A DNA stretch of 63,095 bases, filler included, from Choristocarpus tenellus KU-1152 (lineage: Eukaryota > Protista > Phaeophyceae), in NCBI GenBank assembly GCA_964200185.2. It is 9 parts of 9 records of this genome, joined end to end, with 100 filler letters (N's around TTAATTAATTAA, not from the genome) between each part and the next. Parts side by side here need not be neighbours in the genome. Positions count along the whole stretch, not along the records: positions 1 to 7,311 come from CAXNAD020006355.1; 8 more parts are not named here. The stretch is one strand, 5' to 3'. Under the pieces are notes generated by a model. It searched no databases. It was not told the DNA's origin and saw only the letters and a program-made list of their open reading frames with translations. Within the stretch, counting starts at the first letter, position 1; each line of letters begins with the position of its first letter. Of the stretch, positions 1 to 63,095 are shown piece by piece. The translations under genes were made by a program, and so were the position numbers.

Positions 1-517
1 CGTATGAAGGGTACAGGGGTTCTACCTATGACTCCAAGCAGGTACTCGTTAGCTACTACTGAATCGTCGTTTACTTCATACGGGACCATCTTTTAACACC
101 TCTCAGCCGGTAGCATCTAACCCATGCATTCCCCAACCTCCTGTACTTGCATATCCCTCTTGACCTTATTTTCGCCCCCCTTTTTTATTGTGTGGCACTT
201 ATTATTAAGAGTTGGAGACATTCTATCTGCTTATTCTGAGTCTAAAGTAGATGAAGGGGCCAACATGCAAGGAGCAGAGGAATTGTATCGTGTTTTTTTT
301 TTGTGGCAGCGAGTCAGTATATTTGAGGTCCCTCATGGTGAATGAAACAGGTGTTATCTTGGGTAATCGGGTTGGTTTCATTACCTAGCCCACTGCTGCA
401 CTATGTCACGAAATCACTTTCCTACTAAATGAAATAAATGGACCTAAATACACAATGTTTCAAACTCCAGTTCTCTCCTGTAGTAGACCATCCACGACTT
501 GCTTCTAAGTTAAGAAG

Positions 518-769
518 GATTCAAACCAAGCGAGAGGTAAGCAGGTGGACCCTGTTGCATTCAAACTCATATTTTTTGTCCTGTGCAATACACTCTATTT
601 CATTGCCATATGTGCACGTCAGTGTACACAAAATTGATATTCCCCTTTCCGTACACAAAGTGACACCATAATTCAGTCGAAGCTCATTGTGCATTGTGCA
701 AACGCATTTTTTGGCCTTTCTAGAGATTCTCCAGATGCAACCCTGCCAACCTCTCAGTTGATTTGGTTT
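518..769. mobile_element. MITE subfamily D (~250 bp), degenerate copy
   Basis: Ends GATTCAAACCAAGCGAGAGGTAAGCAGG ... CCTGCCAACCTCTCAGTTGATTTGGTTT are imperfect inverted repeats. The interior (AAAATTGATATTCCCCTTTCCGTACACAAAGTGACACC) recurs at 55256-55650. Confidence 0.7.
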
Positions 770-2756
770 ATTTTGCCTTACGGCATACAATTCCACGCAA
801 GGAAAGTACATCAATGTTAACGTATGATAAATATTTATGGGTTAGACAACCCTGGTACCTAATTTAAAATCCTGTCTTCGATACAAAAGAGAAATATGAT
901 AACTTATCGTGCAACTGGTGCCTGGGCCTTACATTCACCCCAGCATTTGTATCCTTTTATCTAATAATCTGCATACCCTATTCGTGGACCTTCAGACATA
1001 GGGATGCTCTCTTTGAGACCATTTCGAGGAATAACAGTCAGTGACCAGGGTTAGTTCCAAGGTGTCATGCTTGTCTCCCCCCTCAGAGTTCACACTGAGA
1101 ATTGGTGCAGATAGAGAAGGACTCAACTCTATGTGAAAACCTTCCATTTACCAGACACATTGCCAAGAGCTGCTATTGCGCATTTGGATATAGCATGCAT
1201 CTATTTATATTATTAAGGGGTCCTAGGTCTACTGTGCCATAAATGATGATACTCATCATAAACTCCACTTTATGATTTGATTGAGGTGTGCAATGAACTG
1301 ACACACGGAAAATGGATGGTTTCACAACGACTAAATAATAACTAAATAGTCAAGAAACGCAACATTTAAAATCTAGGACTTGAAGGTCGTGATGGGGTTT
1401 TACGAAACACATTAACACACCCATCACCTGTGACAGTCGTGGGATTGACTCCCTCATTGTCAAGCCCCTCCATAGTTGCCCCTCCTATTCTCCCCCCCAC
1501 ACACTAAAGAACATCCTGCATTTGGGCTCGGAGAATTAAAGGCTAGAAGTCCTACCTCGCCTTTTCTCTTATATTACAATTACATATATTAACCCAAACC
1601 CGTTGCATCAATATGCCTGCAAGACCCACTTCGTTCTCACCAGTCACGCACCACGGTTGTGGTTCGAACATTCCAAGTGACTACGGTCAGCTCTCTGTTC
1701 TGTAATTTCTGGCATCCCAAGGTAGATCATGAACGAGGTGTGGGACAGTTCCTCCTTTCTTGAGATCCACATTTTTTCTTCCTCGCTCCCTGGAGGTTTA
1801 TGTCCGTGTGTGCTTTGCTTCTTGACGTAAGACAGAGTAGCAAGCCCACACGGGTTAGCAATATTTAACTCCTGAATCCGACAAAGAAAACGGGCAACTG
1901 ATTTCCGCCAGGCAACTACACCTGCCACCATGTTTTCCGCTTATTATGATGGTGTAGAACTTGGACACTATTATTGCAAGGTATATTTTTTCTGTCCTCC
2001 ACCCTGTGCAACCTATCCACATTTCCGTCCTAGTTACATGGTCAATATAGATGCTTCATGGTTAAGGAGTCGATCAATCCCCCCCCTACCTACGGCGTGG
2101 TGTGTCCAGGTTGAGAGTATCAGGTATTGTAATGGAGGATTTGGAGTCACAAGAATAGTATATAGTCGAGGTTTTACTACTGAAATATTTTACTTTTTTT
2201 GCTCTGAAGTATGTTTATTGTAGATTTTTTATTTACCAAATTGTATTTTCACATACTAAACTATGTCACATAATAACAAACCTCAACACCGATTTGACTT
2301 GGTAGCAACAACGCCTTCGCATGTATACGTGAGTGGGTACTACTTATTATTACATTTGGCGGGCAAAAGTTCAAACCAAACAACACCACAACACAACAAC
2401 CAAGCACACGCCGGACAAGCACTTGGATGGAAGTCTGTTGCGTTTAATCGAAGCACTGTATACTAAGGGGCAACATTTTTGACTTAGTGTTCCCCATTGC
2501 TTTTGACTTGGAGGATCCATTTCTCGCGCCTCACACCTGATACATCTTTTGTCAACGGCAACGACGTGATAATCAACTTCTTTGGACGAACGGCTTATCA
2601 GAGACCGTGACCAAGTAGCTAAGGGACTAAACTGTTGGTTCACATGTACGAAAGAGCTATTGGTATCTAGCAGTGCGCGAGACTTGAGTGTGGATCTCTA
2701 ATCGTAGTGGTCCTTCTGGCTGGTCCTCACCGAGGCGTATTTGTTCAAAGGCAAAT

Positions 2757-4218
2757 ATGTTTGCCATTAGGCCAGTTGACGAGAACCACCTGGTTCAGGG
2801 ACAGAAGCATGGGGCTCCTTCTAAAAATCGAAAGACGTTGAAGATTTCAGGTGTGTCAGAGCAAATCGAAGAGATCGCCAAGAATCCCTGACTTGTGTTG
2901 AGGAAAGGGTAACCGTGGATCCTTCCCTGATTTCTGATCAGCACCAGGGCCCTTGTAACTATGACCAAAGTGTTTGTGGCGGCTTTTGGGGATTTCTAAG
3001 GCTCAGCAATGCGCCTAGAGCTGGTCCAGTGTCATGCATACTGTCCCGACATAGATTGCAGCCATGATTCATTTCCATATCGGTGGGTATTGTAGGAGTT
3101 GGATGCTTTGCCCTTTGACTACTGCCTCTAACTTCGCAAACATCACCTCCGTTTCTCCTAGTTCTAAAACATGCACTCCTCTCCCACCTACTGTGGGTTT
3201 ACAACTCATATTTTGGGTTGTCTCAGGTTCTGGTCCTGAAAACGCCAATGCTATTTCTGTGAAGGGTGGAAAGAGTTCCTTTGCACCGTCCAGTTCCAAG
3301 CAAAAACCTCGGCGTCGAGCTCTCGGTGACATATCAAACAAGGGGAAGGGTCTAGGTGGTTCGAGCAAGAACAAACCTCTGGGAAAGTCATCCGAGATTT
3401 CCTTTAGCATTCCCACCCAGCCCAAGCCTCCTGCCTCGAAGCCCATCACGGCCCCTGTCCGAAAGGTGGCCCCACCAGAAGTTCACGTAGAGGTGAGTTG
3501 AAATCTCACTCATCTGTCCCAGTCTTGTACACCAAGAAGTTTCCTTGCCAATTGCCATGAGCTCTTTTTGCGGGTGACATCTCTACCTTTGCCGTCGACA
3601 CTGACACTGGTGTGTGCAATCTTCATACTAACTTGTTATTTACCTTGGGCTGCACACTGATGTGCTTTGAGAAAACTAACATGCTGTCTAGAAAGTAATG
3701 CTCAACTCTGACTGATCTCATACATATTTATATGCAACAGATTAGCATTGAGTACTTCCATATTTAGTATGTTTGAGTTAGTGCTCGTGGTTATGGTTAT
3801 GGATGGTAACTGTCGAGAGATATTGGCAAAAGTGGAAATTGCTGCAGTGAAAAACGACCTTTAGCCTGTGGTGGTACCCCATGCGTCTCATCACAAACCT
3901 TCGATAGTACAAATTCAAAGATGTACACCGCGCCACCCATGAACTGGAGCCGCAATTTTTCTGTCAGAAAGTCATGCAGCTCTATACACTACACTGACAC
4001 GTATCCAACCCGACGAAGTACCACACCACACAATATATGTATGTTTGTAACCTTGTCCCTTTGATTATCTTGTCCTTTGGGACCGCACACAACAGGAGCC
4101 TGAAGAAGCCATGGGACGTCTTGGTGAAGAGGAAGAGGTCCTAGTTGAGAAGAAACTGACTGAGCGCATAAGTTTGCCCTTTGATGACCTTGACCACCCT
4201 GATTTCTTTTCCAAGTGC
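2757..4218 (+). CDS. Short disordered DEN-box/D-box protein; candidate securin/PATRONUS-like APC/C substrate (3' end unresolved)
   Basis: Phase-consistent exons 2757-2850 (G|gt), 3227-3492 (GAG|gtgagt) and 4096-~4218 give MFAIRPVDENHLVQGQKHGAPSKNRKTLKISGSGPENANAISVKGGKSSFAPSSSKQKPRRRALGDISNK...PEVHVEEPEEAMGRLGEEEEVLVEKKLTERISLPFDDLDHPDFFSK. RRALGDISN is a canonical RxxLxxxxN D-box. Further exons may lie at 5089-5380 and ~5738. Confidence 0.7.
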
Positions 4219-6579
4219 GTAAGCTGCGTTGTTGGCTTTAGTGGCTACATGCCGGTTTCTCCGAGCGTGTCCTGTAGTGAACCCCCCTTTTATTTTGGAG
4301 AGGTAGTCTGTTCGTAAAGTTGCAGCCTCATTTAGGCTCTTGTTGGGGGGGTTATCTTTTTTGGTCGTGATACGTACCACAGAGTTTCAAAATTTGCTGC
4401 TGATGTTGCTCCACTGAAGCAGCAGCATTCTCACCTTGGCTTCCATGTAGCTTCTTTATCCCTACTCCCTCTCCCACCAACATGCCATCCTACCTCGAAC
4501 AGTTCATCTCCTTATTCTGTTGGCTACTCCTGTAGCAGCATCATGTGACTATTTGTTTGGTTGATATTTGTGGGATATTTGTGTCTCCTCTGGTGTCACA
4601 TTAGTCTAAGGTTGGTACTGATCATGCTGACCGAATTACCTTATTTTTTTTGTTCAACTACACTTTTGCACACTATTCAAGAATCTGCGACATCATCTTG
4701 AATAGTAGCCTCATGGTATCTCTTTCAAGACGCCTTGAAAATATTTGAGCGAACCGTTCACAGCAACTAACCACACCACATTTCTTGCTATTGAAATCCT
4801 TTGCTCTCTGTTTTGAATCTCTTTGAAAAAGCAACAACTGGTTCAAACTTGCTCTTCTGCATTTGCAATTGTTACTGCATACAGATTCTCAGAGATCACC
4901 CTTGATTCTTTCTTCCCCGGTGCAGGGGGGGGGGGGGGTAAATAACTGTACAAGGATGTATAAAGTTAAACAGTACAGGTTGAATGTTTTTCCGGTGTGA
5001 TACTTACTCTTAATATATTTATTTTTGTTGTGTTCTCACACGGGTAAGGAAGGTTGATATTTCAGTGATATTTCAGTAACCTTTCCAGGACACTTCTTGG
5101 AAAGGTTCACATCCCCTGGAATGGAATTTATCACAAGTTGTGCAAGACTGATTGCACATCGACTTCTTCCTCTGTGCCCCTCTTGCGCAATGTGGGGGAT
5201 GCTTGTGGTTTTTGTGATACCCAGTGACATTATTGGGTGTGGTAGTGCTCAGGGTCTAGGATTGGAGGAAGGATCAAAGGAGGGGGTGGGGTCCAATGTG
5301 GGTACAGATGTTCATTTGAAGAAATTGGACCTTGAGATGAAGAGGGATCTGGAGTGGATGCGCTTGGCTGATGTTGATGGTGAGCGGAATGTGTTGGTTA
5401 GAACTAGTTCCAAGAATAAAGCATGCCTATTTTTTCCGAATTTGTCCTTGTGTTGGTAAAACTGTGCAACCAGTATATGTGTATGTATATATGTATGTAT
5501 GTGTATGTATATATATAGTGAGATACGAACTGTATAAGGACGTTGGGGTAGGGTTAGGGATACATGAGATGATGATGCTATTGAATTGATTATACTGGCT
5601 CTGCTGTGCTATTCCTTGGATTATTATTGTCACGAATTTGTTTTTATTCATGTGTAAAATATTATTCTGTAGGAGAAACAATGGGTTGTTGAACTATTGT
5701 TGGATAACGAGATAATTGATAGTAATGTCTTTGTCAGGTGACTACGAGAATATTATCTGGGTTATTACAGTACCATGAGAAGTATCCTAGAAAAGGAATG
5801 TTGTAGCAAGTAGCACAGGTTGAGTGACGAGTTATTAGTGATCAGGGATGAGTGAAAGGTTTATCCCCCCCCCCTGCTTGGATTGTGTTTCTCACTCCAT
5901 CTTTCTACCAGCTATAACATAACTGGGAAGGGATTAATCTACATATTTAGACTTGCAATTCTGCATCTTCTTTAACAATTATTATTGATGTTTATTGTAG
6001 AGTTACTGGGGAGTGGGGTTAGGTTTCTATGTGTGTATCTTGCAAAGATTTGAAGAGTGTCAAGGCTGCAAAGGGATGTGTGTCTTAATAGGTAAATGGT
6101 ATGGTTAGGGCAATCTATTCTAAGTGACTACTACTTCATTGCCTACCTTGATACTTTAGGTCACTGGAGGGGCCCACAAACCCCATGATCTGTCTATTTT
6201 ACCCAGCCTTAATGCTGTTAGTAAGAACATTTGAGATGTAAGGTGGAACCCAGCAGCCAGTGTGTACTCCTACCAAACTGAACTATGTATATGAAACTGA
6301 ACTATGTATCAGTATATTCTACCTTTTTTTGATTGGCTGAAATGGAATTTGTGAACGTCCTGATTGGCTTATGCTCGAACTCCTTCGCTTGTAATGTGTA
6401 CTGAGTCTTCCCCCTTGCCAGAGAGAAATCTTATTTTGCCATTTTACCCTTAAGTGTAATGCCATGTTTTATTTTTTTTCATATTTCTGAGCTTGGAAGA
6501 ATAAAATGTGGAGTGCAATAGTGGACTCATTTTTTTGAGATGTATATGGATGGGACCTTGGGGGCAATGGCATCTGTGT

Positions 6580-7187
6580 GTAACCCTAACCCTAACCCCA
6601 CCAGGCCGAGCCTCGAACACTGAAATTTCACTCGGAAGACTTGTGATTGCAAGGTTAGGCACTTGCTATGGGTAGGTTGATGGTGCTTGGATTTTGTGGA
6701 CGTTGCCTGACCCAACTCTATCCGAGATCACCCTATAACCCTAACCCTAACACCTGTAACCACAAGTTGTTGCTTCTGATTTTGGGTTAGGGTTAGGGTT
6801 AGGGTCGATTGATGAATTAGGGTTAGGGTCAGGGTCGGTTTGATGAATTAGGGTTAGGGTTAGGGTCGATTTGATGGATTGCAACTATTTACAGGTTGAA
6901 CGTGGTCAACCTTCCACTGTGGTGAATCCTTGGACTTCCATTGCGTTGGCTCTAGAATTTTCTCTCAGATCTTTGTTTTGCAGGCTTATTATTGTGGGAG
7001 GTGCCTTGCACAACCATACCTTTGCTTGTGTGGCATTTGGTTAGGGTTAGGGCTAGGGTTGGGGTTGGTGGATCATAGTTGTTGAAAGCTGTAGCCCAGT
7101 CTGTTTTTGTGAGGGGTATGTTTGTCATCATTCCACTCACCGATTCATCCTATCAAAGGAGAAGTTGTATAAGGTGGGTTAGGGTTA
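6580..7187. repeat. Cluster of interstitial telomere-like (TTAGGG/CCCTAA)n tracts including a composite minisatellite
   Basis: CCCTAA tracts at ~6580-6598 and ~6737-6750. Three units of (TTAGGG)3-4+TCGATT(T)GATGAA at ~6784-6878. TTAGGG-like tracts at ~7039-7064 and ~7176-7187. Confidence 0.85.
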
Positions 7188-7311
7188 CTACATTGAATAT
7201 TTTTGGTATGAAGTGAAAGACTTTTGACACTTGTTCCCAATGGTGTTCAGGTATAGAGCAGGAAGAGAGCAGCTTTACACCAGACCACCCGTTAACTGGG
7301 CCACCTTGGGG

Positions 7312-7411
7312 NNNNNNNNNNNNNNNNNNNNNNNNNNNNNNNNNNNNNNNNNNNNTTAATTAATTAANNNNNNNNNNNNNNNNNNNNNNNNNNNNNNNNN
7401 NNNNNNNNNNN
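7312..7411. other. Artificial scaffold linker N44-TTAATTAATTAA-N44 (also 11622-11721, 20550-20649, 37684-37783, 40841-40940, 51227-51326, 54716-54815, 59443-59542)
   Basis: The same 100-bp structure occurs eight times, and the 12-mer has stop codons in all six frames. A separate 10-N gap lies at 44547-44556. Confidence 0.97.
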
Positions 7412-10400
7412 ATCGGCATTGGGGTCCATAGCAAGGTCTCCGCCTATCCCACTCCATTCTGTGTTGTGCATGTATCGCTTTACGCTAACCTTCACCCGCC
7501 CATCACCGCCTTTTTCAACGCAAAAAGCCCTGTAGCTCGTGATGTTGGGGACACGGTTGACACGACCGCGAAGGAGTCCCTTGAAATTTCCCTTGTTCCG
7601 CAGGGCCTTGTAGTATACTGGAACCTCCGTGTAGGAGGCCTGCAGCTCTTCACCCAGCTGTGTTCTTGCGAATATGTTTTTGCCTTTTATTCCACGTGAA
7701 AACCTGAACATGAAATGCAGCAAGTTAATTTCGAGGCGGGGGCGAAAGAAGCGAAGTGGATAAGCAGGATATATATGCAGGCACATGCTCTGATGCATGT
7801 ATATGGAAAAATCAATATTATATTGGGTGATGCGTACATTTTTTTTCATTGCTTTGTTTCGAGAGTATGTTACGAAACAGTTTTGGCAACAAGCGTGAGC
7901 TGCAAGCCTCGAGGCTGTACCTGTCGGTATGAAAACCCTATGTGGCTATCGAACTTGCATATCTTGCCTAATTACCTGGAGAAGATCTGATCGATTTTGA
8001 TGTGCGTGTGCCCCATCATCATAAAATGTACCTATACCACACGAATGACACTCGCCGCAACCAACTGCCCCGCGTATCGGAGAAAAAAATTGTTCTTGTT
8101 CTCTGAGACGCAGTTGTCGACCTGGCCAGTTTGGCGAGTTGGGAGCGAGGGAGGGATGGGCGTGAGGCCAATATGTCAGCCCATTTCGCCGCGTTTCGTG
8201 GAGGAACAGGGTAGGTTTCCAGTATTGCTAGAGCGCAATCTCTATATCACCGCCATCACACATACAGGTTGCAACACACAAACAAAACTAAAGACCGTGC
8301 AGTTAGTTACTTGGTGACTGGTATTCAGCGAGTATGTGTTGAGTAGGTCGTGTCAAGATGACACCTTCTTACCTGCCAATGCGCGTGCTGGATGATGCAA
8401 TCCCCCGAGTCATCGAGGCTGTTGCGGTACTTGTCGATAATCCTTGTGAGGGCAAGGTGGGTGGCTGTGCAGACAAGGTTACAACCTGCGCGAACAATGA
8501 TGTTCAACAAATGTTGGCAAAAAGTACTCTGCTCATTAACGCATTGTTTATTTGGAGCTAAAAAGAGGGGTAATGTAATTTGTTTATGCAATGTAGAGGA
8601 CATACGCCCATACGGCTGATGTACATGTCTGCGATCTCCACTACCCATTGATTAGCTCTTAGGCTAGTCTACAGTACGTACCTCCTCCAAGATTGATAGG
8701 AGTGAAGAACACCTCCGCGAACTGGCCTTCGACATGTGCGGCCATGATCTTCTGGCGCTCGGAGTAGCCCCTGATAAGGGGGACATGAACGAAAGGAACA
8801 TGTAAAGAAAGGTCATCATGATGAAGGGAATAGGTAGTGGAATTGTGTGCGTTTGTTTAGGCGATTATTTCTTGGGACTTTGCACTCATCCGTAGGATAA
8901 AACATGGTCGTCTATTCTTGTCGGATGGACTATGCGTGCGTGTGGTTACCTGTCACCGCCGTGGGTAGGTGGGTAAAGTGCTGGGAGGGCGTGTGCTGTC
9001 TGATTTGCGGCGTCTACGGACATGAACACGAACCGAGAGGTTTGCCGTCGGCTTTGGTCCGCATGGCGTTGCTGGTGCTGTTGGCGATGACCAGACGATG
9101 CGCTTTGATAATCTGGCGAATGGGGGACAGCAACATCACGTGAATTAATCAAATAAATCTGCTCAGAGTTAAAAAATATATATATTGCCGCTTTTTAACA
9201 CGTATTAGGTTATTTAGAAACAAAAATGTAGTCTGGGTAGCAATAGATGTTAGTATTGGGATATGTTTTTTATTGCTGCGTTCAAGACAAACACCAAGTT
9301 ATCGGGATGGTAGGAAGTACGCACGTACCGGGCCGGAAGACCGCTATATGACCTGTCCCTCCCACAGCCCGTTGTACACTACCAGGAAGCAGTCTGTCTT
9401 AGAAGGTGTTTGGGCAGCTAATAACAGCAAGTTTTGCGGTGAGTGAGGCTACTGCTGCTGCCATAAACACCTATGTGGGAGTCTTCATTCGCAAAAGGAC
9501 ACGGATTTACTTCAAAACGGAGGGCAATGACGGTGACATGTTGTCACTGTACCCTTGTTGCAAAATTAACGCTGGACACCTACCTGTCGATGGTCTGACA
9601 GCTCCTTATTGATAGAATCGAGGACGGTGGAGTCGTTCGTGGTTTTACGCCAGGCGCACCGTGCCGCTTCTCTTTTAACGTGACACACATGTCACATTTC
9701 ATAAACTCGCCTCCTACCCTCACCCGGATGTTGGGCCAGTCCTCTATGAGCAATCGGAGGAACTACTTCTTGCTTACCCGCTTGGAAAGGTCATCAGGAT
9801 ACACCCGTATTGCCTCTTTGCAAAAATCCTTGTATAGCTCCTAATTAAAAATGTTGGTTGTGTGGGCAAGCGAGGAGCTATTGAGAAGGAACACTCGAAG
9901 AACACCCCTGCAACATCTCTCGAAGGCAGACTGACCAATAACTTGACTGAGAACGCGGAAGACAGGATCAAGCAAGCTTACATCGTGTGTTACAAAAGAG
10001 CATATACAACAATCTGATTAAATCTGCCATGAGCGTCATTCGGTTCGGGCCTTGCTGCCGTTTGCAGAGGTGACAAAGGAAGCGAATCTACCATCATCAT
10101 CATCATCGCGAAGCGCTTTGGACATACGAAGTACACACTTTTCCTAGAGTGAAAGTATCTTGGAGGGTACGAGTTTTGCCCTGTTTGTCCATTTGGGGCT
10201 TGGCTTCCCATGGGGTTTTTTTATGACATTTTTACCTACTCCAAAATGCTTTCGAGTAGGTAAAATGAAATACAATATGAAGAGGTGTGTCCAGAACATG
10301 GATATTGACACTTACTAATAAACACGATAGTCAAAATTATATCAAAATCGCGACATTGGATTTTGACCCCCAAATGGACGCGGCCCTACCCTCTAAGATA

Positions 10401-11621
10401 CTTTGGCTCCTACCAATTTCAGACCGGGCCCGGGGCCGCAGAGTATGTGTGCTCGACGTTGAAATAACATTTATTGTGTCTTCCTTCGTAAAATCGACAA
10501 CGAGTATCATCATGAATATTGATATATCGACATAGCAAACGAAAAAGATATCACTTTGTATGAATCTTGACATGTTCTTTTAACCATAATATCAAACCGG
10601 TCAAGGTAATGAACATCCACCACTCGAAATACTACTTAGATCCACCTTTTCTACGTACTGCCGGGTCACACGGTTTGTATCTAACTCCAACACAGGGTAC
10701 AGCCAACCTCTCCACAACCAAGGGCAAAACCGACCTGTTTGTTCGCGGTGTAGATTACAATTGTTGACTTGTGAGGCATGAACTGCTCGTATGTAATAGC
10801 CCAGTCGTCTATCCAGGACATCACCAGGTCTCGCTTCGGACTCATGTCCTTATCTTTGTTCGTGCCCTTCCTGTTGTAGTAGCGCACGTATGTACATGAA
10901 TGGTTGTGATATGTGTTGGAGGTGGATACGAGGGACAGGGGATGGAATTCTAGAGGTATCATATGCCAGTAGCGGATCATATACTCTGTATATATTTACG
11001 CATGATACATGATGCAGCAGCGCGGGGACGGTCGGATGAGATGATATTGTTGAAGCATGAAAAAATATCGCTCGTGCATATATATACATAGGTCAGTCAT
11101 TACTCCCCGCTTGAGGGATCTCTAGCTTTGCATATCAGACATCTAGGCATGGTAACTGCAAAGTGAACCGGGTGAGTACGGTCGGATCACATTGTTCTCA
11201 GATAGGACTATTACTGTGTGTTCAAGCAGGGGGGAAATAAGACCTTGGTACAAGTGACACTGTGTGTACATACTTCAAACCCACCTCTCCACATCACTTG
11301 CGTTAGGTGTACCTTTGCAGGCGTCGATGACATGATTGGATATCCCGAACGGTGCCTTGAAGAACTTCGTACAGACGGGAATGCCGGCCGCGAGCATAGA
11401 TCCACATCTAGGTCCCCACTTAATCACAGGTACACACTCGACAACGAACTCCTTGCGATCGTGGCGGTTGTCACACGCCTGGGTGATGTCCTGCTCTTTG
11501 GCCAAGGTGCGTGCATGCCATCTGCCGCGAACTTCTGCACACAGGCTAAGCGCGTGCAGCAGCCATGCTGTTCATTGACTGGGATGGGTTCAACCCATTC
11601 CAGTTGAAGCTTGGCGCCGGT
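7412..11621 (-). pseudogene. Intron-containing Sola-like (DUF7869-type) DDE transposase gene, disrupted; both ends lost at gaps
   Basis: Minus-strand exons encode HGCCTRLACVQKF..GIPVCTKFFKAPFGIS (~11275-11600), WIDDWAITYEQFMPHKSTIVIYTANKQ (to 10735), ELYKDFCKE (9778-9840), FMSVDAANQTAHALP (~8950-9100), KIMAAHVEG..LGG|GCNLVCT..HWQ|VDNCVSENKN..V*VHFMMMGHTHIKIDQIFS|RFSRGIK..RAFCVEK..VKRYMHNTEW. DNCxxENKN and GHTHxxIDQxFS are the catalytic-core motifs of this family. There is an in-frame TAG at 8032-8034. Confidence 0.8.
10147..10409. mobile_element. MITE subfamily A (~260 bp)
   Basis: TIRs GAGTGAAAGTATCTTGGAGGGTA / TACCCTCTAAGATACTTTGGCTC with flanks CTA|...|CTA. It sits in an intron of the transposase pseudogene. 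Confidence 0.9.
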
Positions 11622-11829
11622 NNNNNNNNNNNNNNNNNNNNNNNNNNNNNNNNNNNNNNNNNNNNTTAATTAATTAANNNNNNNNNNNNNNNNNNNNNNN
11701 NNNNNNNNNNNNNNNNNNNNNGTGTTCGACGTCCATCATGGTTTGGAGTACAATAGGAGACGCTTCACGTCCGTGGCCAAAGATTTCGTCGACGGTCACT
11801 CGCTTATTGCATGTGAACAGCATCCCATC

Positions 11830-12260
11830 ATTGTGCGCGAGAAGTATCATGTCCTGGTGGCTTTTGAGATGGTTGTCTGTGCCTGATTGAGGGCGCCCCC
11901 CCCTCTGTCACATCTGCCCTCCACATATCCTTCCTAGTCAGAGCTAACAAGTGTTCATAGCGAAGAACAACCAACTGCATGATGAGCCAGTCAAAAGCAG
12001 TCCAATCGTGCCGGGCAGCGCTACTGCTGGCCTTGGCACCCACCATAACCACCAAAAATGCACTGAGGTCTTGAGGCCTCCCAACTAGCTTGTTCTTGGT
12101 GTGAATCATGAAATTGAAGTAGGTTTGTACCTCCCGGCCAACTAATCAAAGTCCCAACATCAAGTGCCTTTTTCTGAAACATTTTTCTTTCCCCAGGCCC
12201 CTCCCATACTTCATCTCCCTTTGATCGCAAAGGCCTTAGCCAGTACCTCATGGTAGGCAT
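11830..12260 (-). mobile_element. Degenerate hAT transposase C-terminal (dimerisation domain) relic
   Basis: GAKASSSAARHDWTAFDWL..LVVLRYEHLL resembles the hAT ASSSxCERxWSxF...LVxxxYN motif. The frames are broken. Confidence 0.45.
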
Positions 12261-13759
12261 GATTCCAGTTTAAGGTTAAGGAGGATATCAGGAAATGAAG
12301 GTAAAAACAAGGAGGTGAGGACAAGACCAATTATTGGGATACGAAATATAATAAAACCATTATGGTGGGGTCATTGATCCTGATTTGAGATTATGTGGGA
12401 CTACCTTGGCCTACAGGCCATGTACATGTATAGTCGCAGTGCTGCAGAGCAATGTTCATAAAATCATTGCTTTGTTCTTGCACACAGAGGTGCTCTGAAC
12501 TTCTCCGAAGCACCAAGAACACCAACAGTAGAAACGTGATGGAGCAATCAATGTGACCAAAAATGGTATTATTCCAAACACTGCCAGATGCAGTAGTGGC
12601 AACTGGCAGGTTGTTTCAAGTTGGGCATACTAGACTCGATACTGGATGTTGACCTGGAACCATGAGGTGAATGGCAGTACCCACTGGGTGAGTGCGGTCC
12701 AAAGCCTAACACACATATACACATACACAGCTAAGGATGGTGTACCAAATATCATACATTTTGTGCACGTTATTTACGCAGCACCAAATGGATGAGGTGA
12801 TTAATCATTGAAAGTATGTAAAGTTAACCAAAACGGTGGTGTGTCTGTAGTGCACATGTGTACAGAATTAGCTACAACGGGTCTAAAAACATACTTTGAA
12901 GTAGAACTACTTTGAATGAATGGGCACCTATCTCGCTTGGAAATTCTCAGGTCGCCAGTGAGGAGCCATAAAGATTAGTAGTCCATGCTGGGTGATCAAA
13001 CACAATATGTGAACGCCGTCTTGCACTCCTTGAAAATCCAGTTCATTTACCGAGTACAGGTCGATGCAACAGAGTCTCTCGACGTGCTTACCTAGCTAAC
13101 CGACAGCTTCCATTGTAACCTTCTCCCAGAGAGGAAATATCTCAAGTTTACAAGAGCAGTCAATCAACATCAGAGCAATGAGTTGGTGGGTGAGATATGC
13201 ACATATACATCTGCAGTTTACACACACGAATGAGTAGATACCATTAGCAGCGTAAAAATACCTCCCAAATACCCATGTATGAGATGGGCACCCACCTGGA
13301 TGAGCAAGAGGGTCACAGGTCAGCTCCCAGAAGTAAGCCCCTGAGCGACGGGAGAAAGCAGACTGAGTCGGCAGGCCCAGAGGAAAGAGTGCAGGCGTCT
13401 CATAACCTATCAGTGGAACAGATGGGGCAATCAACCCAGATATCGATGCACTTGAAAACAGAATGCCTGCAGATTTTAGAATATTTGTGGTAAGAGGTGA
13501 AAACCATCACTCACTATGCATTCTATGATGGTATGTATATCCCATACACATTGTATATATAGTATTTGTAAGATAGATATACATTTGGTTAAGCCTGAAC
13601 AATGGGTGGAAAACCCATCTACTAAACCAAACCCACCCTACATTAACCCACATATGGAGACGTAACCACGAGACCGTTGGTCGGCTTTCGTTGGTTTGGA
13701 AGATCAGAAATCTAGTAGGGGTCTAAGAGAAACAATCCTCGACGGGGAAGTTGAGGGTC

Positions 13760-16700
13760 ATGGAGGAGACCGACAATGCTCCCTCCACCTCCCCCATTCG
13801 ACGTATCCGAGTGATCTTCCCCGACTCCTCTGGATGCACGCTAAAAAGCAACCCACGACTCACGCAGAGGTGGGTTCTCGTTCCTTCCAATGTGCGAGTA
13901 GTAGGAGATCTTTGCCACTGCCTGGCACGCCAGGTCAAATCAAAGATGGGCAGGAACCCCTTCTTGCTGGAGCTGAATGACTTTGTCTTGCCTCCAATGG
14001 AGAGCATAGATATCCTCAGAGAAACTGATGTGGTTACTCTTCGGTCGGAACTAAGCCTATTGGACTTGAAATCTAGTAGGGAAGAGGGTGATGGGATGGA
14101 CAAGGGTAATGGCAAGAGGAACGGTATTCGTAAAGGAAAGACAATTGATGGCGAGGGGAAAGGCAAGAATAAAGGCAAAGGCAAATACGAAGGCACGAGA
14201 AGCGGGAAAGGGAAAAGCCTAAGGCCGGGAGCTCCTGACAGGACCACGAACAAGAAATTTGCAGCATCAGACACACGGAAAGGTAAAAAAAACAAGAAGA
14301 GGAACCTCGTCGGAGGTCAGGTGGGAGGTGGGGACGAAGACAGGTGTGACAAGAGACTGAAGGTGGTAAAGGGCATGGTTGCTTTAGACGCAGCAGCTGC
14401 ACAGGATACTGCTTTGAGTGGGGGCTTGCCTGCTAAGGCCTTGGGCAAGGGTAGACTTAACGCTGGGAAGATACTTTCGAGTAGGGATTCCAAGAAGATG
14501 TCGGACGGTGTCAATGCTCTAAAAAGAGTTCATCGTGTCAAGGAGAAGCTGGGCAGCAAGGGACGGAGCAGCAGTGTCAATAGAGGAGGCAAAAAAGTTC
14601 TCAAGAAGACTGGGAAATCTAAATCTTTTGCTGCAAGGTCTGTGGTCACTTCGTGCCCCCCACCGGCAAGCTCTTCTTCTCCATGCGATAGCTCCGAGGA
14701 TGATAGCTCTGAAGAAAGCTCGACACAAGGAGGCAGTGAAGTTGCAAATGGAAGGGGGAAGGGGAAAGCTGGTGCTGTCACACTTCACAATGATAGCTCC
14801 TCGGAAGATAGTAGCTCTTCTTCCTCAAATGAGGAAAATGTCACCTCCTCTAACAGCTCTAAGAAAACCTCCACAGGAAGAGTTAGCGACTTAGCCAATG
14901 GAAAGGAGGGGAAAGGTTGTGGTGCTACCGCACATCAAATTACACACCTCCACCCCCCATCCTCCTCCTCATCTTCTTCAAGCAATAGTTCATCATCAAC
15001 ATCATCATCCTCGTCTTCCTCCTCTTCTGATGAAGATTCAGATTCTGACGGACCTGAGACACCTTCTACCCCACACATAAACACTAAAGACGCTACATCA
15101 CCTGCCACAACCAAGGACCCTAAACAAAATGGTGGGTCCAGAACATCGAAAACCTCATCGAGTAGCACTAAATCAGTAAGGGCAGATACTGGGATCAAGG
15201 GAGGGGCATCAGTGTCCACAACCATGGCAGTTGTCAAGGACATGGAGGTGAAACATCCTGGATCTCTACCACTGAGGTCAGAGGATGATACAGCCCTATC
15301 CCCACAAGGGAGGGGAAGGGGTTACCCTCATGATAGGCACAGCTTGGGTGGGTTACAGGGCTCTTTGGGTAATGAAGAAGGACTCAGAACGTCTGGGGAG
15401 GAGGGGGTTTGGGAGAGCGGGAGAGGTAGGGGCTATGGCAACACATCTGGCATGGCGAGTGGGACCTACTGGGAAGGTGGTGGGAGGGGTGCGAAGGGAA
15501 GAAGGAGATCTCATGGTGAAGGCAGGTTACTTTTTTCAGGTTACAAGAAGGACTACACGGTAATTGCATCAGTGCACAGCAAGGAAAAGGACTCGACTCA
15601 AGGGCTGAACGGTCATCTTGAGGAAACACGCAGGCAGGACGATCAAGGGAGGTTTGGGGTTGGTTGTTGACTTAGAGGTTTGTCTCCTGTTTCTTAGGGA
15701 GTGAGGCTTCTCTGTATTTGACCTAATTTCACTTCCCAATCACGCAGACTAGGAATCTTTCAATATCATTTTATGCTTGAAACTGTTGAGATTTTTTTTT
15801 CTTCGCTCTTTTGCTCTTGGCTACTACAAGTTCCAAGAGTGTTGCATACATAGCATGGGAAGGCATAAGTAATTGGACCGAGGATCATGCAATGTAAGAC
15901 TATTTTTGAAAGCTAGGGGATATAACGTGAAAGACAGATTTCAGAACAAACTTTCCTGGATGTGGCTTCAAGTTGTGATGGAGACAATTATTACTACTTG
16001 AAACTGCATTTACTGGATACCTTGTGGTGCATTAATGACTGTTGAGAGACGAGTGAGATCAAGCAGAATGATACTTCAAGGTCCATCATCTTACCCTTTT
16101 TCCTAAATGTTTTGAAATCGCTCTCTATAATTTCAGGTAGCATTATTGCATGTACGGCTTTGACTTTGGCTGGCTTACTAAGGGAAATGGAATCAGAAAT
16201 TTGTCGTTGTCCATAGGGACACAGTATGAAAATAATCTGTTCCAATTGACCCCACACTTGGATCCCCCTCGGCCCCTCCCCCTGCTTTCCTTGGCTACAT
16301 TCTCTACCCTCCTCCTTCCCATCACCCACCTTTCCCACAATCTTCACCCTTCTACAGTAGAGATACTCTGCAATACAATGCTCTATACCGTGCTATATTG
16401 TCACACTCCACGCTTACCCCACTTAGGTACCTGAAGTTTCCTGAGTTTCCAGTAGACATGCAACCACTGCCTGGTGATGTACTTGCCTTCAAGATTTTGT
16501 CGCTCAATGAGGAGACTTGGACTCCTGAACTGTCTGACTTCATGGAGGGCGAGGTATGTTTTTGTTCATGGTTATATCCTTTCTTGTTGTGTTTTCTGAC
16601 ATATCCATTTTTCCCGCACTATGCCCATTAGGGTGCATCCCCTTTTTTTGTGTCTGCTTTATTCTGTGTGTTCATGAGGTTTTCGTGTCAGGGGCCTACT

Positions 16701-17837
16701 TGTAGGGAAGCAAAATCGTTGAGGAGAATTTGGCAACGGGAAGTATGAGGGTGGGAGGAGCAGGGTGTACCCACCCTTGTATTCTTGACTGCAGTGTGCA
16801 ATTGAGACCCAAGTTCATTACACACATTGTGGTCTCCTCTCCACTTCTCTTTCTTCAATGCTGAATCAACCATTTGAGCTCAGCCCTGCTCCCATTGTGG
16901 CACAAGTTTGAACAAAAGTGGAATAATAGAGTATGTGCTGGAATAGTGGGGAAGTGTGATGTGTCCATGGTTGAGAGTTGATGCTCTGCATCCCAATGGT
17001 CACATTGCTGCCTTCTGAATTCAGGGCAATCAATGGTCAGGCGCTTTGGATTTTGCAAGCAGAGCTTGTGGTGTTGGTAACAAAGCTTACACGTTACGCA
17101 AAATAGATCTTGTGCACCAGTTGTATTCAACCTTTTGTGTTATTTTGTAATCAAGGATTCTGTGCTATCCAGGCAAATGTAACCTTTTTGGTGTGGCTCA
17201 GGATCTATTTCCCCCCTCTCACCTGCTGCAAAAAACCCGTGGCATTTACCATCGGTGATGATCTGTTTGGAATTCCATTTGCCCCTAGACCATCTCCTTT
17301 GACAAGAGCAGTGGCCTGGTGAAGTTCCGAACACCAGTTGAACCTGGGTCGGCAACAGTGACAACTGGAGACGATTCTAGCACTTTAGAGTCACTGACGC
17401 AACCAGGGGTCTCATCCTCAGTGGTGCAAGATCAGACAAGTGGAGGTGATGGGGTGGGACTGATTGCGAAAGGGAGTACTGCCAAGGCTGGTGAGGGTGC
17501 AGATGCAGGGGGGCAGAGGGAATTGAGTGGGGAGAAATCCATAGAGGGAGTTGATAAAGACACAGAAGGGGTGGAGAGATTTGAGGGGCATGGGGGACAG
17601 GGGAGGGGAGACCTGGAGAGTGACAACGAGGCGGGTGTCTATGAATACACCTCGCTGAAGGCTGTGAGGCTGATAAAGGGACCATCAGCAGCAGAGTTAG
17701 TGGTGCGTAATCAGGCACTGCAACAATGGAACAAAGCGCTAGGTCCCAGTCCTGGAGGCAAGTCTGTGACTGACACTGGGACCTCAGTCACTGTGGCAAC
17801 TTTACCTGGTGTAGGGTCTGGGGCTGGTGTAGACTGA
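13760..17837 (+). CDS. COIL: Coilin (Cajal body scaffold), 3 exons, ~855 aa
   Basis: Exons 13760-15651, 16427-16553 and 17289-17837 are phase-consistent. N-terminal coilin domain IRRIRVIF..RWVLVP..VGDL..LELNDFVLPPMESIDILRETDVV; basic and Ser/acidic low-complexity middle; RG box (GRGRGY twice); C-terminal Tudor-like YLKFP..PLPGDVLAFKILSL..WTPELSDFMEGE|TISFD..GLVKF...YTSLKAVRLI. Confidence 0.9.
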
Positions 17838-19929
17838 AAGCTATGGTGATTGCCCAGCAAGAGGCTAGAGGGTGGATATAAATGAGGTAGTGAGCCTTTG
17901 TGTATCCTTTCCACAGTGTATAGGGGGATAAGAGGTCTACCAATATTTTCCCTGATACTTTTATCTCACCCAATTTTCTTTAAAAATAATGATTGAGGCA
18001 GTTCCTATGTATTGCATTGCGGAGGTTTGAATCTACAGATTCAGTGCAAGAGGATTGCTACATGAGGGCTCCACTTTGGGGGTAGGTTATCTCCCAGGAA
18101 TCACATCAACCATGATTTCTTATGGAAACGATGCACTTTGAATTTGAGAAGAAGTAAGTTCTCCTCTGACATAGGGTCTCATTGAAGAAGTCATCTTGGG
18201 TAGACAAATTTTGATTAATTTAATTGGACTGTCAGTGCGTGAGGCAAAAAAACTCCCTAACTTGAACAGACGGAGCTCTGTCTTTGTTATCTCAGGCAAA
18301 TCCAAAGCTGGGAATGTGTAGCCAGTTGTGGATAGTGACGACTGCAGTAGGTTGTGTTGTTCTCTAACCTCTGACATGTTCAGTTACAGTTCTACTTGTA
18401 CTGCGATTTTTTTTTTACAGATGAATCACCGAATAGCTGAGCTTTTATGTTTGGCAATCTGTTGTTCTCAATTATTTGAAGTGAACATGATTGAACTGGT
18501 GTGGTTCACAACTAGCATTCTCACGATTTTATTTTCCATGTCCACTAGGTTCTGTGGTCCCCCAAAGTATATGTGGTGTCACCCTATGATATCGTCAGGG
18601 ATTGCTTCGAGGGGGTAAACCACCTATCTGTTCCATCAAGCTATGTGTAGTTAGGGCAATCAAGAAACTACTCCTTTCTTCAGTCTCTGGTGACCCCTCC
18701 CCTGCGACTCCATAAAGTTTGCAGTCCTCATCAAACTATGCGCAGTACAGATTGCACATTATGGCTAAGTCAATCTGGTGTGTTGTATGCATATTTATTT
18801 TTATGTTGATGTTGGTCCAGTTTTATGCTGAGTACTCTGCAGTATCCCTTTGAAGAAGATGCACCATTCTTGTGTTGTTACACAAAGTTCAGGGTCCATT
18901 AAACAAACTATGCAGGAAAAAGCGGGCACGGCCTAATCTCGCCAAGAAGCTTAACTTTCTTTTTTAAGCATTGTTCACTGGCAAGAATGAAGCACCAAAC
19001 ACACAAATGGGCATACATGATTCTGTGGCAACAAATAGACAGAGGAGAAAAATGGATTCCCAGGATATTGTAGGTGTGCTCTGTTGTCTACTTCGAAATA
19101 TTTGATTGTAGAAATAAAGAATCTTTCAAACTTGGCGACTGAAAACATGCTGTGCACACCCAATTCGAAATAACTTCATGCAGACAGACACGTGAAATAT
19201 TTGTATGGATTGTCTCAAGTAGATTCTCGAAGTTTTAGGGGAAGGAGATATGGTTGTTTTGCCCTTTCCCGTCACTAACTAGGGGAGATAAAATGTTCAT
19301 CACTTTGGCTTCTCTTTTCCCAAAAACCTTCCGGACTTGTTTTGTGTGTATGGCAACACATTTATTCCAACGCTTAACGGAGGTTTCAGAACAGCTGACA
19401 TGATTGCTATTGGGGGGCAGGATGGATTTTCGTTTTGGGGGTGTCTTTGTGTACAGAAACACATACGTAGTATGTTGAGGAACCCTGAAACAAAATGACT
19501 GATTGCTGTTGAATTATGTGACATCAATATCACAATAGTCTGAGATTCAAACCCTAAGGTCGGAAGGTTAAATGTAGTCAAAAGAAGGGAATACCCACGA
19601 CTTTTTATTAAGTATAGATGCTACAAAAAAGAAAAAAAATGACAAACAACCGCAATGTATCTACAAGGAAGAGAACCTATGTAGGTGTAATGCACCAACA
19701 TCAAATACTCGAGATAGGACGTTGGTCGTGTCAACACACAGGGTCCTACTACAGGAAAAAATGGAAAGAAAGAAATCTCAGCGTCACATCAGGTCCATCT
19801 TATCTGAAAATCACTTGTCACATATAAGACAAAGGAAAAGAGGGAATGCAAGAATAATCAACTCAAAAAGAGAAGAGGAGCCAGCATTTAGCGGAGAGTG
19901 GTGACCATGCATGTGGCCTGATCTGCTTG

Positions 19930-20330
19930 GGCTGGCTTAGCTGCTGCTTCAACATGACATACATGGGCTATCACAGCTTCCTTGGAATGTCATTCTTCAA
20001 TGAAGCTCTTTGTGCCATCAATCACACACTCATACCACCGAATTCTGTTGGTTGGTTGCCCTTGCACTCCATCCCTCAGCCATGATCCCGAAAATCTTGA
20101 GACCATCTTGCAGTCACATCCACTGATTCTTCTCCTCCCTACCTTCTGAATTTCATCTGCAAATTGCCCAATATGCGTACCTTTAGAAGTACCTCATACC
20201 TCAGACATCCAACTGACCCCGCTAGCAGGAGTCTCTGTTTTAGCAGCAGTCTCCTAGGCACTTTCTCTCTTCACAACAGGACTATCTTTAAAGGACAGAG
20301 TTTGACTGGTGTGCTCCAGTTTGCGAATTG
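19930..20330 (-). mobile_element. 3' relic of an RTE-type non-LTR retrotransposon ORF
   Basis: Broken frames read KQRLLLAGSVGCLRYEVLLKVRILGNL..QWM*LQDGLKIFGIMAEGW..WYECVIDGTKSFIEE*, resembling the RTE C-terminus (RRxxFAGxVxRM..RLPK..FG..W..CL.DDL..FGI..W). Confidence 0.55.
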
Positions 20331-20480
20331 CAACGCAGTGAAGCATAGGAATTACAGTCATTTTTCTTATTTCCCTCTTTACAGAGGAAAACAAATCTGG
20401 GGTCAGACTAGCTTCCCGCAAGCACCAGCTCAACAGTTACACCAATAACAATAACCACATCAATTGACAGACTGTAAAAA

Positions 20481-20724
20481 AAAGTGAGAGTTTATGAAGT
20501 AAACTGAGTTTTGTGGGCGGGAGAATTCTGGTTGACTGGGGGCACAGGANNNNNNNNNNNNNNNNNNNNNNNNNNNNNNNNNNNNNNNNNNNNTTAATTA
20601 ATTAANNNNNNNNNNNNNNNNNNNNNNNNNNNNNNNNNNNNNNNNNNNNTTCTTGTCCTGTGCCCCCAGCCAACCAGAATTCTCCCGCCCACAAAACTCA
20701 GTTTACTTCATAAACTATCACTTT
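20481..20724. repeat. 69-bp inverted repeat flanking a scaffold gap (probable TIR element ends)
   Basis: 20481-20549 is the reverse complement of 20656-20724 with 2 mismatches. Confidence 0.85.
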
Positions 20725-21122
20725 CATGGCACCAAACGCTGACTGAATGTAAGCATTGAGAGTTTAAAGTTTTACTTCCACGTAAGGCTTTTCCATCTAC
20801 GGCAATTTGATCGCTTGGCCTTTTATGTTGTTATTCTGTCGAATTCTGTCCCAATTTCGATTCAAATATTTGAGAACATTTACAGAGAAATCAAGATTTA
20901 ATCCTCACCACGAACAAATACCATTGTTACACGATGTGACCGGACTTGGACAACTTCAACTACTATATCATTTTGATTGAACAACAAATAAAGTTGGGAA
21001 GGAAAGAGGGAAGCAAGGAGGAGAGGACAGAGCAAACCACTTTATTGGACCAAACATTGTGGGGGCCGAAACAGAACGGTTGGAGTGTGGCGGTCAGTCT
21101 CCAACAACAGCCAGTAGTCGCT

Positions 21123-24100
21123 ATGTTGGCAAGAACGGGACGCCATCCAGAATTTTGTACACTTTTGAAGGACGTGGAAGTGGCCAACGTTGAAAAGCTC
21201 AAAGTCGATCTCTACGCGCTGAATGTGAGGTCGACTCTAAAGGGTTTGTACAGCCACACACTACGATACAGTAGTAGACGTCTGTACTATTTACTACTCG
21301 TATATTACTTAACTGCATTTATTGGGGTATCATATTTTTGAGAGTCAAGTTGTACTCCCTAAACCTCTATAGTCGCCCCACATATCCCGTTCCCTCCTGT
21401 TTAAATGCTCAATCAACAAATCTGCATCTGTAAAAGGGGAGAGATCGGCAATTGGCCTTGGCACTGAGGGAGGCAGATAATTGCGGGACTTTGCTCTTTC
21501 ACGCTGCGGCGGGCCAGAGTGTTCAAGTGTTCGAGTGTATCAGAGAAATCATTGAGAACAAACTCAACGGCCTGGATGAGCAATTGCGTTATGTCGATGG
21601 GAATGGTATGAACCTTCTTGCGCACGCCATCAACGGGAAATCCCTGGAGGTTTTCAAGACTGTGTGGGCCCTATTGACAGAAAAAAACTATCTAGGGAAG
21701 CAAATCGAACGTTGCGAAGCTCTCGTGCCATCTCTTGTCCAGGCAGGAAAATACGCTGAGGAGAAGTTGGTGTACGTCCTCCAAGATCTAAAGGTGAACG
21801 ATTCTACTATTATGACATCCTTCTTATCATGCTACTGTAGAGTTAAGATCGCATTCTATTTTCCTGTTGCAGACCCTTTGCACGTCGTTTGTAGTCCAGT
21901 AACAAATGACAAAACGTTAGGATGAATACCTGTGAGATTGTGGTGATGTATAGGGAAAGTGAGAGGTAAAACTTCTACTTTGAAGGAGTGAAATGACGAC
22001 AAACCTTGACAGCATCGAGTGGGTGCAGTGTTTTTTTTTTTTAATGTAACCCCACATTCCTTGCCTCATACCAGAGTATATGCTATAAAAGAGGAAAAAT
22101 TGAGTAGGGATCAGTGGTCTTGATTCGCGAGGAAATACAATCGTATCTTACATGGTAAGAGGAGCAACTATTAATGGTTTGTATGTTAGCAGGATACAGA
22201 GAGCATACACTTGGATAGGACCCAGCGTTTGATATTACTACGGCAAAGGACGACGTACAAGACGGCTGACACGCATTGGGATGCCACCCCTTTGGCCATT
22301 GCCGCAGTAGTTTGTACGGGAACGGCCAGTATGTTCACTAGGATCAAAGACGAAATCTTGGAGGTGAGCTGGGGATGCCTGTTTCGGACTTGAGAATATT
22401 TTTTTCAAGTATTGATGTGATCTTTATTTCGTGTGATGTCAGATACGTATATATATATATATATATGCCACCTGTTTATCACCTTCCGCAATACATCACT
22501 ATGTGATATGTCATTTAGGTTGTTTGTTTGTTGCGAAAGAAAGAGAATACCCAGATTTATGTAAACAATATTCCTCTTTCCAATCGTACACAGTGCTCTG
22601 AGGGAGGCGCGAATATCAGAGAAGATCTGCTACCAAGCACGAATCAAGATCACATCGAGGGCAACGCCCTCCTGACACCGTTGTTGGGTGCAGTGTTGAG
22701 CTGTGAGGCCAGCGTGTTTGACACCGTGGTTACTGCAACGGAGCAATTCATGATGCGTGGGAGAGAACAAGAGTTCGTTGAGGAGGTTAGCTTAAGGTCC
22801 TTACTTGTTTCTTTGAATGCACACCTGAGCGTACCTAAGACAGATATGTCAAGATCTAATTGAGATCTGATCCAATGACAAGGACGAGTTGGTAGTATAA
22901 TTGGAATAATCGGGATGACAATTGCACTGATTGCAACGTTTAATCTACCATCATTCACACAATTCATTCCTTTAATTATTACAATTACTTTGGGAGGAGT
23001 TGTTGGAGCAATTATTGCAAGAAAAATTCCTATGACATCAATGCCACAACTTGTTGCTGGATTTCATAGAGAACATTTCTGGATGTATTTGCCCCTACCC
23101 AACCACATTCTTCATGTTGAAGGGGAGGAGAAAAAGATAATTTACCCGACCCAGCATTGGTGAATAGGAATATTTATTGTTGAGGCATGTAGATAGGGAG
23201 GCTATGCTAGACCCCAAGAGACTGCTAGAGACAACTAGTGCTCTCCCCCTTCTGCGGTAGATTCCGTTTGCTTCTCAACGAATCAGTGAAGGAATTGCCA
23301 AATTGCCCCAAATTCTTTGCTGTCATGCCATAGCTTACAGCAAAGAATGATCTACCAGTTTGGTGCTTCTCTTAAACATGGTGACAGTCATCGTATCTGC
23401 TCTTCTTTTGTATTCGGTGTCGTCAGGTTTGGAGACAGGTGCAAACAAGTTCTGACCCAGGGGAAGAGGTTGTTGCACCCCTTGCTGTAAACTCTAGCCA
23501 AGATGGAGCAAACGCAATAATAATTGATGTCAGCAGGTCAGGAATTGTTGGCACCATCAAGGTAAGCAAGAGGAGGAAAGGGACTTTGGGTTCGATGAGT
23601 TGCAAATTTCAAGAGGCATTGCCACCAGCATTATGCATGGCATGATGGAGACTAAATCGATATATCATGATTCTTGCTCAGCAGCTTGGCTCTTCAGTGT
23701 GGCCATAGGCAAAGTATCAACCTCAGCGGACGTGAAGCAAAACTAGAAGACTCGATAAGCTTCATGAATTCCAGGCTTTTTTATTCTTCATTTTTCTATC
23801 AAGTACAGACTGGCAGTGTTTTCGGTCGTGATGGAATCTACCAGGGATTGAACAAGCACTGTCAAGCAAGCGGTGCTGGAATACATTTGATGCGCTCATG
23901 AGACCTTTGTGTATCTGGTTATTCATCATGAAGCCACTGACTTGACTGTTCATGTCTAGTACTCTTCATCATTTATGCTTTAACTGCAGGTGTTAAGACT
24001 GTTCTAATATATTCCTCAAACTTATGAAAATAATCCTCTCGAAGTTTCCCCCGCTACAAGTTTGCTGGTGGTGAGTAACCTAATGGTGTTAATTGTATTA

Positions 24101-27100
24101 CAGAAGAGGCAAACAGAAGGGACGAAGTGTAGTTGATACCACATTACTAACCAAGATAGTTGCCATAGACGTTTTCTGATTGAATAACAAGTATTCCATA
24201 TTCAAGCAAGGAAATATTTTCAAAACCGTGACTATTGGTAGCTCAATAAATTCTGAGTCAGATACGTCGAATAGTTGACTCTGTAACAGTCTGCAGGGCT
24301 GGTATTTCTATACGTATAACTCTGCTGCTACTAAGCATATGTTACACTTGGAAGCAGACTGAGGATACACAATATGGGAAAGAGGAGGATACATCATGTT
24401 GGTCCACAGTCGTGATACTATTTTCAAGATTGCATGATTGAGTGATCGAACTATTTTGAGGGGTTTAGTAAACATTTAGAATGTGTTTTGTGTGTGTATG
24501 GAGTGTGTGTATGGGGTGTTTGCGTGTGGATCGTAATTATTGTAGCGCGTGTCTCCTTGCCTAAGTACGTGCTAGTGTTCTCAAACTTTGGTTCTTGAGT
24601 TCTCAAGTGAAACAATATGACGTAAGTGCCACAAATAGATTTGCGAATTATCTCATATGGATTCCTTCCCATTATTATGAACTTTTTATTATTTGTCGGT
24701 CATCTTGCTTGTTTGAATGCTTCTTCACAATTATATGTTGACACAGCATCTTTTTACAGGCAACCATAGGCGATGAGGGGGTAACATGGAGTTATTCTGT
24801 ACAACCGGAGCGCCTATCCCTTTCCGCACAAGTAAATTCCAGACTCCACAGGTATGGTTGTGCTCGATGTTGTATACACCAGTCTGCAGAACCTATTTCA
24901 GTCTGGCATATTGCTTGTCCTGCCGAGTCCGCCACCGTTTCTAGGCATGCTGTACTATGGTATATCTTGACTTGCTAGTATGGAGTCACAGGATCTCTAT
25001 CTGCTCAGCTTGTATGCTCTCTTCAAGGATACAAATTGCCCTCAAACAGGCTTTAGAGCACCCTCAATGCTGGGGAGACGTTTCATAGAACAGAGAGAGT
25101 TTAAGCTGTTGCACATAGGACTACACCTTCTTATTAGGTCTTTCGTTTTAATGTGTTGTTTATTTTCACCCACATTTTGACCCAACATTTCATTCTCTCC
25201 CCCACAATTATTTCAAAGGGATGGAGTCCAGACTCGATCTTTGATTGGGCAAGAAATACTGGAGGAGCTGAAAAAGATTGGAAACAATAGTCAAGAGTCT
25301 ATCGCTCTCATCCTGAAACAGTTCATAAGGCAAGACTAGGGTCATGCTGGGTGGATGAGCGTAAAACTGTACATGACCCTAGCCATGTGTGGTTGCTGGC
25401 AAAGTCATGTGAACTATAGAGGTGAACGTTGACTCAGTTTAGTGTGGCAGTTACGAATTAATGATATCTGTCATGTTGTGCTTGAACTTCCTTCCATCTC
25501 GGCTAGGTCTAGATCAAGACCTCCAATTTATGCACCTGTACATATCACTCATCGGTCACTGCAGCTTTGACGCTGACTACGTTCTCATGAGTCATGAGCA
25601 GCGACTCCTAGAGCTGTATAAGGTCTTTGAATGTACCACATACCTTATGGTGTTTTTCTGTGTTGAATCTTTCCCAAACCTTTTATCTTGACCAGAATTT
25701 GATATCAAGCAAGTATAAACTCAAGGACAAATTCCTTCTCGAACTGCCCCCTCTGTAGTGCCACGCTTGTCAATCCCTTTCAAACATGGGCTGACCTCTC
25801 TGTGGAGATATTCTGGGCTTGGCAATATTCACCAAAGGATCGCGTGTATCTGAGGAGACTGAGGTCAAAGATAGACAACGTCATCCTGGAGGTGAGACAC
25901 TGATATGTGCAGGGTGGTCTGTGAGGGGTTTGATGGATGGGTTAATGTAAGTAGAGTAGAGCAATAGCTTAACGAAAGCTTATAATCTTATATCCTATGA
26001 TCTTCAGGCATACTAGGTGCAAAGGTTGGAGCCGCTCTTATTTGTTATTATCAGTGATCCGAAAGGTGCGTGCATCCTCTTCTCCTTAGTAATTCTGTAT
26101 ACAACATAAAAGTAGATATACTAGGTAAATATATATACATTATGAATATTCTGTATTTCTTCTTGCCTCTTCTCTTTTCCCAGTGTAAACCTATGATTGG
26201 TATTTTCGTGTTACGTATGTGTCCTTACCTGATGATGTCATCGTCCACTCTGTGGGAACTAGTTGCGGTCTTACATCAATCATAATCAAAAATTCATTGT
26301 ACTCACACCGAAATCTCCTTACAATGGTCTTATCTCCTACCCTTGCCCACAGCTTCTCGAACGACTACCCCATACAGTTTCTACTTTTGGTGCTGAGATT
26401 GCAGGGGGTGACCCGGACTTGAGTGCTGGCGACTTGGTGGTTACTACGCTCCTAGGTTTCCATGTTTTGGTGAGCAGTATAAATATTGCCATCTTACCTT
26501 TCACGTCAGGTTACAGCATTCAGACTTTCTCCTAGTCCTAGATTGTTGTTCACCTCTCTATCATAACTTGCCTCATTGTCTGTTCCCCTTTGCAGCAAAA
26601 GATCCTGGGACCTGGTTCGTCAAGTATCGTGATAGAAGAAGGAAGGTGAGAATCTTGATGTCACAGTAGATGTGAAGATTTCGCGTTTAACCACAGATCC
26701 TCTGATAGAGTCAACTTAGTAAACCAAGTGCTTCATGAAACATACCGGAATTTCGGTGACAGTTGAGTGCTGCGCTGGAGAAGGTGTTTTGATGACGCTG
26801 TGACTGTGTATAGGAGTGAATATGCTGCCAAACATCATGACAATGTGTTGAAGGCATGCGATGTGCCATGTTACATGAAAACTTCACTCTGCAAAATAGA
26901 CGGTTGGCCACTTTGGATAGGTTACTAGTCTGGAGTACAAAGGCCATTTGACAGGCTATTTTCTATTCACAGTGTGATCAGAATCAAGTGGCCTCTGGTC
27001 TGTTCATTCCATAATCTACGTGACAGGTCCAGCAAGGGGGCGCTGTTTTGGTCACTCCAGAAGGAGGCCAAGTCCATAGAGTTCGTTAGCGCCCCTCTTA

Positions 27101-30100
27101 TCGTGGATTTCGTAGAAACTGAATTCTTTATGGGGCTGCCCAATATGGTCTCAATGAGTTGGAGGTTCAAGCCTGATGAGATCAACATTCCGACACAGCT
27201 CTATAGCTACAACTCAGGACTGGACAACTGGAGAACATGGGATATTGGGTGGTGGGGAGAGGACCTTCTCAGGTGAGTGAGGGAAGGTACCATTAAAGAG
27301 GTATGGTGGGAATACTTGATGTGTGGACAAGTTGACGTTTGATCATATTCATTGTTTCATCGGGAGAATTCCTTAGGTCCAGTCGTATTTGTTGCTGCAC
27401 TCGCTTTATTCATATGAACGGAGTCCAGTGCTATAGATCGACACAAGACAGTACAAGAAGATGAACGTATTTCAATACCCCAGAGTATTGTACACAATGT
27501 CTTGGTACTTCAAGGGATTAGTATTCCGGAGTATGAACTTGGAAGTTGGCTTAGTTGTAACCCGCTAAGCTGCAAGTGTGCGTTCTTTTGCTGATGATTG
27601 AGTCTTCTCATGCCTGGGACTCAGTTCAAAGTGTGGAGTGGAAGATCCCAGGATCAGTACTGAAGTACTGAAATAGTGAGACCCGTAAGGTAGCAACAGA
27701 GTGAAAGTATCTTAGAGTGTATGAGTTTTGCCCTGTTTGTCCGTTTGAAGCTTTGCTTCTCATGTTATTTTTTTATGACATTTTCCTATATTACAAAATT
27801 TTCAGAGTATGTAAAATATGTACACTTTTTGTAGTAGGTGTTATGTACATATATATCCAAAACAAGGATATTGACACTTCCTAGGAAAAATGATAGTCAA
27901 AATTACATAAAAATTGCAACATTGGATTTTGACCCCCAAAATGGACGCGGCTCTACCCTCAAAGATACTTTGACTCTAAAATGTATACATTTTGGAGTAG
28001 GTATCTTGCATATGTCCAGAATAAGGATATTGACTCTTCCTAACAAACACGATAGCCGACATTTAATCAAAATCACCACATTGGATTTTGGCCCCAAACC
28101 GACACGGCTCTACCCTCTAAGATACTTTGACTCACAGTAAGATTGCCTTAGGTTGTTGCTTCCTTTTTCACTTCAAGCAATAGTGTCGTAACTTTTACAT
28201 CAACAAGTTGACTTAATTTGGCGGATATAAAGATCCGGCTGACATCAGCAATGTACTACTTCGAAGTATCTCTTAAATGTGATGAGAGCATGGCTGCAGT
28301 TGGACATGATAAAAACCGGATCAGGGTAATTAAGAAGTGCAATGCTTGGTGACAGGAGGTCTACATCAGTACTACAGCTTTAGTGCACATGGCATGAATT
28401 CTTGACAGAGATTTGGAGATAATATGTGCCGTATGTCATGCTTCTAGGAGTTACTCAAAATATTCCAGAGTACTTTTGTGGTCAGCCTTTGAGTGCTCCA
28501 GAGTGGTCCTATATGCAAGTACTCAGACAATGTATATCAGAGCCATACTCCTACCATCAAGGACCAATGCTTGGGTATGCTCTTTGAGGCTGTGACTTGT
28601 TGCACATGTTTCGCTCTCCTTTGAGCTGAACATTTTTCCATTCGCTTATAAATATATTTACTTCCCTTGTTTGGTATGTCTTGTGTGTCTTGAATCCGTA
28701 GCCTTCTGCAGGGCTTCATCAGACCTTCTCACAGTGCAGATTTGAGGGCATCCACTGGGGTGGAGGAATCCAAGGGGCAGAGTGAGGAGGTGGAGAACGA
28801 CCTGACTTTTCAAGACCCACAGAGGAGGGACAATGATGACAGAGAGTTCATAACTGTGCTTCCTGCCCTGCAGTTCATCCTCACTGGGATGGTGGGAAGG
28901 CCAGGCGGGTTCCATCCAATTCCTGCTGTTAGGCTGGCATTTGAGGTGTTGAGCTATGTGTGAGTGGAGATATATTATATTTTAGTCCTAGATAGTATTA
29001 ACGAAACTTTATGCCAATCGCCAGAGCAGGATATGTAATCGTGATCCAGGGTCAAGGATGTCAATGCCGTTATTGCAGTTGTGACACCCCAAATCTCATT
29101 TGTCCTGGAATAATTATTAATGTATGAACATGTCACCAAATGGAATGACCTCAGTCAGTTCCATCATTTTGAATCCATGCCCTCACTCTTTACATGCCCT
29201 TCAACAGCGAAACATGGGTAACCGCAAGTCAATACCAGCACCATCCTCAGATGTGCTGCTGCTTGCACGGTCTACATTTCTCTTGACTTCAAGGTGGTAA
29301 ATCAATGTATCAAGATAACTGCACACCTTGCAACCAATTCAAGATAGGATTTTCCATCTCTCGGTTGTTCGACATTTGCATACGATATGTGTGTGATACT
29401 GTTTATAACGTGGCATTATTTTGTCCTCTTGGTGATCTATCACCTTTCAAGACAGTCTTCCTATTTATGAAAATGCCCTTGGCATCGCCCCCTTGGTCCT
29501 AGATTCTCCCATGTAAATAGCAAGAAGATTTAGTACAATGGTACTTGTCGTAAAATTTCTATCATCATTACACACACCAAATGACACCAATGCTATGCTT
29601 AAACCATTTCGAATGTACGTTCTGATCTATTCTTTGAGTTGACAGCAACCAAGAAACCATATCACAGAAGGTAATGACCCCATGCTGTTGTACCTTTGTG
29701 AGCAGGGACATATGGATAAGTGAATTAACTTCTGCCCATAGTTCCAGCTCATACGGGAGGTCATGACTGTTAAAGATTCGTACTTTGCACATTTCATCAA
29801 GAGCATGTTTTCTACGATGAGATAGAGTAGGTATGCCAGACAGTAATTCAAACAGCGAAGTCAAGTACAAAGTGGAATATTCTCCTTTGCTGTATAATGT
29901 AATATCTTTGTTCATTGTACCACATCTATCCTTGCTGACTTGTTAATGGTTCCATAGGTTGAGACTCTGTAAGGACAAAGTTTGTTTGCTTGCCACACAT
30001 TTCCAGGGCAACTATGTTATTGTTCTGGACTGCCGTCAGCATTGATGACCCAAGAAAAATCCCACTGGAGGAAGTGATGCTCTACGTCTTTGTTCTGGTG

Positions 30101-33100
30101 GGTGTGCTAGACTAGGTCCAGATTGCAGCCTTTGCAAGGAGTCATTTGTCCTGGCTGTTCTGGGAACTGTGGGCACTCTAGCGTCACTTCCATGTTCTAG
30201 TATTACTTTGGTGTGGTCACATTCTGAAGGACTCAACACTTGAACACGTTCGTCTCCAATCTGCTTCTTAGCTTAGGACGTAGCTTGTGTGTTGGTCTTT
30301 CTCTGGGATTGCTAGTTTTCCCCTAAATATCGTATTATGTATCCTTCCCAATGTTGGCCAGCCCTTTTTTTGAATATCCAGAGGTACCACTTGTATATTA
30401 TACCTTTTGATGCTTGATTTTGTATGGTGCATCTTTCGAATTACTTTATTCCAGTACAAAATGGGTTCGTTCATGTTGTTTTATTTTTAGTGTCTTAATA
30501 CATTTTTGTGGTTTGAATGCCCGTATGTTCTGTATGATACTAATATAGCACATGAAGGAATGAACTTCTTTGAGGCTATTGTGTGGGAATCACTGCCACA
30601 CTCTGTGGTCAGTCAGATGCCATTATGTGATCTGCGTGGTTGATCGTTCTCTCTGTAAGACTTTTGTGACAATGATATTGCTGTAACTACCAAAGAAATA
30701 TTTTTGGATGTGATACAAAATTAGAAATTAAAGTCTGTATCTAAATTGATTTTTTTTTTCTGTAAGTGTTTCCCTGGGCTTTCTACCAAACTTGAAAGTA
30801 GAGTAACGTTTAGTGCTCTAGCAGTACCCTCGCCGAATCTTGGGTGGAACAAGAAATGATGAGATATTTTACATCAACCCTAAACTCACGCCTACGAACA
30901 TTATCCCTCTCCTTTGATGTATCTCGGCAGGGCATTATGATTCGGGAGGCATCGGAATTTCAACAAGCAATGCACATTGAAGGACGTGCAACCAAGGCTA
31001 TGTTTAGGTTTGTATACATCGTATTGGGTTTGATCCTACCATTATTATCAACAACCTAGGATCAAGTGGAGCAAGAAACCCTTCGTAATCGAATCTTTTT
31101 GTCACAGTCACGTAGATAGTGTCGTTATTAAGTTCGAGTTCTTGTGCATAGTACTGATCGATAGTGGAAGGATATGTATGTCAAATATAGTTAACAATGT
31201 TTTGTTGATTTGCCGATTCTTCCATTCATCATTAAAAGTATGAACATCAAAAGCTCACCTTGTTTCATATTCTATGATTTGATATTTGATGCCAACTACG
31301 ACACATGATACTACGAAGCCCCACGAAGTCCCTGCTATCCGCTGTGGCAAAGAGTATCGTTCCGACTTATATTTAATTTTGTTTTGTGTCAGGTATTTTG
31401 GTGATAGGTGGAACTTCCTGGACATGGCGCTGGTTGTCTTCATTGTGGTTGGGTTTGTGCTTCGCATGGTTGCAAAGGAGAGTTCCGACCCAAGCAACTC
31501 CAGTGCCCTGGTCCCAGCGCAGGTTTTACTTGCCATCAGTGCCCCTCTTTTGTTCTCACGCATTCTCTTCCTCGTCCAGATCAACAGCACCTTGGGCCCC
31601 ATGGTCCCGGTGAGGGGTGCATGAGGATTGTGAAGGTTATTTTGGAATGAATGTGAACATTGAGTTATCTGTGTGTGGCACTCCTGCCATACCAATATAT
31701 CTGTTCAAGTTCGTTGGCTATAAAAGCTTGGCTGTCAGGAATAATCTTGAAATTCTCATTTCTGTTTTTTTTTGTATCTCTCCATCACAGCTAAAGTGTA
31801 TTTTAGTTAATAAGAATGCAATGTGTAGGGGCAGTACGAGCTGACCTTTCTGACTTGTTATCCGTTCGACCTCTTAACAGATAATTTTTGCTATGATTGA
31901 AGAACTCTTACAGTTTGCAGTACTGCTCCTAGTAGTGCTGGTGGGGTTTGCTATCACCTTCTGGGCCCTCTTTGACCCTCATGTCTCGGTACTCTTCGTA
32001 GACTATGAGTGCCCTGCAAATGTGAGTACCAATAGCCCAGCATTTTACCATCCACTTCAAGGTTACTACGGAGACTTCTTCACATCAGTAGAAACAATGT
32101 TCCAGGCTATGCTTGGGAGCTTTGACTTCTCAGCTTTTGATCAGTATGATGGCTGTGAAAAAACTCCCCTAAGCAACGTGGGCAAGGTCCTCCTCATGAT
32201 CTACCTTGTCATCATGGCAATTTTATTGCTTAATCTGCTTATTGCAGTGCTCAGCACGGCTCATTCCAACATCTACAGTAACGTGGAGAAGGAGTTTCTC
32301 CATGCCCGGACCATGATAATGACACAAGCAGGGAAATCTGTCAAGAAAGGGACACTCCCCCCTCCTCTCAATGTGATAACTTCTGCAGTAGGTGTTATAA
32401 TAGACACCCCGGCTATGCTTCAATGCAGCAGGTAGGTTTGGTGTGTTTGCTGAATTGTTTATAGGTCCGCATTTTGTCAACTCGTTGTGCTTTCAGCCAG
32501 AGAGTTGATTGGGGGTCAGAGTCCTCTGTCAGCAAGAATTTCGCGTCTGACATCTTGTACATCAAGTATATGGGTAGTTAAAATATATTGATTGTCCCCT
32601 TGGGATTCTGTGGGTGTTGGTGGTATGAACAGTATGGTTAGATAACAAAGAAAGAGTCCTACTATTGAAAACTGGTAACCTCAGAGTGTTAAAATCTAGG
32701 AATAGTTGAAATGGGAGACTGCTGAAAGATCAGGTCAACGATATTCTTTTATGTCAAAATATACTGCTAGCTGTTAGTCCTACTTCAACCTACCTTCGTG
32801 CAGCATACAAGATCAATAGATGTCTGCTTTGCCAGGCATAAGTGAGATTCTATGCGGTTGAGAAGTGATGCGTTTACCACACGAGTCCGTGGTCTCCACA
32901 GTTGGGTATGCATCTCGTGATCGGATTTCTTTTTTTGGTATCAAGAATATTGCACGCCTAATTCTTGTAGTGAGGGTGGTTGGAATTAGTTTCCGGGTTT
33001 GGCTTTTGAAGGTGGGATTACAATTAGCTAAAACCGCATATAGGATCAATATATGGAGTGATTCAACCACGAGTTGCAAACCCACCCCACTCCCATGTTT

Positions 33101-35448
33101 TTTATTCTTTTGCAGTTTGTAGTTTAACATGAATATCGCAAAACCCATATACGATTGCTGATCCTAGAACCCATGTGTCTGTGCGAAATTCTTGAAGACC
33201 TTTCTCGAAGAGCAAAACCTGGCAAATTGTCAATGGGACACTGGGAACTCTCTTCTTCAGTTTCTCTATGGGTCTGCTGGCTTTGATCCTGTCTTCCTTG
33301 CTTTGGGTAATCTCAACTCCAGTCCTGGTATGGGACCATCTCCAGAAGCAGGAGAGGGTAAGAGTAGAACGGGTGTAATGTAAGATAACACAATGCTCCT
33401 TTTGCTAGTGCTGATGAGGCATGGTATTGCTGAGGAATGCATTTCCTGTAGTGTTCAACTCTTGCTCTAGCCCCCATTGGTATCTTAGATGATAGCCGAT
33501 TTGAAGCGTACACTGTAATTGTGTTTGGGTTTTCTTTGTTACCATTGCGGTACATACATAAACCTGAACGTAATGCACAGTTTTTCTTTAACAGTATCTT
33601 AACACTTTGCAGAGGTCAAGCTCGATGACAAGTTCCTTGAATAATCCGATCTGCATTTTTGCATCACACTGTTTGTGTTGGCCATCAGAAATGAATCTAC
33701 TCTAAACCTATGTTCCTACAGTACTTAATCCCACCTTTGATGCTGTTGCCAGGAGAAATTGCATGGTTGATAATGATCTCCACTATAGCTCTACCTTGTG
33801 AGTTTTTCTATTTTGGTGACCGAATGGTGACACCAATATTACCTGGAAGGAGGCCAGGTGTTAGAATTGCTGTTCATGCTTTTGATGCTAGGTGAATGTG
33901 TGTGCTTCCCAAATGGTTGACACTGCTTTAGGGAGGCGTGACCTTCCTCTCCTGTGTCACACATCCTCTGCTATGGTTGGTAAACCCTAAGTATGATATC
34001 GTTAAGTTTTGTGTTGTTGATATTAGGAGCTTTGCAAGTCGGTCAAGTCAATGATGTAAACATTTGTTCCGATATTCGCCATCAGAACACAAAAATTCCC
34101 CTATTTGTTCATGTATACTCAGTATATGACTGAATCACTGGTTGCTTGTTTCAACCTAAAAAAAAATGGACAAATTAGAAAAAAAAGGGTGTAGAGAGGG
34201 TCAATGTATCTGGGGGGAGGGAGTGGTTTGTGAGGGGGCATCCGTTTCGGTCAAACTCCTTTTTTTCCTGACATTTCAAATCCGACACGTGTGACCAAAT
34301 CAAACCAAAAAAGTGAAAATCGAAAAAAGGGTAAAAAAGGGACGCCGACACCCCCTCTCCCAGATACTTTGACCCAGATCTACATGGTTGATATACAGTA
34401 GGTCGTGGTGCAGGTTTTCTCTTGAGCCATTGCAAGGAAATGGGTTCATGCTGATTGCTCTCCCTTTTGCTTAATATCTTCTCAATATGTAGACTCTGTC
34501 CTACCAGAGACAGAACACTTGAAAATCCTGCTTCCTCTCACTAACAATGTCATTCCACCCATCTGTCTTCTGCCACAGTCATGCTTTGGTAGGAGCAGCA
34601 TCCGCCAGGGACTAACCTTCGAATTGATCACGGCTATTTTCAGAGTAATTGTGTGGATGATGGCATCGATTATTTGCACTGCTGCTATGGGCATTGTCAT
34701 GCCCATACTCTATACATTGTTGTGGTTACGGGGTGTGCTGAGCATCTTTCAATGGTATAATTGGAGCTCAACCAGGAATATGAGCAGCACAGAAGGAGGT
34801 CCTTTGGGGACCGATTGTGCAAGGGAAATGTGGTCTGACTGGGATAAAGCCAAAAATATTTCAGCAAGATGTTTCCTAAAGGAGACCTCACAATTTGATA
34901 TCAGGCCCTTCCTACAAAGGACTACTGGCCTGAAGCTTGAAAACTTGCTCGAGTGCATTGAGGACCCCTTCAAGGTCAAAGATGTGAGTGAATGGGGTAG
35001 ACTATTTGAATGTGCTGATACGAACTTCTCACCACTCTGTCCATACTTTAGACTTCCCACCGCTTCTGCATCTCTATGGACCTTCACTCCACAGTGGAAT
35101 ATTAACATTCCCAGTTGCTGTAAATATTTATGTATTCGCCATAGAGCCCTACTGTTGTGATCTGGAGGTGTTGCTGTATGCATGCGATCCCCCTCTTCCC
35201 GATTTCGATAAGATATTTTACCCTGATAATGTATGCAGGGCAACCTTTGGGAGGATGAGGGCAAAAATCAGGGATTGACTGTTGAGCATCTTCGGCAGTA
35301 CAGGGGGTATGCTCACCAAGACCTGAAAGACGAAGTCAACAGAGCCTTGATGTTGCTGATTCGAGACAAAAACACTGATGACAAACTTCAGCCAGATACC
35401 TCGTGTCCTTCTAGAATTGAAGGCACGGCCACTGCTTCTCTTCGGTAG
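21123..35448 (+). CDS. Ankyrin-repeat TRP-family cation channel, 19 exons, ~1220 aa (start codon uncertain)
   Basis: Phase-consistent exons: 21123-21224, 21437-21793, 22193-22363, 22594-22785, 23427-23561, 24760-24851, 25219-25329, 25759-25891, 26353-26469, 26596-26645, 27027-27272, 28702-28959, 30007-30097, 30931-31007, 31393-31609, 31881-32431, 33198-33357, 34579-34983, 35239-35448 (3675 nt in total). Ankyrin-like motifs GTLLFHAAA, GMNLLAHAI, TPLAIAAV, TPLLGAV; S3 YFGDRWNFLD; S4-S5 linker INSTLGPMV; pore TMFQAMLGSFDF; S6 LLLNLLIAVLSTAH. Confidence 0.88.
22879..23069 (+). pseudogene. pntB: Bacterial-type NAD(P) transhydrogenase beta-subunit fragment inserted in TRP intron 4
   Basis: 63 uninterrupted codons: QGRVGSIIGIIGMTIALIATFNLPSFTQFIPLIITITLGGVVGAIIARKIPMTSMPQLVAGFH. 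MTxMPQLVAxFH(S) is the PntB signature. Codons are strongly A/T-ending, unlike host exons, and similarity ends abruptly on both sides. Confidence 0.85.
27699..28133. mobile_element. MITE subfamily A with tandemly duplicated right half
   Basis: Left TIR at 27699, right TIR ending 27976 and again 28133. Outer flanks ACA|...|ACA. Confidence 0.88.
34198..34375. mobile_element. MITE subfamily B (G-tract TIRs)
   Basis: GGGTCAATGTATCTGGGGGG ... CCCAGATACTTTGACCC with flanks AGA|...|AGA. Related ends lie at 40941-40999, 51170-51226, 59405-59442, 60396-60622 and ~62700-62906. Confidence 0.8.
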
Positions 35449-36104
35449 ATGTTTTATCCGTTTGCAACATCTTCTCCTTGAGTTGTGTGAGGCATTATGA
35501 GTATATCGTATACTTATAGTATTATATACTACGTACTTTTTTCTGCTTGACAGGATGTACGTAATTGGTTGGTGGTATATTGTATTGGATGGATGAGTGG
35601 ATACGGATGTATTGATGGGTGGGTGGGTGGATAGATGACTGGATGGATTTAATGATTGATGGAATCGTTCTTAGTCGTTGTACCTCTAGCGTGTGTTTGA
35701 TTGTTGGCGAAAATGGCATTTTTATTTTTTTTGTACGACATATTGTGTATTGTGCAAGGTACAGTTATCTGTACTTGCAGTGTCGAAGTATAAAGCATGT
35801 AATTTATGAATGTATTAGAACCTGTCATGGAACTTGCCCTCCTTCTATTGATCGTTTGTCCTTGAACCTGCAAGGTATTGTGCCATAATTTTAGGTCTCT
35901 TCGTACCTGTATTATGTGTCCCAAGTCTTCAAAACGACCAACTAACTTCACTCCTCAAGCAAGAAACGTTTGCAGATTGTGTAGAAGTTAATACTGTGAC
36001 AAATTCACTCAGGGGCTGACTGCGTTGCACTCGCTGTGATGGCGCGTTCTGATAGTGCTAACAACGGTAGCATAATAAATGGTTGTTGCATTACTACTAA
36101 ATGT

Positions 36105-36365
36105 GAGCCAATGTAAGCGAGAGGTACCCAGGTTTTCCCCAATTTGTATTTTGAGCCACTCTTTTCTTCTCTTGCAATTCATCCTTATTTGTATGGACGA
36201 AATGCTAAAATTAACTCGATGGGTTGATTTCTCAATTGCTTTTAAGTTTTCGACAGAATTTTGAAAAACTGCTGAACATATTCGTAGTACAAAACGTCGA
36301 ATTTTGTACATTTTTTGTCAGTATCCTTCAAATGCAACCTCAGTACCTCTCGTTTACTTTGACTC
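36105..36365. mobile_element. MITE subfamily C (~260 bp)
   Basis: GAGCCAATGTAAGCGAGAGGTACC ... GTACCTCTCGTTTACTTTGACTC with flanks TGT|...|TGT. Relatives at 39548-39746, ~43578-43827 and 57214-57473. Confidence 0.8.
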
Positions 36366-37783
36366 TGTATTTTTTTGTCTTTAGAATTGAAAAGGAATGT
36401 GGTATAGGAACCAAATCGCAACATACACAACCAAGATGGGAATGAACCAAAAACGTTTCGATGACCAAACACACGACCTATTATATAGATCAGTCGCATT
36501 TCAAATACTGGTGAATTTAACTTCACAGTGCACATAGTACAATATACGAAAAACAACAAGAGTGATAACATAGGCCTTAAATAAATTGGAAAGTTCCAAA
36601 CTGGGGCTGAGTCCCACAAAGATCGATGACGCGGTGTCTGCTATTATAGGTGATTCCAAACTCGAGGTAGTACCGTCGTAGTATATTATGGTCCACATTT
36701 ATTCAGGATCATATGCCAACAGCAGCTCCCCTTTTGGTGACAAAAACCGACAGATCTAGTGACCTTATGTGTATACTGAGCAACGAGGTCCAATTCAGTG
36801 GATTTGTCAGATGAGTGAGATACGGTGCTGCTAGTATCTTGAATCGTATGAATCGTTGGCTCTCATTAAATGGTCTGCATTGAGGCTTGAAGTCTTGTAA
36901 AGCGAGGAGGTGACCCAGTACACCGAAGCACTGGCGAAATTATGTGATGAAATTTCATCATGCTCTGTGAAGAGGCTGATTGAATACTGTAAGGTTTGGT
37001 TCTATCCAAAGGTGTGGTCCAGGATAGTGGTGTATGCTCTGAGGAGAGGGTTATTCCCTTGCAGAGAAGATTGTTGATGTATTAACTCTGCATATATCCA
37101 TCCAGTTGTGTGTGAAGGAAAACTTATAGCAATGTTAATTCGAAGTCTGAAGAAGGGACAACACCTTCACAATAAACAACAATACGAGATGCCAGGGTTG
37201 TTGAGCTACGAAAAATGTAAAAGAGACTCAAGTAAAATTCTTAGTCAGCTCATGTGTTTCACGTACTGACTGAGTTGGTATATTGAAGAACATCTACCAA
37301 ATTTAAGGAAACTTGCTGTAACTATGCAGAGTGCAATGGTAAGTCGTGATCATATACCGCACAGGGCAGTATATCTACTATGTGGCTAGTTACATATGCT
37401 TCGAGGATCAATATTATTGGACAGGTCAACGGTCGACACTAGTTGATGGTACTGAATTGCTAAATCGTATCATTGTTCCCTGTAACATTTTGCAGATGTG
37501 TCAGAGAAAAAGTCCAAACATCACAAGAACCCTTGTACAAGCAACAGTTGTTTTTGTGAAAGCTATGACCATTCAGAGGGCAACGGTAAGTTGTGATCAT
37601 ATACCGTGAAGATCGGTATATAACAGGGGATTCGCAAAATTGAGGATGGAGCGGGACTATGAGGATGGTTGTTTTGCGAAAACNNNNNNNNNNNNNNNNN
37701 NNNNNNNNNNNNNNNNNNNNNNNNNNNTTAATTAATTAANNNNNNNNNNNNNNNNNNNNNNNNNNNNNNNNNNNNNNNNNNNN

Positions 37784-37839
37784 CATTGTATTTTGATCCC
37801 CAAATGGACGCGGCTCTACCCTCTAAGATACTTTGGCTC
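37784..37839. mobile_element. MITE subfamily A right end truncated by gap
   Basis: CAAATGGACGCGGCTCTACCCTCTAAGATACTTTGGCTC at the contig start. Confidence 0.85.
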
Positions 37840-38429
37840 TCACCAACGAAGACCTCGTAAGGTTTGGTACCACCTTCGAGTGGTACTGTATTTAGGCAGT
37901 GTTGACAAAGCGATGAAACTCACCCCACAGGCTCTGCCCCTCCCATACAATAGGTTTGTAACCTGGGTCTCTGTCTTCTTGCGTGCCATTAAGAAGACTG
38001 AACTGATACTGAAAACATCAGTGTCTGAAGGGTCATATTTGCCTTTCCCTTGTGGTACTTTCATTCCTTTCCTCCCTCTTCTATGGGTTGGGCTTATTCC
38101 ACCCAGGCTTGACTGACGCTACAACCCCCTTACCTTGGCCTCTGTCCAAGCATCCTCACATAGCTTGATTTCCTTTGTATGTATTGTGTAAGTAAGCTTT
38201 CTCTTTCATGATCCAACGTAAGACATGATCTCCAAGAGCAACTTCTACAACCATCACCAATGCTCTCCATGGTCTTACTCTTATGGATACTGGGGTCATT
38301 CTGTGTTGTCGGAGTTGTTCACAACAAATTGAGTTTTCTTGCTGTGATGGCCCTCAGGACCAGGTCAATCCCTTTTTAAGGTGAGTAGAGTAAGTAAAGC
38401 ACTGATTGTGAGATATGCACCCCTGTTAG

Positions 38430-38759
38430 GGTCAGGATGCCTATGTGAGGTCTTCCCATGTCACCTCGGCATGTCCCTGCTGTACAGGAATGTATGAGGT
38501 CATGCTCGTCCCTATAGTTCAAATGAGGCTTTCCTCGTTGGCACAGGCATGTTCGCCTACAACAGAAGGGGAACCACAGTCACTTGCCATGAATGACCTT
38601 GGCAGACTGGATCCATCTAGTACAATGCATATTCTTCTTTGTGGATGGACCCTGGATCGACACCCACCAACTCTTGACCCTGAGAAGGGATTAGAATATC
38701 TAAGGGGGGCGGAGGATGGAGGAAATTCTGCAGCTAAGTCTGAACCATCTATGCCTTAA
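38430..38759 (+). pseudogene. Frameshifted Sel1-like repeat relic
   Basis: CHLGMSLLY in one frame, then GEPQSLAMNDLGRL...DPEKGLEYLRGAEDGGNSAA, resembling the Sel1/TPR consensus A.xxLG..Y...D..KA..Y...A...G...A. Confidence 0.4.
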
Positions 38760-39547
38760 TAATCATGCCTAGCACACTTTTGTTGGACCTATCTATAACA
38801 ATAGTAGTGCTACTTGCAACCAAGAAACCATAGTGCAAACAAGACTTCAAAACTAGTTCGTAGATACGTATTTGAAAATTTTGACATATTTCAGTATTAG
38901 ATGCCTTCTATGGCAGGGAGTGTAATGACTACTCTCCGTATACGTTAATGATAAATGAGACTCCGCACAAACACCCCACATACACCAATAGTACACCCTG
39001 GCAAAGAAAAATATGCACTTGGAAACTCTTTTAGATGGTAAATATGTGGGAACTTTCTTTTCCTGTGATATACGTACGCCTACTGTAAATGTATTGTGTT
39101 GGATGGTAGAGCTATTTTTTTTGTGGCAAGGTTTGTTGTTTCTGGTTCAACATGAACAACAGAATTCTCATGCATTTCGTCCAAACATGAAGTTGTATTT
39201 CCAGTTTACAAGAACATCATGACCAACGTGTAAAATCTTGGCCGTTGGGACAACAACACGAATGATAACTAGATAAGAATCAGGCACACCAGAAAAAATC
39301 ATTAAACTTCGACATACAAATGAATTTCATTCACAGACTTTGATGTTTTGAGTATCACACTCGTTTCATATACTATTGTGTTCAAGGGGTGTACACCTTC
39401 CTCTGTGTGGAGTAGTGATTGAAGATCAGTTGCGGGTCTCTACCTTGACCTGGTATACATACATATATCATTGGTGGGGAGGGGAGTGCCAGCATTCATT
39501 CTCCATCCAATTCTTTCATGTTATACAATGAGGAATGTTTTGACATG

Positions 39548-39746
39548 GAGCCAAAGTAAAGGAGAGGTACCCAGTTTTTCAATCTTTTGCGACTCATCCA
39601 TATTTCGCGCTTATTTCTTCATTGAAACTTGTCCGACAGAATTCAGAAAATAACCCGTAGACATTGGTAAAAAACATCCGAATTTTGCACATATTTGTCA
39701 GCATCCCTGAAAGGCAACTCTGGGTACCCCTCGTTAACTTTGACTC
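39548..39746. mobile_element. MITE subfamily C, internally deleted copy
   Basis: GAGCCAAAGTAAAGGAGAGGTACCC ... GGGTACCCCTCGTTAACTTTGACTC. Confidence 0.8.
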
Positions 39747-40782
39747 AGGGGTGGATTTGGATTGTCTCGTGATAAATTATATCGACAGCATTTCTTTCTA
39801 TCTCAGTGGTATAAGGAGAGCACAGTCTCACACTCCTCTCCTTCCTCTTGTGTGGGGAAGAGGCATCAAAGGTAGATAGGTATGGCATTGTTGCTGTAGA
39901 TGGGGGGCAATGAGATAGAGTTGGAAGGCACCGGTGTGAGCTCTAGGTAGGTGTGCAAGTCCCAAGCCCTTGCAACCCTCTATATGGTTGACCAGCTTGT
40001 AACTACCTCGAAGCAGTTAATGTTTTAGTTGCAAGGCATTAGTAGGCAATAGTGGTATTGTACTTAAACGAAGTTCCATGCAAATGGCCCTTCTTATTTT
40101 AACTGGCCGTGCCAATAATGATACACCCTTCCTTGATGAACACATCTTTTTTATAGCATTGCAATAAGCGTCCCCTACTTCTCCTGCTGTAACAAACTGT
40201 TGTATGTATATTGAAGCAAGTATTGCTATTTTCATCATGTTAATACTGTGGTCATGTTCTTCTGCCCCTCTCTTTTCATGTTTCCCTGGAGCCTATTTCT
40301 CGTCCAAGAATAGGGTATGTGGAATGCTAACCTTGATACTCACGTATAATTAGGAGCTTCAAGAGTACGATATTTAAGTAAGAAGATGTACATGACCTTA
40401 GAAGGATGTAGTGTCTGTGTATGTATGTATGTATGTATGTATATTATTGACACATCAAGAAAGGGAAGGCGGAGGGTGTGCCAGGTGGAGGAACAACAAG
40501 AAGGCACCACAGTGTTATGCATTGTATTTCTGGACAAAAGGGAGAAATTAACCAAAGTAAAGTAACACTGAGATCGAGTATGATAAAAGAGACGCGCGGG
40601 CTGACCGACAATGCTCTCATGAATAAGAATATTCCATGGGTCTTGCTTGCAGATATTTTCTTGAAAAGATGAATAATTAAAATATTCAATATATTACCAT
40701 TTCAGGTTAAACAGGAAGTTTTGAATTCAAATATTCTATAACCAATTTTTGGATGTACTCCTTTAGGGTTATGTTGGTGCTG

Positions 40783-40840
40783 GAGCCAAAGTATCTTAGA
40801 GGGTAGAGCCGCGTCCATTTGGGGGTCAAAATCCAATGTT
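40783..40840. mobile_element. MITE subfamily A end (reverse orientation) truncated by gap
   Basis: GAGCCAAAGTATCTTAGAGGGTAGAGCCGCGTCCATTTGGGGGTCAAAATCCAATGTT. Confidence 0.85.
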
Positions 40841-40999
40841 NNNNNNNNNNNNNNNNNNNNNNNNNNNNNNNNNNNNNNNNNNNNTTAATTAATTAANNNN
40901 NNNNNNNNNNNNNNNNNNNNNNNNNNNNNNNNNNNNNNNNGTTTGATCGAAACGGACGCCCCCTAACAAACCACCCCCCCCACCCAGATACTCTGACCC

Positions 41000-41370
41000 A
41001 ATAACCCTTTGAGTTCGGGCAGAACAAAGCATATTAATGTACGGCATCATTTCCGGAGGGACGTGGTAGCAAATGGACAAATAAGGAAGGGTGTCGATGT
41101 TACTTCAGATGAACAACATGCAGATATCTTGACCAAGCCTTCAGCAGAAAACCCTATTGGAGGCATGCGGGGGCTTTGCTAAATTTACACTATGTTTAGT
41201 GTTTTGTTTCTTGATGAATTTGAATGTGTTTGTTTGGATTTATTTCTTTTCAGTGATTTCAATAGCTGATTGGTTTTGTTTCATACAGGATTGACATGAG
41301 GAGTCTCCTAGGATCCATAATTATTTTTTTGTAAGCTCTCAAGAGTTGTTTGAGCTAGGGAGGGTGTTCG
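41000..41370 (+). mobile_element. Ty1/Copia retrotransposon 3' relic (RNase H end, PPT, start of 3' LTR)
   Basis: SGRTKHINVRHHFRRDVVANGQI and VTSDEQHADILTKP are Copia RNase H motifs (KHIDVRxHF, QxADILTK). The purine tract AGGGAGGG is followed by TGTT at 41365. Confidence 0.8.
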
Positions 41371-42047
41371 ATTAGACTCTTCCAATTCTATCGGACAGTT
41401 ACGGTAAAATATGTATGGAGGAACGGAACAATCAATTAGTGGCTGAGTTATCAGAAACTTTTACCAGTGATTAGTTTATGAGAAATTCCTCATAGAAAAA
41501 GGAAATATTTCCGTTGTTATGGAGTGCTGCATACCCCACTTAAATTTAATCAACCACTCTACAGACACAAAGCAATCTCGCTGGGTTTATCACCTTTATC
41601 CTCTTTGATGATTTGGAGATGGAGTTTTGCCAATGGGGTTGAGGTGTCGAACCTTGTGCAACAATTGTTGCTCTTTGCCTCCCACAACGCACTCATAAAG
41701 CTCAAGGTAGGCACAACTGAAGGTCAATATCACCCTTACTCAGAAAATCTAAAAGAGGTCACATTTTGTTTCTCAGTATGACAAATTTCCGCTCTGTATG
41801 AGTGGGGGAAGTTCGCACTGATTATTAGTGGCTGTGGTGCAACTCAGGCACATCAGAGACTTGGGAGTTGAATCTATCCTCTTTTTGATAAACAGTATGA
41901 GATCAGGGTGTTGAAATCTAGGATTGAATTAATCGTACTCTTACACAGTGGCAGGTTGGTTGTGTTGAAGGAGTATCATAGTGCAATGAAGCACCATTGA
42001 ATTCATGCTGATGAACCTAGTGATATGCTTTGCACAGTCAGAGGTTA

Positions 42048-42305
42048 GAGTGAAAGTATCTTATAGGGTACGAGTTTTGCCTAGTTTGTCCGTTTGGGGC
42101 TTGGCTTCGCATGGGTTTTTGATGACATTTTACCTACTCCGAAGCATTCAGAGTAGGTAAATTACATTTGTTATGAAAAGGTGTGTCAAGAACAAGGATA
42201 TTGACACTTCCTAACAAACACGAGAGACAAAATTACATCAAAATGGCAATATTGGATTTTGGTCCTCAAATGGATGCGGCTCTACCCCTTAAGATATTTT
42301 GACTC
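42048..42305. mobile_element. MITE subfamily A
   Basis: GAGTGAAAGTATCTTATAGGGTA ... TACCCCTTAAGATATTTTGACTC with flanks GTTA/ATTA. Confidence 0.9.
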
Positions 42306-43228
42306 ATTATCTGGTACAGCGATATGGGGCATTCCTTGGTAAACTCAAAGAAAGAGATTCATGCTCTGCATAGAGGCTTGTCAGCTTGTGAAGGAGGTTT
42401 TTTGGATGTTTTAACTTCAAAAATATACCCAAATTGTGTGTCAGGTACACTTATTCCAGAGTGAACTCGAGGTCTAAGTGGGGGCAAGTCTAACCAGAGA
42501 AAAATAATTATCAACATGTAAGATACAAAAATAAAGAAACTTGAATCATTATCTTGGACAACTTATATATCGCACATATTTGTATGCTTTGGTAGATGTC
42601 GACTGTTCCATACTTGCTATGCCCCATTGGGTTGTAACAATGATCGATGATGCTATGATGAGGTACCAATGATGTAAATGTTAGTAACACTAGCACCGAT
42701 GTGCAAATCAACGATCAACATAAACTGGTATTACTATATCGTATCAATGACACAATAGATGAATAGCCAATGTTTTAACAAGGGGATGAAGTTCAAAGGA
42801 CAGGCCAAATGCATCAATAAAGTATTGTAAGAGTAGATAATTCCAACAAATGAAAACCGCCAATGGGAGAACAGGTCTTGTCAACACTATGCAAGCCATC
42901 GACACATTACAATGGAACTTAGTCCAGTCTATCCCACAAATTTAGGACATATTCTGTTGAGGGGAGAGGGGGGACAACCTGTATCATTTCAGCTATGCAC
43001 TCACAATTTTCCTTTAAGAGGAACTCACAACTATTTTGTACAGCTCAACAATAGGCCACCAAAACGATCATAGTTTAGTGACTCAAGAGTTCCAATATTA
43101 CCCTGCAGCCTTCTAACCTGGGTCAAATCCTGCCAAGATCTTCATGGTCAACATTCTCCAGAGCAAGAAACATGTTTAGCACCAGTCACCCTCGCACTAC
43201 ATTGTAGTTCCTATTGCTACTGATTTTT

Positions 43229-46200
43229 CTACCACCTCTCCATGAATTTCTCGCAATTTTCGATGCTGTCGACTTCGAGAAGCTCTGACGCATACTTGGC
43301 CCTCTTCTTGGGATCTTCTGGCGCATTTCGCGCATTCCCTTGGCATACCCACATGTACTTGGTCACGTCCACTAGCAACGTATCTGGCATGATATCCAGC
43401 GGATCTGTTGGGATCCAATACACTAAACTGTGCATATGGTACCTAAAATGGGGTGTTGAAGGCAAGTTGATCAGGACATTTGGTCGGTGGGGTGTGAGAA
43501 TGGGACGAACCTTAACCAATAATGATCATAGTACAGCCATCCAACAAAATAATGTCCATTATATTATACTGTTCCTGCTACAAAAGTACTAGAGAGGCAC
43601 CTGGAGTAACATTTTAAGCACGCTGACAAATAAGTGTAAAATTCGACTTGTACAAATGACTACAGGAACTTTTCAGAATTATGTCGAAATTTTCAAACAA
43701 AGAAATGAGCGCTATCAAGTGAAATTTAGCACTTCATCCATGGAAATACGAGTGAATTTCAAAGACTGAAAACTTTATTAAAAAACAAAACGGCCAAAGG
43801 CTGGATACCTCTAGTTTACTTTGATTCAAATGAAGGGGTAGGAACCTGCGTAAGTCGAGAGGCTTAAGTATGTTCAACAAATTATTCGAAATACTAACGT
43901 GCTAAATCGTGTATTGGTAACACAATTCTCAATCTACCAGTCTTCTTGTCCTTTGTCAGGCACCAGATGGACCTAATTAACCTAATTCACGTAATTATGT
44001 GTACTTCACAGTGCCCAACCTCAACATTCGCAAGAACACATTGGAATGAAAAATAGTCAACTAAAACGAGTATGCCACTACTGATTGCTTCGTGCCTCAC
44101 TATACACACCATTAATTGTGAGATTTTTAAAACCAACTCTGCGCTCCCTGCGTTACCCCTTGGAATAACCTTGGAGCGAAAATCTGAAAACAATGAGGAA
44201 ATTTCAACCAGTGTCATTGCCACACGGTTTATTATTAACCATTTTTGGCATCTTGGTCGAAACTTCCAACCTTGTCACATGCCTTCCTGAAAAGTGAGTA
44301 CATCAAATATGCTATAAATGTTGTATCAAAACGTGAAACCTCTACAGGCCGGATGATGCATAGAGTACTTCACACACTAGTGAATGATAAACCACACTTA
44401 CATGCATGGTGGATATAGAGTTAGTCACTACACTAAAGCTAAACTTGGTCGAATAGCACCAAGTGGAAGGTTCCACCTGACCCATTTTACAAGAGCAACT
44501 GGAGAATAGCTATGCTATATTGAGAGTTGTAAGTCTTGTGGAAGAGNNNNNNNNNNTAACGTTTTTTCACACATACAAGGATTCTCCAACATCAATACGT
44601 GTATCTCCACCCCGACCCAAAGCACTTAAGAGGGTAGGAGTTTTGCCTGGTTTGTCCGTTCGGGGCTTGGCTTCCCACGGTATTTTTATACCCTTTTTCG
44701 ATTTTCTGTGTGAACGCAATTACCTAAAATTTATACAATTATGAAAGGTATATTTGGATCACAACGATATTGACACTGGCTAACAAACACGATAGCAAAA
44801 ATGAATCGAATCGCAACATTGGATTATGACCCTGAATGGACCTGGCCGTACCCTCATAAATGCTTTGACTCTCTTGTTCAGAACAGTATTAGTTCATGAA
44901 GACTAGAGATATATGTTAGAGATGAAGTAATTGAGAGTAGTGCGTTTGAGCAGTTGAATCTTTTAAATGCAACCTTGCCTACCCCTTAATTTCTTTTGCT
45001 CTGAAGAAAAACATCAAAACTACACTTCATACATTCCTCAATTCTTGAGTGTAAACAAGGGTATGTTAAATTATTGAGATGCCATTGACTGTTTTACCGC
45101 TGCACATAGGTACACGATTGTCCTCCCCTGGCTAAACAGGCAGTGGTATCTCAAGCTTCAGGCAAGGTCAGAGGTTGTGTCATTTTGACCCGACTGGATA
45201 GTTTTCTTGATCCCTTACATCAGGTGAAAAACATAGATATAGAGCAAAGAGGAGGTCCAGGCATGTAGACAAATGGATTTGCTGGTCACAATCTGAAATA
45301 GTTAACAAGAGTAGACTGACAGGTCACTGACATGTCCAGGTGCCGCATATGTGTGCACTATAATGAGATAACGATCGAAAATTTTCACTATGACATCAAG
45401 AACAGAACACCTAGAGTAACAGAAGTCTACTCAACAGAATATAAAGTACGCAAATAGAGGTATAGAATTGCTATGTGAGAAGACGTAGCCGAAACTATAC
45501 TCACTGATCCTCCAGGGTTTAACCTAGAAGGCAAATAGATTGACCCTGACCATTGAATTCTCTGAAAACCCAACACTGAAGGTCTCATCCCAATTCAATG
45601 TGCTCTGTATACGAGCCTACTTCCCCCCCCAAAGAAAGGTTTCGAGTATGAGCTGGAACACCAGTGGAAGATCAGATAAACAAAGGTGCCTCAAAGTCCA
45701 GGAGAGGAACGCCTCACACATAGTGTGTGATCGAAGTTTACACGCACAGTAACGAAATTGACCTTACAATAATACACTGGAATATATGACAAATAAAGCA
45801 CTCATCATTTCCCTTGATCATGTCAATGTGCAGTCACGATTAGGTGTGGTGGGTACAACAATTGTGCTTGATATCTCAGTTGACAGGTTGGTACGTAAGG
45901 AAACACATAGGAGTTGATTTAACCACTCTAGTTGTGTGCAAACCAAGGAATTTGAGCAGAAACCTGTTATGCATGGATATCATTGTAGGTCCAGTTTCTT
46001 AGGCTCCTCCTCTGAGAGTTGTGGGGGGGAGGCCTAGACACGAAGTAGCTACGATCATATTGTTAGCAAAGGCGAAAGATGCTGACATGGGAGAATGCGG
46101 GAGAAAACATGCTAAGTTGCAACTGCTACCGTTCTTGGGTCACTTCCAAGTCTTTACGCTGCACTATCAAGAGAAGGAAAGGCACCCTCTTCCTCACCAA

Positions 46201-49200
46201 AGACTGATGTGGTGGGCTCGCACACAAATTGAAAGAGTAAGACTCATCCTACATTTAAAACTCTTGTTGGTTCAGTAGAAATTCGTTGAAGATAAGGTAC
46301 CACTGCAACGATATTGTAACCTGCCATGGAGCTGACCTACTTTAGTCAATCATCCATGCAACATGTATGATTTGTCTTCACAATGCAGTTCTTTGAGTGT
46401 TGCACATGCTTGCTGTATCAATATTGAGATGGTCATCTGAAAAATACAGTTGAGATTGCTCCTCTTGCTTGCACTTACCAGAGATATGCTCCAAGGATGT
46501 TGAACTCTGAAAAGACAAGATTGCGCTCCTCTAATGTCCAGTCCTCCAACATCTCGACCGCTTTGCACTGACCTCTTCGAGTGCTCATATAGTCTACAAA
46601 AGGGATTCCTTTTTTGTTCTCGATGAAAGTACGTGTTGCTGGATACACCTCACGTGGGTATACATGGGTATTGAAGATTGAAAACTCGTGCACCACATCC
46701 TCGCCCAATGCCAGTACTGTACCATTCTTCCAGCACACCGACAACACCTTATTGGTCCAATCTGCAACACGAAAGAACAAGGCCAAGATGTGTGATCTTT
46801 TCGATTTGTACTCTGTGGAACAATTGCTGATAGTCATGTTAGGTTGCTCTACCATACCATAGAATAAGGGGGTCAGCGTGCCGTTGTGACATCGTGTTTT
46901 ATCACTAATGGTACAAGGTATCCTATCAAGTAACATTGCCAGGTTTTCCCACAGTCACAATATCGCCAATACCAAAACTTGCCCCACCAAAACACATACC
47001 TGGTACATATATATTCGTACTGCATTGCCAAGAAAGGCCATGACCAAACCCCACAGCTTATCTCCAGAACTACTATCTAAGTAGCATATACCGTTACAAC
47101 AATAAAGAAGAATGAAAAATATGTATCCTCGACTAAAGTATATTCTAGTAGGTCAAATTTTGTAGGTGAATGCTGAAATTTGACCGTAGTAGAGTTCAGT
47201 AGAGTTCAAGTCTGAATGCCTGCCTTACCACTCCCGACAATATGATGAAGACTGGTTTGGGTGTAGAGCGTTCCCTAGTGTGGAAGAGATACGTGAGTCT
47301 CACACATTTGGAAACCAATGCACTAAAATAATCAAGAGCTTCAAAATCCAATTGCCCGTTGGGAAGTGGTTTGGGTCTTCCTTAGCGGGACCGGCGTATG
47401 GCCACTGACGTCCAAATTAAAAAAATAATCATCAGTATTCGGACATACAGGTATAGTAGGTCATGGCCAATGCATATTTTCGGCTTTGGGGAGTCCTTAC
47501 TTTAGCTAATCACCAACAAAGATGTTTTTGTCATTTTGAGATTATAAGGGGTTCTTCAACTTTATTTGAAGGAGAGTAAGAATTTAAAAAACTGACTTCG
47601 AGTAGAACTTCTGCAAACTGAATGCACTCACAAAATGGCCAAAATGTTCGCTGGACTGTTGTTGAATTTGTGCTTAAAAACATGTGCCACCAGCAAGTCA
47701 GAGGGCCCCTTAAAACTCAATGATATCTCCTCTCCGTACTTCGACTCTAATGTTCAAACATATTCCACATCCCTGAGTCAAGGCTGAGAAGATATTGGAC
47801 AATTTAAATTCTTGTTCCATACAACAATTCTTCTGGTGATACCTGCTCAAATGAAGCATGTAAGGGCCCTACTTCAATCAAGATAAACAGCTCTACTGGC
47901 TACTGCCTCTTGCTCGGGTATGTGAAGATGATTCGGAGAAGGAGAGACCATAATAGGCAGCCCATTCTGTAGCATAATTTTACTGAGATAAACGTCCTGT
48001 TTCAAAGATGATCAAAACCTCAAACATGATCTCACCTTCATCATCACGGTAACGCCTGAAAGGCAGAACAGGTTTGCCAAACTTGAAGATGTGGTCATAG
48101 GTCACATCCTCTATGATGACCACATCAGAATCCATGTGTAGGATGAAGTCTCCTTCACAGTACAGGTCAGCAACCATCTTCGAATACTGCTGCTGTATGT
48201 GACCATCCATCAGGGTCTCCTCCGTAACTATCCGTATGGGGAAAGGTGCATTCACGATGTGCGGCTTCAAGATGCCCTTGAACAAGACCTTGTCCCTCTC
48301 TTCAATTACAACCACAACCTCACGGGCAGAAGGGAAACGATTGATGACCGATAGCAGAGAGACCTCAAAGAGGAAGGCGTCGCCATAAAATGTTCGATAC
48401 ATAACGCTGATATCAAAGTCCTCTACCCGAGGCATGGGCAACCCAGTAACTGAGCCAAACTCCACGCCAGGTCTCGGCCCTAAACCTGCCTTCGGAAAAT
48501 TAAGATACCCTAACTCACAGTTCCGTGAATTAGATTGGAACGCCTGAAGAAGACTTCTAAGGTGCAAGCTCAAATCATACCCCTCATACGCAGGGCTCAT
48601 GTCCACCTTGCAGCTGAAGGAAGGCTTGATAAGAGGAATGTCCCACACTGAGGCAGTTTGGAAAAGATTATTATTCGTCCAATGGACAGGGTTGAAGAAT
48701 TTAATTCCAGGATGACCCCTTGCAAAGGCTAGGGATGCCAATGTCTGTTGTGTGTTGGTGGATGGGGTTCACACAAAGAGAAAGAAAAAAGGGATTATCA
48801 TCATATATTATAAGGAGGGTATTTTTCTTAAAGAACAGCTCTATCGCGTGATGCCATACTTCACAACAATATGAAATATGAAAACAAATGATGAGGTACA
48901 GGAAAAGCTGTCGTGTTCTCACTCCGGGGAGCATATTGTATATATTCCAGCCTGCAGGTACATCATTTGGGTAGGATTTTGCTTATCCTTCACTCTTCTT
49001 TTTTCTCACATATATTTCAACTTTTGACCTATATTCAACACAAAAATATATACCAATTCGTTGACTGCCCAAACACCTGATGGCTGAATAATAAACTCTC
49101 TTAATTTGAGATGGTTTGATAGCACTTTGCAGCTACCACTGTAATATATTCAGTCTTAGAGTCAATTGTGTGTTGACCTTCTCATTCCTCAATGCGCTTG

Positions 49201-49684
49201 AAAGAAAAATCGACTAGACATCACACTCACCTCAGGAATTGAGATGTCCACTAGGTCGTCGTCACCTTTAAGCTGGTTGAGATGGTTTGCGATAGCTACC
49301 TCCTCATTGAAACGGGTGGGATATTTCTTCTCCAGTGCAGGATGAAGCTTTATGAATCTTCTCAGCTCTGCATTGATATCTTTAGGAAGGATGAGATCCA
49401 CACCAGATATAAATGATGGACTCTCAAAGCCGAGCAAGATTGAGGTTAGGAACGAACGCCTTTGATCCGTCAGAGAAACCTTATCTACCTCATTCCATTG
49501 CACCAATAAATCTCCCATAGGTGAATAAACATCCTTGGTGCGAGGGTTGCGCATGAGAACGCTTCCGGGCTCAATGTAGTAGATGAGACTTGTTGTCTTA
49601 TCGCAAAATTTGTCTGCCCAAAGTTCTCCATAGTTGACTGCGGATACGTTATGGATTTTCAAGTCAGGGAATGCACCTAGGGCT
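43229..49684 (-). CDS. Tandem-domain nucleotide-diphospho-sugar (GT-A, DxD) glycosyltransferase-like protein; 5' exons not found
   Basis: Phase-consistent exons 49684-49231, 48744-48036, 46761-46479 and 43442-43229 (~552 aa). Second domain: MYRTFYGD..SVINRFPSAREVVVV..GHIQQQYSKMVADLYCEGDFILHMDSDVV..KPVLPFRRY..CWKNGT..FSEFNILGAYLW. First domain is degenerate: LWADKFC..IYYIEPGSVL. Confidence 0.78.
44614..44871. mobile_element. MITE subfamily A, diverged variant
   Basis: GACCCAAAGCACTTAAGAGGGTA ... TACCCTCATAAATGCTTTGACTC. The interior aligns with the other A copies. Confidence 0.82.
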
Positions 49685-50074
49685 CTGTCCAGATTTGGAG
49701 TCACAAACGGCAAGAAGGGAGAGTGCAGGTCAGATCATTATGGATATTCGTACTGGACGTGGGATAGGATACATAATCCGTTGTTGTGTCTTGTTCATTG
49801 AAACGTTCTTTATCACGGAAGGTATCGAGAGTTCAAAGGAGGAAGAATCCAATCTTGTCGAGCTGCAGCCAAAAAAAGTAAAATGAAGATATTTCAAGTT
49901 TGTTTCAAATAGCTCTATATATTTTGCGACTTGAAACTCTCCTCACTCCTTCATTCTCTAAACATTTTCGTTATCAGTAACAGTCTGTGCTGGATCTTCT
50001 CAGTATCGGGGCAGAAAAAGAGTAGGGATTACATAAATACTCAACATTATTTTGTCAGTACATTATTGGTCCAT

Positions 50075-50329
50075 GAGTGAAAGTATCTTAGAGGGTATGA
50101 TTTTGCCCTGTTTGTCCATTTGGGGATTGGCTTCCCACGGTTTTTTTATAACATTTTCCCACTCCGAAATGTTTAGGATAAGGTAAAATGTATAGGTTAT
50201 GAAAAGGTGTCTAAAACAAGGGTATTGACACTTCCTAACAAGCACGATACCCAGAATCACATCAATATCGCAAAATTGGATTTTGGCACACAAATGGACG
50301 CGGCTCTACCTTCTACGATACTATGACTC
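50075..50329. mobile_element. MITE subfamily A
   Basis: GAGTGAAAGTATCTTAGAGGGTA ... TACCTTCTACGATACTATGACTC with flanks CCAT/CTAT. Confidence 0.9.
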
Positions 50330-51429
50330 CTATTGCGACAGTAACCATTCCAAACACGTATTTCTCCTACAGGAGAAGATATTTCCAACGTATGGGAGAA
50401 ACAACCTAGATTTCTGCTTTGGAGTACATTTTGGATGAACATTTCCAGTTGTTGTAATGTTGAGAGGGAGAACCCATTCCACGATTTCCGATTAGAATGT
50501 CACCGACTCTAACCTGACCATCACCTAATAAGTCTATATTTATACTTTGCATTTACAACTCATTATCTTAACATGATGGAAGGAAGATTGTTGATATATT
50601 TTTTACAGTTGGCAGTCAGCGTTGGGTGCAATTGTCCTGAGGAAAATCATAGATAAGTCAACGTAAAAAAACCTGCTTGAACGGAAGGAAGTTGAAGTAT
50701 GATTTCAATATCATTATCACATATTAGGGAGAAGGGGACCTGGTATACAGTGAGTGTATGGTACAATAGCATGCCTACGTTGGTGAGTGGTAGTATATCA
50801 ACTTTTGTAAAAAAAATGCGGAAGTTTAAACCTGACCGATATCAGATTAAAAACTCATGAATAATTGACCCGAGAACAAAGAAAGTTACGAATGGGGCAG
50901 AAACTCTGAATGCATCGTCAGTTAATAGTTATGTTTGGAAGTCGCATCAGTGTAGTGTCAATCACCAGGGATGATGGCTTGGTAGGGTTTAGCATAAATC
51001 CTTGAGTTGGTGAACTGAAGTGAAAAACTAGACATTTTGTGTTACCATACTACACCAAGCTGTCAGTAATCTGTTCTGTGTAGATTTCCATAGTTAGAAT
51101 ATCAGTGTATGTAGAAACATGTTTACAACTTGTGATCTTGCTCACTTCACTAAAATAGGATTCAGCTGAGGACCCAAAGTATCTGCGAGGGGGGGGGGGG
51201 GGACAGGGGGGTCCATTTGGATCAAANNNNNNNNNNNNNNNNNNNNNNNNNNNNNNNNNNNNNNNNNNNNTTAATTAATTAANNNNNNNNNNNNNNNNNN
51301 NNNNNNNNNNNNNNNNNNNNNNNNNNGTGCTTAAATAATAAAAAAAAAAAGACCCGACCTTTTTTTTATAATATATATATATATTTTTTTAATAACCAAA
51401 TGAATGAAAGAATGAATGTCTTTGTCCAG

Positions 51430-54400
51430 GTGGCTGTGAGCTCCATATTCCTCGCATTTGGGCTTCTGTTCTACATCAAGTATCAAAACGCCACCAGGGA
51501 CTGGGGCGATACACTTGTGGGCTTCAGGTGAAAAAAATATTTCGACGGCAACGGCAACGGCAATACCCCACCTGACAAAGAAAGGGAGAGTATTGTTTCT
51601 GAGAGACGAAGGAAGACCTCCATGCTGGGTGTGCTTTGTGCTGTGATTGTGTGCTTGTGTGTGGAACGGAGGAGTCCCTGTTGGTAGTTCGTGTCTGAGA
51701 TCTAAAGTGCTTTTTTAAGAGGCCGTTGGTACAGGAGTAGCATGCAGGCGTGTTTGTGTGTGTGTGTGTGTGTACTGTATTGCTTGCACTGCGAATGCTT
51801 GTAGTCCTTTCTTTTCTTCTGACTCGTGTGTGTAGGTGGGTGATTCGTAACAGACGTTTGTCAGAAAGAAAGAAAAAGAACGTCATCAGCACGGTGGTGG
51901 TGGTGGTGCATTTTTTATTTTTTTTAATGCCCTTTTGTCGTTGCTGTTGTCTGAAAAAAAAAATGTCTTCTTGTTTTTATTTTGTAGGTTCCAGCTTGCA
52001 CGAGACATGCTTCTGTCCCTGTCATACAAGGAGGTTCACCCTAAGAACTGGAGGCCCCAGGTGTGTGTGTGTGTTTGTGTTTGTTTATTTGTGCCTCGAT
52101 CGATAGCTGCTTGTTCTATCCCTAACCCTAACTCGGATGGTGGTGTGGCTAGTTTTAGGGTGTGAAGGTGAGGGTGAGGGTCTTGGCCCCCGATGTTTGT
52201 GGGGTAGTTGGTGTGATAAATAATAATTTTATCCCCTCTATACAGCAGGAAGTGTGCATACTTGTTTGTCTCTGTGTGTTGGTTTTTCGTGCAGTACTTG
52301 ATCTACTTGTGTCTTGATTTAGAGGACACGTATGACATGCGTGTGTGTGTGTCTGTGTTGTTTGTTTTTAGTTAGGTAGAAGATAAATAAGATAGATAAA
52401 CCTACAACAGTACACTAGTACAACAGACTCTCGCTGAATACCTTGGGTTAGGGTTAGGGTTAGTTACTCCCAGTCTTATTTCTCTTTCTTACGGCTTAGT
52501 CTTTTTTAAATATTAATATATATATATATATATGTATTCAGGGTATCTTTTGTACTCCTTACACATTGTGTGCTGACACTTATGTGCTCCTTGTCTGCCT
52601 GTGTGTGTGTGTGTGTGTGTCTTACGTGTTTATGTTTGTCCTAAACATTACAACCACCCCAACTGGGAAATGATCAACGATAAACAGCTCCTGGTTTTCT
52701 GCAAGATTGATGCTGCAGGGAACCCCACCGTTCCGGGTCTGTTGTCTCTGGCTGGACAGATGAAGATGGGTAGAGGGCTTTTGATGTCTGTTGGACTGCT
52801 GGATGGGGACATAGTTGAGGTGTGGTGTGGTGTGTGTGTGTGTGTTATCTGTTGATTTTTTTTATATATATATATATTATTTTTTATTTTATTTTTATTT
52901 TTACTGTTGATGTGGTGTATCACCAAGGTAGAGTTTGGAACTTGATTGATCGAGGGGGTTGTATGGTAGTTGAAAAGGCAGGTTTCGTTTTATTTTTATT
53001 TTTATTTTTACAGGGGGGGGGTGGGGGGGGAATTGTTTAGAGTTTCTGAGTTTGTGTAGTGGTGGTAGGATGATTTTATCCTTGTGCAATTGGTATCTCT
53101 GTATGTATTGCTTCCATTTTTGTCCCCTGGGCAGTACCCGACTCTTACGCTCAATTTTTGTTTTTTTTTACGTGTATTGGTTATCCCCCTCTAACTAACT
53201 CTAACCATCATGTTGATATGTTTTAGCGCGCGATACCAACTCTAACAAAAACTACATGCAAAAAAGATGCAGTGTGATGTATGTACTTGTGTGTGTCAAT
53301 ATAATATGTACGTGACTCTCTTATATTTTGTTCTCCTTTTTTTTTTTTCAAGTGTTTTTGTTTGTTCCTCCTACCCATACTCTCATCTACGAGAAAGTCA
53401 ATGTTTTTATTTTTATCACCCCATGTCATGTCATGTGCCTTTGTTTTTGTTTTTGATGTCAAGGATGCTCCAAGGGCGGCAGAGGCACAGCGTGTACTTG
53501 GCATGCATCTCTCTGACGAAAACATCGAAGGCTTTTGCAAGGCGTGTACTAGTATTGCAAGGCGTGTGTGTACTAGCATTGAATGTACTAGTATTGAATT
53601 TACTAGCATTGAAACCCTCTCCCCCTTCCCCTCCTGTGTAGGCTGTGTGTATCATGTATCTGTGCATATGTTGTAGTTGAATTTTCGTTTGGGGTTTTGA
53701 CACTTGATATCAGTGCTTCTGTAGTGGGGGACGCTTGATAGCATTTCAGTCTTGAAGGGGTAGTGGGATGGGAGTACTGGTCGTTGCATTGCAGAGGTTG
53801 ACCTACCTACCTTGATGGTTATTAGACAAACGTGGTGGATGGAGGTGCTCGGATAGGTTGATTTTGGACGAGATGTTTCTAGCGTATTGTACTGAATTCT
53901 CTCGCCTGGAGGTACTGTCATACTATTATTTTATTTGCAGTGTTTCATTATTATTATTATTGTAAGGTTAGAGTTAGCCGGTGGTTTGGTATGACCATGA
54001 TAGATGGAGAGGCTGCTGGTCCTAGATGCTAACCCTAACCCTAGATGGAGGGTTTCTTCGAAGTGGTATTGCGGAAAATTTCACACATTGGTATTGCCTG
54101 GGTGACCTCACCTCACCTTACCCTACCTTACCCTACCTGTCTTCTGTCCTGATACCAGATGGGGTTTTTTTTGTTTTTTGTTGGTGAAGTGGTTGTACAA
54201 ATAGTACAAAACAGAAGAGGTTGTATTCACAATGTGTCAATTCTTTGTCATTATTGTAATGTGTTGTAAAAAAAAATTGCTGATCATCTCATCGTGTTCT
54301 AATCCTCTTGCTGTTTTTGGTGCCAAAAAATAAAATGAATTGAATTGAATTGAAATGGGAATGGGAATGGAATGAACTTGAACAGGTATCCATCAGTCAG

Positions 54401-54466
54401 AATGTAACTGAAAGTGCGGTTACTGTCATGCACCATGCAGGGATAGGGTCTCTGCAACCAAACACG
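51430..54466 (+). CDS. SLC12/CCC cation-chloride cotransporter (KCC-like), internal fragment: last TM helix and start of the C-terminal domain
   Basis: Exons 51430-51527, 51988-52060, 52688-52819, 53464-53541 and 54386-54466 give LLFYIKYQNATRDWGDTLVGFRFQLARDMLLSLSYKEVHPKNWRPQLLVFCK..LLSLAGQMKMGRGLLMSVGLLDGD..ENIEGFCKVSIS..HHAGIGSLQPNT. WGD, HxKNWRPQ and GxGxLxPNT are SLC12 hallmarks. Confidence 0.9.
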
Positions 54467-55255
54467 GTAAGAAGTAAACATGAAAAAAAAAAGGTTTTGT
54501 ATTTATAAGGCGTTTTTATGTTGTGTGATGATGATGATGAAAGAGTAATAATGGGTGGGGGTGGGTGGATGTGTTACTGTCACGTTTCTAGTATGTCGCT
54601 GTTGTTCATTAAGCATTAAATATTTTTCTGTGTAAGTATTTTTTATTCTGCTTTCGTACCTTTTTTTTTTTCAGAGGGCATGGGGGGGGGGGGGGGGGGG
54701 TTGGTCGGAGGTTGGNNNNNNNNNNNNNNNNNNNNNNNNNNNNNNNNNNNNNNNNNNNNTTAATTAATTAANNNNNNNNNNNNNNNNNNNNNNNNNNNNN
54801 NNNNNNNNNNNNNNNCTTCCACTTTATTCCCCTACCAGCAACGTGCTGTACTGCTGTATGGTAGCATGACTCAGAAAGAAAGGCACTTTTCGCGAGAAAT
54901 CTTCATACGCGCGCCAAACTCGCGTGAATATCTCTGGTATTTTGTGCCAAATCGCCCGAATACGAAAATTCCGGTACAAAAGTCATTTTATTGAGCATAT
55001 CGAAAAAAGCGGTACAAAATTGAATATTTTTGATTTGGCACAAAATCGGGATAGGTACTGTAATTATCATCAATTAAGCATGTCCTACTACCACCTTCGG
55101 CATGGATTCCCATTCAAAAAGGGGCCCTAAAAAAAGTTTTATGACATTCACAAAAAAAAACATATGGGCACTTTCCGCGCACCATTTTGGGACAAACCCA
55201 TCCTCCATGAAATGATCCATCCGCCATTATCTTGATCCGTTGTTAATATTGGATT

Positions 55256-55650
55256 GCAAAATTGATATTCCCCCTTTCCACACACAAAGTGACACTACAA
55301 TTCAGCACAACAGGCTCTTTCTGCAATAATTGCACAGAATCGCATCTTTTTGCCCTTTTGTCAGGATCCTTAAATGGAAACCTACCTACCTCTCAGTGGG
55401 TTTGACTCCAAACCGATTGAGAGGTAGGCAGGATTGGATGCTTTGCATTTCAAGCCATCTTTCTCACCTCGTGCAATAAACTCCATTTCACTTCTTTATG
55501 CGCACGATATTATGCGCAAATCGATAGCCCCCCTTATCACACACAAAGTGATACCACAACTTAGCAACGTTTTTTTCTGTGCTTGTACATAACGTCTTCT
55601 TTTTTTCTTTCTGGGAAAAAATGCAACCTTCCTGCTTCTCAGTTTTACTC
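55256..55650. mobile_element. Two abutting MITE subfamily D copies (one partial, one near-complete)
   Basis: The first ends CCTACCTCTCAGTGGGTTTGACTC (55408). The second starts CAAACCGATTGAGAGGTAGGCAGG. Both align with 518-769. Confidence 0.7.
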
Positions 55651-56054
55651 ACTGTCGGCGAATATTGGCGCTTTTGACCAAAATTTCGCTAATATTTAAT
55701 ATTTGATACATTTTATATTTTTGTAATAATGGGTAGAAAAGTAACAAATAAGTTATAGATATCCTTAGGGGTTATACTGATATGTGAATAGTTTTCAACG
55801 GTTTCCTCAGACGTGTCAGAACAATAACAATAAGTTAGGAAGGTTGAGGAGGTGGTTCTTTTATGAGGGGTATTTCGGTTTGAGTTGCAGCGACTGGTAC
55901 TCCTTCAAATCAATTTTTCATTCCAAACTTTAGGATCCCCTGCTGAAGAAGAATAATTAATGCGTCAAAATACGTATCTTGATGATTGAATTAGTGTGGT
56001 GTGTAGAGCTTCATACCATCTAGTATCATATACGAGTACTGTCCAGGGCCATCA

Positions 56055-56313
56055 GATCTAAAGCATTTAAGAGGGTAAGAGTTTTGCCCTGTTTGTCCGT
56101 TCGGGGCTTTGCTTCATACAGTTTTTTAATGGCGTTTTTCGGTCTTCTGTGTTAACACAGTTGTTGCCTGAAATGTGTATGACTATGAAAGGTGTCTAGA
56201 GGAAGGATATTGACACTTACTTGCCAACACGACAGTCAAAATTAATCGAAATCGTAACATTGGATTTTGAACCCCGAACGGACGCGGCCCTACCCTCTGA
56301 AATGGTTTGGCTC
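56055..56313. mobile_element. MITE subfamily A, diverged variant
   Basis: GATCTAAAGCATTTAAGAGGGTA ... TACCCTCTGAAATGGTTTGGCTC with a perfect 4-bp flank ATCA|...|ATCA. Confidence 0.85.
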
Positions 56314-57213
56314 ATCAGAGAGTATATCTGGTCAGGCTGCGGACCGCCTTGTGTAAATAATAACTTCAAAGGACGGTACCAGACCTATCCAGATTATAAC
56401 CAGACCGAGTCTTGGGCTGGTTCGCCTGAAAAAATTCTTAACATGGTCTAACCAGGGTCATCAAAATTGTAACTGGATCAAATCTGGGCGAGTACGTTCG
56501 GTTAACAGCCAGTCAGGTGTAGAGCCCTAGTTGAAACGATGATATGAAGAGAAGCAAAACTATCCTGAGAAACGGACAGTTTCCGATAGGTCGTTGCTTG
56601 ATGGCTACTGGAACTAGAGAGTGAAGCAAAAACTGTGCCAAGAAGAACAAGGACATTTTGGGTTGGTTGCTTCTTTTCGAAATTGGGAGAAGGGAGTTGG
56701 CGAGCAGGAACCGCGAGATGGCTTTGTTTGCCTATTCAGGATGATGGGATGTGGTATGGTTGTGAGTGTTGGACTAGTGTTTTTAGAGTGTACCTCTTCA
56801 CTGGGAAGATTCGAGACCATGTGTTGTGGTCGAGGGATTCTGATGGAGCAACAGCAAAGAAAGACCCCCCTATCTCTTACTTCTGGAGCAATGACCACAT
56901 TACCCACATCATGTCGCCCGTTTGTGCCATCTATGTGACCTCTCTCCCCTCAAGAGTATAGTTTACCGTGAAACCGTCTTTGCTTGTCCCTTAAAAGGTT
57001 AATGGTGGGTGAGACACAATGGTTGTCACTATCTGATGAGGCCACGCACCAGTTACAGGTAACACACCTACCCTGTACGTAGTTGTGTGCTTTGACAAGA
57101 AAAGCACAGGTTTGAAGTCTCCACACCCCAAGAACGCATTCCTAGGGATGAGACCAATGTCAAGTTTTTCAACTGCTTCATACCTTCTTCCCCTCGTACA
57201 TATATGTCGTTAA

Positions 57214-57473
57214 GAGTCACAGTAAGCCAGAGATACTCATAGTTGCATTTTAAGGATGTTGACAAGTATGTGCAAATCTTTTTTTTTTTCAAAAATGTGT
57301 AAGGTATTTGTCGAATTATGTCGCAAAGGTTCAAATAATAGAGATGTAAGTCTTTTCAAGTCAAACCTAGCACTTCATTCATAGCAATAATATGGGTGAA
57401 CTGCAAAAAGATTGAAAACCAGTTTATGATGCAAAACTGTCAAGAACGGGGTATCTTTCGTTTACTTTGGCTC
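57214..57473. mobile_element. MITE subfamily C (reverse orientation, diverged)
   Basis: GAGTCACAGTAAGCCAGAGATAC ... GTATCTTTCGTTTACTTTGGCTC. The interior matches the reverse complement of 36105-36365. Confidence 0.7.
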
Positions 57474-57559
57474 GGAAGTATTCTACAGTGGATCCGTAGT
57501 TAAGATGATCAATGATGTACCTTGACAGAGGATAATATATGGCTTGGTTTGAATATACA

Positions 57560-59370
57560 ATATTAATGTTATAAGGGATTTGTGGTGTCAGGGGGAAAAC
57601 AAATGAAAACTATACGTATGTCAGTATAATAAGCTCTAAAGAAATAAAATATCATAAATGTGAAAAATACCATAAAACACTAAAAATGTGAAAAACACTA
57701 AATCTATTTGTTACTTCACCACTATCAATATTGTACTAATGCCTTCCTGTGCTTCCAGTCTACCCACTCCTGCGCCCTGAGGGAGGAGCTAGGGAGGCCT
57801 CCCAAGAATCTAATAAACCCCCTCCGTGCCCATCTCCCTGGTGACTCTAGCTTAATACACACGACACGTCTAGATAGTGCGACTTGCGTAGTTACTGAGA
57901 TAATTTGGCCTAGCCGGGATTTGACTACTCCTCTTCTACTTAATCCTCCAGTTCCTCTCCCCCCCCACCCCGTGAGTAGCCAGCTAATCCAGGAAGCATT
58001 CCGCTTGCTTGCCGAGGCGCCCAAAACGTTCCACCGTGAAGGTGTTGAGGTTATAACTATGAGGACCAAAGGAACCCTCGTATGGGTACGCTTTCGCGCA
58101 TCGACTGTAGCAGCAGCTACATCATTGCTGGCGGATGAGTGGGTTTGGTGGGAGGTTGCCTGTACCTCTGCGAAGGTGACGTCTAGCAGAAGATATTTGT
58201 CCCTGTAGGGAGCTGTTCCGGCGTCCGCTAGTGCCCTTGCGTGAAATACCAGATCCACGTGGAGATTCCTCTTCACTGTAAAAGGACTACCGTCCTCCGT
58301 AATGCAAGGGATGCCCATCCACTTGCATAGTTGATGCAGGCGTTTTACCATTAGAATGTGCTGTTGTACCTGTCCCCCTGCCCTTTGTTTTTTTCTGAAC
58401 ACATCTCCAAAATCTCAGAGGGCATAATAATAATGTATAGGTATATGACGTTGGGTGAGATAAGGACTCGTTTCAACCACCTCACAACCAACCACCCCCA
58501 AAATATGGTAGTATGCACGAAAAATAATAAAATTCCATTTCTCCTCACCCTATATATAACGAAATACAAAGGTCAAAAATATTTAATTTGTGGGAAATTT
58601 TGTACTGGGTTCCAACAGGACAAACTGGGTTTTAATAGTTCAGTTTGGATTATTTGGTTACTGCAAACCCCAGTCACAAAAATTGGTCCCATTGTTTCGT
58701 CAATGTTTATTTCTCTGTTGTATAGGAGTGACAGAAATTGGTTATAACGCTTGGTTGTGCGATATGCGTCTTGGGATGTCTCCCTAGCTTCCCCCCCCGG
58801 GGCACAGGAGTAGGTAGATAGGAAGCACAGGAAGACAGTAGTACACAATATTTGATAGTGGTGAAGTAACTGATAGATTAGTGGTTTCCACACTTACAGT
58901 GTTTTATAGTGTTCTCACGTTTAGGATATTTTATTTCTTTAGGGCAAATAACGACATATATGTATAGTTTTCATTGGTTTTCGTCCTGAAACATCTGCAA
59001 AATGTCAGAGGGCATAATAATATAATATGAGTGGCCGAAATTGAAGACAGTGATAACTAAAATATGTATTTTTATTTTTATGCCTCATACATTTTACAGA
59101 TGTGTCAGGTTGGAAACCAAAGAAAACAGTACATAGTCCGTATAGGCCCTAAGGAAATAAAATGTCATAAACGCGAAAGACACTAATCCATTTGTTTCTT
59201 CACCACTATGTTGTACTACGGCCTTCCTGTGTCTCCAATCTACCTACCTATACCTGTACCCCGGGGAGAGGAGCTGGGAGACATCCCAAGAATCCAATAA
59301 ACCCCTTCATATTATTATACCTTGTGATATTTTGCAGATGTGCCATGGGGAAAACCAATGAAAAGTCAAT
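57560..59370. repeat. Cluster of an unclassified ~250-bp repeat in both orientations
   Basis: Unit TTATTATGCCCTCTGACATTTTGCAGATG...CTTCACCACTAT...CTTCCTGTGCTTCC..TCTACC.ACTCCTG...CCCAAGAATCYAATAAACCCC at ~57560-57820 (+), ~58380-58435 (-, partial), ~58765-59025 (-), ~59075-59305 (+) and ~59310-59370 (+, partial). Confidence 0.8.
57840..58365 (-). mobile_element. 3' relic of an RLE-type (CRE-like) non-LTR retrotransposon, frameshifted
   Basis: GIPCITEDGSPF..LHVDLVF..LLLDVTFAE..AAATVDARKRTH / TFTVERFGRLGKQAECFLDQLATH / GVVKSRLGQIISVTTQVALSRRV matches the restriction-like endonuclease C-terminus (D..DVT..K..E.FG..G). Confidence 0.75.
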
Positions 59371-60395
59371 TCAATGTCATATGAACCCCTGTAAAGTAAC
59401 AGTTGGGTCAAAGTATGTTGGGGGGGGGGTGGTTTGTGAGGGNNNNNNNNNNNNNNNNNNNNNNNNNNNNNNNNNNNNNNNNNNNNTTAATTAATTAANN
59501 NNNNNNNNNNNNNNNNNNNNNNNNNNNNNNNNNNNNNNNNNNTGGATTTATTTGTGGTGTTAGGGGGTGGGGTGAGGGGTAATTGTGTGGGGGTGTTGTG
59601 GCTGGGGGAGGGGGGAGGGATAGGGGTTAGGGTTTAGGTTAGAGAACCCCAAAACTAACAGTATTCAGGTTGAGAGGGAGGCCTGCATAGGGTTAGGGTT
59701 AGACCTCTTACACGATGCTGTACATCATGGTTATTTTTTATTTTTTATCTTTTGTATCTTCTGGCTGACACCTCATTTTTTCTAACTTTCCCCTGTTACT
59801 TAAAATAAAATAAAAAATATCAAACCCCCCTTACTGAGGAAGCTATATTGGTAGGAGGAGTTGAAAGGTTAGGGTTAGGGTTAGTTCAAATTGTGAGTGC
59901 CAAATTGCCCTCTGATTTTCCAGAATCACACATGTAGCTAGCTGATGGCAGGAGGCACAGGGGGTCCAAAACATAAATATTTGATTACACCCTAACCCTA
60001 AGATGCACCTTGATGGTATTGTGCCAGGTATTATCAGGTTGATGAGCGGTAGTATATGATAGTATATGATAACACTCTTGAAATGATTTGGAGAGGTTAG
60101 AAGCTGGAGACACTTCATTTCTAGAAATTAAAAAAATAATGTAATGTAATCTTTATTATTATTATTACTACTATGGTATTCGTGTGTGAACACCCCAAAC
60201 CAACTGCAGTATGATTTATTATTATTATTATTATTATTTGTGTGTGAACAATAGGGGATTAGCAAGGACAGTAGTGTTTTTTATAGTCAGAGTGGTGTTG
60301 ATAATATCTCTTTTTCTCATTTCTTCTCTTTTTAATTTAATGGTTCTTGTTACTTTTTCTTATTTTCCGGTGTGTATTGTGATGTGATTGGACAA

Positions 60396-60622
60396 GGGTC
60401 AAAGTATCTGGGGGAGGGGGGGTGCTGGCGTCCGTTTTCCACCCATGCTCAAAGTATCTAGGGAGGGGTGGCTGCTGTCTATTTGGAGTCAATTTTTTTC
60501 TTATCGTGATTTTTGGGTGATTTGGTTCCATACGTTGGGTGGATAATGAAAGTACACTTTTCCTGCTTTTGGTCCAAATGGACACTCTGGAGTAGACCCC
60601 CCCCCCCCAGACACTTTGGGTC
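60396..60622. mobile_element. MITE subfamily B with duplicated left end
   Basis: GGGTCAAAGTATCTGGGGG ... CCCCAGACACTTTGGGTC with a perfect 4-bp flank ACAA|...|ACAA. Confidence 0.8.
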
Positions 60623-60799
60623 ACAACTTCTTCCACCAGGGGCTATGGGACCCTTCAGACTAATTGTGAATAGTCGTAATAGTAATAATAATATTAGTAA
60701 TAGTAATAGTAGTTAATTACTAAATATTTTTTTATTGACATACTCTTTTGAGTGTACGACCTCTACAGCCATGTGGGAGGGGGTGACTTCTTGTGAAAA

Positions 60800-61082
60800 T
60801 AGTCAAAGTATCTTGGGGTTAGGGTTAGGTACAACTGTGTCCACTTGGGGGGCCAAAATCCAAGTGTTACGATTTTGATGTAATTTTGACTACGATATAT
60901 TGTGTTGGTTGATAAGTGTCAATATCCATCTTCCGGACACTCCTTTTCACACCGAATACTTTTTACCAATACTATGAAACATTTTGGAGTAGCAAAAAAT
61001 GTCTTCAAAAAAAAAAAGTGGGAAGCCAAGACCCAAACAGACAAACAGGGCAACACTTGTACCCTCTAAGATACTCTCACTC
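60800..61082. mobile_element. MITE subfamily A (reverse orientation) with a TTAGGG tract inside one TIR
   Basis: TAGTCAAAGTATCTTGGGGTTAGGGTTAGGTA ... TACCCTCTAAGATACTCTCACTC. Confidence 0.82.
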
Positions 61083-62612
61083 ACAAGATACTCACATGTC
61101 ATATTGCAGGGACTCTTTTGCTTGTTGTTCTAATTCTGAACCAACTGTACTTCTGTTTGTATTTTTGTACATGTACAAGGGTCGATTCTTTGGGCGGTTA
61201 GTTTAGAGAATGTAAATCCGGAACTTTCTTAAAATTTCTGTTGACTAACGAATCAGTGGAATGGAGTCAAACACATCGGTATGATGGTATGATACATGCT
61301 GATGATGGTACAAGTAATTGGACATACATAATACATACATATATATATATATCATCAGCTAAGTTTTGTTATGTGGTCATACTGTACCTAACACCTAAGG
61401 GCAGCAGTTGTTGAAATTGTACTACAGGTTATGTGTTGGTCAACTGCAAGTGAAATAGAGTCGGTCAAGATAAGCAGATAATTTTAAAGGTATACATCAA
61501 TGAGTGCAGTATTTTGTAAGACACTTTTCTTATTGACAAAAAGAGGTACACCCTTTTGTGTGAGGTTTTGCAAATCCTCAGATGGCGTGATGCAAGGAGA
61601 GTAGTATTTTTTTGTTTTTGTAGGAGACAGTAGTAACATTGCACTGAACCCTTTCACAGCTTCGGTGTCAAATGTATTATTATTATTATTATTATTGTGT
61701 ACCTTGATAGATTTTTTCTCACCTGTGAGGTGTACCTTTCCTCTGTCAATATGTCCAGTGTTGGGGATTTTTTTTTCATGCATTTTCTTTGGGTTTTTTG
61801 GCACGCATGTCTGTGTAAATTTATAGTAGTGTTCAAAATCACATGGTTCTTCTAGTAGGTACTCTGGCGTATGGGTAGGGTCTGTATGTATGTGTGTGTA
61901 GACATAAATCGACATAGATTGACTAACCCTAACCCTAAATCAACATAGATTGATGTAGGTTGATGTGCAATTTTTTTTAATTTTAATTGATCCGAAATGT
62001 AGGCAGAAGGGTGGGATTACGAAATGGTCACCTTACATTTGCTCCTCTTTTGTGTTTGTTATTATTTTTTAATTGTAGAACACGAAGTTGAACTGGTTGG
62101 AATTTTTTTTTTTTTTTTTAAGCTCTTGTGCAATGTACACAATTATCTTTTATTACTTTTATTATTAGTATTATTATTTTTTCTATCATTAACCATGTGG
62201 AATATACATCACCATTATTAGTAATATTGTTACTATTATTACTATTACTAATATGTTACTGCTTTTATTATTATTTTTTCTACCATTAACCATGTCCAAC
62301 GTATACCATCCCCATTGTTATTCTATTGCTATTTCATTGACTTTTATTATTATTTCATTGACTATTTTATTTTATTTTTTTTGACTAGGAAGAAGTCTTT
62401 CGGCCAAGAATGTCCTCTGCTGGACTCTAGACACGCACACCACAAAGCAGTCACTGACTGTACCCTTTTTCTAATCTTAATTGGATGGATGGATGTTTTT
62501 TTAACGTATTTTATTGTACAGTATTTGTATATAGGGTTTGGGATCAATGAAGTGTTCATTCTCCACCTACAATAGCTTCTTCCAAAACCCCTCTACCTCT
62601 TTTGTTTTTTTA

Positions 62613-62672
62613 ATGTGATGTGATGTGATGTGATGTGATGTGATGTGATGTGATGTGATGTGATGTGATGTG
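62613..62672. repeat. (TGATG)n pentanucleotide microsatellite
   Basis: About 11 perfect units. Confidence 0.95.
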
Positions 62673-63095
62673 GGGTAACGCAAAAGAATGAACACATATG
62701 ACATTTTTTTTGTGTGAATTGTTGTAAAACGCCTACATATAGGCAGAAATCCCATAAACCTCCGTTTAAATTTAATACACAGGGGGAATTTTGTACATAT
62801 TTTTTGTGGGATGGATAATATATGTGCACTTTTCCTGGTTTTGCCCCAAATGGACACCCTGGTGTAGACCACCCCCCCACCCCCCACCCCCTAGATACTT
62901 TATGTCAGGAGGAAAATGGATCAGTCAGAATCGGAATGTGGACCTTCCTCCTGACTGTTTGGTCAAAATCTGGATCTTGTGGGTGTGTCTGTTTTTGTGT
63001 ACTGGTTGATATGGGCAAGTTTCAATGACATGGGATGGCATTCACAAGTGTGTGTGGGGGAGATCCCAAAAAAGAGACCTGTCCCTGACATGCAT

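Follow-up and report, generated by a model that had tools for sequence, protein, structure and literature searches.

To our knowledge, separase is universal, and its inhibitor securin is known only from animals, fungi and plants, in plants since 2019. Securins are recognized by KEN and D boxes near the N-terminus, by disorder and by a conserved patch that contains Glu, and their sequence drifts too fast for homology searches (PMC6690013). In human securin the pseudo-substrate EIEKFFP is followed in order by NxLxPhiE, LPE and a hydrophobic stretch (PMC6858450; PMC10317155), and an LPE docking motif directly after the pseudo-substrate is found in vertebrates and some lower eukaryotes (PMC6858450). 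The consensus recognized by separase is (S/D/E)xExxR, with the known sites lying in unstructured chain (PMC10317155). OSD1/UVI4 of plants and Mes1 of fission yeast carry a different signature, consisting of a GxEN/KEN box, a D-box about 25 residues on and a C-terminal MR tail, with the GxEN of OSD1 at residues 80-83 and its D-box at 104-110 (PMC3406007). The locus described here, from the brown alga Choristocarpus tenellus KU-1152, encodes a protein that resembles the securins PTTG1, Pds1/Cut2, PATRONUS1/2 and rice RSS1 in being disordered in its N-half, in having KEN/DEN-type and D-box motifs in the N-terminal part followed by glutamate-rich and hydrophobic patches, in lacking the sequence conservation that securins also lack between lineages, and in being encoded together with a separase gene. 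The protein is very probably a substrate of the APC/C, and we tentatively propose that it is a securin, which on its sequence features is the best single functional reading and the most likely role, although we rate it at somewhat less than an even chance.

The window is the whole stretch of DNA that was analysed (63,095 nucleotides, filler included), and its positions 1-7311 are all of contig C6355, from an assembly of 164 Mb in 27,310 contigs. The X2 data were taken as RNA from their behaviour on the window (exon depth and spliced joints), no public run being recorded as RNA. The locus covers roughly the 5' two-thirds of an expressed brown-alga gene whose 3' end lies off the contig, and has the following features:

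2450-2756, plus strand: 5' UTR; the RNA contig begins at 2450, and an X2 record spans 2450-2846.
2757-2850, plus strand: coding exon 1, residues 1-31 plus 1 nt; joint 2850/3227, GT..AG, X2 depth 759; DEN at nt 2778-2786.
2851-3226, plus strand: intron 1, 376 nt; GT..AG joint, X2 depth 0 in bin 2890-3067.
3227-3492, plus strand: coding exon 2, residues 32-120, bounded by RNA joints; GPEN at 3232-3243 and D-box at 3313-3339.
3493-4095, plus strand: intron 2, 603 nt; GT..AG joint, X2 depth 4-7.
4096-4214, plus strand: coding exon 3, residues 121-159 plus 2 nt; donor AA/GTGCGT at 4214.
4215-5224, plus strand: intron 3, 1010 nt, partly retained; joint 4214 to 5225, GT..AG, X2 depth 462.
5225-5379, plus strand: coding exon 4, residues 160-211 plus 1 nt; acceptor from an RNA joint, 3' end inferred.

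A single 786-nt X2 contig (depth 759) joins 2450-2850, 3227-3492 and 4096-4214 across GT..AG introns, and in the proposed exons X2 reaches a depth of 360-760, compared with 0-7 in introns 1 and 2 and 0 before 2356. Of the clean spliced ORF that the first-pass annotation had proposed, introns 1 and 2 proved exact by the X2 RNA, but exon 3 ends at 4214 and not at 4218. Checked against the same RNA, the model as a whole is confirmed in its splicing and gains exon 4 (5225-5379), giving a joined frame of at least 211 codons that is open across three junctions and still open where it ends, in phase 1. The start codon (ATG at 2757) is secure, since an in-frame TGA lies upstream at 2685 inside the transcript and the 5' UTR holds just one uORF, of 8 codons, at 2644. 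The end of exon 4 was placed at 5379 from the fall in X2 depth from 500 (bin 5204-5381) to 1.1 (bin 5382-5559) together with the donor G/GTGAGC. No RNA joint out of 5379 is listed and no contig bin outside repeats is at exon depth, so that exon 5 most likely lies beyond the contig end; the assembly, searched with the final 432 nt, yielded no contig that overlaps the end of C6355. The gene is single-copy in its own genome. Intron 3 is retained in about 8% of transcripts (an unspliced X2 contig over 4185-5254, depth 41), and in the retained form a stop at 4315-4317 leads to a predicted product of 193 aa. X2 also matches 4185-5254 and 5836-7298 perfectly and unspliced at depth 31-41, with depth near zero in introns 1 and 2 and where intron 4 begins; this unspliced coverage may reflect retention of intron 3 together with a second, distinct transcript further downstream, its strand unassigned.

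The predicted protein contains the degron motifs that had been described at first reading, namely DEN (residues 8-10), a second xEN within GPEN (34-37) and the D-box RRALGDISN (61-69; nt 3313-3339). A strict D-box pattern is matched at a single place in the six translated frames of the window and in 0 of 300 window shuffles; the xEN motifs alone are within chance, and the D-box is the only one of the degrons beyond it. The D-box of Arabidopsis PATRONUS is RKALNDITN, as quoted in the first-pass annotation, and the candidate's RRALGDISN closely resembles it. The switch from a basic N-half to an acidic half noted there is borne out by net charges of +17 over residues 1-115, 70% of which are disorder-promoting, and -11 over residues 116-160, which include PEVHVEEPEEAMGRLGEEEE. 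Exon 2 encodes, besides the degrons, a basic Ser/Gly/Lys/Pro-rich region, and exon 3 an acidic run, EPEEAMGRLGEEEEVLVE, followed by LPFDDLDHPDFF at 4174-4209. No S/T-P site and no ABBA motif is present in the 211-residue protein, and no globular domain is seen within these residues, the C-terminus being off the contig.

The candidate's matches to a securin pseudo-substrate are not distinctive. The pattern [SDE]xExx(non-R) is matched by EPEEAM (121-126) and EEEEVL (131-136), as chance alone would lead one to expect in an acid-rich run; EPEEAM, which had been singled out as the pseudo-substrate, was therefore an arbitrary choice, as EEEEVL matches equally 10 residues on. The sole LP motif is LPF (147-149) in place of LPE, the human NxLxPhiE motif is unmatched (DDLDHP), and the metazoan Securin family (PF04856) is not matched. 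Securins have a residue other than Arg at P1, whereas the candidate's best matches to the separase consensus have Arg there.

Sequence searches detected no relative. Pfam returned no family at E<=10, PF04856 included, for any exon or read-through frame, and exons 2 and 3 had no match at E<=10 among PDB sequences. Neither a word search with exon 2, whose length window of at most about 260 aa for a single-exon reference would pass over an orthologue of full length, nor an exhaustive HMMER search with exon 2, free of a length limit and covering 1.84 billion representative proteins, found a relative, and a metagenome scan likewise found none; search and fold queries were single exons, so that any motif across the exon 2/3 junction (PEVHVE/EPEE) was outside their span. 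The sole HMMER match, a spurious low-complexity bacterial repeat protein, was rejected as a relative. Language-model features ranked a metazoan Securin cluster third with a score of 0.84, under the 0.9 mark, and give a weak lead.

The product of exon 4 is a Gly/Glu-rich linker followed by a predicted helix that contains two motifs fitting the separase consensus:

5304-5375, plus strand: predicted amphipathic helix, residues 187-210 (single-sequence AlphaFold2, exon-4 residues 27-50, block pLDDT 83-88).
5328-5363, plus strand: adjacent [SDE]xExxR motifs DLEMKR (195-200) and DLEWMR (201-206).

In composition-preserving shuffles of the 211 aa, two or more [SDE]xExxR matches occur in 1.9% and an adjacent pair in 0.015% (1.5e-4). 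Three of the four residues conserved between DLEMKR and DLEWMR (D, L and R) differ in their codons between the units, so recent duplication is no obvious explanation of the pair. ExxR is a common salt-bridge spacing in helices, and the meaning of the DLExxR pair is ambiguous, since it falls within a predicted helix. A stretch of exon 4 at 5254-5275, GGTCTAGGATTGGAGG (translated GLGLEE), looks like a degenerate TTAGGG-type repeat of the sort also present further downstream, and part of exon 4 may be derived from such a repeat.

The genome encodes a separase on contig C135 (Peptidase_C50, E 1e-65), in whose translated frame the catalytic His and Cys are visible. At about 12540-15110 of this contig the separase has a SAP DNA-binding domain (PF02037, E 7.7e-9) in a long insert between two stretches that match Peptidase_C50. 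Complex prediction with the C-terminal 809 aa of separase and the exon 3 peptide gave scores of 0.31 and 0.08, below the 0.34 mark, and counts neither way. If the candidate is a securin, its N-terminal xEN motifs and D-box would engage Cdc20/Cdh1, leading to ubiquitination and destruction at the metaphase-anaphase transition. Before destruction, residues 116-160, which form the acidic/hydrophobic middle, would run along separase together with the helix that comes next and its two DLExxR motifs, filling or covering the active site of the protease and making the protein a securin-type inhibitor.

The securin identity suggested at first reading fits an expressed, spliced gene with a frame open over three RNA-supported junctions, an extended D-box of the form RxALGxIxN that the shuffles do not reproduce, and the hallmark layout of KEN-type and D-box motifs in the N-terminal part, disorder and then glutamate-containing patches (PMC6690013). 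It is also consistent with a single-copy gene that has no detectable relatives, as a securin would predict, in a genome that encodes separase; with the two adjacent exact matches to the separase-site consensus; with the mitotic cyclins found keeping their own N-termini and the only orphan cyclin box being cyclin-E-like; and, as a weak lead only, with the third-ranked Securin cluster below its mark. What stands against this identity is LPF for LPE, the mismatch of DDLDHP with NxLxPhiE, the chance-level EPEEAM and EEEEVL matches, and a DLExxR pair that has Arg at P1 in both motifs, unlike known securin pseudo-substrates, and lies in a predicted helix, whereas known separase sites are in unstructured chain; moreover the 3' end is off the contig, where a downstream globular domain or an MR tail may still be encoded. 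A more particular form of the proposal, which we consider unlikely, is that the gene encodes the first stramenopile securin and an unusual one, whose tandem cleavage-consensus DLEMKR-DLEWMR docks separase, so that it would act as a cleavable or substrate-competitive inhibitor and not as a classic non-cleavable pseudo-substrate.

An extended RxALGxIxN D-box near the N-terminus is most typical of cyclins and securins, and its place here in a basic, disordered N-terminus is also that seen in cyclins A and B. The candidate might be the regulatory N-terminus of an A/B-type mitotic cyclin, with the box in exons past the contig end, as the D-box RRALGDISN is of the classic cyclin-B type, the gene model is incomplete and the assembly is fragmented (27,310 contigs, with the Rad21 C-terminal domain not found), and the cyclin on C5557, with roughly 350 residues before its cyclin box in one 582-codon open frame, is a precedent for a very long N-terminus. 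Yet a genome scan with Cyclin_N (PF00134) matched 12 places, none of them on C6355, which upholds the earlier remark that no cyclin box is visible downstream as far as the contig extends (the 3' end of the gene being off it), and there is still no box 150 residues past the D-box. The helix EYxxD[ILM]Y that precedes the box in the genome's own cyclins is absent from the candidate, and these mitotic cyclins lie in long open frames, whereas the candidate gene is made of several small exons. Cyclin B, on C1377, possesses a D-box of its own (RRGLRDITN, 140 residues before the cyclin box), and its N-terminus is similar to the candidate in the D-box only. For the cyclins of C1010 (with the ABBA-like FSVYED) and C5557, too, the contig that carries the box includes the N-terminal region. 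Just one cyclin box is truncated by a contig start, that on C21399; among solved structures it matches cyclin E1 only, and the cyclin E type is not known to be a D-box cyclin. This cyclin-E-like gene is cut mid cyclin box (C21399:1-120), and the contig with the first half of the box was not found, which points to assembly incompleteness. The cyclin reading is weakened by these observations and is unlikely, and it keeps some probability because the assembly is incomplete, as the missing Rad21 C-terminal domain indicates, and one cyclin N-terminus is very long.

It is possible, if rather less than probable, that the protein, as an APC/C substrate, acts elsewhere in mitosis, for example as a regulator of the spindle, of replication licensing or of cohesion, and plays no part in inhibiting separase: the degrons are its only statistically solid features, through the D-box, KEN-type and D-box motifs occur in many unrelated disordered proteins and no homology match connects the candidate to separase, but the acidic patch and the tandem DLExxR pair are then left unexplained, and the general association of an N-terminal extended D-box with cyclins and securins tells against it. 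With GPEN at 34-37 and the D-box at 61 the candidate, domain-less like OSD1/UVI4 and Mes1, has the order and spacing of OSD1, which would suit a pseudo-substrate inhibitor of the APC/C of this type no less than a securin; such an inhibitor is nevertheless improbable here, given that the defining MR tail would fall off the contig, that the candidate has no sequence similarity or homology to the known members and that xEN motifs are frequent by chance. Finally, DLEMKR and DLEWMR fit (S/D/E)xExxR exactly, as does DREIMR of human Scc1, and their tandem arrangement is rare in shuffles, so the protein could be an APC/C-regulated substrate of separase, cut after R200 and/or R206, and not its inhibitor. 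The motifs nonetheless lie in a predicted helix and not in the unstructured chain of known sites, with ExxR an ordinary helix salt-bridge spacing, and a role as substrate is very unlikely. The candidate differs from the kleisins Scc1/Rad21, whose sites it twice resembles, in having no Rad21/Rec8 domains and in the adjacency of the motifs and their place in a predicted helix. The kleisin of the assembly itself is represented only by a first Rad21 exon on a short contig, with no Rad21 C-terminal domain found.

The genome is that of a photosynthetic organism, with more than 60 chlorophyll-binding-protein matches, and the one match tested, a fucoxanthin-chlorophyll protein, shares about 91% identity over 156 residues with FCP17 of the giant kelp Macrocystis pyrifera (PSI-FCP, PDB 9YGV; PMC13219633); no silicon transporter was found in the genome. 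A diatom origin was accordingly rejected, and the stramenopile label is borne out, the genome being that of a brown alga or of something very closely related. Downstream of exon 4, positions 5560-6090 hold a very high-copy dispersed repeat, where two bins of the DNA-like X1 data have depths of 20,024 and 8,830, compared with about 16 in flanking single-copy sequence, and many divergent copies of the repeat align at 5641-5931. Scattered interstitial telomere-like arrays, (TTAGGG)2-3 and (CCCTAA)2 with short spacers between, occupy 6584-7052, with X1 depth raised to 560-2400 and many length-variant joints. A (TG/TA)n microsatellite (5474-5517), a G14 run (4925-4938) and a C10 run (5865-5874) are also present, and public-run contigs break at the first two. 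The Myb/MSA-like core AACGG is not enriched in the window (7 found, 7.4 expected); closely spaced cores, two in the 5' UTR (2554-2593) and four ahead of the cyclin B start codon (-363 to -131), offer a lead only.

In the literature searched there was no mention of securin together with Ectocarpus, so a confirmed brown-alga securin would be new. An RNA-supported candidate from a brown alga would make the use of securin by stramenopiles directly testable and, if the securin reading is true, would add one more case for judging which features all securins share. Should the protein instead prove to inhibit the APC/C, or to be an APC/C substrate of a new kind, it would still be a rare annotated cell-cycle regulator of brown algae.
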